DNA of 64,000 bases, taken from the NCBI GenBank assembly GCA_020891255.1, contig BQFW01000002.1, forward strand, positions 1,488,001 to 1,552,000. The letters run 5' to 3'. Both the position numbers and the translations under genes were made by a program. This document shows, piece by piece, positions 1 through 64,000 of this stretch (position 1 is its first letter; the number at the start of each line of letters is the position of its first letter). The stretch is from Entomortierella parvispora E1425 (taxonomy: Eukaryota; Fungi; Mortierellomycota). The notes under the pieces were generated by a model. It did not search any database. It was given only the letters and a program-made list of their open reading frames with translations, and was not told the DNA's origin.

Positions 1-869
1 AGTGCTCGGCTTCGAGCTCAGTCATTCCAGCCGCTAACTGACCTCGATGAACAAGGCCTCTTTGAGCGGCGCTGGTTGGATTTGATGGGCGAGTTATCTC
101 TCGTCCCTAGAGTTAACCCCATGGAGAATTGTCCTGCCCTGTCGTGGACATTCAACGCGTTTCTAAAGAGGATGGTCGAGCCTGCATCTAGTTCCTCTAA
201 ATCAACATCAGACTCACTGAAGAGGATGGCTGGGGCGGTATCGAGTTCATGTAAATCAACGTCAGGCTCGCTGACGAGGATGGTTGAAGCACTATCTAGC
301 TCTTGAAAAGTGACGTCGCCATCAAGTTCACTGGTTGAGGCAGCTTGTTGTTCCTCCAAATTAGCGACGCCATCAGGTTCGCTGAACAAGATGGTTGAAG
401 CGGCATCTAGCTCCTGTAAATCAGCGTAAGGCTCGTTGAAGAGGATGGTTGAGGCGGCATCTAGCTCTTGTATTGCCTCAATAGGAGGCTCAGATGACGT
501 GACTATTGCATGAGACGAGTCTACTTGGTTGCGGACGTTTGACGATGACCATGCAGACAGTGATGATGGCAATACGGGCGGTGATGACGAGGAGAAAGGA
601 GCGTGGGTCTCCCGCTGAATCTCCTTTATCCAAGAGTCAATGGCCCTGAGGCGATCAGAAAGACAAGCTCGCATTGACGAAGAGGCAGGGTCGATGGTAG
701 GAAGAAAGATGATAAGGACAAGAGGATCAATACCTCGGGCTGACATATATTGATATCCATAGTTTATTTATCGTGGTACCACAGCTGTCAATGAATGTTG
801 GATGCCCATGCACAAACAGAGAAGGGTCTTTGCGAAGGTCTTGCGGCAACAGGAATGTTTCAAATTCCA
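1..869 (-). CDS. Hypothetical protein with 18-aa tandem repeats, probably truncated by the left window edge
   Basis: ATG at 869 (or 930). Exon MEFETFLLPQDLRKDPSLFVHGHP...SP ends at a phase-2 GTATTG donor (733) and joins a CAG acceptor (646) into the 18..746 ORF frame. A further GTCAGT donor at 42 suggests the gene continues off-window. Confidence 0.55.
160..480 (-). repeat. 54-nt coding tandem repeat, about 5 units plus a degenerate spacer; consensus LxELDAASTILFSEPDVD
   Basis: AGGATGG-type cores start at 167, 221, 275, 386 and 440 (54-nt spacing, one 111-nt gap); the repeat is visible in the translation. Confidence 0.85.
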
Positions 870-1604
870 TGTCCACAATAGCCACGGACGCTGGAAAGGG
901 TATCGGCGGCGATGTTGTCCATGCATGCATACGGGTCACTGTGATCGGACAGATCCTTGTGGTAGTCCGTTTCAAAAAGAAAAGAAAGGCACGCAGGTTT
1001 TCATGGACATTGTGGGCATGGCCACAACATCCAGGACCACAGATCTTCCCCTTCTTGAAACCTGCACGCGTCGAAAAAAGCCCGCCTCTGTGGCCCAAAG
1101 ACTTGAAACCCCTCTTCCCTTTTCCTTCTCCGTTTCCAGCGATACGTAGTTGGCGACAGTGGAATGCAAAGACAAGAGAGGAGAAGGATGAAAGGGGAGG
1201 GGAAGAGTACGGCAAGGAAAGGGAGGAGGGAGATACAAGAGAGAGAAATAAGCTGAGAGAAAATCGATGCGAGGTGCAAAGTGGAGGATTGAGGATAATA
1301 AGTACACGAGCTGAACGTTCTTCTATCAGACAGTTGATAGACAGACAGAGACAGACAGAGAGAAACTCGGCAATGCAATGAAATCAAGGAAGGACTCTCA
1401 GTCGCCTATAATCATTTTGAGGAGGAGGACACATGCAAACAGAATTTACTGTAGTGATTCTCCTATGAACAAAGAAGTGCAGGGACGACATGGTGCAAAT
1501 GCAAGGTTCTTGCACGTGGTTGAGTCGGAAAATCACACAAAAGCAAGGAACGCGCACCTTTTCCTCGACTGCATCCATCCATTTCACTACTCTTCATTGC
1601 CATC

Positions 1605-2586
1605 ATGGGCCACAATGACCTTCCTGGCTACTGGGGGCCTTCTACATCCTCCATTGACTGGTGTGAAGGTAATAATGGTTCACCTCGATTCAGCCCTCAA
1701 GCCCTCATCTCATTCTTACCAATAGACACCCACTTTTTTTTTTGTATTTTTTTTTGCCTTAGACAACTATGTCGTGTCGTATTACATCGCCGAGTTCTTC
1801 AACTCCATATCGTCCTTTGCTATGATCATCTTGGGCGAAGCGGCTTGCCACAACATTGGTCGGCTACAGGCCGCTATGGACAAGGACAGCTCAAACTCAA
1901 CTACCAATCTCTTTCGCTACAAACTCGCCTTCCGCACCATCACGATCGTAGGCATCGGCAGTATCCTCTTTCACGGGACGTTGCTACACCACATGCAGAT
2001 GTTGGATGAGGTTCCAATGCTCTATTCAGTCATTGTACTCTTTTTTTGTCTGATTGAGTCGCGTTTCGGTCAACAACCAGCCTGGTTTCCCTATTTATTG
2101 GCGATCCACAGCGTTGTTGTGACAGCCCTGGTGGCGTTTACGGAAGGAAACATTCAATTCTACAGCTTCCATGGATCGTTTGGCTCCCTTGAGATCATCT
2201 CTCTTTTCTTGATCTACAAGGTCTACCAGGCAAGGAAGAAGGAGCACAGAGATGTGAAACGAGTCTTTGAGACAGGCATCGCCATGTACGCGATCGCTGT
2301 CGCTGTCTGGGCAACGGACTTGAACTTTTGTGAAAAGCCCCTGGCGCCATGGCTCTGGGGTGCTCAAGATCGGAAGGGGGACTCAGACCACAGCCTTTGG
2401 ATCGTCAAGCACCTATATCTCCATGCACTTTGGCACGTCTTGGTCAGTCTTGGCCTTTACATGCTGTCGACTGTGATCTTACTCGACGGTTTAATTGTCC
2501 AAGGATGGCAACCAAAGATCGAATGGCAGGGAGCAGGATTACTGCCCATCACAACCGTAGTAGGACGCTTGAAGAAGAATGAGTAG
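1605..2586 (+). CDS. YPC1: Alkaline ceramidase (ACER3/Ypc1/Ydc1 family, CREST superfamily), 2 exons
   Basis: Intron 1669-1762. Spliced N-terminus GYWGPSTSSIDWCEDNY..EFFNSIS; also GIGSILFHGTL, QMLDEVPM and HALWH motifs, with multiple hydrophobic helices. Confidence 0.93.
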
Positions 2587-3039
2587 ACCCAAAAACTCGT
2601 CGCAGCCCGCGATCGAGAGGCGAAGAGTGCGCACAAAGAGTCGGCGTCCAATAAAATTACAAGTGCTTAGCCCAGAAGTGTAGAACCATAGGAAGTATCT
2701 AGACGCGTTGGAGGATGATGCTGCAAGGGATACATTAGCAGACGATATCCTGCAATGATGAGCGTGAACTTAGCTGTCAGTGATAGGTCCCACGTCATAC
2801 ACGGTGCGTTTTAACGGCAGTCATGGTGATGTGGAGGCATGGACTCACAATACCCACATGTCAACCCAGCTCACTTCCTCGAGTGGCGTACAGGACGCTA
2901 AAGTCGAACAAGAGGGACAACATTCATCTCCTTCTTTTCTCTCTCCAATCGCACATTTCTCATTCGCATTCGCATTCCACATTCGCCTTTTCCATTATTG
3001 TCGCATTTGTCGTAAATCGGAGTCGCACTTATTATTGAT

Positions 3040-4415
3040 ATGCCCACGAAACATATCGTCATTGTTGGCGGATCATACGGAGGAGTTGCCTGTGCGAACA
3101 CACTGCAAAAGGCCCTCGATCCTCGCTTGGATGCAACCATTACCTTGATCGACAGGTAAGCAGACACGGCCGTGAACGTCCCGTTGTTGCCATCTCCGCT
3201 CTTTTTTATTAACTGCTTTTTTTTTTCTCGAATCTACTGTGTCTTTGCAGCCGCGACGCCCGTTATCACTGTATTGCTTCCTACCGTGCTCTGGTTCAAA
3301 AAGACTATGCAAAAAACCTTTGGATTCCATACACGAACTTGTTCCCGAAGAATTCTCCTCACAGAGTCATTCAGGGCGTCGTCAGTGGTGTTTATCATGA
3401 CCATGTGATCCTTTCCACAAACTCAGAGTCTTCTACTTCGAGGATCGATTTCGACTACTTGGTCATTGCAACAGGATCCATGGTTCCTTCTCCCTCGAAA
3501 TGGAAGGTAAAAGACTCTGCCGAGGGCAGGAGGCTTCTGGACAAGGCTCGAGAGGACGTGGAACACTCTCAGAGTATTGTCGTCATCGGGGGCGGCGCCT
3601 GTGGAACAGAGCTGGCAGGAGAGTTGAAGTACGCGTATCCGGCCAAGAAGGTGACTCTTATCCATGGAGGGGCGTCGCTCGTGGACTACCCAAAGTTCCC
3701 ACAGAGCTTTAAGGATGAAGCTAAGCGATATCTGGAAAAACAAGGAGTGGAAGTTATCTTGAACGAGCAGGTCGAGGTTCAAGGGCTGACAAGGGAGAAC
3801 TCAATTCAGAAGGCAGACCGAACCATTGTTCTCAAAAACACGGATAGAAGCATCCGAAGCGACCTTCAATTCCTATCTATTGGACAGCAGGCTCAAACTG
3901 AACTGCTGTCCACGCTTCAGTTGCCTTCTACCGAAGTTGCGAGTGTAGATGGTTCCCACAAAGATAACGGGTTCAAGGTCGAGTCGCTGCTGGATCCAAA
4001 AACGAAAGCCATCCGAGTTCGATCAACGTTGCAATTGGACCATGCTGCATTCTTAAACATCTTTGCTATTGGAGATGCCTCTAACGCAGACCCAGTCCCG
4101 ACCGCCATGGCTGCTGTCGCCGGCGGAGAGACTTCAGCACGAAATATCATGAAGTTGATCAAGAAAGCGAGACGATCCGAAGCAGGGGAAAGAGAGCCGC
4201 AAGAGCACGATGGCTTCCATTGTCACTCCTGGTCCAAGCTGGAGGATTACAGACACATTCAGACGTTAATGATCTTGGCCATGAATCCGTCCGGTGGAGT
4301 CTGCCAGCTGCCTGTGCTAGGAACTTGGTTTGGAAACCTAGGTGCGTGGCTGGTCAAGAGCGGTGACCTGTTTTCTGGTCGGTTCTGGCGAGAGATGAAC
4401 ATGCCGAGGAGATAG
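3040..4415 (+). CDS. AIFM2: AIFM2/FSP1 (AMID)-like FAD/NAD(P)H oxidoreductase, copy A
   Basis: Intron 3156-3250. Motifs IVIVGGSYGG, DYLVIATG, VIGGGACGTELAGE and IFAIGD. Confidence 0.88.
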
Positions 4416-5162
4416 AATCTGTAGACGACTGCTTGTGTCCTCCTCACTTCTCTGCTGGTGGTATGGTTCGCAATAAACTCGTTAACACAATAGACCTCTC
4501 TTTGTTGGACAGGCATACGTGGCCTGCAGGTCGATCGCTTTTTTGACAGGACGGAGCCTAATTACTCAGACGGTGGCGCCTCGTTGCTCTTTGCAAAAGC
4601 CACCGTGCCATCGTCGCTGTAATGTGAAGCGCGTGCCAGGATACTGCCGCAAATGGCGTGCGGAGCAGAGGAAGTAGAAGAAGGAGAGTGGGTGGAGGCG
4701 ATAGATGCTTATATTGGTCCCTTTACTGCGAGCGAAGCCATGATTCATCCCTTGCAAAGAGAGAGAGGCCAGATTCCTTGGACCACAACAGATCACAAAT
4801 CGTCTTTGAAACAACTTTGCCGGCCAGCAATCAACTTTCCAGTCAGCCAATGAGCGCGCTTCTCTCCACGGCAAGAAAGCAGTTTTCGAGTGTCAGGAAT
4901 TGGGTTGTGCGATTTGTCAATTCGGTGCAGACACCTGGGCCCCGATTGCACCTTTTCATCTTCCTTGTCCATCTGCCCGCGCTGACTGTGACAAAGCCAG
5001 CGTATGTGTCTGTGTCCACAGATGCAGAGCCTGGTCCCTGCTTCTCCTCTAGTGTTTAAATACTGGACTCCGCCCGCCGGACATTTAGAACTTCATTGAC
5101 TTTCTTTCTTTCTCTTTCATTATCACAGTCGCAGTCCTCGCAATACACACAACAAAAAAACA

Positions 5163-6480
5163 ATGTCTTCTTCTCCCATCAAAGTCGTCGTCGTCGGCGG
5201 ATCTTACGCTGGAGTCAATGTCATCAACGGCCTTTTGTCCTCCTCCAAAAAAACCCTCCAGATCACCTTAGTTGAGAGGTAAAAAAGAGTACATGAATAT
5301 GTACTTCGCTTGCACTGGTTTTACCACAATCTTTTCTGTAGTTGCTGACTCTTCCCTTCTGATCGCGATTTACTCTCTCAGAAACGAAGCTCGTCATCAC
5401 AGCGTGGGAGCCTTCCGTGCTTTGGTAGATGCCGAGTATGGTGACAAAATCTGGGTCCCCTACACTAGCTTGTTCCCTAAAGGTTCGTCCCATAAGATCA
5501 TTCGCGACACTTTGGCGGAGGTCCATGATCACCATGTAGTCCTTTCCTCAGGCGTGTCTGTTCAGTTTGACTATTTGGTTCTCTGTACCGGGTCCCGAAA
5601 CCCTGCTCCCGCCAAGTTTGGCCATGTGGCTTCGACCGCGGATGCTGTCGCCATCACGAACAAAGCTCGTGCTGAGCTTTCCAAGAGCAAATCTGTTCTC
5701 ATTGTTGGAGGTGGTGCCTGTGGTGTTGAGCTTGCTGGTGAGATCAAGACTGCCTTCCCAGACAAGAAAGTCACTTTGATCCAGGCCACCTCAGGTTTGG
5801 TGGATTATCCCGGCTTCTCTCAGGCTTTTGGTACTTCTGCCCAGAAGCACCTTCAGAACTTGGGCGTGGACGTGGTTTTGAATGAACGTCCTACGATCGA
5901 GGGATTGAACCTTGATAATCCTGTCCAAGCATCTCCCGTCACCCTCCGCACCAAGGACGGCAAGACCATCGAGTCAGACTTGCAGTTCCTGTCTGTTGGT
6001 ATCGTCGTTGATACTTCCTACATCTCTACGCTCAAGCCTGTCGGCGTGGCTAACTTTGATTCAAAGTCTTTGGTCGATGCTGACCGACATGTTCTCAAAA
6101 TCAAAGATACCATGCAGTTGGCCGATCCCAACTTCCCCCATATCTTTGCTGTGGGCGACTGCACCAACTTCTCGGAGGTTCCAACGGCTGCCGCTTGTAA
6201 ATTCACTGGAGCCACAGCGGCCAAGAACTTGTTGCAATTGATCAATCTCTCCTCCACCAACTCACCTTCGGTCCTGGAGGTCCAAGCCGCAGAGAAGAAG
6301 GCTAAGCTTGGAAAGGGCTCTATGCCCGGGGGCATGATGGTGTTGGCCACAGGCCCCACCACTGGAGTTTCCTCTTTGCCCCTCTTCGGCACTCGATTCG
6401 GCAGCTTTTTCGCAAGAATGTTGAAGTCCAAGGATCTCATGATCGGTGGTGTGTTCTCGGACATGAGGATCGCCAAGTAA
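5163..6480 (+). CDS. AIFM2: AIFM2/FSP1 (AMID)-like oxidoreductase, copy B (tandem paralog)
   Basis: Intron 5279-5381 at the same phase-2 position as copy A. Motifs VVVGGSYAG, DYLVLCTG, IVGGGACGVELAGE and IFAVGD. Confidence 0.88.
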
Positions 6481-6830
6481 CAAAAATCTCCCAAACAACA
6501 AAATACGAGGAACAACGAACTTTGTACTCACATCTCCACTCACAAAGCATATCCATCACATCGAAAAGTTTCTCGTTCAAGTTCAATGCTGTCCATACCA
6601 TTTCGTAATCAACCATAATAAAAACCTGTCGAGAGCTAAACATCTGTAACTTTCAAATCCATGAAGGGGTACCGAACACTCTTTTTCGGGTATTTCTGGC
6701 TCCAAAGAATAATAATACTAAAAAAAAAAATCTCGCCGCAAGTTTTTGATATCGATTTATTGTTCTCTTTCGTTCTCCATGCTATGGGAATGCAGGGTAA
6801 AACAGAAAAAAAATACACGTCCACCCTAAT

Positions 6831-8244
<1,414 letters not shown>

Positions 8245-8542
8245 GATTGAAGATGATTTTTGAAGAGGGAGAACAGCGGCACAAGGCGCAGCCCTGCCTT
8301 TAATAATTCCCCTCCGGGCTTGAAATTCATCACGTGAGTTTTCGATGAGGCTGCGGCCCTCCGCTGCTGTGCGGCCTGTGCCCATGCCAGTTCCTTCAGC
8401 CCTCGTTCATTCTTCCAGTCCCTTCATTCCTTCATTCCTCCATCCCTCTCATCCACCTTCGTCTGTATAGTCAATCAGTTCACTTGCTTGGACTTTTGCA
8501 TTTCCACTCGACCTCCCTTCGTCATTTCTACGACGACAGCTG
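8245..8542. promoter_or_regulatory. Short divergent intergenic region shared by RPS23 and the BRF-like gene
   Basis: 298 nt between head-to-head ATGs. Contains palindromic TCACGTGA (8330-8337), GATGAG (8344-8349) and a pyrimidine-rich tract. Confidence 0.6.
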
Positions 8543-10693
8543 ATGCCCTCCTCGAAGGGTTCGACGACAGAAATCTCGCTTCACGCCACCAACTTGAAAG
8601 ACAATGCCATCCATATCCCCGCCAATGAATCCATCATGAAGCCAAGAACAGCCTGCGAAAGCTGTGGCGGAAATAATGTCGAGGTGCATCATGGAGAGCT
8701 TGTCTGTACAGGCTGTGGTACAATCCTGGAAAGGAGTGTGCTCGTAAATACCGATCTAGGACTCACGCAGGTGAACGTTGTTGGGCGGGACCGAAATGCC
8801 AACCGCCGACAGTTGGCTCAGGTTGCGTACGGTGGTGCTGGGAAGAAGCTCGAAGTCGCCAGAGCGGCTCGTTTCCAACGGACGATGATGGTAGAGAGTC
8901 TTCTCGGTACTGTAGCCTTTTCGATTGGATTAGGAGAGAACGACGTCAAGCGTGCGCTTTATCTGTGGGGGCATCTTCCTGTGCCCACATCCGGTGGAAA
9001 GGAGCGGAGGGTGACTCGCAGGGCGCTAGCCTGTCTCTATCTGTGCTCCAAGGAATCGAAAAAGGGCGTTACTCTTGTCGAAATAGCCGCCCGCCTGTCG
9101 ATAGACCTGTTCAAGCTTGGTGCAGAATACAAGAGGATCAAAGCTGAGCTGGCCAACAAAAGGATCATCGACTACTCTCACCCTTGCTTTTTTACCGAAG
9201 ATGACATTTGGATCCTTTTGGACAGGATTATGATCATTGGCTCTGCTGCTTCTATCCAGAGAGGCGATTCGGATCGTCTAACGCCACAGCTCAAGGAAGC
9301 GCTTGGAATCAATGCCGAGGATCGAGCTGATCGTCTGCGCAAGATATGGTCCTCTTCCCAAAAATGTCTGAAGATCGCTATGGATGCTGGTCTTGCCACT
9401 GGTCGTCGATCACAGGCAGTAGTTGCAGCCTGTCTGATGATGACTATACAGATCCAGCTTCAGCTCACTGAGTGCCCCAAGTGCCTAGTGGAATTTGTGT
9501 GTCAATTGTTCAGCATTCCTGAGCATACAGCAGCTGCCCGATACAAAGAGCTGCAGAGCTGCATGTTATCATGGGCTCGCCGACTTCCATTTATCCCACA
9601 TTCAAAAAAGATCACTGGCTCTCGACTGGTCTACTACCTGGAGGACGTCTTGCGACATTTCGGACATTTAGATGAACTCAACAAGAATCTCTGGGGATTG
9701 CTGGACAATCCGATTTGCGACGATTCGGATCAAGAGGATGGTGATCAGGATGAGAGTGACGATGGGCAGCATAGAGCCGACGACCAGGCTCCAGTTTCAA
9801 GCAGTTCTCTTTCTAGTGAAGGCCTAAACTCAAACGGGAGTTGTGTCACACAGTCAAGCGAGTCCAGTATTGTGCCCATAGACAACGACTCTTCGCACAA
9901 CAACAGTTCAAGATGTACTTCCATCGACGAGTCATCGTTTGAGCCAGTTTACCCGCCTTCTTTCGTTGCCAACCAAAAACGGCGTCATAACCAGGCAAGC
10001 TTGATTGGGATTGCAAAAGAGCAGATGCCCAACGACAAGGTGCGATACTACGACCAAAAACGTCTGGACTGGATTAAATGCCTTTTGAAGCAAGGAGCAA
10101 GGTCAGAACAGGATATTATATCTGCCTCCGACACGAGCCTCGCCAGATGGTGTGCAGAGTACGAATTAGAAGCCTCTGGAATTACTCGATCCAAGCCATC
10201 TCCGCAAGAGCTGGACTCATGCGACCTTTCGGAGCGGGATCTTCCAGAGGAGGAGCTAGGGCTCTATTTGAGAAGCGAGCAAGAAAGAAAGACGTTATGG
10301 AGAGTTGTTGCCCCGGATTACCTTGAGTCTGAGAAGCGCGCCGAAGAAAACAAAGAAAAAAAAACTGCCGCCCAGGAGCGTAGGATTCAACGAAAGCGTC
10401 TGACCCAGAGTCAATCCGCTGAAGGTCAGCATAGCGTCAAGAGAGCTCGATCATCAAAGCTCTGCTGGGACGCAATTTCGGATACAGAGGATGCTGGAAT
10501 TAAGGACGGTGCCCACCAACCGAGCACAACTGGCACCTCGTTGGACAACACTGTGGGGCATTTGGATGCTGGCAGCTGCAAAGATCCATTTGAACAGCGG
10601 CTGGATTACATCGTTGAGCGCGATTACGGGTGCGGATACGGAAATGAGGATGACTATGAGGAGGAAGGAGAGGAGGAGGCAGACTATTATTGA
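8543..10693 (+). CDS. TFIIB-related factor of the BRF family (BRF2-like), intronless, 716 aa
   Basis: Zn ribbon CESC..CTGC; two cyclin-fold-like repeats (LACLYLCSKE; LATGRRSQAVVAAC); acidic C-terminal segment DLPEEELGLYLRSEQE resembling the BRF TBP-binding region. Confidence 0.8.
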   Translation: MPSSKGSTTEISLHATNLKDNAIHIPANESIMKPRTACESCGGNNVEVHHGELVCTGCGTILERSVLVNTDLGLTQVNVVGRDRNANRRQLAQVAYGGAGKKLEVARAARFQRTMMVESLLGTVAFSIGLGENDVKRALYLWGHLPVPTSGGKERRVTRRALACLYLCSKESKKGVTLVEIAARLSIDLFKLGAEYKRIKAELANKRIIDYSHPCFFTEDDIWILLDRIMIIGSAASIQRGDSDRLTPQLKEALGINAEDRADRLRKIWSSSQKCLKIAMDAGLATGRRSQAVVAACLMMTIQIQLQLTECPKCLVEFVCQLFSIPEHTAAARYKELQSCMLSWARRLPFIPHSKKITGSRLVYYLEDVLRHFGHLDELNKNLWGLLDNPICDDSDQEDGDQDESDDGQHRADDQAPVSSSSLSSEGLNSNGSCVTQSSESSIVPIDNDSSHNNSSRCTSIDESSFEPVYPPSFVANQKRRHNQASLIGIAKEQMPNDKVRYYDQKRLDWIKCLLKQGARSEQDIISASDTSLARWCAEYELEASGITRSKPSPQELDSCDLSERDLPEEELGLYLRSEQERKTLWRVVAPDYLESEKRAEENKEKKTAAQERRIQRKRLTQSQSAEGQHSVKRARSSKLCWDAISDTEDAGIKDGAHQPSTTGTSLDNTVGHLDAGSCKDPFEQRLDYIVERDYGCGYGNEDDYEEEGEEEADYY

Positions 10694-11256
10694 GAAACGC
10701 GTTCCTGGCATTGCCGTTGTATAGTAATAAGAAAATTGTATATTGTATCATGAAGCACAAACTCGCCTGCCAAGCACCGTTGCCCGTCCCTCCGTATGCT
10801 TAGTCGCTGTGTCACCATCGCAACGTTACAAAGGATCGGCCCACGACCTTCTCTTCACGTGCTGCAGGTGCTCACACGTCTCTCACCCCGGTCGCCTGGG
10901 TGATTGTTTTCGTGCATTAAGGCCGTGTGGGTCGGGTTGTCCTTCTGTCCTTCCTTTTTCGCTCCTCTTCCTCTTGTCGTTCCTTCTCCCTTTCTTCTCC
11001 CTTTCTTCTCCCCTTGTCTTCTAATCCTTTCCGTGCTTGGGTGGTCATCGCGCTCATTCCATCCTATTCTTCTGCTCCATCGCATCCGTTCCAGTCCCGC
11101 CTGCATCTCTTTCATCTCTTGTAGCCCATTCCAGGGTCCAAAACCCCGTCCGGCCCTTCCTCAACTCACCTTCTCCACATATCCTTCCCAGAAGATAACA
11201 AAAAAGAAGATTATATACCCTCACTGTCACCTCTCCGTTGAGCAGCAATAACGATC

Positions 11257-12892
11257 ATGACCAACACACAGTCCAAACTGGCTCTTTACCAAACACTGGT
11301 CCCACGAAAGTACATCACCGGGCTCAAATTGCAGCTGCAGCGGACTCTTTTGATCGGTCTCTCGTTGCTCAAGACCCATCGACGCAAGGCCATCCTGCTT
11401 TCCTTAGGACCCTCCACGATCCTCAAGTTGATTACTGTGATTCTGCCTATCATCAAGATCTTGCCTCCGACGATCAAGGCCATCAGAGCATTGAGTTACT
11501 TTAGTGGAGGCAGCAGCAGAAATAGTGGCAACAACACAACGCATGCAGGAGGCAACAGCGGCATCAATGCAGGAACAGGAGCCTCAGGATCAATGATCGA
11601 CGGCTTCGGATTGAGCATGGATGAACTCTGTGAGATCACCTGGACACCAGCAGAGGAGATGTATTGGGAGCGCGTCAATGCCATGGTCACTCGGTATGGA
11701 CTGTGCAAGACTCTGGGCGTTACCCTGGCAGGAGTCAAACCTGGAAGGGTCGAGGTCATCATGCCATTCAGGGCCGAAGTCTCGGGTGAAGGCGGCGCTT
11801 TTCATGGTAAGAGCACCAACGACGGAAAGGCGAAAACAACCAAAGTCCCCTTTCTGTGTCTCTAAAATACGGAATTTTCAGCATCATACTTACTCGAGCG
11901 CTTTTCCTCTTGTTTTTATATTCGGCTTCTGACTCATAGCAAGCTTGCTGCCAACATTGGTGGCCTTGACAAGTCAGTTGACAGGATTGACGCTTCTGCC
12001 CCGCCATTTCACGCTCAAGCCCATTGACTTTAAATGCAACATTCTCTCGGACTGTGACGAATCCACATATCTCTTGGTCGCCCGAGGCGCGGTCGTGGTC
12101 CGAGGTGATCATAGTATCACAATCAAGATTGAAGTTTTGAAGGCCAGTGGACTTGTCCCAGGATCGACCAAAGAGGTGTCACCGTCAGCCAATGTTGGAC
12201 CTTCGTTCTTTTCATGGAAGAGCTGGGTTGGTAACACATCGACAACCTCAACAACGGTCGCCAACAACAACAACAGTAATGCAGCGGATATTCTTGTACC
12301 CGGTACAGGGATTGAGAGTAGTCAATTGATCGTGTGCGCTTCAGGAATGCAGACCAGTGTGATTGTTCGTGCAGGCACGGACCCACTTGGAGAAGAGGAG
12401 AGGGAGATGGGTCGATTGAGACGGGAGCGGGAGCTGAGATTGAGGACCTCGGCTTCGTCCTCGTCAGCGTCCTTAGCACGCGTGCCCTCGAGCGCCTCTG
12501 CTCGCCATTCACATGAGGACGAGGAGGATGCAATTGTTTTGGGAGACAGTTTCCAAAACGTTTCTTTGCTTTCAAATTTGGTCCGACCCCTTTCTTCAAG
12601 ACCTTTGTCTCCAACATCACCCACACCGGCAGTATCCGCAACAGCATCAATGCCAGTAGCCGCTGTAGCGGCCACTCGCTCTCTGGATAGTTCAGTGTAC
12701 GACATGGTATCCCCTTCCACCTCTTCATCGATACTGAAAGAGTCCAAGGAGTCAAATGACCATCTTGCTACAGCTTCAACGACGACATCGACTCTTTCTT
12801 ACGCATCAGCGGTTCGCTATGGTATCGAACATGAGGGCCATGAGCACCCAGTATATGAGGAGACCAGTGATACGGAGGCATGGCAACGGTAA
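11257..12892 (+). CDS. HotDog-fold (PaaI/thioesterase-like) protein with hydrophobic N-terminus and Ser-rich tail, 2 exons
   Basis: Intron 11807-11939 joins the ORFs in frame. Pattern LGVTLAGVKPGRVEVIMPF...GAFHA...IDFKCNIL...ARGAVVVRG is HotDog-like. Confidence 0.6.
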
Positions 12893-13158
12893 ATCATAAT
12901 AAAAAAAAGCTATTTACATTTTTTCTGTTGAAATATTGGTTTGTTATTTTGAAAAAAAGTGCGATTCGTTCCATGTGGAAGAGACAGGGAACAAAAGGTG
13001 CAAGAAAAAACACATATTAAAAGAATATTATAAGGTAGAGACTAGTTGGTTGGAGAAAAATAAAGCTGAAAGAAAGGGTATCAAGGGCAGGAACACAGAA
13101 TAAAGAATAAAAAAATGGTTGAGGGGTGCTGTCATTCATGCAGCAGGGGTAAAGCTCT

Positions 13159-16100
13159 TTATGCAACAGTGTCAACGACTTGGGTTGGTTGCGATTCGAA
13201 GATGTCCTTCTTCTCCTTTTCTGAAGCCTCCGAGCCGACATCCAGAGTCTTCATAGCCGAGATCTTTTCTGTCTCGGTATCTTGGACAGCGAGCATCTCA
13301 ACCGAGTCCTGGGCCGAATCCACCTGTTCTTCCAAGACAAGTTCGAACTCCATGACCTTTTGCTCTGGCTCTTGAACGAACTCTTCGTCCTTCACTGCAG
13401 CTGTCGCCGACTTTGTTTCGGAGGCTGGCTGCTGGTCAGGTGTCTCTGGCGTCTTCACTTGGTCATCTTCCTTCAAAGTTTGAGCGCCATCGCTAGGCGA
13501 AGGCGAGGGTGGAAGCGGTATCATTGCCGCAACGTCCCCCACCTGGTTTTCTTCCACTTCTTCTTCTTCTTCTTCCACCAATATTTCAGCCGTCTTCACA
13601 ACTTCCATAGCTGCAACCGATCCTGGAATAGGGGGTAGGGCCGAAGTGGGTGGAGAGGGGACGGAGGAAGCCGCTCCAGGCGGTAGAGGAGCTAGACTCG
13701 AAAGCCGAGAAGAAAGACTAGAGTCCCGAGTAGAATTATGGTTCTTTCTGGGGACCGGTCCACCAAGAGATGCGGTGGTTATTCCGGCTGCAAAGGACCC
13801 CAAAGAGGATTGAGAAGACAAGGAAGAGGTCGAGGTCGAATGTCTGTGATTTGGAGGATGATGATGGTGATGAGGCTGATGTGTAGACGTTGGTCGGCTG
13901 GAATTGGGGCTGGTCGTGGCCGAGTTTGTGCTCGAGATTGAGAGAGCAGAGCTAGTCGAGGTTGCAGCAGCGACTACCGGAATATCAGGTTGCTGGGTGG
14001 ATGGAGGTGCCGGTAGCACCAAGCGACTGTTGAGAGGTAAGGAGATGTGCTTGCTCATCAACAGGCTGGTCCTGTGTGGGTTCGTGGACGGGGACGCTGG
14101 GGCCGAATCTTGACCAGATTTTGAAACCGACTGAGTCGCGACTGCGCCCAGCCTGGGAGAAGGCGTGGTGGTGCCGTTAGTCCGGATGGAGAACTGGGTA
14201 TCGTGAGCCATTGACATCAGGGCCGACTCTTGGGATTGACAACGCACGCGGGGCTTGGGATTAGAGGGTCGGTGAGCGGTGAGGATCTCGGGGTCATGGT
14301 GTCGAGGCACAATCTGAATCCGACGACCGGAACCATTAGAGAGCTGGTGGGTCAAACCTCCTCGGCCATTGGGAGAACTTGACTCGGGTTTCCCTTGAGA
14401 GGGCACGTCGGGCAAGGGCAGCGTGGGAGCAGGGGACAAAGGCCGGTCGGGTTGAGAAGTCATATAACCGGGCATGGTACTTGATCTGGACGGACTTCTG
14501 AAAGAGGCTGCCGATTCTCCTGGGTTGCCGAGACTCACATGCCGCTGTCGGACAGGAAAATCCCTATTGTGGCGAATGCTTGTGATCCTGGAAAGAGCTC
14601 CCTCTGATCCGTCCACGTTGTTCTCGGGTGTTGGAGACAGAGGTCTGGCATGGGGGGATGCAGCAGCGCTACCACTGTGCGATGGCGTCACTTGGGTCGA
14701 GCTTCGGAGAGAGACGCTCATCGGTCTGTGGACACTCCTTGGTGGAGGGGCAATGACAAGCGAGTTTCTCGGACTGGACCTGCTCATTTGACTTGGACTC
14801 AGTGGCCTTGACACGGGGCTCAACGGCCGTGAGGGACTGCCCACCATTCTTTGCGAACTTCGACGCGGCAGCGTAGCCGTACCAGAGTCTGGACGGTCTG
14901 ACGTTATGGAAGTACGACGGCTATAAAGACTGCCTCCACTCACGCTGCCGTGACCGGTGCTGCCCGAGCGACGGGCAGAAACATCGTGGTCGTAGCTGTA
15001 ATTGCCATCGTGATCGTCATACATGTCAATAATGGAGCTGCGTCGGCCATAGACATGTGTTGTATCCGCATTTGATGAAAGAGTTGAGCGATGTCTCTCA
15101 TCGTACGAGGGGACGTCTGCGCGTTCCATGACAGTGCTAAAGCTGGCATAGTCTGCTGTCGCATGAGCCGATGCAATGGTGGTACTGTTTGTCCTTCTGC
15201 GTGTGCCCTGTGTTTGCTCCTGCTCGTATCCTTGTGGCCTCGATCCTGGAATAGGCGTCGGCGGCTTTGACACCGTAGCCCGAGGGGGTGGGCTCAGACT
15301 TGGATTGGTCATCGATGACGGCGATGGATAAAGATCTGCATAAAACTGCGAGGGGTGAGGCGGCCGTGGGGGAGGCGAGGACGATCTAGGGACGATGGAC
15401 GTCGAATCGGACGTCAGTGCAGGCGAGTAAGGTCGAAGGATGTCTGCAGCCGCAAGCTCGTCCCCAGGGGGTCGTGACGAGTCAATCTGCCGATTCCGAT
15501 ACTGGAGGACTGTGCCCTTGAGGGCTCGAAGCCAAACGGCCATTTCCGCGGCTGTGTCCGCGAGCACGAACCATTCCTTCTCGTTCGGACTCGTGATTTG
15601 GAGACAGTACCGCTTGCCAGAGAATATGTCCGTGACACACACGATCGTCTCTGCAGTCAACGGCAGCGACTCCATGAGCGGATGCTGTGGATCCGCAGAC
15701 TTGAAGCAATGCAGTGACTTGTGCGTGAGGACAAAATACCTCCGCTTCCACTGCTTGCGCGAAAAGAAGGTCCTGGATGAAAACTTTGTCAGGTATCCCG
15801 TGTTGGCGGCCGAGCGCTCAAAGTTTCGCACGCGGAGCTGCAGCGGCACTTTAGTTCTCGACTCTGTGCCGGACTTGTTGCTCCCGTTGCTGGGCAGCGG
15901 TACTGAGGATTGCTTCAATCTCTCTATTGAGCCCTGTCTGGTCGACTGGGCCGGGTTATATTCTGTGCTGCCGTTCCCGTGCGAATAGGTTCCCAGAGGT
16001 GAAGGCAACGAGCTGGCTTTACTCATTGGCCGAGGCCTCTGTGGCCGGGACTGGCTAGTGATTGAAGAATTATCGTCATCTGTAGTCAGAGGACTCATGG

Positions 16101-16554
16101 TGGAGCTAGAGGAGTAAAAAGAATCTGTGGTTCCGTTCGAGTGGGCCGAATATGTTGATTGAGCCAGTGCGCTGGCCGGGGAAAGATCGCCGTTGAACTT
16201 GTTGTTGTATTGAGGCCTGAGTCTGTCGTTGGAGATGGCGCCGTTCCCGTTGCTTCTGTTGTAGTTGTAATGATATCCTCCTAGATCGGACTGCACCGGC
16301 ATCCCGTTGGTGTGCCTGGTCTCGGTCGGAAAGTGCTGATGTTGTTGGTTGTTCCTAGATGGATGGAGCGCGTTTTGAAGTTGCGTAAAGGCTCTTCGGA
16401 CGCCACTTGCAGACGTGGTTTCGTGGAAGAGACTGTGATGATGATAGTGGTGGTTGCTGGCAGAACTGCTGCTTCGAGAACCGGGTATAGGGGAGGGGCT
16501 GGGCGACTGCTCGGGCGAGGTGTGACTCGAGTACGAGGTCTTTTGTCGCAGCAT
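13159..16554 (-). CDS. PH-domain protein with long Ser/Pro-rich regions, 1131 aa
   Basis: Intronless ORF; PH signature GYLTK...QWKRRYFVL...WFVLADTAAEMAVWLRAL. Confidence 0.82.
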   Translation of the reverse strand: MLRQKTSYSSHTSPEQSPSPSPIPGSRSSSSASNHHYHHHSLFHETTSASGVRRAFTQLQNALHPSRNNQQHQHFPTETRHTNGMPVQSDLGGYHYNYNRSNGNGAISNDRLRPQYNNKFNGDLSPASALAQSTYSAHSNGTTDSFYSSSSTMSPLTTDDDNSSITSQSRPQRPRPMSKASSLPSPLGTYSHGNGSTEYNPAQSTRQGSIERLKQSSVPLPSNGSNKSGTESRTKVPLQLRVRNFERSAANTGYLTKFSSRTFFSRKQWKRRYFVLTHKSLHCFKSADPQHPLMESLPLTAETIVCVTDIFSGKRYCLQITSPNEKEWFVLADTAAEMAVWLRALKGTVLQYRNRQIDSSRPPGDELAAADILRPYSPALTSDSTSIVPRSSSPPPRPPHPSQFYADLYPSPSSMTNPSLSPPPRATVSKPPTPIPGSRPQGYEQEQTQGTRRRTNSTTIASAHATADYASFSTVMERADVPSYDERHRSTLSSNADTTHVYGRRSSIIDMYDDHDGNYSYDHDVSARRSGSTGHGSVSGGSLYSRRTSITSDRPDSGTATLPRRSSQRMVGSPSRPLSPVSRPLSPSQMSRSSPRNSLVIAPPPRSVHRPMSVSLRSSTQVTPSHSGSAAASPHARPLSPTPENNVDGSEGALSRITSIRHNRDFPVRQRHVSLGNPGESAASFRSPSRSSTMPGYMTSQPDRPLSPAPTLPLPDVPSQGKPESSSPNGRGGLTHQLSNGSGRRIQIVPRHHDPEILTAHRPSNPKPRVRCQSQESALMSMAHDTQFSIRTNGTTTPSPRLGAVATQSVSKSGQDSAPASPSTNPHRTSLLMSKHISLPLNSRLVLPAPPSTQQPDIPVVAAATSTSSALSISSTNSATTSPNSSRPTSTHQPHHHHHPPNHRHSTSTSSLSSQSSLGSFAAGITTASLGGPVPRKNHNSTRDSSLSSRLSSLAPLPPGAASSVPSPPTSALPPIPGSVAAMEVVKTAEILVEEEEEEVEENQVGDVAAMIPLPPSPSPSDGAQTLKEDDQVKTPETPDQQPASETKSATAAVKDEEFVQEPEQKVMEFELVLEEQVDSAQDSVEMLAVQDTETEKISAMKTLDVGSEASEKEKKDIFESQPTQVVDTVA

Positions 16555-19017
16555 CCGAGAGAGTCAATAGAGCTGGGGCAGGCGGCGGACCTACCAGGCT
16601 GAGCACAAAGGAAAGGATGGGTCAAAGGGATGGAGAAGGGATGGAGAAGGAAGAATACGGGGGGAGAAGTCGTAGGAGGATGGAAAATAAAGGGTCAGTC
16701 TTGAAGACCATGACAGGCACAGATAGATCCTCAGCAAGTTATCATCCTTTGCGTTTACAGGGGTCGATTGGTTTTACCTTGGGCTACAATTTGGTCAATA
16801 ACAAAGAAAGGAGGTCCTAGTTCGTATGAACAGGTGGAGGCATTGCCTTGAGCTGATCCCGAAGTACTGTTGATGTCGAGGAGGTGAATGTCAAGAGACA
16901 AAGGAAATAAGAAAGCGGAGGACAGGAAATAAAAAAATAAAAAATAAATCTATAAAAATGGCGGGAGTTTGAAGTGAGGGGTTGAGGGTTGCGGGGAACG
17001 GGAAGAGAGAGAGAAAGGACGCAGAAGAGAGCTAGCGGGAAGACGACTGTTCACGAATGTTGCTGCTTGATGGCAATGAGGGGTGTTGCAAATGGGACAA
17101 TGCAGTGAAGGATGACAAAGGGAAGGGGAAAAGGTAAAGGGAAAGGGAATGGAAAGAAGGAGGAGAGCGAAAGAGAGAACGAGTGTGGACAAGGGGCAAG
17201 CAGACAAAAGAAAGGAACAAAAAAAGTTCTTGCTGCTCACTCGCACGCACAACCCTTTTCTTGCTTGTGAACGGGGTCTGGCCATCGGACCATGAGTCGC
17301 CTTGTCGTTCTTTCTTTCCTCCCCTCTCCCTACTCCCGACCATGTCCCTTCTGCCGTTACCGTGTCTACCGGCGGTACCTCCTCCAGCGTCAACGGTGCA
17401 CTCCTTGCAGATCAATTGCTGGTAGAAACTTGAAAAAACAATGCTCCCAGGTTCTAATAGCCAGATTTCATTAGAAAAAGAGCAGGACACGGCACCGGTC
17501 AGGGTCCCATTGTCCTCGTCTCTCTTTCTCTTTCTTTTATTCATACTCTTCTTGTGTTTGGGTTGCCAGCAAGCTCCTGGGAGAGTAAACTTCTTATAGG
17601 CAGTCGCTGTTGAAGAGAGGTGGGATGGGAGCCATGATCTTTTTTTATTTTGCGTTTTGTCCCTTTTTCTATTGACTCTCTTATTTACGTAGCGTTGTGC
17701 GAGGTGAGAGCCTTGGCTTTCTAACAATCGATTTTTGTTCATCCAATCCGAGTCTGCTCATCACCCCTGACAGTTCTAGTCTATCTGTCTGTCGTGTGTG
17801 TGTTCGCGTGTTGATGTGAAGATGAAAAGGGTCGGTGGGGTGGGTGCGTTTGTGTTCAAGCAAAAAAAATTAAGGTGGAAGGTATCCTTGTGTCTCTACA
17901 GTCCTAAGGCCACTCGGCACCATTTCCGAGCCTGCGACCGCGAGAGTCCTCTCTTGTCTCTCTCTTCTCTCCCCCCTGACCTAACTGTCCAACCAGCCAA
18001 CCAACCAAACAAAAAAAAAACAATCGTTTACTGCCCACGTTGGGCTGGTTCGGGAAGATCACTCTTTTCCAGAGTACATATCACTCTCTTGTATTTTAGG
18101 AATGGGATGATGGGAAGAAGAATAGAGAACCTGTACTCCCCTATGGGGTGACCTTGGTTTCCTATTTTCAGACTTTCCGCGATCGACAGTTACTGTCCAT
18201 AGATGAGGCCATGGATACCATGGCAAAGCCAACGTGAAAACAAACTTGCAAGAAAAAAAAGGTAGTATAGGCAGCGGTCGTCTGACAACACAGACAATCA
18301 CAATCGTCAGATAATCGATGATCGAGCGAGCGACACCTGCTGGTGGGGGAGGTTACAACCGTCGGACTGCATCAAAGAGGGCATCCGTGCAAGTGGAATC
18401 AGACAGGCTCCCACCAGCTCCCTTTTTTTTCTTTGTTTTGAACTAACGCCTGCACATGGCAACACGTTTTTTTTTTTTTTTTTTGCTTTTTTGCTTTTTG
18501 TGTGTGTCCCACGCGCCGTCATAAGAGATGCGACGGATGCTGTCGATAGCAAGCTGCTGGGAAAAGGAAGGGAAAAGAAAGGGGGTGGAGGTCCTGACTC
18601 TGTGGCAAAAAAAAAAAAAAAAAAAAAAGATACAGCCCTATCCAACAGAAAGAGGGATGCAAGGATCGCCCATGACGGCCTGTCGGCCTCTCGTGCATCC
18701 ATTCTGACCCCGATTTGCTGACAAACCGCATCATATCCCCTCCGACGTCTTTGTCATGGTTGTGGCCCTTTTTATGGTTTTACAGTTTCTGCTCCTCATT
18801 TGTTCTTATGTTTTTTTGGGAGCATGTCTCTTTCGCTGCACAAAGGATAGAGGTTCACGGATCAAGATTGATCAACCATTGCTGCTTGAACCTCTTGTTT
18901 TCCGAAAAAAACAACCAACAACCAGTCATCATGGCCATTGACGCGAAACTATGAATGGCTGGTTGACAAGCACGCGCGTATGCACACATCCTTTTATAGG
19001 ATATATAGATCGGTTGT

Positions 19018-20445
19018 TTAGCCCATGATCTCTTCAATCTCACTTATGGTCTTTGGCACCGTCGTCAAGTTGTCGATGCCTGTCTCCGTGATAACGACAC
19101 AGTCCTCGATTCTCACTCCTCCTAGACGTTGGAATCGATCGAGGACCTCCCAGTCCACGAAGCGCGACAGAGTCTCGTCCTGCTTGGCCTCTTCAAGAAT
19201 ATACTCTGTAAAATATACCCCGGGCTCGACTGTCACCACAAAGCCCGCTTCCATCTTTCGTCGCATTCTCAAATACCTGAGACCGGGAGCCTGAATCCGC
19301 TCCACGCCCTTGGGGTAACCCCCAACGTCATGGACATCCAATCCAATCATATGGCCCAATCCATGAGGGAAAAAGATTCCGTCCACATGGTGCTCCAACA
19401 TGGTCTCGACTGAAAACTCTGATCGGAGGACGCCTGCTTGTTGAAGACCTCTGACGGCGATCTTGGCCGCTAGACGATGCATGGCCTCCCATTCCACTCC
19501 AGGCTTCAAAGCCTCCAGGACCGCCATCTGCATCTCGAGCACAATCTCGTACAGGGTTCTCATATCCGGAGTGAACTTTCCGTTCAAGGGATAAGTGCGT
19601 GTGATGTCCGAGGCATAGCAATCCTGTTCGGCGCCTGCATCGACCAGGATCAATTGACCAAGATCCTGATTGAACGAGGTCGAGTTCCGTCCATAGTACA
19701 ACGTTGCCGCATTGGATCCCACTCCGACAATTGGATTGTAGGCCTGGATCTTGGCGCCGCGACGGCCCGTCTCATATCGGAACAAGGCATCGAGTTCCGT
19801 CTCGGATTCACATTCCTTGGCGGCCTTCATCAGGACCACATGGGCATTGGAGGAAAGAAGGTTGATCTTCCTCATGCGTTCAATCTCGAATGCAGACTTG
19901 TGGATTCGGGCCTCGACAATGGCCTCCTTGAGCAATGAACTGTCAACGGCACCAAGGACAAGTCCTTCGGGGACTTCATGGGCATGAAGGGTATAAAGGG
20001 TCGAAGCACCAGACTTGTTGATCACAGACAGAAGCTCTGGTGCTCAACGGATCTCGTCCACATCGTACATGTTCAACAGTTCGGACGCGGATGGGTCCCG
20101 ACCTGCCCAAACGACCTCGTGCTCAGACTGCTGATGGGGGAGTAGGGTAAGATGGTGAGTTTTGATATCATAGACGACGTGCGCACCGTGCTCGTTGTAA
20201 CCAGTCAGGTAATAAAAGTTGGACTCTTGTCTGAACACGAGCTCCTGAAGAGCAAATATGAAAAAAAAGGCGGTTAGAGCTTTTCGACTAAACAGCACAA
20301 AAAAAAAACTCGGTCAGATTACCACATCAGTGTCGTGTCTCTCTTTCAAGGTATCACTCTTCAGGTAAACTAATCCTTCAGAAAGGCCGAGAATCCTGGC
20401 CACCTTGGCCCAATGTTGTTTGGCGGGGTACTTTGTCACGGTCAT
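19018..20445 (-). CDS. PEPD: Xaa-Pro dipeptidase (prolidase, M24B) carrying an in-frame TGA at 20046-20044
   Basis: Intron 20322-20245. Motifs FRQESNFYYLTG, VDAG..YASDITRT, HGLGHMIGLDVHD, TVEPG and GVRIED are intact. Exon 2 reads ...GAG ATC CGT TGA GCA CCA... in one frame. Confidence 0.9.
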
Positions 20446-20851
20446 ATCTGGGAGTAAAAGTTTCAATTTAGTCGCGCCATCCGAAAAAAAAAATGATAAA
20501 ATGACGCGTTGAACTGAACGCGAATGTAAACTAATGAGGCGGGAAATGTACCTACCCTTTTTGTGTGTGAAGATGAATGAGTTGAAGATGGAGAGGTGTG
20601 GAGAATGGGAGAAAAGGCAGAGATCATCTTTTTTTTTTAACTTTGGCCTTTGACTAAGCTGGTCAGCAGCTGCTCCCACGGCGATACGGCCAGGTTGTTC
20701 TCACAAAACAATTGGGAGATCGAGCACGCGGCGCCTTCTGCCTTGGTGCATTGTTGAGCGCATTTGGTGTCCATTCAACGGTAAAGCTTCTTTCACTTGC
20801 TCTCTCTCTCACGGTCAATGGTTTTCGGTCTTTTTATATGGGGAATCAACT

Positions 20852-23800
20852 CTATGAGAACTGTGCCGTATCATCGTAAAGGGCTTCGTCCGGGTCGAGA
20901 CCCTCGGGCATGTCCTCGTCAAAAAGACCTCCGGCCATACTAAAATGATCCTGGTCCACTTGCGGTCGGTCCAATGGTTGGCCGCCTTGGTCCAATGGTT
21001 GGCCGCCTTGGTCCGTATTAGAAGACGCTGGTCCATTGGACTGCACTCCTTTCCCAAAAATTGGCTGAAGGGCAAAGTTCAGAATAGTTTCATCTTCACC
21101 TTTACGCCCATCTTCAAAGTCGTCATTGTGTGCCATAGGCTGGTCAAGAATCCACGCGTTTTCTATCTGCCGCTTTTGTTGCTCTTGCTGCCGTTCTAGC
21201 TCTTGTTGTTTCTGCTGCTCTTGCTGCTGCCTCTGCTCCATATCTTCTGCAGAAGGAGGGTTGGAATCCCGATGCCGGTTGCCTCTCCTAGATTCGGAAA
21301 GTTCCCATCCAGCTCCTTTAGCCGCAGCCTTGCCTATGGGGTCTAATCCTCGTTCTGGTTCCTGAGACACGACTGACATGGTTGGATGAGCCTTCAAACC
21401 AAGGGGCATTAATCTTGTGGGTATCTTGAATATGGCCGAAGGTGCAGTGATCGCCATAACAGGATTGGGAAAATTTCCTAGAGTATCCTTGATGGGCGAG
21501 ACAGCAGGCGGACTGAATTCTCTCGTATCCTCCTCGTCTTCTTCGCTGTGCAGTCCCTCGGCAGTCTCGCGTGGACCATGGTATTCCATTGGAGGTTCGT
21601 CCGTCGAAGTAACAATCTGACCATGCGCTATCCGTCCTTGGATACTTCTATCCGATCTCGAGGAGGCTATCGACAGTGACGACGCCGAGAGAGAGGCCGA
21701 AGACATTGAGTTTGACTTTGGACGGTCCACTCGGCCGTAAACAGAGACTTTGAGGGAGCCTAAATCCTTGTGGTTTTCCAAGGGTGATTCCACTGATCCA
21801 GCAACAGAAGAAGTCATCTGACGCTTCTTTTCTTCCAGCAGCTTTTTCTCCATATCGATCATCCTTGGCGATTTGGGTTTCCAAGATGGAGGTCTTCCCC
21901 ACGGGTTTCGACTTGCAGTAGGATCAAATACAATGTCTGTTTCGGCCGAGCTCGTTATACTCGGAGACAAAATTGGCAAATGTTTCTTTGGCATTTGTAT
22001 ACTGCCATCCGTTTGCTGTTGTTCTGAAGCTTCGATCAATTCTGCTCTTGTTGAAGTCGACTCAGCAGGTAGCAGTTTCTCGGAAACAGATTTTGAAGGT
22101 GCCGACACCAATCGTAAGGGATCTTCACTTGTTGCGGACTTCGAAGGCGATTCCTTGGGGGAGGTGGATCGCATCATGAACGCTTTAACTGGAGTGCAGG
22201 CAGGGGACAGAGACTTAACTGGAACGCCATTGACGGAATCGCTATCGCCTTGGTACTTGGCAGGTCCTGACCTAAACCTTGAAAATATTGAAGACGACAT
22301 AGTGGGCCTTTTCGATGGGCCAGGAGAAGCCGCGAAAGGATCGGAGTCCTGGGCCGATCCGGCAGGTGGGCTTAGCGCCGGAAAAGGTCGCAGAGGTTTG
22401 GACAAAAGCGACATCTCTTCCTGAAACAGTTTCTTCTGCTGGGGGGTATGCATCAGCATCATTGGCATATTCAATGTTGACGAGCCTCCAGCTACTTTAG
22501 AGGCCTTTGGGGTTGGGGCCCGTAAGTCTTCCAGAGTCAATCCAGGTGAACGAGGCGCTCTTGACACTGGACGTGGCGGCAATGCGGTGACCATGAATGG
22601 GTTGTCATCATTCAGAGGCACACTCTTGTCAAACGACTTCAAATCGGCGATGGCTGTTTTAAAGTCGGTTCGACGTCGTTTGGATGGAGTCGCTGGAGCA
22701 GGCATGTCGTCATCGTCGTCGAAAACATTGTAGATGTCCTTCCTTGATGGCTGATCGGCCTGCCGAGCCAATGTTGGAGGTGCAAAGAGAGATGGTACCG
22801 TATTTTCCGCAGGGGGTTCGAAGGACTGGCGTCTCTTCTTTGACAATCCCAAGCGAGGTCGAAATATTGACCTTGAAAATAATGGACTGAGAGGCGTAGG
22901 AGAAGTCAAAGCCTTTAGTGGTGATTTGCTGATGTCCAGAGTGCCTGATACTGCCGCTTTCAGCTTTGCTGAAAATAAGCCCTCATTCGCATTGTCTCCT
23001 GATTGGACACCTTCCCGATCTTTTCCTTTCTCAGCGAAAGCCAACGCCATAGAGCGGTTTGCTGGCTTCTTTGGAATATCTCTAGTGTCCACTACGGCTG
23101 ACAGAAGCGAATGCTTGGCTTCAGTATCATTGAAAACTGATGTGACAGTTTCCAAAGGCCTTTCTGGTTCGATGATATGTATCCCCTAAAATATAAATGT
23201 TTCGACGGTAAGGACAAGTTCCACTCCCGGAGACACTGTTATTTGATCAAGTACGAACCTTTTTATCCTTATACGGTTGGGTCGTCCTCTTGTTACCACC
23301 AATGTCCGCCCCTATCAAGTCTGGTTGCATGGTCTTAGGAGTGATTGGTAATTGCGGCTCTGCACCAGTCATCACGGCGCTGTTTATCCCGTCAGGACCA
23401 AGCGGCGTATGTGGGCTTTGCAAAGACAAATTCGATGGTGGTCGGATGGTGGATTTCAGTCCATGAAACTTGAAGCCGCTGGACTTTGGCATCGACATTG
23501 ATTTGGCTCCTTCCGGCCGCAATGTTGCTGAAGTAGAGGGTTTCCGAGTAGATGCTTTCTCAAAGTTTTGAGGGTGAGGAGTCAATACGGGCCGCTTGGT
23601 TTTGAGGATGTTATACACTTCATCTAAAGACATAAAGGAGTCAGCGATCATGTCTGATATGAGCAGCATCCTCTAACCATGTAATAATGTGGCAGTACTT
23701 ACTTTTGTTCCCAAGCTTTTCTAAAAGGCCAATGTTGATTCTCCCGTGTGAGTCTCGTTTCTCCTTGACAGATCCAAGGGCTAGCTGTCTGATGGTTTTC

Positions 23801-25726
23801 AATCTCTCTGGTGTAGGTGGAGCTAATAGCCAGAATGATCGGGATGAAATCTTAGATAAATAGATACAACCTTCCTCCTTCCTGGTAGCATGATGCTGTC
23901 CAATGCTTACCATGATTGTCCGCTGAAGTTAGGCTAGAAACAAGAATACTGGACGTGGCTTCCGCCTCCTTCTGTATATCTTCCAGTGACATTTGAGATA
24001 TAGCGCTCAAACTGGTGACTCCCTTAAAGTCAGTCCCCGTTACAGACGGCAACAGACGGTAGTACGGTCTATTAAGGATATTCTTCTCTCTACGCGTGCG
24101 TAATATTAACGGGTTAGAACAGCGCCTTTACTCACCAAGTATTAGTACAGTGAATACGCACGCACCTTTGTAGCCTCTCTACGGTCCTGCGAGACTCCTT
24201 CAGACGGTTCTCGAGGCAAGTCCTGGACGCTCGTAGCCTGTCTAACCGCCGGGTTTGGTTACTTCCTGCACTCATGCCTGACTGTGCGCCCTTGAAATTA
24301 CTGTTAGGAACTCTCGCCCCTAATATCTGAAGGGATCTGCTCCATTCTTTCCTAACTGAGGTAGCATCAAGTCGAGGTCCTTTCCCGTTTTGTTCGATGG
24401 ACGAAGTATCTTTGCCGCCCAGGTACCGTTCCCAATGACCCAAGATTGGTTCCCATGCTGCGCTCTTATGATCAATCCATTTCCTGTCCAAAGTTCTCAT
24501 TTCGTCCGCCGTCGCCAAGGCCGATCTTTGAACGCCCAACGTTTGGCGGTTCATGAAGTGACGTCGATCTGCCTCCAAAGCGGCCTACATCAAAAAGACG
24601 AGACATGTTAGTATAAAGAGCAAGAGTCCCTTCTTTTCACCCTCTTCTGCAGCCAAACTTTCTAAAGGAGGTTTTTTTCAATAGAAGGGTCGACATCAAG
24701 ACTTACCAGTTCTTTTGAATACATATTTGATTTTGAGGTGAGCTGGGCGCGGTTTGAGCTCCACTCTTGTCTGATTCTCTGATAATCGTCAATTGCTGGC
24801 TGGTCTTGCTGGGTCTTTTTGGAGACGTAGTCGTCAATCATCCTTAGAAGCTGTTCCTCTTTCTCTCCTGATGCAGGTGTTTGGCTCGCCAGTGAGCACA
24901 GTGTTTTGTAGCTGTCCAGTTCCTTATTGGGATGGCCGTTGCTTTCCGCTTGGCGATGGCGCTCTTCGTCCTTGAAACCCCGCGAGAGAACATATGTAGA
25001 CAACACCAAGACCAACTGCTCAATCCTTTCGCCAATAGAATCGTCCAGATAACTGCGTCGGATGGTGGGTAAGAATATCCCCAATCCTCCTCCTCCTCCG
25101 ATGGCACCACCGCCTGAATTTGAGCTCTCTTCAGGCCTCAACAGGTTGTGCCCGATAGCAAAACAGCCTTCCTTGCGGAGATCCTCGAGCCACTTGAAGA
25201 CTACGTTCCTGAACTCGCGAGCGTCGTGTCGATCCTGGATTGGCCAACAATCCTTGAACCGCTCCCGTGCCAGAGTCTTGTCGAGTTTTGAAAGCAAGAA
25301 CCAGAACACAAACTCCAGGGCTTTGGTGGACTGATGACCTTTGGCAAAGACGTGTTTGTGCAAATCTAATGGTCTGGATGGTACAGCTCCATAACCACAT
25401 GTCGAATCAATAACTAAATGTTGGCTTGCTTCCGGATGCTGTGGATGCACTCCTTCCTGATTCACGTCCTGTGTCGACCGGGACGAATGCTCTTCGACTC
25501 CCAAAAGTAGTAGATTCGTAAAGAAGACGGAGCGAATGTTTTCTGGCGAGGCGCGGTAGTTTGGCGGCGGCGGAACCGCACTGGCGATAGGGGGGGTGGA
25601 CATAGGCATGGTGGTGTTCCCATGCATGTGTTTTCGACAATGGCAATTGGCATCAATGGCGAACGCGACTGTGTTGTCTTCTGAGCTTCTGTCAGAAGGA
25701 AGAGACGCGAAAAGCAGTCCGCACAT
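20852..25726 (-). CDS. HAUS6: Augmin/HAUS subunit 6-like protein, 6 exons, about 1470-1480 aa
   Basis: N-terminal FFTNLLLLG...ALEFVFWFLL...CWPIQDRHDAREFRNVVFKWL resembles the HAUS6 N-domain. Introns 24706-24585, 24165-24090 (or -24069), 23910-23823, 23702-23624 and 23258-23186 give one continuous frame. Confidence 0.75.
20968..21014 (-). repeat. 21-nt coding tandem repeat (DQGGQPL x2) in the HAUS6 tail
   Basis: GGTCCAATGGTTGGCCGCCTT starts at 20968 and 20989, with a partial copy at 21010. Confidence 0.9.
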
Positions 25727-25764
25727 TTTTATTTTTTGCCACTAATTCGGACGAGGGACATACT

Positions 25765-28700
25765 TTACAAGAAGTTTTTGAGCCAAAAGAACATCAACGT
25801 CTCAAAGTGCTCGTTCACGCGCGCATCCCGCAGGCCGTGTCGTTCGGTGGGGTATAGTTGGACTTGATGCGGTTTGTTAAACCGAACCAAATCCGCGATC
25901 AGTGTCTCTGTGTTCTTGAAGTGCACGTTCTCGTCAATCAATCCATGTGCAATCAGAAGTCGGTTGTCCCTAAATAAAAAAAATCGGTCCGTTAGGAAAA
26001 GAAAAAGAAAAAAAAGGACGCAGGAATAGTGAATTGTGCATGCATGCTTTGCCCCAACAGTCAAGACTTACTGATCGGGAAGTTTTTCGACCCAATTCAG
26101 AACATTACTCTTGGCGTACGCTTCGGGGTTCTCGTGGAGCAAGCCCATATATCTTTCCGTGTAGGCGCTGTTATACAGTTCCCATTGTGTAACTGGGGCT
26201 CCAGCAATAGCAATCTTGAATACATGGGGGTACTGTGCCAATGCCATTAAGGAAAGATAACCACCTAGGTGTTGACAGGAAAATGTTAGATCTTGATTTT
26301 ATAAAGTTGTAAAGCTCGGCTTCCTCCCTGGGACATATATGTAGCGACTCTTACCATAGCTCCAGCCTGTTATGGCGACCCGATCCATGTCGACTAGTCC
26401 TCCGTTTTCTGGCTTGGCCAAATACCTCAGACCTTCAACTTGGTCTCGAATTTCGACCTGGCCCATATGATTTCGAAGGTGACCTTCAAATTCAAGTCCC
26501 CGGTCATTGCTACCTCGACCGTCAATCATTACGACAGCATGTCCTGTCCGAGTAGCCAAAAACACGCGCAGGAATTTTGGCAGCTTGTATTCGTTTGTCA
26601 CCATTTGTGAGCGTGGTCCTCCATAGATGGATACAAGCGTAGGGTATTTTTGTCCCTCGACATAATTGGAAGGACGGTAGAGACAACCATGAAGGGCGAC
26701 ATTGTCCGAACTGGTGAACGTGAAAAACTCTCCTACTGGGTGGTTCGTGGCGTTCGTGGTCGGCATACTAGCCGAGGAAGAAGGAGATGACGAGAACGGG
26801 GAGCTTGAGCCGTTGGATTGTGTAGGTGAATAAGCATTGGGTGGCGGAGCAAACTTGAGACTCGGCTTCCGTCCAGAGCCCCCCGAAGAGCTGAGAATCA
26901 AGCTAGAGTCCGAGGATTGGCTATTCGTTTTTGGGCTGCTCAAAAGGCTGCTGGATAAAAGATGGCTTGCCAAAAATCCTGAAATCGAACTCATGGAGCC
27001 CGTCTTGAACCCGCCAAATCCAGAATCGGCCCTGGTAGGGTTGACAGCTGACTCTGAGCATGTCCTCGTGTGTCCCGAATTAGAAGGAGGCACAACCGGG
27101 CAACGTCGAATATATTTTGCGGACAAGTTGTATATGCCTTCCCGAATCATAAACGCATGGGACGAGATCTTTGGGAATTGGCAACCACAATTGCACCAGC
27201 GAGGGGGGCTTTGCTGCTCCATTGACGGAAAAGTCCAAGACTCTGGACGCCGACATTCACTCCAGCGAAAGTGCATCACAGCACACGCCGGACTCTGGTC
27301 CATACTAGAGTACATTGTAAGGAACCGGTCCTTCTCCACATCCAATGTGACCTGATGACTAAATCCCAGCTGAGTCAACCGGCGAATGTTTCCTGGCTGT
27401 GCTCCCTTTGCATAGCTGGCTACATACAGATGCGTCTCCAGCACAGTGTCACGTTTGGCGATGAAATATACAAGTTGCCGTTCTGCATCGACCGTAATTG
27501 GCTTATCTACCACCTGGTACGAGCCTGAAGTTATTGGTGTAACTGTTGACCCTGACTTTGGTGAATACGAAACAAGATAAAGGTGTCGAAATCCAGTGCG
27601 CTCCGAGGATACAATGAACTGAATCGAAGTCCCAGACTCCTTGTCTGAAGTCGTAGAGGACGGTGCTGTTGGGAACACATGTAGAATGTCTGTAACCTAC
27701 GACAGGAACAAGATACAAATATGAATAATGGAAGGGATATCTGCTGCTTCCTTGATTCGTAAGGGTCTTACATTGATCCAGTATTCACTCTGTTCTTCAT
27801 AGATTAGTTTGACCCGACTCGCAAGTTCGTCCTCTGCCTGCTCTGAACACTCCGCTTGCTCAGCGACAGACATAAAGCAGCTCAGAGGAACAACAACAAT
27901 AGCGGTTCTCTGTTGCCGCCGGTCAAGAATTTGCACCCATGCGCTATGGTATGTATACAAGTCAGTATCCATTATGAGAGAGGAAAATGATATGCAACAT
28001 TATCAGATTTGATCATTACCTTTCGCCTCCTGGAAGCCACCCAAACCGCACTATATATTCAAGCCAAGGAAACAATTTGTACAGAGAAGCTCTGCCCCAA
28101 AGGCGCTTATGGACGGGTTCTGGCGGAGACTCCTACGATTAAGCTGCGTTAGTCAAGATTTTTGTGATTGAAAACGTGGGGGGGTTGTTCCACAAGACCG
28201 CTTGCTTCATACTTCTTCGTGTTGCTTGGGCACAAAGTCAACGATTTGCAGATCAGACACTGCGTTGGGTGTTCCCGTGTGAGGGTAGCGATACTCCTCA
28301 AACTCTGGATGCACGCCCTGCCTAGGAATCACCACAAGATCCACCATAGCCTCAGAAACCTGCAGGTATAATATCCGTTCTGAGGCTCTCGGAGGAGCTG
28401 TCCGAGTCGCCGCAGGTAGAGGGAGAGCTTCCAGGAGTGAGGGTGAGGTAACTGTTGGAGATCCTGGACAAGATGGGAGGGGAGATGATGCTACTAATGG
28501 AGAGGCGGAGCTTGTCCTGGGTTGCGTAGGGGCCCAGTAATAATTTGTAAAACGGTGAAACTCTTCCTGCATGACAAATTCTGCAATGCCGCAGCTAATG
28601 TCTGATTTTTTCTTGTTCCTGGAACAAAACGTGAGCTGCGTCTCAATCCCCGAAGTTGTCATGACCCAGATATCCTGGTCGCGAGTGAAGGCAATGAGGT

Positions 28701-29691
28701 CTAGATCCCTTCCTCCTAGTTTGGGATCGCACCTGGCACCTATGGACCCTGCTCCTTTGTCAAGATTAGAGGCTGTAGAATTGGAAAGAGATGCCCTTGG
28801 TGAAGTCAGAGGTCCTGAGACGGATACAAAGTTGAGACTTGCAGTAAGGGCAGACTGCATTATGTTAGAATAAGATCGACCAGGACTTGATCCAGACATG
28901 GCAAGGTCCGGTCGAGCTGGTTGAGGGTTGACTTTGCCATCCTAAAGCAAAACAGTTACAGAACAAGACAAGGATCAGCTTGATTGATTTCGCAAGATGG
29001 GAGATTTGTTTGTGGATATCGATCTATCGATCTGTACCTCCAAAACATCCGCCGTGTAGACAGTTGAGCCATAGGGGAACAAGAGTCGATTAGCCTGTGG
29101 CTCAAACTGATAGCAGGAGAGCCGGTCGGTCGGGGAGTGTCCAGGAATGGCGTTGGTTAGCTTGAGCCACTCCTCCGTCAACACAGGGATCCAGGGAAGC
29201 ACAGGGGCGGCAGCGAGGATCTGATCTGTGGCCGCACGTGTGTCCAATGTGGTTGAGGGGTCGTGTATGTGGGCGTGGGCGCGAGGGTGTGACGACGAGG
29301 GCCGGCTTGGATCAGACTCGCGTGCGCCGGGAATGGCCTGGATGGGCGTCGGGGGCGGGCCGGCAAAGAACTGGTACGTCTCTGGATTGAAGGGCACGAG
29401 CCCCATATCTTGATCCTGATCCTGATCCTGATCCTGATCAGAGCTGTCCTGGTCTTGGCTGTCTCCTAGCGAAAGGTCCGAGTCCGAGTCCAAGTCCGAG
29501 TCTGCAAATGGCCGAGGAAGGTCGACCCGAAAGAGCATGGGCGACTTTGAGGAGCGAGTAAGGTCATTGGCGAGAAAGAAGATGCGATCCCTCGCTGTGT
29601 CAAAGACAAAGTCTCGCATCGTGGTGACAGTGGGCTGCACAGATGCCCGGAACGACCGCACCTCGCTGCGAGTCTGGTCCCAGCTAGCCAT
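25765..29691 (-). CDS. DPP9: Dipeptidyl peptidase of family S9B, cytosolic DPP8/9-like, 7 exons
   Basis: FVMQEEFHRFTNYYW, YRYPHTG, spliced GWSYGG nucleophile elbow, YTERYMG and HGLIDENVHF. No N-terminal TM anchor or signal peptide. Confidence 0.88.
29409..29440 (-). repeat. Hexamer microsatellite (GATCAG)n encoding DQDQDQDQD in the DPP N-terminal insert
   Basis: Directly visible TGATCC repeats on the + strand. Confidence 0.85.
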
Positions 29692-30042
29692 GGAATAGTG
29701 AGTGGAGCGGAGAGGGCTGTTGAGGCGAATGAGTGGGAGAAGGGAAAAAAGAGGCAGAATGAGGTAGGCAACTGGGAGCGGGAGTGGAGAGTGGAGAGAG
29801 AAAAGAGGCAGCAGCACTGCAGGGGCGAGGGTTGGGGGGGTCGGAGAGCGAACAGAGGGATGGAAAACGATGGATGTGATGAGAGCACAGCGACTGGAGA
29901 GTGGAGAGCGACGAATGAACGAGCCATGCAAGATGAGTCCTGGCTGGTGGTCGATGCATCGTTCGCCTCGTTTTTTTGGGTTGGATCAGGCAGCACGTGA
30001 CACCTTTTTTTTTATTTCTATTTTTTTTTGTTCGTGCTTCCT

Positions 30043-32225
30043 CTATTGGCGCTCGGGCAAGTACTTGTATGGGTTCATGATACCCTTGGGGTCAATCATA
30101 TCCTTGATCCGTCTCATCATGTGAATCATCGAAGGTGACTTGGAATAGTGTACATGCGGTGCCTTGAAAAGCCCAAGACCGTGTTCGGAGGAAATCGATC
30201 CCGAATGCTTCGCTGTCCACTCGTACACGTAGGGCTCGATGATGTCGGTCACAGCATCCGAATAGCGTCTGGCTGCAATATTGAGATGCAGGTTGCCTGG
30301 AGAAGATAAGCCAGACAGGGTGAGTATGACATCTTGGTTATTTCCAATACTGGTTATTTCATTCAAAGAGCCACAGTCTTACCGTCACCAATATGACCGA
30401 ATCCGACCACACATTCGACAGGCTTGTCGTCTCCCAGTACGCCTTCCTTATCCAAGCGCGCACGCATGTCCTCAACCATCTGATAGAAAACTGGCACCGG
30501 GATCGAAAGATCATACTTGTACACTGATCCGGTCTTTGAGCACGCTTCTGGAATACCTTCACGGATTGCCCACAGGTTCTTAAACTGAGTGGTGTCCTGT
30601 GCAACGACTCCATCCTGCACAATTTCATCCGTCAAAAGACCTTCAAGGTAGTTGGTCAACTTTTCATCATCATGATCCTTGTTGCTGCCGCTGGTTTCGA
30701 TCAGAACATAGAAAGGGTGGGGACTCTCCAAGGGGTCGTTCTTTCCTGCCACCAAATGCTTCTTGACAAGGTCAATTGAGGCTCGGTCCCAAAATTCAAA
30801 AGCGGACAAAATTTCTGACAGCTCATCTCTCGATCGCTTGTATGCAGATTGCACTTGCTCAAAGCTACTGAGTCCCAAAAGTGCGACGTTGATGGCCTTT
30901 GATCTCTTTGGTGCAAGAATCGACACTCCAGTCACAATTCCAAGCGTTCCTTCCGATCCAATGAACAGCTGCTTCAGATCATATCCCGTATTGTCCTTGC
31001 GGAGAGTTGACAAATTCTCAAGAATCGTGCCGTCCGGAAGAACCTAGAAATTGAGAGAATTGCGCTGTCAGTGTCTTCCAATGTAACATATGTGGCGTGA
31101 TTCTTACTGGATGAAGGCACTAACCACTTCCAATCCTAGTACTGTTCCGTGAAGCGAGCCGTATCTAAGGAGCCGAAGGCCTCCTGCATTGGTCGCGACA
31201 TTGCCTCCAATATGACAACTATCGAGAGCCAATATGGGTTAATTCCAAAAGAAATAAAAAGAGTTGTTAATATCACAATAGTCTGCCCGTGTGCCGTACC
31301 TTCCCTTGGCTCCCAGATCCAGGGGCATGATGTAGCCTTTCTCGGCGAGGTAATTGTCGAGAACTTCTAAAATGCATCCGGCATCGCATACCAAAGCACC
31401 TAGTTGGAGATGTCCGATATCACGACAATTAATTTAGATTCAAATCCACAAAACTGGTCGTGCTGATCTTTGATGGTCCTGTTATTATTACCAGAGATAG
31501 GGTCAAAGCTCCGGACAGAGCTCATATTTGCTGTAGAGATAATAATTTCGTCGAATACTGGTACTCCGCCTCCGACCAGTCCAGTGTTTCCACCCTGAGG
31601 AACGACAGCCAACCTGCGGAACATGGAGCAACCATTAGATTAGATATACAATGATGACCACGTGGCGGGATTCATAGAGATAATCATCCTACATGTTGTC
31701 ATTGCAGTATTTCAGGATCTTTGAAACCTGCTCGGTAGTCGAGGGCTTGAGCACAATCTTGGATTGACCCCGGTACTTTTGCATCCAGTCGTTGTTGAAT
31801 GCCTCGAGATCCTCTTCGTCCTGCGAGATGGCCGAAGGAGCGAGAATGGATTTGAAATAGGATACATCCTCATCCGACAACTAGATTTGCAAAGGCCCGT
31901 TAGATTGATGCGATTTTTTTTGGGGCCTTCGAGACACCGGGGAATCGGCCCAATGAGCAGATCTATCGGATTTATCTACCTTTTTAAACGCCTGGTTTCT
32001 CTTCAGGTAAGGAAACTTTTCAGCAGTGTATGGTTTCTTTCCATCCACAGCCGCAGCCTGTTGTGACCGAGACAACACGGAGAACGCGACTCGGTTGGTC
32101 CAAGCCGGTACGGGCACAGACATCCTGGAAGCATTAGCAGCCAAGGAAGGAAGACGACGTAAAGGAAAGGCCGAAGCGGCCACGGCCCGAGAGAATGGAC
32201 GAGCAGCAAGAGCCTTGGACAGCAT
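30043..32225 (-). CDS. DLD2: Mitochondrial FAD-linked D-2-hydroxyglutarate/D-lactate dehydrogenase, 7 exons
   Basis: Arg/Ala/Ser-rich presequence; [55 protein letters not shown] and ISSEHGLG. All six introns are GT-AG and in frame. Confidence 0.95.
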
Positions 32226-32975
32226 TGATGAATGAATGAATGAAAATGAATGCGTGAAGTGTGAATGGAGGACAGGAAAGAGTGAGAAGGGCAGGAGACA
32301 AGAGAAGAGGGAAGCAAGAAAAAAGAGAAGACGAGAGTGAGAGTGAGAGTGAGAGTGGCAAGAGAGAAAGAGAAAGAAAAGAAAGAAGCTCTCCTACCCC
32401 GCACACCATCATTTTCATCTGATCAGTTCAACAAACACTGAGTCAAAGTGTCCTGGTTGCAACTCAGCAAAAGTCGCCCTGATAAGAACCATCCTTAAGG
32501 GGGCCATACTGCCGACAAAACGCGGTGGCAACGAGCAACCAGTCAGGGACGCGCGCCGATCCAATCCACCGTGGGTCCCGCCCGCGTTGCCTGGTTCCCT
32601 GTCTGCTTACTATGGCCCACATTGGAGAAAGCCCAGGTCCTTGCAGGCAAAGGCGAGGGGAGGGAAGACACGACCAGGCGCGGGACAATGTGGACCCCCT
32701 GAATCCCCTCGAGTGCTCTCATGAGCCGGCCATTCGGTGACCGTTGCGGGTGAATGAAATGTGTTTTCTTTTTTTTTTTTTGTTTCTTTTTCTTTTTTTT
32801 TCCTCCCCTCCTGCTCGCTCTTGCTCTTCCCTCGCCTTTGCTCTTGCTCCCACTCCCCAAAGTCGCGTTCCTCTCTTCTTTCCCTTCGCCCCTTTATTTA
32901 CTGTTGTTTTTTCTCGCTTCTTCCTTTTCTCTTCCTTCTTTAACCCTCCCCACATTCATTAAAAGGACGGCGACC

Positions 32976-35900
32976 ATGGACATCCAGGCATTGTACCACC
33001 TCTTCCAGGCAACCCTGCAGCCCGACACCAATGTCCGCATCCAGGCCGAGTTGCAGCTCAAGCAGGTACATCTTCGTCCAGAGCAGCAGACAATCATTAG
33101 AATCTCCTCAGGGTCCATGGCCATGTTGCTGGCTGATCCTTTTCATCTTGCTGACGCTATTCTTTTCTGCTTGTGTACTGGGTCTTTAGCTTGAGGGAAC
33201 TCAGGGTACTCTCCTGTCCTCCATGCAAATCGTAGGATCCAACGAATCTGAGCTCCAGGTTCGCCAGGCTGGTAAGTTGCACTGTCCAGGGTAAGGACAG
33301 GGGCCGCGTTCACTGTCACCGGAAATCTGACATTTCCCTCCAATTATTAGCTTCCATTTACTTCAAGAACGCAGTCAAGCGGTACTGGTTTGAGACCGAG
33401 GCCACCCCTGCCCATCTCAAGATCTCGGAGAATGACAAGGATACCATCAAGGGCAGCATTATCCAGCTCATCGCTGCCGCCCCTAACCTGATCCGGTATG
33501 GCAGCATGGACCACAATGCGATAGACATTCAATCCTCTTGGTCCAAGTTCGCCTTTAACTGACCTCTTGCTTCTTCTTGACATCTTCAGCACCCAACTGA
33601 TCACGGTCCTTGGTGTCATTTTATCCAACGATTTCCCTGCAAAATACCCTGGGTATCTTGGACAGGTTCAGAACTTGCTCCAGTCGCAGGATCCCAAGGT
33701 TGTCTACGTTGGACTCTTGGCACTAAAGGAGGTCACCCGTGTCTACAAGTACGCCCTCATCGTGATCTTCAAAACGCAGTATCATGTGCACTTTGATTCT
33801 TACAATGGATCTCTTCTCTGAATTGACAGGTTCAAGGTCTCGGATCGTGAGCCTTTGGACGAGATTATTGGCACCTTCTTCCCTGCCATCCAACAAATCG
33901 GTGCAGGACTTATCAACACTAACAGCACTGAGGCAGCAGAGATGCTCAAGTTGATCTTCAAGTGCTACCACTACACTATTCAGATGGACATGTCCGAGCG
34001 TCAGCGTGATAGCGCCTCTCTGGTTCCTTGGGGAACTCTCTTTGTTCAGATGGTTGAAAAGCCCATTCCCATGGAGGGATTGCCTACGGATCTGGAAGAG
34101 CTGGAGAAGCACCCTTGGTGGAAGGCCAAGCGCTGGGCATACCAGTGCTTGAACCGCCTGTATACTCGTTACGGAAACCCAGCTGCTCTCACCTCTGATT
34201 CAAAGTTCAAGGAATTTGCCACGGGATTCGTCCAGAACTTTGCCCCCACCATTCTCACTGCCTACCTCAAGCAGGTAGAGTTCTGGGTGGCTAAGCAAGC
34301 CTGGCTCAGCCCTCGTGTTCTCTGCTTGATTGGAAACTTCTTCGAGGAGAGGTAAGTCAAGGATGCCTGTCATTTATCTAACTCGTACTGTAACCTGTAT
34401 CTGCATGGGACCTAACATCAATTGATCTGTTTTGTAGCGTCAAAGATAAGCACATTTGGTCCTTGATGAAGCCTCATTCCGAGACTCTGGTTACCCACTT
34501 CGTTTTCCCTCAGCTGTGCTTCACCACCGTCGATGAGGCTCTTTGGGTGGATGACCCCGTCGAGTACGTCAACGCAAAGATCGGTAAGTTTCTTTCATTG
34601 ACTATTTGGCACAAGGATCCTACCAAGGAGTCAATCTCACCCTTTGAATCCCCACAACATAGATGCTCTTGAGGACTTTGCAAGCCCCTCCACCGCAGCT
34701 GTCAACTTCATGGCCGTCATGGCCCGTTACAGACAGAATGCCTTCATGCAGATCCTCAACCTGGTGAACAGTGTTCTTCAGAAGTACAACGAGGCTCCTG
34801 TATCAGAGAAGAACCCTAGAGAAAAGGATGGCGCTTTGGTCATGATTGGAGCTCTTGCCCCCTTGATCCTCCGCAAGGTATAATTGAGAGTGAAACTCCA
34901 GGACAAAATACCGAAATTGTAAAGACATTCGTGGATGAGGTGCTAACAAGATCTAATTCTGTACTGACGCGGTAACTTAGAGCTCGCTCTCGGAGATGAT
35001 GGAGCCCTTCTTTATTAACCACGTCTTCCCTGAGTTCAAGAGCCAGTTCCCTTACCTCCGGGCTCGTGTAAGTTTTGGATAACCGGTACAATACCATGAT
35101 GGCAAAAGTAAGAGAGTGCTTATTAATTTGTATTCTCGTATCTAGGCTTGTGAGATGGTGAACCATTTCAGCGATCTTGACTTTGCGGATCCAAATAACG
35201 TCGCCATTGCTTTCACAGGCCTCATGGAGAGCTTGAACGACACCGAACTTCCAGTCAAGGTCACCGCTGCATTGGCGTTGAGACCCATGATTCGCCATGA
35301 GCTTGTGTGCGAGGCCATGAAGCCCCACCTCCAGTTTATCATGCAACAGCTTTTGGCAATGACCAATCAGATCGATATCGATACCCTTTCCAATGTCATG
35401 GACGAGTTCGTGGAGGTTTTTGCTCAAGAACTTGCACCGTTTGCCGTGCAGCTCTGTGAGCAATTGCGTGACACTTTCTTGCGCATTTGTGCGGATATGG
35501 GCCCCAACACCGATGGCCTTGAGGATTTGTCGGACAGTGCAATCGATGAGGCTTCGGACAAGACTATGGCCGCCATGGGTGTTCTGAAGACCATGGGTAC
35601 CCTGATCCTGAGCTTGGAGAGCACACCTGAGGTGTTAAACCAGCTCGAGATTGCCCTCATGCCCGTTATCACCTTCACGCTCCAGAACGCAATCATTGAC
35701 CTGTTTGATGGTGTCTTTGAGATTATCGATAGCTGCACCTTCTCTGGAAAGGCCATTTCCGCCAACATGTGGTCTGTCTTTGAGATGATCTACAAGACCT
35801 TCAAGGAGTCAGCGTTGGATTTCATGGAAGAGATGCTGCCTTCTCTCGACAACTATGTGTCGTACGGCAAGGATGTCGTGTCCACCAACGAAAACGTCCA

Positions 35901-36900
35901 GCATATGCTTTACGACATTATCGAGACTGTCATGAAGAGCGACCGTCTGGGTGAGAACGACCGCGTTCAAGCCTGCAAGTTGTCCGAATCCTTGCTGTTG
36001 AACTGCCGTGGTCATGTCGACAAGTATGTGGCCCCTATCTTGAATCTTGTGTTCCATTACTTGGCTCCCGAGGATGCCATCCAAACGGTTGAGTTCCGTG
36101 TGCAATCGCTCGAGGTGGTCATGAACGCCCTCTACTACAATGCGCCAGTGACTTTGCGTCTGTTGGAGGAGAACGGATGGACTCAGCGTTTCTTGAGCGT
36201 CTGGTTCACAAGCCTGGACAAGTTCTCGCGTGTCCATGACAAGAAGCTGTCGATCTTTGCCCTGTGCTCCATCCTTAACGTCTCTGTGGATCAACTTCCC
36301 CCAGCTCTCCAGAGTGGATGGCCCGAGGTCCTTAATGGAATTTTGAAGAACTTTGAGGGTCTTCCCATTGCCCAGGCTAAGCGCAAGGAGATGGAGAAGC
36401 TCTACAACATTGGCTCTGACGATGATGACTCTGATGATGATTCCGATGACTCCGACGATGATTCTGATGATGAGGAGCAGAACGCTCTCGAAGCTGCACT
36501 TGCTGCCGACGATGATGATGTGGAAGAAGAGTGGGTGGATGACGAGGAGGATGTCCATGACGAGGGTCATGAGTACCTCGAATTCTTGGCTCAGCAGGCC
36601 TCTAAAACTCGCTCCTCTGCTGCCGAAGGCGAGAGCGGCGACGAAGATGATGATGAGGAGGAGGAGTACGAGGATTTGGAGGAGGAAATCTACTTCCAGT
36701 CGCCCTTGGATGACCTGGATCCTTATGTGGTCTTCCGCGAGGTCTTTACTGGACTTCAACAGCACAACCCTGCCTCGTACAATGAACTCACCAAGGCTAC
36801 GACACCAGAGCAACAGGAATTCATCATGCACTTGCTTCAGGTTGCCGAGGCCAACGCTCAGGCTGCTGCTGAGGCCGCTGCTGCTGCCTCCGAGGCGTAA
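32976..36900 (+). CDS. IPO7: Importin-7/8 family karyopherin (Nmd5/Sxm1-like), 9 exons
   Basis: IBN_N-like start (QAELQLKQ..ASIYFKN), HPWWKAKRWA, REKDGAL, FPYLRARAC and an acidic C-terminal loop. All introns are GT-AG. Confidence 0.92.
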
Positions 36901-37011
36901 AGAGCGAGCCCCCCTTGTTCACCTTAGCTTACTAACGACATTTCTAACGCACACCTGCAGCTCAATGCATCCAAGAAAAAAAACCCCCCATAATAATAAT
37001 ACCATTCATTT

Positions 37012-40000
37012 TCAAAAGCTGCAATTTATGTCCCAGACCTTCCCTGGATCTAAGGCTCTATCTATGTCGGCGCCTTGATCTTCAGTTGAGTTGTTGTCAT
37101 TGCTTTTATCAAAGCTGCCTGTACGGCCGTTCTGCTTTACACAGGCTGTGGCCTTGGATTGAGTACGTCTCTGCTTCCGATGTGTCCTTGGAATCACTTG
37201 CTGGGTGTTTTCCCTGCAAAGGTTTGAACTTTCAAACCAAACGGCGGAATTCTCTTGAACCCTGGAGGCTCTCTCCTCAGACATGTCCAAAGTCACGTCG
37301 TCTTCTCTCTTCCCCTTTTCCTCCACTTTTGCAGACACGCTGTCAGCACCTTGGGTAGCGGTACAAAAGAGTGGCATCGCTGTTGCCCAGGTCGTGGATG
37401 TGATCAAAGTTGACTGCGCACTGAACTCGCGCCTGGTGGCTTTTGCTGGACTCTGCTCTGAAATCCGAACGTCTGAAAGTCGCCGTTGATGATTCTGCAT
37501 CATATTCTGACCCAGAGCTTGAACCTGACTTCGTCGACCCACGAGGGTCAGCATTGTCTCCAGTCTGTGAAAAGTTTTTGTCCATGAGTCTCTCCTGTTG
37601 ATGGCCTGTGGAAAGGACTCAACGGGTTGTTCGCGCCGCTGTTTCTGCTGCTGCTGTTGCTGTTCTAGGAGTTTAGCCTGACTCTGATTCTGGCCGGCTC
37701 CTTCAAAATTTTCTTGGCATTCAGAGCCATGGATGGGGTGGTCCCGGCTGTCATCCTGCAGAGGTTGGTCCGATTCTTGGAAAACAGGCCCGCCTGTACT
37801 AACACAAGGGATAGACACCAAAGAAGAAGAAGAAGAAGGGGAAGAGGCGGAGGTGGAAGGCGAAGACGAGGAACTGTGGGGCCTGCCACGACCCAATTGG
37901 GCTCTCGGTCGATGAGGCGCACGTGGCCTACCATGGTAATGGTGATGGTGAACTCCTCCTTTGAATCTGTTGGTAATGACAATCGACCCATTGCTCCTCC
38001 TTCTCGTTCTATGCTTCTTCCGGTCCTTGATCTGCTTGGGGTGCACCTTGTTCTCGTGAAGATTTGGTCCGCCTACACTTTCTGTTGTTGGAACACAGGT
38101 TTTTGTGGGAGTAAAAGATTCTGGATCTGGACACAGAGTTCGTTGCCTCTGGAAGCCAACATTACTGTTCGGCACTATGACTGTGGACGACGATCCGTTG
38201 GGACTGGAGCCATGTAAAGGCGGAGGCACATCCGCGGTTGTAGGACTAGCGGTATTGGGGCTGGGGGTTTCTCCATGAGCCTTTTCTTTACCCTTGTCCA
38301 GGGTACGTTTGCCTAGATCCAAAGAGTCTCGGGGATGGCTTGACCGACCCCGGTTGTCGCGGTGTCCATGTTGCTGTTGTTGTGGCCAGCTCGACAAAAC
38401 TGCCTCGGTTAATTGTTTCGGCAGGGTGGCACGGTGCTGTTGCAAGATCAAAGGAACCTTGCCTTCGTGTTCAGGGCTGCTGGCACCGCTGCCTCGGTTG
38501 CCATGAAGAGAAGAAATAGATTGATCGGGATGTTTGACAGCACTTGGGAGAAGCCGTAGATTACCTGGCGCTGTGGTCGTCTGAGGGGAGACTGATCCCT
38601 TGAATACGATCGACCTATGGCAACCATCTGTGGAGACATATTTCCCCGTTGAATTACTACCATTATCCGATAGCCGCGTGGTTCGGTCACGGACGGTAGA
38701 GGGAGAGGGTAGTCGCGACCGGATAGAATGATCCTGGCCCATGATTTCCCGGACTTGAATATCATGATGTTCCATTTCTTGGTGAGCTGTAGTCAACAGG
38801 TGTTGCAACGTCTTGAATGGTACCTGGTTGTATTTCCATCCAAAGGCCGCCCATGTCGGGTCCATCGTTTCCTGCTCCCTCCTCGCTAGTCGTCGGAGAG
38901 CTGCCGCCGATGGCCCTTTTTCAGGTAAAGTGTCACTTTCCTCCCCACTCTCACTCGATTCATGAGTCCCTACTTTGACATGCGGCGATCGCAGCTGTTG
39001 TAGTGATGGAGAGATGTATCCATGAAGCACCCTAGGGTTCCCTGTGTATTGAGCCATATCTTCTCTGGTCAACATCGCGTAGCTAAATTCTCGTCCAACC
39101 AGCTCCCCAAGGCTCCGTTGAAATTTCTGAACCATATCACGATCCATTAGGAACTCTGACTCCATCCCATCCAAGAGCAGAGATCCTTGCAGAGGCGGCA
39201 CATCTGGATGCGAAAGATGCCTTACAAACTCGTGCTGGACAAGACTCAGCCTTTGCTCATGGGCTCTGCAAGCTCTGTAAAGATCGACACAGATATCATA
39301 TGTGACACTGTTGAGTTGGTTGTCGTATTCACATTGGATCGCCTTTGCAGTCTCTGAAAAAGCCTGCACAGCATCGGTGCCCTCCTCTTGGGCCGCTGAA
39401 GAGCGGTTTGTATCCTGATTGTTTCCGCCACCCGAGCCTTGAGCTTCATCGGCACACATGCGCTCTGCATCCAAACGGCTAGTGGAGTCGGCTCTGGTTG
39501 TTCTGGTAGGCTTGTGTTGATCGGCAGACTCCTGGGAAGCAATTGTTGGATGGGGCTGGTCTTGAACGAAAACCTTACGGGACGAGGCTGATAGAGAAAA
39601 AACAACGGATCTTGGTTGCTCAGGCGGCGAGGACCCCGAAGAGAACGCTCGTGTCCGGCGAGGAGAAGACATCAGCCGAAGACACTTGGCACGAAAATTG
39701 ATCCTAGATTTTGCCCCGTTGGCATACCCCTCCTCACTATCAGCTCCATCTTCTTTTGGCTCGCCACTGTTGTCGTTGACGCTTTCGTTTTCGTAGGCGT
39801 TGTCGTCAGCATTGTACTCATCTAAGTCGTCGTCGGTATCGATGTCTTGCTCCTCTTTCGGATTACTTCTGGAGCAGGTTATTTGCTCCTGTGGTTCGTG
39901 AGAAGACCATCTTTGAGAGGGGATGGCCATACTCAGGTGTCTTGCGGAAGGAAGGATAGTTGTTGTCTGGCTAATCCTCCGCTCAAAGGGTGATGTCCTA

Positions 40001-40426
40001 ATCCTAGGTGCTGACGGTGCAGTCACTGCAATGGAGGCAAAGGTCGACGAGGTCATGGCCAAGGCCGCGACTGCTGAGTGAGGCACCCTTGACTTTTGAA
40101 ATATCCTCCTTACCGATTGACTACCTATTAATCATTGTTCAGTCGACAAAAAGTCGAAAACATTAGATACGTTCTCTTTTTTTTTTTTTTTTTTTTTTTT
40201 TCTATTTTTTTTTTTTTGTCCACTCATATAAAGCTGACGTACATCGACCCAAGACCCCTTTCTCTTCTTCTCTTGCTCGTCTGCTGACGTTTGATGTCGA
40301 CTGGGGCGTTACCAGCGCAGATTTCCTGGAGAGACCGTTTTGATGACCGTGATTGAGCCTCTCGTCAACGCTTTCTCTGCCATTCACGTTGCAGTCCGCA
40401 CTGCGCTTGTTAAGACGGTGGACCAT
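37012..40426 (-). CDS. Large low-complexity hypothetical protein, about 1100 aa, 2 exons
   Basis: Exon 40426-40243 (phase-1 GTACGT donor) joins the TAG acceptor at 40125 in frame with the 1024-codon ORF. Confidence 0.65.
40177..40217. repeat. About 40-nt poly(dT:dA) tract inside intron 1 of the 37012-40426 gene
   Basis: Directly visible T-run, interrupted by CTA. Confidence 0.9.
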
Positions 40427-41247
40427 TGGTTGGTCAGTGCGCTGATTATTTAGGTGTTGTGAAGGCGGATTGAAGAATGGCTGGGATGTGGACGGTGATA
40501 CGCTTGTAGGGAGGTAAAGTGTGTTTAGTGTGTTTATTGTTCTTTCCTGCTGATCGACTCTGCGCCAAGAATAAAGAAATGGGTAAACGAGGGAAAGGAA
40601 GAGCGGGGGGACATTTTTCTCGCTTTGCGCAACAACTGTGCTCTTTAGCTTTTATGAGAACCCTCTGCTTCTTTGTCCAGTTGAGTGGTGACGATGAAAT
40701 CCAACAACGACATGAATGGCTGACGAGCTCCCTTTCGACCTTTTTTTTTCTTTTTTTTTTCTCTGAAAACCCGACCAAGACCATATTCCTGCTGCCTGCT
40801 CTTCTCGTCTTGACCAGAAAAGTGGAGGAAGAGGGGTCAGGAGAGATCTTTGACCCATGTTCTGTTAATTCAACGAAGGAAACGGCGGGAATATCTTTTT
40901 CTGATAAATGCCGACCTGAACTCGAAGGAATGGATTTCACCTACAAGGCACGAAGACCCCTCTGATCAGGCAACAATGAGTCGGAGAAAACCCGGACCTA
41001 CTTTACTCTCCATCAATATCTTTTTACAGCGTTCTATATCTTCACCGAGCCTCCTCCTTCCGAGTAAAAGTTCTCTTTGTTCGAACAAAGACTTTTTTTT
41101 TTTTTTGGTTTGTTTATTTTGACCAAGATGAAGATATTCCGCTCTTTCACCTCTAGACACAATGACCTTGCTAACAGCATGCTGCTTTCATGTGCTCTTT
41201 GTATCACGAGTATAAAAGGTGCGGATACCGATTACAATATAAAGGTT

Positions 41248-43138
41248 TTACTGAGCACGTCCGGCAGGGGCAGCAGGCTGCTGAACAGCGGCCTCGCCGA
41301 AACGAGTAATGGCACCGCGAGCGATGGTGTAGGCCTGAACAACCATGGGAGGGATCTTGGGGTTACCGCCGGCGGGCACAATCAAGTTGTCGAGACGGGC
41401 ACGGATAAGCGCAAAAGCGGCGCGGGTGTGGAGCGAGAAGAAATAACGGAAGCGCAAAAAGTTGGCGTACACGATGGGCGAGAGGAACGAGGACTGGAAG
41501 CTGTTTTGAAGTAAGAGCATATCGGCATTAGTTTTTTCTTTTTCTTTTTTCTCTTTTTTTTTTTTTTTTTTTTTGCCATGATACAATATCATGGATATAA
41601 ATGACAAGAATCGTGGGTACGTACGTGATGGCTCCAAAGATGAGCGATCCCATGACACCGATGACTTCAACATAGGCAACAAAGGCCATGGCAGCAGCGT
41701 GGTTCTTCTCGGTCCAGACCTGGATCTTGCGGGAAATAGCTGCGACCTGGTTGTAGGTGGCATCCGTAACTCCAGCGGGTGGCGCAGGGAAGAAGGCAGG
41801 GAGGATATTGGTCCTTGTGTAGTTGAGGGAGTTGAAGAAGGCAAAGATCGCGTATGGGATCAAGGGAGCTATAATGATTTGAGATGTCAATTTGAGATTG
41901 AGGTGTTAGCAGTCCGCTAATTGAATACGTGGCGATCAGTCCGACAAGTTCCGCCACTGCAATCCTCTATGTTATCCATACCGAGCATGGGGGTAGATCT
42001 CCACCAGAAAATGGCCATCAAGAGGTACTGGACATTCTCCTATTAAACGGAATCAAAAAAGGGGAAATGAGACTCTTGGCACAAAAAGTGCGGCGATCAT
42101 CGATTGATTGATTGGGTGTGATCTCCAATCTGAGAGTGCAACGTGGATGTAGGAAGGTGGTCCAGGATACATACCTCGCTAAAGAGAGTCTGGGCAAACT
42201 GTGCCGTGAACTGAACCTGCTGTGTTGCAGGAGAAAAGGCAGGAAACAGGAAAACGCACGTTAATATGAGGGCCATACACGCGCACTGATAAAAAGTATT
42301 TGTCTCGTGCTACTCTGATCGTCCACGTTGTCCTTCACGCCAAGCCAAGCCCAGAGAAAGAAAGGTGTCCCTGTATTGGTCGAGGACCTCGTCTCCTTTT
42401 GGTGCTTTGCTCCTGTCCCTTGCTCTCGCCCAGGCTCTGTTTGTCCTCACGCAACGGACAGACGCAGGGGCGAACATGGTCTTGGCCCTTCAAACAGACC
42501 CTGCCAGGGAGTCGACACTTGCCCCGAAACGTCAGCCACGTCTCAACTTCCTGCTCCAGCTTGCTCCAGTCAGTCCCATCTGAACTGGGTTTAGCAGTGG
42601 ACGGTGTGATCCAGCTCCCTGCTCATTCTGATTCCGAGGATCCAGGTGCTTGCTCATTCGTATGATCTGAATTCCTTTGCCAGCCCAGCATCTACAAAAG
42701 ACCGCTTCTTTGGTACTCCTGAACAACTAGACTTACGGCAGGCAAAGACTTGTAAACGACAACGCTGTAACTGACGAGAGCACCAAAGAAGGCGCGCGTA
42801 AACCAGTGAGCGCCAGCTTTGTAGTTGAAGGTGAACCAGTATGGGAGGTAGAGGGCAGTGCAGACCAGCATAGTGACGTGACCCAACCACCAGATGAATT
42901 GGGGTCCCTGTCAGCACCATAGATCATCCAAAGGATAAACCCCGGCGGGTAGAGGAGAGGAGAATTCACCATGAGAGAAAGGGACGAGAAGTCGGACATT
43001 GAGGAGGAAAAAAGCAGAGGATGAGCGATGGATTAGACGACGTGTCTTGTTCGTGTGCTTTGGTGAGCGCCAGCAGCGGGATGATGAGAAAGGTACCTTG
43101 ATGAGGGCCTGAAGGCGTTCGCTGAGAGTTAATGCCAT
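41248..43138 (-). CDS. POM33: TMEM33/Pom33 (UPF0121) ER and nuclear-pore membrane protein, multi-exon
   Basis: QFIWWLGH, ALVSYSVVVYKS, ENVQYLLMAIFWW, PLIPYAIFAFF and YANFLRFRY after splicing five GT-AG introns. Confidence 0.88.
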
Positions 43139-43480
43139 TGCTGAGGAGGTGTGGATGAGGTACGGCGACGGATGGATGGATGGATGAAGAGAAGTGAAAA
43201 AAGAGAAAGAAGGAGAAAGAAGAAAAACGAAACGAGATGGCCCAAAGGAAAAAGAGATCAAGCGACGACTCACCGAAGAATAAAAATTGCTTTATTTGAA
43301 CTAAAGAAACGCTTTTTTTTTTGCGCTTCTCTCTTTCCTCCCGGCTCATGATCCCATTATTCCAAAGGCCACGAACACGTAGCACTCGGAAGATCATCGA
43401 ATAAAGACTGTTGTTACTCAGCATCACTTTCTACGCCCAGACGAAGCCGCGGCAAAGGCAATCCCGTGGCAAAAGGGGCT

Positions 43481-45380
43481 TTAGGCATTGGGGGACATTG
43501 ACCCAGGCGAAGTGGCAGAGCTCGAACCATTGTAAGTGGTCGTGGGCAAAGCTGGGACAATCCCATTGTGGGTATAGATCTTGGCGGAGGGCGATGCCGA
43601 TCGGATGACACTTTGAGCTCTATTCAACTTGTACACCTGTGCTACCTCTTCGTCCTGGGCGACCTTTGGCGAGAGGCTGGACTGGGAGTTGTAGGGTATG
43701 TATGTTGAAGAAGGCTGATATGGCAAGGGCTGCAAGATTGGGGGCAGGGTGGCTTGCTGCTGTGCCGCTGGTTGCTGTTGAGTGTACTGCTGCTGCTGTT
43801 GTTGCAAGGCCTGCTCAGCCTGCTGCTGCTGGTGGTATTGCTGCTCTTGTTCCTGCTGATAGATTTGTTGTTGCTCCTCTTCCTGTTGTTGCTGCTGCTG
43901 CTGCTGTTGTTGCTCCTGCTGAGTCTGCTGCTGCTGCTGTTGTTGTTGTTGTTGTTGTTGCTCTTCTTGCTCGGCGCTGTGCTGCTGCTTTTCCTGCGAA
44001 TGTTCCTGTGGGGATTCCTGTGAAGCAGTGTTGGCTGGTTCGTTTTGCTCCTGTCCCTGCGCGACAACAACAGGTGTCTCTTCCTCAATAGGCAAACCAA
44101 GGTCGGATCTCCATCGGTTCATAAACTTCTTGACAGAGGCCTGGTGCAACATCCGGTTCTTGGACCCCAGGAGCAAAGTCTGGAGCAAGCACAAGTCCGA
44201 ATGTGAGTTTGCAAACTGGCCCTGGTTAATGGAGATGGCCAAATCCGTCAGGCTGGCTGCCGGTGCTCCTAACTGCTGAGTCTCCAATTCGGAGGTCGAC
44301 AATGCAAAAGGAGGACCGCCCGAGATTTTCTCTGCTGCCATCTCTTTCAAATCTTCGATCGTGAATCCAAACTGGAAGAACGCGATATTGTTCTCCTCTA
44401 ATTGCTTCAGGATCCTGGACTTGGCCTTCCAAAGGTGGTTGGTCGTCAAGGTATCAGCCTTGGCCAGCACAGGGATGAGGTTAACCTTGTGCATGATGCG
44501 CTTCATGAAGATAATATCGACGGGTTTCAGGTCGTAAAGTACAAAGTACAAACACGCATCAGGGAGGGAATGGGCCATGGTAGAGTCGATCAAGAGTTGC
44601 TCGAGGAAGGGGCCAAGCTGGGGTTGGTTTTCCTGGTATGAGGTAGATGCGGGAGTGATGGAGGGTCCAAAGAGTCCGCGTGTAGCCACATATTGCTCAG
44701 TCAAGAACGAGTCGACTCGGTCAATGGTCTGGCGAGCATCCAATGCCTGACCGTAACCAACAAAGTCGTGCAGGACAATGTTCTCAGCTGGGACCATGTC
44801 CCTAGCTGTCTCGCCATCAATTGCTGTCGGGGACGATACCGACAGCCAGCTGGGGATCTCAAGGGTGCTAACAGCGCCTTTGTGAAGGTATTTGTCGTCG
44901 TGCCCATTGGCTTTGCCGTTAGCGCCATTACTAGCTCCGTTGGTAGTGCCATTGGAAATACCATTGGCAGCGCCATTGTTGTCTTCAGTCGCGTCGTTGA
45001 TGGCGAGGGCAGAGATGTCAGGCGAGGAGACTGAGTCCAGTAGTTGAGCTGCATCGACTTGTCCAGGCACTGAGTTCAGGAACAGCGACCGCGATTGGGA
45101 CTTGCCCACACCAGAGTCTCCGACGAGGACTAGGCGCAGGGAGGGAGCAATCTCTGTGGAAACAATAAAGAAAAGCAAACAAGGAGTGAGGAATGTGGTA
45201 ATTGCGTGAAGGGAGCGCGATGATGTGGTCCTGAAGGGTTCATGTCAGCTCCGTTTGATGCCACTCTCTGCTGTGCTGCGAATGCCTGTGCGGGATGTCT
45301 GGGCGAAGAGGGACTGGTCTCTCGTTTCTCGGCCGAGATGGACCGACTGACTGCTTACCGAGAGGAAGAGTGCCTGCCAT
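43481..45380 (-). CDS. Atypical septin-family GTPase with polyQ C-terminus, 2 exons
   Basis: Exon 1 MAGTLPL (45380-45359), intron 45358-45154. G1 GDSGVGKS, G3-like DFVGYG, LKPVDIIFMK and G4 NLIPVLAKAD. Confidence 0.82.
43787..43970 (-). repeat. CAG/CAA trinucleotide tracts encoding poly-glutamine
   Basis: Runs of TGC/TGT on the + strand; QQQQQQQQQQQQ in the translation. Confidence 0.95.
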
Positions 45381-45662
45381 GGGTAGTGCTGGGTGTTGAC
45401 TAGGCGGATGCGGAAGGGGATGCGAGAAGTGAATGATGGAAGAGGAAACAAAGAGACGAAAGACTCGAAGCCGTGGGCCAACAAACAACAACTAAAGGAA
45501 AGGCGGGCTCAGCCCAGGCAAGATTGATTGAGGGTGGTGGTGCTAGTGTCACTGCACTGCCCCCGCCCAGTTGCTCAAGTGCTCTTCTGCACTACTGGTG
45601 CGCTACCGCATCAATTGTCGTTGCCATGGTGCTGCCTCTACGGCACTTTTTATTGCTCTATC

Positions 45663-48463
45663 CTACTCGGCCATGGCATCGAGCCACTTGCACTCGAATC
45701 GACCAATGGACCCATGTCCTGCTGGGATGCGTTGGATCCACTCCTCTCGTTCTTCGACTGGCTCGCCCTGTCCTGTCCAACGACGTCCATTCATCGCAGC
45801 CTGTGCAAAGCAAATATCCTGGATTTGCCTAGCCTTTTCTTCCCCCTCCGCCTTGACATCCCTGTCCTTCGTCGTTGATCGAACCAGAGTTGCAGACAGA
45901 CATTTCCTCTTTGCCTTCTTGATCAAATCGTGTACAGACTCCTTGGATCGTCGCCAGCATCCTCCAATTGCAGAGGAGACTCGCTTGAATGGCAAAGGCA
46001 GCGATATCGATTCCTCCTGGCCATCTGCAGTGAGGATGGGGACGGGCACTGGCACTGGCTCCACTGGCTGCTCTTCTGACTCGCTCTCTAGGAGAACAGT
46101 GGTCCCTGAAATGACTTCTGCATCTTCTTGTTGCGAAGATACCAGATCATTTTGAAGAAAGCATCCATGCTCTTGAAAATGTGCAAAATGACGTTCATAA
46201 AATGCCTCGGGTTTTGGATGCGCCTCTTCGGGATCGATTTCGGCTGCCCTCATTGCTGTCGTGTCATTGACATCAAGGACCGCTGCATGCTCTTCCAATG
46301 TATGACTTAGAGCGTTCTTGACCTTGATCTTGGTTTGTAAACTCTGAGGGTACCGTCGGCTCCTTGACTTTGTGTAGAAGAGAGGGCGTTGCCATCGCGC
46401 TGATAGGAAAGTGGTGATAGAAGCGTACGTTGCCACCGTCAGTTGGTTGAGTGAATTGCAGCGACTTGGAGACAATGGCAGCATTCCTGAACCTACACCA
46501 GCCCCATCATCTGAAATACTTTGAGAGAGCCGTCGGATACGTTGCCTGAGTTCGCTTGGATTCAACGAAACCTGGCCCGCCATGGAGGAGTAGGGACTCT
46601 GGTATGATGTACTTGTAGAGATCCCCAGACTTGGACAATGTGAGACGCGGATTATTGGCGGTGACATTGGCTCGAGAATTGGGGGGGATACCTGGGCAGG
46701 TTCCTGCTCCAGCTCTTGAGATCGATGAGTGTCATTGACGGCCTTTTCCTGGCCCTTCTTTGATAAGGTCGACGGTGTCATGAGCATCGAAGGACGAGTA
46801 GCTTCCTGGCAAAGCTGTCGGTACCGCTCCAGCCGCTTTCCGAACGAGGTCAAAGCGGGGGTGGCATTCCTGTATTCCTCTGATACTGTTGAGGTCGACG
46901 CTGATGCACTGTGATGACCCGAGCTATCGGACGCCGCCTCAGGTTTGGAACCACCTTCCCCCTTTGGCCCGACATAGATTCTCCGAAACCGGGCTACCAC
47001 CCTGGGCTCCGTCTCTCGTCGATAGGCAGGGTCTGGCAAGATAATGTTGGATCGACGACGGATTCCATCTCGCCCGTTCCTGACCCTGAGTCGATGAAGA
47101 AACTGACCATGGATAATTTCGCGTTTCCGAGCTTCCTCTTTTTCCAGAAGATCGGAGGAGTGCTGTGCTTCTTGGAAGGAGGCCGAGGGCGTGGTGATCA
47201 TGGTGACAGACGGACCGTTGTTGGAGAGGTATTGGATTTTTCGCGGATAAGGAAACTTCGGTGGTCTCTGAGGCACAACTTGTTGGAAAGGAACTCCTGG
47301 ATGGACCTGAAGGAAAGGGTTGTCGCTGTTATGATACAAGACGCTGTCGTCTGTTTTTGGAAATGAGATCCATCGCAGCTTCTTTTGGTTCCTGCCCTTG
47401 CCTTTGTCCTTGTCCTTGCCAAAACATCTGTGCCATGACCTTCTAACTGTTACAAATATGTCAGGAAGGGCAAAGAATAGGTATCGCGCATGTAGGCAGA
47501 TAGAACAACACCACTGAATCACCAAGCGACAGACAAGAGATCAAGGAGTGCAGGCTGACACGATCCAAGGGAGGTTTGCGCGATTCCAGTTCACGGTCAA
47601 TTGATCAACAAACGCGTGTCGCGATTCGTCTTTCTTTTTCTTTGCCTTTTTTTTGCTCTGCAATCCACCCTGTCAGCTTTCATCAATATACCTTGTTGAA
47701 AACGCCGAAGGATTCCAGATCGGGCCTTCGATCCGCGATCGGTTTCATCATGGGTCGAGCGGTTTTTGTCAGGCACAGAGGCTGAAGCCTTGTGTTGTTG
47801 CTGTTTTTTCTCCATCCGATCGTTAATCTCCCGCTGGGGTTGAGGTGATGTTAACTGGTTCGTAAACGCGCTCCCGCCAAAGTCGCACGCAAGGTTCGAT
47901 TGATGATGTCTCTCATTTTCAACGCTTTGTTCGCGGTCGCAATAATATGTCGAGCCTCTGATCACAGTCTCTGAGGATGCTGTGTCAACACTGCCTTTCT
48001 GTACTGTGGTTTCTACCAGATCCAAAGAAACGACTGAGGCTCCAAAGGGGGTCTTCCGCGGGAGAAATCTCTCGTCAAGACGGTCCTCGCCTGGTGAAAG
48101 AGGTGTATCCGGCTCAGAGATATTTTCTAGGTCGTCACTGAGGGATGCATTAGGCATGGAAATGCTCTCGAGGCTGGACTTTCTTGAACGACCCAACCCA
48201 TTATTGAAAATGGCTTTTCTATCAGGATTGCCCGAAAAGGCGGAGGCTTTGATATCCAAGCTGCCTTGGAATTGATTTTGGACATCTGTGGTGTTTGGAA
48301 AGAGGTTTTGGAAGGAGATATCGGGACTTCTGACGATCAGCTTTGGCAGCCGAACAATGGGTGGTTGCCGATGCTGGAGGCATGCTGTTTGGGAGGGTGG
48401 TGATTGGAGGCCTGAAGAATCATTGGTGCTTCGAGGCGAAAACATGGAGGTTTGAGGCTCCAT
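45663..48463 (-). CDS. Low-complexity hypothetical protein, 2 exons
   Basis: Phase-1 GTATAT donor at 47691 and CAG acceptor at 47447 (branch-like CCTGAC) join the 288- and 620-codon ORFs in frame. Confidence 0.6.
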
Positions 48464-48795
48464 AATGTGGAAATGAGATGGAGTAGTAAGGCTGTTTTAC
48501 CAGTTGGTAGGTGGGTGTACTGTGCTGATCTAATGCAGGGGCGGAGGGTTCCTTTTTATATTTTAGGGGTCCCAGGCCAAACCTGAGGACGCGACACGAA
48601 AGTATATTCAACCATCACAAAGGCCTGTGATAGGGTATTGATGCCTTGATCACTTGTGGGCCTCGCTCGCATGAAGATAAGTACACGAAAGCATAGCATC
48701 TGGGTGCGAGATGTCTTGACGACGCTGTGCCAATGCCATGTATTGAAATCAAAAGAATGACTTTTTTTTTTCTTTATGGAAAAAAGATGTTGATA

Positions 48796-51115
48796 TCATT
48801 GCTCGAGCCCCTGGAGATCAATCTCCAGGTTGATGGGGACATCCAGTGCGTACGGGTCGTACTCTGCTTTTGTCCCCCTCTCATCTTTGTTGAACTCCTC
48901 TTGAACCTCGAGCTGTGATTCAACGATATCATCGGCCTCGGCTTCCTGTAGCTGGTGCAATTGGTCCAGTTGCTTTTGATAACGCAATTGACGTTGCTGA
49001 TGATAACGCTGAACTTCAGCTTCGTCCTGAACGTTGTAATCACTGTCGTCCTGGTCATGATCATCATAATCTTCTTCGACGGGATGGTGATAATCTTCAT
49101 AATCATATCCTTCATTTCCATCGTGATCATAATAGTCCTCCTCATCGTCACCCGGGTCTTCTTCATCCCATTGTGGAACCAGTGGCCTCAGCGGTGCTGG
49201 AGGCATCGTAGACAGGTACTCAATGTCTCTTTCTGACAATACGCGGGCAGGTTCACCATCCTCTTCATCGGGATGAAGTACAATTTGAGGAATCGGCATT
49301 GGAGTTGGTGGTGTTGCCAGAGCTACTGTCCCCTGCTTAATCTTTTTAGCAAATGTGTTCACAAGACTAAAGGGCGATGAACTCGTAGGCGTGCTTGGGG
49401 ACGATGCACTTGCTACATCTTCTGATCCAGTGTTGCTAGAGCGACTACGCCAGTACTGAAGTGGCAGTGAAGCGAGACTCGGCTTGGGGGAGCGTGCCTG
49501 GGAAGATGCTGGAACCGTAGCAGTTTCTTGATCAGGGACATCGCCATTGACGTGAAATCCCGAATCTTCGGTACTTAATTGACTGCAGTCATTGATGGAT
49601 GACCTCCGTGCAGGGATGACAATAGGGGGGTTATATGAAGATGCTGATAGTGGTGGCGGATGCCGTATCCTTCCTTCCCCCGCATTTCCAGCCTCCTCCA
49701 CCTCATCTTCCTCGTGATCTAGTCTCATCATTGTTTGCCATGCTGGTAGATATTGTTGGCGCTGTTTCTGCAACTTTTCCATCTGCACGATTTGATGTGT
49801 CGAAAGATCAACGCTGATTGGGAGTGAAGACTGTGGTCCTTGGAGATCGGCAATTGACTCATCTACGATTGCATAGTCCTGCTGTAGAGTAGTGGTCGTA
49901 GACAGTGTTGGCGATTCAGCCTTGGTCTCTGTCTCTGAGCGTTCTTCCGAGTCGTCGCTCATCCGCACTCGATCTACCGTCTTGGAGGGCATCGACCGGA
50001 TGGCCTCATTTGTTGGCTCTGCACTGATGGGAGAGACGGCTTTGAATATCAACTCTGACAGCGACTCCCCAGGCTGGTCAAACTCGAGCTCGTCCAAGCC
50101 ATAGTTATGACTGTTGATGAACACGGTTTTAGCCTCTATCGGTCGTGAAGGTGAAGCAACTCCCCCCTGCTCGAGATTGTTCTCATCTCTGAAGGTGACG
50201 GTGACCTGTGAGATCCTTTGGTGGCTGGGATAATAGATGACATTACTGTCCAGACTGATTCTCTTTTCAGTCCCGGTCCAACTCTTGTACTTTTGGATCT
50301 GGCTGTCATACTCCTTTGCCCTGTCAATGTCGCTGTCGTCTATTGCTGATATTCTTCTGCCCATCGAGGGTTCCCCAAAAAGGTCTTCCTCGGGTGCAGG
50401 TGCAACCGAGGACGAAGGTCCAAAGCCAAAGAATTTCTGACTCAATCGACCACTGCTCCTTGGACTATTTTCAGGATGTCGATTTCTGGCTCCTCGTAGA
50501 GCTGACTCAAGACTGTAGGCTCCTTTTGCTCCTCCTACCATCCCCATGCACTTCTGTTTTGGGTCTTGAATTTCAAACCCCAAGGCTGGATCCTGAACAG
50601 CAACTCGAAGGCACACCAAAGTAACCAGTGATATGCACCAGCTTCCTCCCTGTACGGCAAAAAGGGATGGGATCACGATCTGAGAGGGGTCATTGGCGTT
50701 ATCGACAATCTTTTGGCCCACAATAAGTGATGGCTCAATGAGCTCCTCGGGTAGTACGATAAGGCCACAAAGGATCAGCGTGTGAACGATGGCAAGCAGC
50801 TCCCACACTCCTACCAGGGTGGCGTACTAGAAAAGTCAGGAAAGAACGTTGAACAATAGGAACAGTAAGAATAGGTAGCAAGGTTTTGATAAGCTGGCAG
50901 TCAATTGCACGGTCTGCTTGGCGTACACAGTAAAGATATCCTAGGCTCTTCTTGTGGGCAGCACCGATGCCAACTATTACAAAACTAAACCCGATCGCGG
51001 TCACGATAGCCCCGATCCAAGCACCAGCATCGGCGAGCAAGGAAGTCGACACTAACAAGGCAGCAGCTTGGAGCCAAAGCGAGGCTTTGAGAACACCATT
51101 CGGGCTAAAGCCCAT
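48796..51115 (-). CDS. Membrane protein with about 4 N-terminal TM helices and a long acidic disordered tail, 2 exons
   Basis: Intron 50926-50827 is in frame; four hydrophobic segments lie in the first ~135 aa. Confidence 0.7.
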
Positions 51116-53400
51116 TGTTGGTTGAGGAGCTTGGTGTTGGATATAAAGGGCAGGAGGCTGTGGGCTTTCAGGTTCGAGATGACCTTGGTAAAAGTGAAGG
51201 AGGGAGAGAGAGAGAGAGAAGGAGAGTACGTAGGTAGGTGGGGACCACGAGAGGAGAGGAAGTGCTAGTTTCTTGGATTGAATAGGTGTTCAGTGTTTGG
51301 AAAGGGTCGTGTCAGCCGTCGATGAGAAGGTGGGTGGGGGTGATGTGCCTGTTGTGTCTTTTGTTGGTCGTTATCAATATGAGTTGGGCTATATGATGCA
51401 CTGAGGCGGTTGAAATATGTACAGTTGAAGGTAACGATCGATGCTTAAAGTCGTCAGACCAGTCTGCATGTCGTCCTCTGTGGAGGCGGAAAAGAAATGG
51501 ATAAACGGATAAGAGGGATGGGTTTTGGGATATGAGAAGAAAGACAAAAGAGGGTGCCTGGTTTCTCAGTCTCGCAAGCACGCTGTTCACTCAGTGACCC
51601 TTCCATCTTTCAAGGACGACCTGGTTCCCGCCAATCCACCACACACTACTTACTATCAGGTCCAAAGGTAATGTGACACGCGCTTGAACCAGCTTGATCT
51701 GGCTTTTTGAGAGCTACATTCGGGAGGCTGTTCTCAGGTTGGCCGCCCTTGCCCCTTGCCTGCTCACATCATTGACTCCATGATGGCTCTTTGTCTCTTT
51801 TGTTTCTTGTCGCTCAACTCGTTCAATTTGACAAGAAAGGGGTCTCCCTTGGAGGCGATTATTATTTCAGCCAGTTTGACAAAAAGCTCCGCCTTTCTTT
51901 ATTCTTTCTTTTCCATTCAGGTTCCCAACTTGACTCCTTTGTTATCCTCTCTATTCTCTCTGGCACGATCTGTAAACAAATCATCCGTGCACGACACACA
52001 CACACGACCAAATAAAAAATGAAACGAGCACGAGTAATTGTTTGTTTCTGTCAGTTGTATTTGCGTGCGGAGAGATCATACCCGCCAGGGTGGGGGGAAG
52101 CTTTGTGCTGAAAAGGAAAGAAGTGTAAGGTGGATGAACAGGTGAAAAGGTCTTGAATTGATAATGGACAATGCATATGATCGACAAGAGCCATCATCTG
52201 CGTACCGGATAGAACCATTTCAGAGTGGAGGTGGAGAGGGAAGAAAGAATAAATGACACACACGTTGAAGGAGCAACGAATATGGCTAGTGGAGTGATCA
52301 CCGATAGGACGATGATCCGACAGCCGGGGAAGCCTGTGAGAAAGTGGCCGGATGTGTCTGTTTACCCCGCTCAGTCCCCGCAAACACCTCCTGTTTGTCA
52401 TGAGGGGGGAAAGACTCCTGTGGTAGCCGTGTGGAGCAAACAGTGAGTGTCAATTCTTTGACTTTATGAACAGCAGAAAGTCCGCCCTGAAGCCGCATGT
52501 GAAAATGTGATAAAAAAAAAAAAAGCTGAAATAAAAATAATCGGCGCAAGAGCCACCCGGAGATGAGTGCGTTTGGAGCAATCGCCAGACAATCTACAGC
52601 CACTCGTGTCCTGTCAATCAACGACATGAACTGAGAGAGGTAAATGAGCGGAGAGCCCCAAATGGTCAATGGCCGAGTCGAGAATTTGGTTCTATTGCAT
52701 GCAAATCAATTTGCGATAGGGAATAAAAGACCGAAAAGTTGACGCGAGAATTGCCACCAAGCACGTGCACGGGAACCAGACAGAAGGATCTCAAGAAAGG
52801 ATCCAAGAACAAACCACGGACAGGTGAGGTGTTTATACCATCATGGCTTTAGCATGCTGTGCCGGCCAGACTTCCCGGAATAGATGAATAGATGACCCTG
52901 ATTCCCAGAGTTCAAACAAAGAACATGGCAGGAGGGACTCAGTCTGAATCCCCTAGTTTGAGACGCGTCGGAGGTACAGGTCTCAGGGGATGGCGGATAA
53001 TGAAGGAAGAAAAGAGGAACCATGGACGGATGGACACATGAAAGGAGCAGCAGCAGAAGGCGGAAAAAAAGAGCCAAGCGATCGTAATCAGAAAACAGGC
53101 TATTGCAGTAAAACGCTCTCTGCACGAGCAATTGACGGTCGGACGGACGGACGGATTCGGTCGCCTGGCTCGTTCATTTGCTTTTTTTTCTCATGGTGGA
53201 TGCGACTCGTCATTGCTTAAAACTCGGCCATCTTTCTTCTCCCCTGCCCCCTCCTTCCTTCTTTCCTTCTTTCTCCTTCGCTCCTTCTTATCCCTCCCCC
53301 TTCTCTGCTGACGATATATATTTCTACTCTCCACTGCCTGCTCCGTCTGTCATTGCAACGTCCCTCGGCGCAATCTATACTCACTCCATTCGATACGACC

Positions 53401-56345
53401 ATGGGTCTCCAGATCTATGACTTCGTTTCATTCTTCTTCACAATCCTGCTCGACATCTTCTTTCGAGAGATTCGACCTCGGGGTGCCCACAAGGTGCCTC
53501 AACAAGGCCCTGTGATCTTTGTCGCTGCCCCTCATGCAAACCAGGTACCGCTATCTGTCGCACGCGCTCCCTTTTCTGTGGCTGTTCTCAACTTGACCGA
53601 GACCTTAACTCATGTCCTTTCTTTTTGCACGTAGTTTGTTGATCCTTTGGTACTCATGCGCGAATGTGGCCGCAGAGTCTCATTCCTAGCTGCCAAAAAG
53701 TCAATGGATCGCAAGTGGATTGGTGCCATGGCTAGGTCCATGAATGCAAGTATGTTCTTTTATTCCTTGACCACTGGCTAAAAAAAAAAAAAGGCGTGGG
53801 TCTTTGTAGTTGCAGGAGGGGTGGGTGGATGACCAATCCTCCTTTGCCTCGTTGCGCCCCCTTGCACGACTGGATGCGGTCACTGACGAAAACAAAAGGC
53901 TGAATGTATATCAATAACCTATCTTCTGACAACCCCTACTTTTTTTCCTCAATGGGTGACCTCAGTCCCTGTTGAACGCCCACAGGACTTGGCGAAAGCT
54001 GGTTCAGGAACAATCAAACTCTTGGACCGCTACAACGATCCTCTTCGCGTCACCGGCTTTGGTACTCAATTTACAAAGGAACTCATGGTGGGCGATCAAA
54101 TCTCTCTTCCCAAGGACGTTGGCACATCTGCTGTGGTCGAGATCATCTCGGACACGGAACTTTTGATTAAGAAAGAGTTCAAAGAGCTCAAGGCCCTCGA
54201 ACTCTTGACAAGTGCAGAGGGGTCTAAATACAAGTGTATGCCTCACATGGACCAGACCAACGTTTACAGGACCGTCTTTGAACGTTTGAATGCAGGCCAC
54301 TGCGTCGGCATCTTTCCTGAGGGTGGTTCACACGACCGTGCAGAGATGTTGCCCTTGAAAGGTATTGCGAAATTGGAAATATTGTTTTCAAATAGCCATG
54401 GGTCATTAGGCAAAAGGTAAGAAAAAGAACTCACGCTTTCCATTCTCTTCCATGCAAACAGCTGGTGTTACAATCATGGCTCTGGGCGCATTGGCCGCAA
54501 ACCCTTCCTTGGATCTCAAAATTGTTACCTGTGGTCTCAACTACTTTCACCCACATCGCTTCCGCTCCCGTGCCGTCGTTGAGTTTGGCGAACCGTTGAC
54601 TGTCCCTCCAGAGTTGGTCGAAATGTACAAGCGCGGAGGCGCCGAAAAGCGCCAGGCCTGTGGAAAGCTCCTGGACACCATCTATGACGCACTCAAGAAC
54701 GTTACGCTCAATGCTCCCGATTATGAAACTCTGATGGTAAGATAATATTTGTTTGTTTTAATAGAATGGCAGTTTGGTCCATGTGTCCAAACCGGCTGTT
54801 TGATGACTAAATCCAACCAAACAATGTTCCGCCGTTTGCTTATCTACATAGGTTATTCAAGCTGCCCGTCGTCTGTACAAGCCCACACATCGCAAACTTC
54901 AGATCTCTCAGGTTGTCGAATTGAACCGTCGCTTCGTTGCTGGATATTTGCACTTTCAAGACAACCCGAAAGTGATTGATACCAAAGATAAGGTTATGCA
55001 TTACAACACACAACTTCGCTACCACGGACTTCGCGACCACCAGGTCGACATTCGCACCACCAGACGTCATGCTGTGGGAGTCTTGTTTGCTCGTCTGGCC
55101 AAGATCGTCTTTTGGGGCTTGTTGGCTCTCCCTGGGTATGTTTGCTACAGGTGTTTTTTCAGCCCCATCATGTATAGCAGTAGCGAATTTGAGCTAACCT
55201 GCCTGTATTTCTTTTCTTCTATTAGTACCCTCATGAACCTTCCTGTCGCCATTGTCGCCCGAGTTATCAGTAACAAGAAGGCCAAAGGTAACGATGTAAC
55301 AAGTTTATGACGCAGATGAGGTGACATTTTTTCTCGTCTTTGGTTCTCACCCTATTGAAATGCTTCTGTTTTTGTAGAGGCACTGGCAGCATCCACAGTC
55401 AAGATTGCAGGGAGAGATGTCCTCGCAACATGGAAACTGTTGGTGGCGTTGGGACTGATGCCGATCCTCTACTTCTCATATTCGGTCCTGGTTTTCCTGT
55501 TCTGTGGCTTTTATGACATCTCTTTTACCTCACGACTCTTGATTGCATGGGCTGCATGGGCCTGTATCCCTTTTGTAACCTATGCCAGCATTCGCTTTGG
55601 TGAAGTTGGGATCGACGTTTTCAAGTCCATTCGACCATTGTTTCTCTCGATCATCCCAGGCGAGGAAAACACTATCAATGAGCTTCGCAAGTCTCGCGCA
55701 GAACTTCAAAGGACCATCACCAATCTTATCAACGAACTTGCGCCTGAGATTTACCCCGATTTTGACTCCAAAAGGATCCTTGACCCCTCACCCAACGATC
55801 GCCCCAGTCGTGGCGCCTCTCGTTCTGCTTCGGGCACCAACTTGGCCCAGACCATCTTCAATACCGTGAATACAGCCGCTCAGCCTCTGAACCAATGGCT
55901 GGGTATCGATGGACGATTCGAATGGGAGCGTGCTGACGATTCTGATGCGGACGACGTCTTCTTTTTCCTTAATCCTGCTGGTGCAATCCAGGGTCGATCC
56001 AGAACATCCTCATGGGGAACAGGCGCGTGGACACCATCTGCCGATGGCTCTCGATCTAGAAGCCGTAGCCGGACGAGCTCCTTCACCTCTGGACAGATTC
56101 AGTTGGGTGAGGGCTTTAAGCTAGAGGCTTTGACAGAACTGCCAAAGGACAGACCTTTTGCTGAGGTAACCAGGCGACTTAGTCTCAGTCGCAAGCCGAA
56201 GAGTGATCTCGAGCTGACCAAGGACCCTCAGGAACTTGAGAACGGTGGTGGATTCATGCACGAAGGCCACTTTGTGAGCACACCACCTATCACGATCCAA
56301 AACATGGACGACCCCATGGAATCCGCAAAGACCAAGGAAGCATAG
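53401..56345 (+). CDS. SCT1: Glycerol-3-phosphate/DHAP O-acyltransferase (Sct1/Gpt2 type), 7 exons
   Basis: APHANQFVDP (motif I), IFPEGGSHDR (motif III), GLNYFHPHRFRSRAVVEFG and GRDVLATWK. Confidence 0.94.
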
Positions 56346-56744
56346 CGCCTTCTTTTCCCCACCCTTCGTTGACCATTTTGCACTCCCTACTCTTCCACCT
56401 TTTTCTTTTTTTGTTTTGATTTCAAAGTCTCCTCTCCTCCATCCTCACCCTGATTGATTGTGCCCTACCATGGGACGATACCTCTGACACGCACATTATG
56501 AACGGCGTTGGCATCCACGACGAAATCCTCAAATTGCCATCACTATCACGACTTTTTTTCCCCTGCCATTTGCATCTCTCACCCGCCCCTGCCTTGTTCT
56601 TCTCATTCATCCATTGACCAAAGGCACCATGCCATCCATGTGAGCCTAGATGTCCCCTCTAGGGCAAAAGTCATCCTTATTTACAAACAGAAGTACAAAT
56701 AAAAAAAAATATGAACGAGATGTTTGAAAGGTTTAGATAAGTAG

Positions 56745-57530
56745 CTAACAAGAGGCATCGGCTATGTGGTGCACCATGGTAGAGGAGTAGCCTCTGGAAG
56801 AGGTGGTAGAGATGACTGAGGCTCTCGAAGAATCGGCCATCGAAAGGGAAGCGAGCTGCTGTTGTTGTTGCCGGCTCTTCGACTGCGACGTACTACTGTC
56901 AAAAGACGGGGGTATGCTGGTGTGATTGCTGCTGTCAGCGGTCTGATCACAGAGCGGCCTCGATGTCTCTTCAAAATCGATCGTGTCAAAACGTCTGTCT
57001 GCCCTGCGCGACGATGACAATGGCGATGAAGGAAAAATGGGCCGGGCGCGTCCCCAACGAGCGAAATAGATCTCGCCCACAAAGATACCGGCCAGGATGG
57101 CACCGAAATAAGCCGAGTTGTAAGTCATGATGACCAACATGAGCATGTATCCGATCCCAACAACGCCAGTGGTCAAAACTGCACGCGCCACATCTGCCTG
57201 CCAAATAAATGGCTGGGGAGTGGGGAGGACCCCAAAGGACGAGGTGGTCGAGGATGTGTAGGATGAAGAACGATGACGACGAGATCGTGGAGGACGGGCA
57301 TGGCGACGTGGGAGGGTGGCAAGTCCCGAGCTGCTGCTACCAAATCCACGACGGGATGCCGGGGTGAACGACGTAGTGGAGGACTCTACAATCTCGACAT
57401 GGATATGGTCCGAAGATGGATCCTGTTGTAACAAAACTGGCGTCAAAACGGCATGGTCTTCTGGAATGTGTTGCTGCTCTTGAGACAGAGAAGACTGGTC
57501 TGATTTTTCATTCTCGAATCTAACGGCTCG

Positions 57531-57563
<33 letters not shown>

Positions 57564-57824
57564 ATCCCCGTCCTCGTTTTCTTGCGTCTGCTCTGTTTGC
57601 AGCGAACGGGCTGTCACACGGGTATGGTGTCGGGGGTAATAGTGAAGGTGGAGGTAGGCTTCTAAAAATCCCTGGGCGGCGACCAAGGCACGGAAGCCGA
57701 TGGAGAGAAGAAAGAGGCCGATGAGGGCGCCAATCATCTCTGGCTCGGACATTGGCATCAGATTTGAACTCCAGAATGACGAGCCGTAGCCGGAGCTAAA
57801 ACTACTACTCATGGCGTGGTCCAT
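56745..57824 (-). CDS. Ctr-family copper transporter
   Basis: Three TM segments, with YMLMLVIMTYN (MxxxM) followed by GxxxG (AGIFVG), and N-terminal Met residues. Confidence 0.85.
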
Positions 57825-57972
57825 GATCAGGAATGAAGGAAGAGGAAGAAAGAGAGATGGAAGAAGAGATGAGATGAGGAGAGGAGAGGAGAGGGACGTC
57901 GAACGACAGCGACGGCAAGGAGGTGAGAAGGAAGATGGAGAAAAGTCGACAGGAGGCAGGAAGACGAGGAGG

Positions 57973-58029
57973 GAGTGAGAGAGAGTGAGTGAGAGTGAGT
58001 GAGTGAGAGAGAGAGAGAGAGAGAGAGAG
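57973..58029. repeat. (GA)n/(GAGT)n microsatellite upstream of the Ctr gene
   Basis: Directly visible. Confidence 0.95.
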
Positions 58030-58574
58030 GGAAGGAGGGACAGAAAGAGTGAGAAAGAAAGAGAGCGAGAACGAGGGCGAAAAAGAACAGGCCACTGACA
58101 GCAAACCCGGGCTTGTCAAAATGAGGTTTGACAGGTGGACAGCAAACACCCTGTTCTGTTTGGTCTGTTCCTGGTCCAGTTGGTCCAGGGGCTGGAAATC
58201 ACCCGGTCGAACCGGGAAGGTACTCCGCCCTTCTTATTTGTTTTTCTTTCTTTTTTTTTTATTGCGTTTGCTGCTTGCTCATCTCGTCTCGCTCTCTTTC
58301 TCCGCTCTATTTCTATGACAGTAACCTTGCCATGCATGCAAAGCTTCTACGCTCTTCACGAGCAGGTGGACAGAGTGGCGCTCGAGTCCTCTCCTAGGCA
58401 ACCACCTCGCGAACGCAGTTGCTGTGGCTTGTCCCTGGCGCGGCAACTCCATTCTGATCGGTCCTGTTGAGAACACAAGTGTATTCAAGCATCATCAGCT
58501 GTCCCTCTTCCTTCCGCACCTTTCCTCCATCCCCCACTCCACCAAACCCCACACAATACACCACCCAAAACAAA

Positions 58575-59446
58575 ATGTTCACAGAAGTTCAAGTCAATAA
58601 TGCAATTGCAGAGTTCGAAAAGCCAGACCTAGCTTCATGGGACCTCTTCTCGGAAGTCAAAAACTTCAAAGTCTACCGACGGGCTGTTCCTGGAACTTCA
58701 CTCAAAGAGTACAAAGTCCTGGGTGCCTATCCCGATCTGCCTCCAAGATATCTTGTGCGAGCCTACACAGACTTGGACTTTAGAAAGACCTGGGATACAA
58801 ATATGATCGGATGGAAAGCCCTCCCAAACCATCGATTGCATTTCGTAGCAAAGTTCCCCTGGCCTCTTTACCCCCGAGACTATGTCTACGAGCTGCGTAT
58901 TCAAGAATTCAAGGAAGGAGTGATTTGTATCAATGGCAACAGTGTTCAGGACGAGAGCACGCCCGAAAGATCAGATATTGTTCGCGTTGACGAGTTTCGA
59001 CAGGACGTCGTAATGCAACCAACTGCCGATGGGCTGGGCTGCAATGTGTGGTTCGGATACTACGATGACCCGAAGGTAAGATAGAAACATTACAACTATG
59101 AAGTGCCCAGATGAAGGTAATAGCATCCTCTATCCATCCGAGCCACTATCTCACTCTTTCATACCACCACTTGCATCATCTATAGGGGTACATCCCAACG
59201 AGCATCATCAATTGGGCGGCTCGCTCAGGCATTCCTGGTAAGAAAGATGAACCAGTCGGTTAATTTGGCGATCACCTTGGATACCTACTAATCGATGATC
59301 ACACCTATAACGCAGCGCTCTTGACCTCTCTTCGGACCGCAGGTCTGAAGTTAATGGCCAAGGACGAAAAGGAGGCAATGAATGAGAAGACCGTGTCGCT
59401 AGCCGATGCGGAGGCAGCGCCGTCAGCCGTCAGCGTGAATTGTTAA
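58575..59446 (+). CDS. START-domain lipid-transfer protein (PCTP/StARD-like), 3 exons
   Basis: VYRR..KEYKV, DLDFRKTWD, KFPWPLYPRDYVY, VRVDEF and spliced DPKGYIP..IINWAA. Confidence 0.88.
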
Positions 59447-60419
59447 AGCAGGGAGAACCAACTAGACATTGAATAAAAATTAGATCGAAAGAACAATATC
59501 GAATAATTTACTCCCATAAAACATAGAGAAAACACCCAAAGAACAAAATGAGCTTGTCTGATTTGATTTTTTTGATCGATCATTTCCATTTCCTTCATTA
59601 ATCAAATCAAACCCAATCTTTCCCCTTCTCCATCCCTTCTCCATCCATCTCCATCCGTTGCTGGTTTGGAGTTGCTCTCTCTCCTCTCTTTCTGCCACGC
59701 CCTTCAGCATCAACTTGCACAGGCACGTTCCATCCTGGCCCTGATTAGGCCCCTGTCCTCATGTGAGTCTGCCCACTTCCTTCTGAATCTCTCCACCTCT
59801 CTCTCTCCCTCTCTCTCTGGCACGAACCACCCCCACCCTCCACCGCTCCTTTCCTACTTCAGTGATTCTGCACCCTCCACGCGCGTACCTTCTCTCCCCT
59901 CCACTGCCCTCTGGAGAGATTAGCACTCGCGCGAGCCCTTGATTGGATTACATATTCTCTGGAAGTGTGCTCTGCGCAATCACTGCTCGGCTCTATCCCA
60001 TCTACCTCCACTGCCAGTCTTGCCGAGTCTTCCATTGTCCGGCTCGTCGTCGTCGTCGAGATCGACTCGTCATGTTCTGCTCTTGCACGCATCGAACGAT
60101 CTCATTCCATGCAGAAGCAAAAGACTAACGAAATTGCCACTCCTTCTCTACCTCCCAACCCCTCCATCGGGAAATGACCCTTCCCTTCGTCCCTGTCGAC
60201 CTATTCACGTCCTGGCCGAAACAAGTTCACGCTCGGCCTGTCCAACTCCTCCCTCCCCCCGTTTGACACACCAGCCCTCCCCTTCCAGTCTGCCAGCTCG
60301 TCGAGACTCGGCCATAGACTCGATACCAGCGTCAAGGTCTTTTTCCTTTACTACTACCTCTCTGTGATCCTGGACCTTGTTCAAGATCCCCATTACACCT
60401 TTCTGCCAATTTGCCACGA

Positions 60420-63400
60420 ATGGATTGTAAGTTCAACACTTGACACTGCCAGGATTGGACCGTTTGAATCGAATGGTTTGTTCTGATGGTACAATCCTGG
60501 TGTATCTCTTTGGAAAGAAGCATTTGCATACCCTGATGAATGACCCAGGGGGAGAGGGTCCAACAGATTGCTGTGCTGTTCCTGACTGAATCATAATATG
60601 GAGTAATGGGACAATCGACCTCTCCACATCTTTATACGTGCCGACAACTTCAAGGGACCAATGGATGGCAGGTCCAGCAAAGTGCATATCGACTTGCATT
60701 AATCGGTCGTTCCCAGCCCTCCCATTGGAACATATCTTGATGACTTCCCCATCAAAACTGGGGTCGCTATCGAAGAATCGCTATAGAGGATGCCTCTGAC
60801 TCAAACTCTTGCAAACGTCTATCCATGTAACCCGAGTAGCCCAAGATTCATCTGCATACGAGGACGAGCCCACGTCACCGCCAATTGCCCGCAACCGTCG
60901 ATCCTCCGACACGTCTTCTGGCGATGAGAAGAGGCGCAATAATGGTCATCATATGGTAGTGGACTCGAAGTCTGGATCTGATTCATCTTCTTTTGGTTCT
61001 TCCAGTGGCGACGACGATGATGATGACGATGATGAGCCTGATTACCAGCCATCCAAGGATGCCTCAAGACAACACCAGCAGGATGAAAGTCCATACGACA
61101 GCTTCGAAGAAGTCAATGGGTCCGAATCTGGTCGCAAACAATCGAGCAAAGCACCTCGGACGAGCAGAACGGAATTTAGGAACGTTGATGCAGAGCTTTA
61201 TGATCTCCGTCGGTCGGGCAGAAGCCGAAGAGCCCCTAGAATTGTTGACGATGATGAGGAGGACGAAGAGGTAAGCTCTATCCCCCTTAGTTTCTATCGC
61301 CAGGAGCCATTGCTTTATTGGTTGTTAACCGAAAATATTCCGGCATCTATTTACTGCAGAGTGATTTTGAAGCTGAGGACGCTGAAGGATCGGACTCTGG
61401 CTCTGGAGAAGACTCTGATGACAGTGGCAGCGATTACGGTGGCTATGGCAAAAAGAAAAAATCTTCGTCGTCCTCCAAACGGTCTTCCAAGTCTTCGAAT
61501 AGAAAAGGTACAACATTGACAAAATCTTACCTCCGACATGATGGCTCCTGAGTGCAAATCTGGACGTCCCGTTAACCAAACAAATCAACATTGTGGTGTA
61601 GGCTCAAGTCACAATGAACGGCCATCACAGAGGATAACACCACAAAACTCGTCGTCGTCAGAAAGTGACTCTGATGGAGACTGGGGTGGCTCATCCAAAA
61701 AGAAATCAGGAAGTCGTCGTAGGAAACGCCAGAGCAATGGTAGGTCTCTAACCACGGATTCAGACAATTATGTTCAATACGCCAGTAGCAAAGGAACATA
61801 GACGCATTGGAGATACTAACTCTTTATCTCTCTCTCTCTGTAGTAAACAATGACGCTGATTCTGGAGTTCGCTACTCGTCTCGAGGTGGCCAGGTCAACT
61901 ACAATGAGGACGAGAACGACTGGGGTCTTAGCTCAGATGAAGACAAGCTCCCTGTGTACAACAAGCCTGTGCTGACACCTGAGGAGGAGGGCGACGTAAT
62001 CGAAAGCGTCCACGACTTTCGCCGTGCAGAGAATGGTATGTTTTTTGGGGAGGAGAGCGTGGATTGGCCGTGACTGCTTTTTGGATAGATTGTTATTTAT
62101 TTGAATTGCCCTGACTATTATTAATCATGCCCCTCTCTCTGACAAACAGAAGAGGATGACTCTGAAGATGCTGACGAGCCGCGCCATAACATGGAGTATC
62201 TGATCAAGTGGAAGGGTCAGAGTCATATGCATGATACATGGGAGCCATACCAAAATCTGCGTCAGTACAAAGGATTTAAAAAGGTCGACAGCTACATTCA
62301 TCGCTTTGTCTATCCAGAGATTGCACTCAAGTCCGACCCCAACACTACCCGTGAGGAAATTGAGCAATCCGATGTGAACAGGGAGATGCTTCGCGATGAA
62401 TTGAAGGACTACAAGACGGTTGAACGCATCATCGCCACCAGAACATCCAAGGGAGGCGAGACAGAATATTTTTGCAAGTGGAACCGTCTGCCGTATGGCT
62501 CGGCTACTTGGGAAGGCGAGGACCTCATTTCAGAGAACCATCAGACTGAGATTGATGCCTTTTTGGACCGTGAGTCGAGTCAGAAGGTTCCATATAGGAC
62601 AACCATCTACCCTAAAGGACAACGACCTCCTTTCAAGAAATTGTTGACCCAGCCAGAATACCTTGTTGGCGGACAGCTGCGTGACTACCAGCTGACGGGT
62701 CTTAACTGGATGTCTCGACTTTGGTCTAGAAATGAGAACGGTATTCTTGCTGATGAGATGGGATTGGGAAAGACTGTCCAATCCATTTCTATCATCTCGT
62801 TCCTATTCCACCAACACAACCTGTACGGACCATACCTTGTCGTCGTTCCTTTATCTACGATCGGCGCATGGCAGAGAGAGTTTGAGCGATGGGCGCCGGA
62901 CATGAACATGATTGTTTACATTGGAGACGCGGCCAGTCGACAGACGATTCGCGACTACGAATTTTATCAAAAGGGATCCACCAACAAGATCCGTTTCAAT
63001 GTGCTGCTCACTACTTTTGAACTGGTTCGTATGGACCGCGCCGAGCTGGACAAAATCAAATGGACGTACCTGGCCATCGATGAGGCTCACAGGCTCAAGA
63101 ACAAGCAATCTCAGCTTCATGAAACCCTCAAGGATTTCAACACTACAAATCGCCTCCTGATCACAGGAACCCCTCTCCAGAACAGCGTTAAGGAGTTGAT
63201 CGCCCTTTGCAACTTTCTGATGCCGGACAAGTTTGACGACGACGATGTGGAGATTGATATGGCGGATGCGGAACAAGAAGCCAAGATTCGCGACCTCCAT
63301 GACAACTTAAAGCCCTATATGTTGCGTCGACTGAAGAAGGATGTAGAGAAATCGTTGCCCAAGAAGACGGAGCGTATTTTGCGTGTGGAGTTGTCTCAAA

Positions 63401-64000
63401 TGCAGACCCACTACTACAAGAACATCCTCACCAAAAACTTTGCCGTGCTGAACAAGGGTGTGTCGTCAGGAGCTGGTCAGCTCAGTTTGCTGAACGTGGC
63501 GATGGAGCTCAAGAAGGCCAGTAACCACCCTTACCTCTTCCCGAACGCCGAGGTCGTATCAGAGAGGCGCGATGAACAGCTCAAGGGTATCATCATGAAC
63601 AGTGGCAAGATGGTCTTGCTGGACAAGCTCTTGACGCGCCTCAAGAAGGATGGCCATCGTGTGTTGATCTTCTCGCAGATGGTGCGCATGCTCGACATCA
63701 TGACGGATTACTTGGCTTTGCGGGGATTTGCTTTCCAGCGCTTGGATGGAAGTGTCGGTTCAGAGGCTAGAAAGCGATCCATCGAGCACTTCAACGCGCC
63801 CAACTCGATCGATTTTGTATTTTTGCTGTCGACCCGTGCTGGAGGACTGGGTATCAACTTGGAAACCGCCGACACAGTCATTATCTTCGATTCGGATTGG
63901 AACCCTCAGAACGATTTGCAGGCCATGGCAAGAGCCCATCGTATCGGTCAAAAGAACGTCGTTAATGTCTACCGATTTGTTTCCAAGGACACCATTGAGG
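60420..64000 (+). CDS. CHD1: Chromodomain helicase CHD1 (5' part; runs off the window)
   Basis: 7-nt first exon ATGGATT (intron 60427-60839); acidic Ser-rich N-terminus; tandem chromodomains ([14 protein letters not shown]); SNF2 motifs [15 protein letters not shown] and [13 protein letters not shown]. Confidence 0.95.

What the first reader, a model, noticed from the sequence alone, without database searches (positions are those of the whole stretch)
8543..10693. BRF2-like Pol III factor in a fungus, with a Ser in place of the redox-sensing molecular-pin Cys
Seen: Zn ribbon, two cyclin-like repeats, then ELQSCMLSWARRLPFI...YLEDVLRHFGHL (EDVLRH at 9641), a disordered spacer, PVYPPSF (9950-9964) and a late DLPEEELGLYLRSEQE. 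Known: yeasts use only Brf1; metazoan BRF2 serves gene-external type-3 promoters (U6, RNase P RNA, tRNA-Sec) together with SNAPc, and has an LPPC molecular pin (human Cys361) that senses oxidation. Inference from remembered alignments: the helical segment after repeat 2, the xPPx motif and the short YLR-type TBP anchor follow the BRF2 layout, and the sequence is far more divergent than canonical fungal Brf1. This would imply a second TFIIIB and a type-3 Pol III promoter system in early-diverging fungi, without the Cys redox switch.
Basis: partly seen in the sequence, partly recalled or inferred. Interest (0 to 1): 0.75.

Follow-up and report, generated by a model that had tools for sequence, protein, structure and literature searches.

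The report
Fungal BRF2-like second Pol III factor
This soil fungus (Entomortierella parvispora) has, besides its normal Brf1, a second, fast-evolving Brf-type transcription factor that groups with animal BRF2, a protein that papers describe as vertebrate-only and absent from fungi. Whether it drives a U6-type upstream promoter system is untested.

Summary

It is a TFIIB-family protein of the "BRF2-like" kind:
- Pfam's BRF2-like second-cyclin model scores exactly at its cut-off.
- The seven best Foldseek matches are all human BRF2 chains.
- A profile search finds about 21 Mortierellomycota clusters. The next-nearest relatives are BRF2-like proteins of other fungi, protists and echinoderm BRF2. 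None of these carries Pfam's Brf1 domain.

A tree places it with animal BRF2 at moderate support (90/89). Placement inside fungal Brf1 is rejected (p-AU 1.6e-62). Placement as sister to all Brf1 is not rejected (p 0.12).

The same assembly encodes a canonical Brf1 on another contig, so this is a second Brf.

- PP[S/A][F/Y] is the usual state in both BRF2-like proteins and Brf1. The Ser is therefore ancestral, not a lost switch.
- The family also occurs in Basidiomycota, not only in early-diverging fungi.
- The C-terminus keeps Brf1-like blocks that animal BRF2 lacks.

I could not test for SNAPc or type-3 promoters. An unchecked scan note reports a SNAPC4-like gene elsewhere in this genome.

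The parts
8543..10693 (+). Whole gene: intronless ORF of 716 aa plus stop; BRF2-like TFIIB-family protein
8654..8716 (+). Zn ribbon, C38-x2-C41 ... C55-x2-C58
   Evidence: Cys invariant or nearly invariant. Pfam Zn_Ribbon_TF is weak here but matches 17/21 family members. Aligns to the human BRF2, TFIIB and Brf1 ribbons.
8837..9157 (+). First cyclin repeat (about residues 99-205)
   Evidence: AF2 helices 99-205 at pLDDT above 90. HMMER aligns 37-203 to yeast Brf1 3-168 and to human TFIIB.
9284..9577 (+). Second cyclin repeat (about residues 248-345)
   Evidence: Pfam PF00382 at 268-337 and PF21886 BRF2-like at 266-372. Aligns to human BRF2 198-304.
9581..9706 (+). Post-cyclin LPF helix plus arch-like helices (residues 347-388, RLPFI...LVYYLEDVLRHFGHL). 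Counterpart of the human BRF2 280-314 module that binds SNAPC4.
   Evidence: Residue-by-residue alignment to human BRF2. hhalign to echinoderm BRF2 runs through this segment, while the alignment to Brf1 stops before it. LPW/LPF and YYL[DE]D[IV]L are conserved across the clade. Role in human taken from PMC11696126.
9707..9937 (+). Disordered acidic/Ser-rich spacer (residues 389-465)
   Evidence: pLDDT mostly below 50 (segments 402-406, 410-444 and 453-465). Poorly aligned and length-variable. Highest dN of the gene's parts.
9944..10021 (+). PVYPPSF 'pin'-type motif plus the following basic helix (residues 468-493)
   Evidence: Shares a column with PPC of Diadema BRF2 and PP[SA][FY] of most relatives. 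HMMER aligns it to yeast Brf1 RPPSF. hhalign E 4e-6 to non-Mortierella BRF2-like, 1.2e-3 to Brf1, 0.037 to animal BRF2 alone.
10028..10210 (+). Helical module (residues 496-556, ...WIKCLLKQG...), function unknown. Present in fungal and protist BRF2-like proteins, absent from animal BRF2.
   Evidence: AF2 helices 502-544 at block-mean pLDDT 88-95; alignment blocks.
10238..10423 (+). TBP-anchor-type region (residues 566-627, DLPEEELGLYLRSEQERKTLW...)
   Evidence: Pfam BRF1 TBP-binding domain at 18 bits, below the 25-bit cut-off. Aligns to human BRF2 381-407. hhalign E 4e-9 to animal BRF2 over 35 columns and 1.7e-5 to Brf1 over 91 columns. Atlas features point to the Brf1 TBP-binding domain at 0.85, a lead only.
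10439..10483 (+). KRARSSKLCWDAISD block (residues 633-647), resembling Brf1 homology region III (SKKINY[DE]AL)
   Evidence: Invariant R636 S637 S638 K639 A644 S646 D647 among four relatives. Present in the Mortierellomycota and Basidiomycota BRF2-like proteins and in S. pombe and Rhodosporidiobolus Brf1.
10484..10690 (+). Disordered acidic tail (residues 648-716)
   Evidence: pLDDT below 50 from residue 654.

Best explanation
The gene encodes a second Brf-type subunit of TFIIIB. It belongs to a widespread but largely undescribed eukaryotic clade that includes animal BRF2 and is distinct from the canonical Brf1 encoded elsewhere in the same genome.

Proposed mechanism; each step is inferred from homology and none was shown here:
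1. The N-terminal Zn ribbon and linker reach into RNA polymerase III.
2. The two cyclin repeats clamp TBP and the DNA flanking a TATA-like element.
3. The post-cyclin LPF helix plus arch helix forms a docking surface for an upstream promoter-bound factor. In humans that factor is SNAPC4.
4. After a disordered spacer, the PPSF motif and basic helix sit at the TBP/DNA/cyclin junction.
5. The DLPEEELGLYLR... region binds the convex face of TBP.

Because the pin residue is Ser, as in Brf1 and most BRF2-like proteins, no Cys-based redox control is expected.

Shown here: domain content, homology, phylogenetic position, coexistence with Brf1, synteny and purifying selection. Inferred: binding to TBP and Pol III, and the set of target genes.
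For: - Pfam: PF21886 BRF2-like at 27.0 bits (cut-off 27) and TFIIB repeat at 33.6 bits. In the family, 12/21 members hit PF21886 and 0/21 hit the Brf1 domain PF07741. In the Brf1 clade, 32/40 hit PF07741.
- The ten nearest non-Mortierella relatives: 8/10 hit PF21886 at E <= 0.01 (three of them above its 27-bit cut-off) and none hits PF07741.
- Source names: Basidiobolus, Bifiguratus, Dispira, Mycoemilia, Phascolomyces, Umbelopsis, Microbotryomycetes, Sistotremastrum, Acrasis, Echinamoeba, and echinoderm 'TFIIIB 50 kDa subunit-like'.
- Careful IQ-TREE (64 rows, TFIIB/TFB outgroup): Brf1 100/99, including E. parvispora Brf1. The split {TFIIB+Brf1} | {animal BRF2 + protist + fungal BRF2-like} has 90/89. 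The fungal BRF2-like clade has 93/89 and the Mortierellomycota clade 100/100.
- AU test rejects placement inside fungal Brf1 (dlnL 140, p 1.6e-62).
VIA-align gives BRF2 Z 15.0-15.3 with 246-266 residues aligned, TFB/TFIIB 13.3-14.2 with about 195, and Brf1 13.0.
- hhalign to echinoderm BRF2 runs through the arch (E 3e-30).
- Anchor: hhalign E 4e-9 to animal BRF2.
- Canonical Brf1 (730 aa, PF08271+PF00382+PF07741) lies on BQFW01000001.1 of the same assembly GCA_020891255.1. This gene is on BQFW01000002.1.
- Both kinds also coexist in Gryganskiella, Basidiobolus, Mycoemilia, Phascolomyces, Pseudohyphozyma and Microbotryomycetes sp. JL201.
- dN/dS is 0.30, and the locus is syntenic in three genomes.
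Against: - The clade joining it to animal BRF2 has only moderate support (90/89), and the bootstrap had not fully converged.
- The AU test does not reject the Mortierellomycota family as sister to all Brf1 (dlnL 24, p 0.12).
- PF21886 scores exactly at threshold.
- The hhalign score of the core is higher against Brf1 (E 7.5e-38) than against the small animal BRF2 alignment (E 3e-30).
- Language-model features rank Brf1 clusters first (0.91 versus 0.88-0.89 for BRF2-like clusters).
- The C-terminus keeps Brf1-like blocks I, II and III.
- Only two of the four human SNAPC4-contacting residues are conservatively kept: A281->P349 and W282->F350, but V285->H353 and L286->K355 (alignment; residue list from PMC11696126).
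- No expression data: no RNA run was listed.
- SNAPc and promoter architecture were not examined.
Confidence: 0.68

Rival explanations
1. It is an old, fast-evolving paralogue of Brf1 rather than a true orthologue of animal BRF2. Long-branch attraction pulls it towards BRF2. It would serve as an alternative TFIIIB subunit on ordinary or condition-specific Pol III genes, without any SNAPc-type system.
For: - AU does not reject the Mortierellomycota family as sister to Brf1 (p 0.12).
- The C-terminus has Brf1-like blocks: PPSF plus a basic stretch like DPPAF/RPPSF, a sub-threshold Pfam BRF1 domain at 566-627, and an SKKINY[DE]AL-like block.
- The hhalign core score is higher against Brf1.
- Atlas features rank Brf1 clusters first.
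- Branches are long and evolution is fast.
Against: - Placement inside fungal Brf1 is rejected (p 1.6e-62).
- The same kind of protein occurs in Heterolobosea and Amoebozoa. The fungal clade, the largely unnamed non-fungal rows and animal BRF2 form separate, supported groups, so a fungal-specific duplication does not fit.
- The LPW/LPF helix plus arch is shared with animal BRF2 and has no room in Brf1, where about 25-30 residues separate the end of cyclin 2 from DPPxF.
- 0/21 family members and 0/69 further relatives reach Pfam BRF1 at E <= 0.001.
Confidence: 0.2
2. It is a TFIIB-like factor that serves another polymerase. It could be a specialised TFIIB for Pol II snRNA-type promoters, or a divergent Pol I factor of the Rrn7/TAF1B kind.
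For: With the family profile, human TFIIB is the best single PDB sequence match for the ribbon plus first cyclin (2.3e-16, against 6e-12 for Brf1 and 2e-11 for BRF2). The fold alone does not discriminate well: Z differences are about 1-2.
Against: - TFIIB has no C-terminal extension, whereas this protein has the Brf-type PP motif and TBP anchor.
- No Pfam Rrn7 family matches the protein or its family. Only 1 of 69 distant relatives has a weak Rrn7 zinc-ribbon hit.
- The tree separates TFIIB/TFB from it at 97/91.
Confidence: 0.08
3. It is a decaying or non-functional duplicate.
For: Divergence is fast: 36.5% identity between genera against 76% for Brf1. No expression data are available.
Against: - The 716-codon frame is intact.
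- It is conserved, syntenic and intronless in three genomes.
- dN/dS is 0.18-0.25 in the folded parts.
- There are 21 representative clusters in the family with conserved motifs.
Confidence: 0.02

Closest known systems
Human/vertebrate BRF2 (TFIIIB 50 kDa subunit; PDB 4roc, 5n9g, 8ity)
   Same: Zn ribbon and two cyclin repeats. A second-cyclin extension with a hydrophobic helix plus arch helix: window 348-373 aligns to human 280-304, and L348/F350/I357/L362/V369 match L280/W282/L288/V293/L300. A PP motif downstream. A [DE]-x-E-[LI]-x-x-Y-L-R-[ST]-x-x-E TBP anchor (human 381-407). Best fold match. Coexists with Brf1.
   Different: 716 versus 419 aa. Ser473 stands where human has Cys361. A disordered spacer of about 75 aa separates the arch from the PP motif. 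An extra helical module (496-556) separates the PP motif from the anchor. The anchor continues into Brf1-like homology II/III sequence and an acidic tail. Sequence identity is only 14-17%. Two of the four SNAPC4-contact residues are not conserved. Function is untested.
Canonical Brf1 (yeast Brf1, PDB 6eu0/6cnb; E. parvispora P0309)
   Same: Ribbon and first cyclin align (E 6e-5 with the single sequence, 6e-12 with the family profile). PP[SA]F plus a basic stretch. Homology-II-like TBP-binding region. SKKINY[DE]AL-like block.
   Different: Brf1 lacks the helix-plus-arch module, and its PP motif follows cyclin 2 directly. The protein fails the Pfam BRF1 domain cut-off (18 versus 25 bits). It lies outside the 100/99 Brf1 clade. 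It is 25.7% identical over 183 aa to the same genome's Brf1. It evolves much faster.
BRF2-like proteins of other fungi and protists (unnamed 'TFIIB-type domain-containing' or hypothetical proteins; Pfam PF21886)
   Same: Whole architecture is shared, including the PP motif, the LLLxG helical module and the anchor (hhalign E 8e-13 over the C-terminal region). Same tree clade (fungal clade 93/89).
   Different: Only about 16-23% identity. The SKKIN-type block is shared with the Basidiomycota members but not with most others.
TFIIB / archaeal TFB
   Same: Ribbon and two cyclin repeats. Strong profile match to the ribbon and first cyclin.
   Different: TFIIB/TFB has no C-terminal extension, PP motif or TBP anchor, and forms a separate clade.

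Membership tests
BRF2 (TFIIB-related factor 2) | N-terminal Zn ribbon plus two cyclin repeats of the TFIIB family | tested here: met
BRF2 (TFIIB-related factor 2) | BRF2-type second cyclin with the extra hydrophobic helix and arch helix. This is the SNAPC4-binding module, reported absent from Brf1 (PMC11696126). | tested here: met
   Pfam PF21886 at 27.0 bits, equal to its cut-off, covering 266-372. Aligns to human BRF2 198-304. hhalign to echinoderm BRF2 extends through the arch, and the alignment to Brf1 stops before it. Motif conservation. This is sequence-level only. Two of the four human contact residues are not conserved.
BRF2 (TFIIB-related factor 2) | Molecular pin LPPC with a redox-sensitive Cys (human C361) | tested here: not met
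   The PP is present (P471, P472) and shares a column with PPC of Diadema BRF2, but the residue is Ser473. The position is Ser or Ala in most Mortierellomycota members (19 of 22; Arg in one, gapped in one, and one has PRSF) and in most fungal and protist relatives. Pin-only profile support against animal BRF2 is weak (E 0.037). The motif is shared with Brf1.
BRF2 (TFIIB-related factor 2) | C-terminal TBP anchor domain | tested here: met
   Aligns to human BRF2 381-407, though at only 4.7 bits. hhalign gives 96% probability and E 4e-9 against echinoderm BRF2. Binding itself was not tested.
BRF2 (TFIIB-related factor 2) | Phylogenetic position with BRF2 and outside Brf1 | tested here: inconclusive
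   The ML tree puts it in the clade with animal BRF2 (90/89). Placement inside fungal Brf1 is rejected. Placement as sister to all Brf1 is not rejected (p 0.12).
BRF2 (TFIIB-related factor 2) | Coexists with a separate canonical Brf1 in the genome | tested here: met
   P0309 is on BQFW01000001.1 and this gene on BQFW01000002.1, both in GCA_020891255.1.
BRF2 (TFIIB-related factor 2) | Acts with SNAPc at gene-external (type 3) TATA/PSE promoters such as U6, RNase P RNA and tRNA-Sec | not testable with these tools
   No SNAPc query sequence and no access to the rest of the genome. The window holds no Rfam or tRNA hits. The only lead is an unchecked scan note of a SNAPC4-like gene in the same genome.
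Brf1 | Brf1 TBP-binding domain (Pfam PF07741, homology region II) above threshold | tested here: not met
   18.0 bits against a cut-off of 25. 0/21 family members at E <= 0.001, against 32/40 of the Brf1 clade. A distant resemblance is real (hhalign E 1.7e-5).
Brf1 | Membership of the Brf1 clade | tested here: not met
   It lies outside the 100/99 Brf1 clade. Placement inside fungal Brf1 is rejected at p 1.6e-62.
Rrn7/TAF1B (Pol I TFIIB-like factor) | Rrn7-type zinc ribbon and cyclin domains (Pfam PF11781 and related families) | tested here: not met
   No hit in the protein or its family.

The most novel reading that the evidence does not exclude
BRF2 is not a vertebrate invention. It would be an ancient eukaryotic paralogue of Brf1 that many fungi keep (Mortierellomycota, Mucoromycota, Zoopagomycota, part of Basidiomycota) together with a SNAPc-like factor. 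In that case these fungi would run an animal-style, gene-external (type 3) Pol III promoter system for U6, U6atac and similar RNAs. The system would have been lost in the yeasts on which the textbook picture rests. The Cys redox switch would be a late animal addition to an ancestral Ser/Ala pin.
Probability: 0.35. Interest if true: 0.78.

Novelty: new variant of a known kind. Interest (0 to 1): 0.6.

Why it matters
Papers held in the library state that Brf2 is found only in vertebrates and is absent from plants and fungi (Gouge et al. 2015, PMC4671959). The arch module is treated there as the device that couples TFIIIB to SNAPc (PMC11696126).

Here, a BRF2-like clade coexists with Brf1 in several fungal phyla and in protists. 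If this holds:
- The Brf1/BRF2 duplication moves far back in eukaryote history.
- The redox-sensing Cys becomes a derived feature.
- Genetically tractable fungi such as Mortierella alpina and Rhodotorula-type yeasts become available for asking what a second TFIIIB does, and how type-3 promoters arose or were lost.

The functional claim is still untested. Domain databases already tag these proteins with the BRF2-like model, so part of this is an annotation gap rather than a discovery.

Tried and rejected
- RNA evidence: the look-up of sequencing runs listed no RNA run.
- Rfam and ARAGORN on the whole window found nothing. No Pol III gene is therefore available here for promoter inspection.
- SNAPc: there was no way to obtain SNAPC1/3/4 queries from the tools. 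All three word searches and the single exhaustive search were already spent on the protein itself and on Brf1. Only an unchecked scan note (s1-199116) points to a SNAPC4-like gene.
- Structural test of the pin: the PP motif and anchor fold only on TBP/DNA, and no complex prediction is offered. VIA-align ranges (model 110..475 against 5n9g_F 65..364) are compatible, but at rmsd about 13 Å they are not evidence.
- Pin-only hhalign against animal BRF2 was insignificant (E 0.037).
- AU test of the Mortierellomycota family plus all Brf1 as one clade was not significant (p 0.12), so BRF2 orthology is not proven by the core alignment alone.
- The first AF2 run with 4 sequences was poor (pLDDT 53) and was replaced by a 76-sequence run (pLDDT 74).
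- Literature searches found no paper on BRF2 or SNAPc in fungi. Canzler et al. 2016 on fungal U6 promoters is not held.
- Rejected readings: canonical Brf1, TFIIB, Rrn7 and pseudogene. Reasons are given under the rival explanations and the membership tests.
Full report
**1. What is there**

Window 8543..10693 (+) is a single ATG-to-stop ORF of 716 aa. NCBI's annotation of the same assembly calls the same single-exon gene.
- A CxxC...CxxC ribbon (C38, C41, C55, C58).
- Two cyclin repeats.
- ...SWARRLPFI...YLEDVLRHFGHL, with E367 at nt 9641.
- A disordered acidic/Ser-rich spacer.
- PVYPPSF at 9944-9964.
- DLPEEELGLYLRSEQE at 10238-10285.

The window lies on contig BQFW01000002.1 of GCA_020891255.1. 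NCBI names proteins of that assembly as Entomortierella parvispora.

**2. Family scans**

Pfam gives four relevant results:
- TFIIB repeat at 33.6 bits.
- BRF2-like C-terminal cyclin repeat (PF21886) at 27.0 bits over residues 266-372, exactly at its cut-off.
- A sub-threshold Brf1 TBP-binding domain (PF07741, 18 bits against a cut-off of 25) over 566-627.
- A weak TFIIB zinc ribbon.

Against PDB sequences, the N-terminal part matches yeast Brf1 (6e-5) and the second cyclin matches human BRF2 residues 198-304 (1.8e-3).

**3. Relatives**

The word-based search found only four proteins, all Mortierellaceae. The exhaustive profile search found 22 proteins with E <= 1e-64. Scores then drop sharply to 5e-21 and weaker.

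I sorted 130 hits by a tree and by Pfam:

| Group | Rows | Hit Pfam Brf1 domain | Hit PF21886 |
|---|---|---|---|
| Brf1 clade | 40 | 32 | 4 (weak) |
| Mortierellomycota family | 21 | 0 | 12 |
| Remaining rows | 69 | 0 | 37 |

Source names confirm the Brf1 clade: Rozella, Coemansia, Cryptococcus, and insect 'TFIIIB 90 kDa'.

Names for the remaining rows:
- Echinoderm 'TFIIIB 50 kDa subunit-like', which is BRF2.
- Fungi: Basidiobolus, Bifiguratus, Dispira, Mycoemilia, Phascolomyces, Umbelopsis, Microbotryomycetes (three species) and Sistotremastrum (Agaricomycetes).
- Protists: Acrasis and Echinamoeba.

The ESM Atlas also holds plant clusters that carry PF21886.

**4. A separate Brf1 in the same genome**

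Searching with a Paraglomus Brf1 returned canonical Brf1 for many Mortierellaceae. One is 'transcription factor IIIB 90 kDa subunit [Entomortierella parvispora]' (P0309, 730 aa, with PF08271, PF00382 and PF07741). It lies on BQFW01000001.1 of the same assembly. So the genome has two Brf-type genes.

Both kinds also coexist in Gryganskiella, Basidiobolus, Mycoemilia, Phascolomyces, Pseudohyphozyma and Microbotryomycetes sp. JL201.

**5. Phylogeny**

I built a careful IQ-TREE (LG+C20 PMSF, 64 rows, 426 columns). The outgroup was TFIIB/TFB-type rows, two of which I verified against the PDB. Support values are ultrafast bootstrap / SH-aLRT:

| Clade or split | Support |
|---|---|
| Brf1 | 100/99 |
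| Animal BRF2 | 100/98 |
| Mortierellomycota family | 100/100 |
| Fungal BRF2-like clade | 93/89 |
| {TFIIB + Brf1} versus all BRF2-like rows | 90/89 |

The bootstrap had not fully settled, so these values are rough.

AU tests:
- The family inside fungal Brf1 is rejected (dlnL 140, p 1.6e-62).
- The family as sister to all Brf1 is not rejected (dlnL 24, p 0.12).

**6. Structure**

With a 76-sequence alignment, AF2 gives pLDDT 74 and pTM 0.59. The cyclin repeats score above 90 and the C-terminal helices (472-624) score 79-95.
- Foldseek: the seven best PDB matches are human BRF2 chains (2.4e-7 to 2.9e-6), then TFIIB (2.7e-5), then yeast Brf1 (8.9e-5). The first, poorer model gave the same order.
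- VIA-align: BRF2 scores Z 15.0-15.3 with 246-266 residues aligned. TFB/TFIIB scores 13.3-14.2 with about 195, and Brf1 scores 13.0.

The Z gaps are small and the rmsd is large, because the two cyclin repeats sit at a different angle in the model. This is supporting evidence, not decisive.

**7. The discriminating segment**

A 2025 structure paper (PMC11696126) defines the BRF2-specific SNAPC4-binding module. It is a hydrophobic helix (280-288) plus the arch helix (291-314), reported absent from Brf1.

HMMER aligns window 343-373 to human 275-304. Hydrophobic positions correspond: L348/L280, F350/W282, I357/L288, L362/V293, V369/L300. V285 and L286, however, face H353 and K355.

Across the whole BRF2-like set, LPW/LPF and the arch are conserved. 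Compare YYLEDVLRHF here with YYLDDILRYR in Diadema BRF2.

hhalign of the family against echinoderm BRF2 runs through this segment (E 3e-30, query 33-385). The alignment to Brf1 scores higher (E 7.5e-38) but stops at the end of cyclin 2. In Brf1 only about 25-30 residues separate cyclin 2 from the PP motif.

**8. The 'pin'**

In the 76-sequence alignment, P471-P472-S473-F474 shares a column with:
- PPCF of Diadema BRF2 and of one other animal row.
- PPSY and PPSH of two other animal rows (the PPSH row is the brittle star Amphiura; the PPSY row is unnamed).
- PP[SA][FY] of most fungal and protist relatives.

The same motif with a following basic stretch is standard in Brf1:
- HMMER aligns it to yeast RPPSF.
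- E. parvispora's own Brf1 has DPPAF at 286.
- Rozella Brf1 even has NPPCF.

Ser/Ala is the default state and Cys is a derived, scattered one. Pin-only profile support is good against non-Mortierella BRF2-like proteins (E 4e-6), weak against Brf1 (1.2e-3) and insignificant against animal BRF2 alone (0.037).

**9. The anchor and beyond**

DLPEEELGLYLRSEQE aligns with human BRF2 381-407 (...SDSEIEQYLRTPQE...) and with echinoderm BRF2 (hhalign 96%, E 4e-9, 35 columns). It also aligns over 91 columns with Brf1 homology II (E 1.7e-5).

Downstream, KRARSSKLCWDAISD resembles Brf1's SKKINY[DE]AL block. That block is kept in the Mortierellomycota and Basidiomycota members.

Between the PP motif and the anchor lies a helical module (496-556, 'LLLxG'). 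Fungal and protist members share it and animal BRF2 lacks it.

The fungal proteins thus combine a BRF2-type cyclin-2/arch with a fuller, Brf1-like C-terminus. I read this as retention of ancestral Brf features that animal BRF2 has shed.

**10. Constraint**

The gene is intronless in E. parvispora, in a soil-metagenome contig and in Gryganskiella. In the two annotated genomes it sits between a ribosomal uS12 gene and an unnamed gene of about 500 aa; the gene calls on the metagenome contig are fragmentary and show only the upstream Pyr_redox gene.

dN/dS against the closest relative is 0.30 overall and 0.18-0.25 in the folded parts.

The gene evolves much faster than Brf1. Between E. parvispora and Gryganskiella it is 36.5% identical, against 76% for Brf1.

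**11. What could not be shown**

- No RNA run was listed.
- The window contains no tRNA or Rfam hit.
- I could not search the genome for SNAPc or for U6 promoters.
- Other agents' unchecked notes on this genome mention a SNAPC4-like factor, a divergent U6atac gene and an snRNA-like family with a shared promoter. These are leads only.

**12. Literature**

Gouge et al. 2015 state that Brf2 is found only in vertebrates and is absent from plants and fungi. My searches of the held library found no paper describing BRF2 or SNAPc in fungi. Domain databases already attach PF21886 to this very protein.

**13. Verdict**

This is a real, conserved gene for a second Brf-type factor of the BRF2-like clade, coexisting with Brf1.
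- BRF2 orthology is likely but not proven.
- The Ser 'pin' is unremarkable.
- The inferred type-3/SNAPc system is plausible and testable, but not shown.

Noticed in passing
window 19018-20553, minus strand (stop at about 20044-20046): A prolidase-type gene reads ...DVDEIR*APELLSV... with prolidase-like sequence in frame on both sides of a single stop. Another reader has already noted it (s1-201160). It could be a read-through or recoded codon, a sequencing error or a nonsense allele. I did not pursue it.
   Followed up: partly
window about 5540-16554; L003, L004: Gene order is conserved around the BRF2-like gene in the two annotated Mortierellaceae genomes (this window/L002 and Gryganskiella L004): Pyr_redox_2 oxidoreductase, ribosomal protein uS12/S23 (minus strand), BRF2-like, an unnamed gene of about 500 aa with no Pfam hit (window about 11257-12892), then a PH-domain protein on the minus strand. 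On the metagenome contig L003 the gene calls are fragmentary and only Pyr_redox upstream is recognisable.
   Followed up: partly
P0133 (Rozella Brf1), alignment A2: Some canonical Brf1 proteins carry Cys at the pin position: Rozella has NPPCF, and three of 40 Brf1-clade rows have PPC[FY]. A Cys there is therefore not unique to BRF2.
   Followed up: no
ESM Atlas clusters: Two Streptophyta clusters of TFIIB-type proteins (about 500-600 aa) carry the Pfam BRF2-like domain in 37-70% of members. Plants may therefore also hold members of this clade. Their relation to the named plant BRP/BRF proteins was not examined.
   Followed up: no
P0045, P0132, P0141, P0145, P0049, P0057 (Basidiomycota BRF2-like): Agaricomycete and Microbotryomycete BRF2-like proteins keep a C-terminal [ST]K[KR]IN..AL block like Brf1 homology region III. 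Mucoromycota, Zoopagomycota, protist and animal members lack it.
   Followed up: partly
window 1-64000: There are no tRNA genes and no Rfam family above gathering score in 64 kb. GC and GC skew rise locally at 14-18 kb and 28-30 kb. I did not examine these.
   Followed up: no
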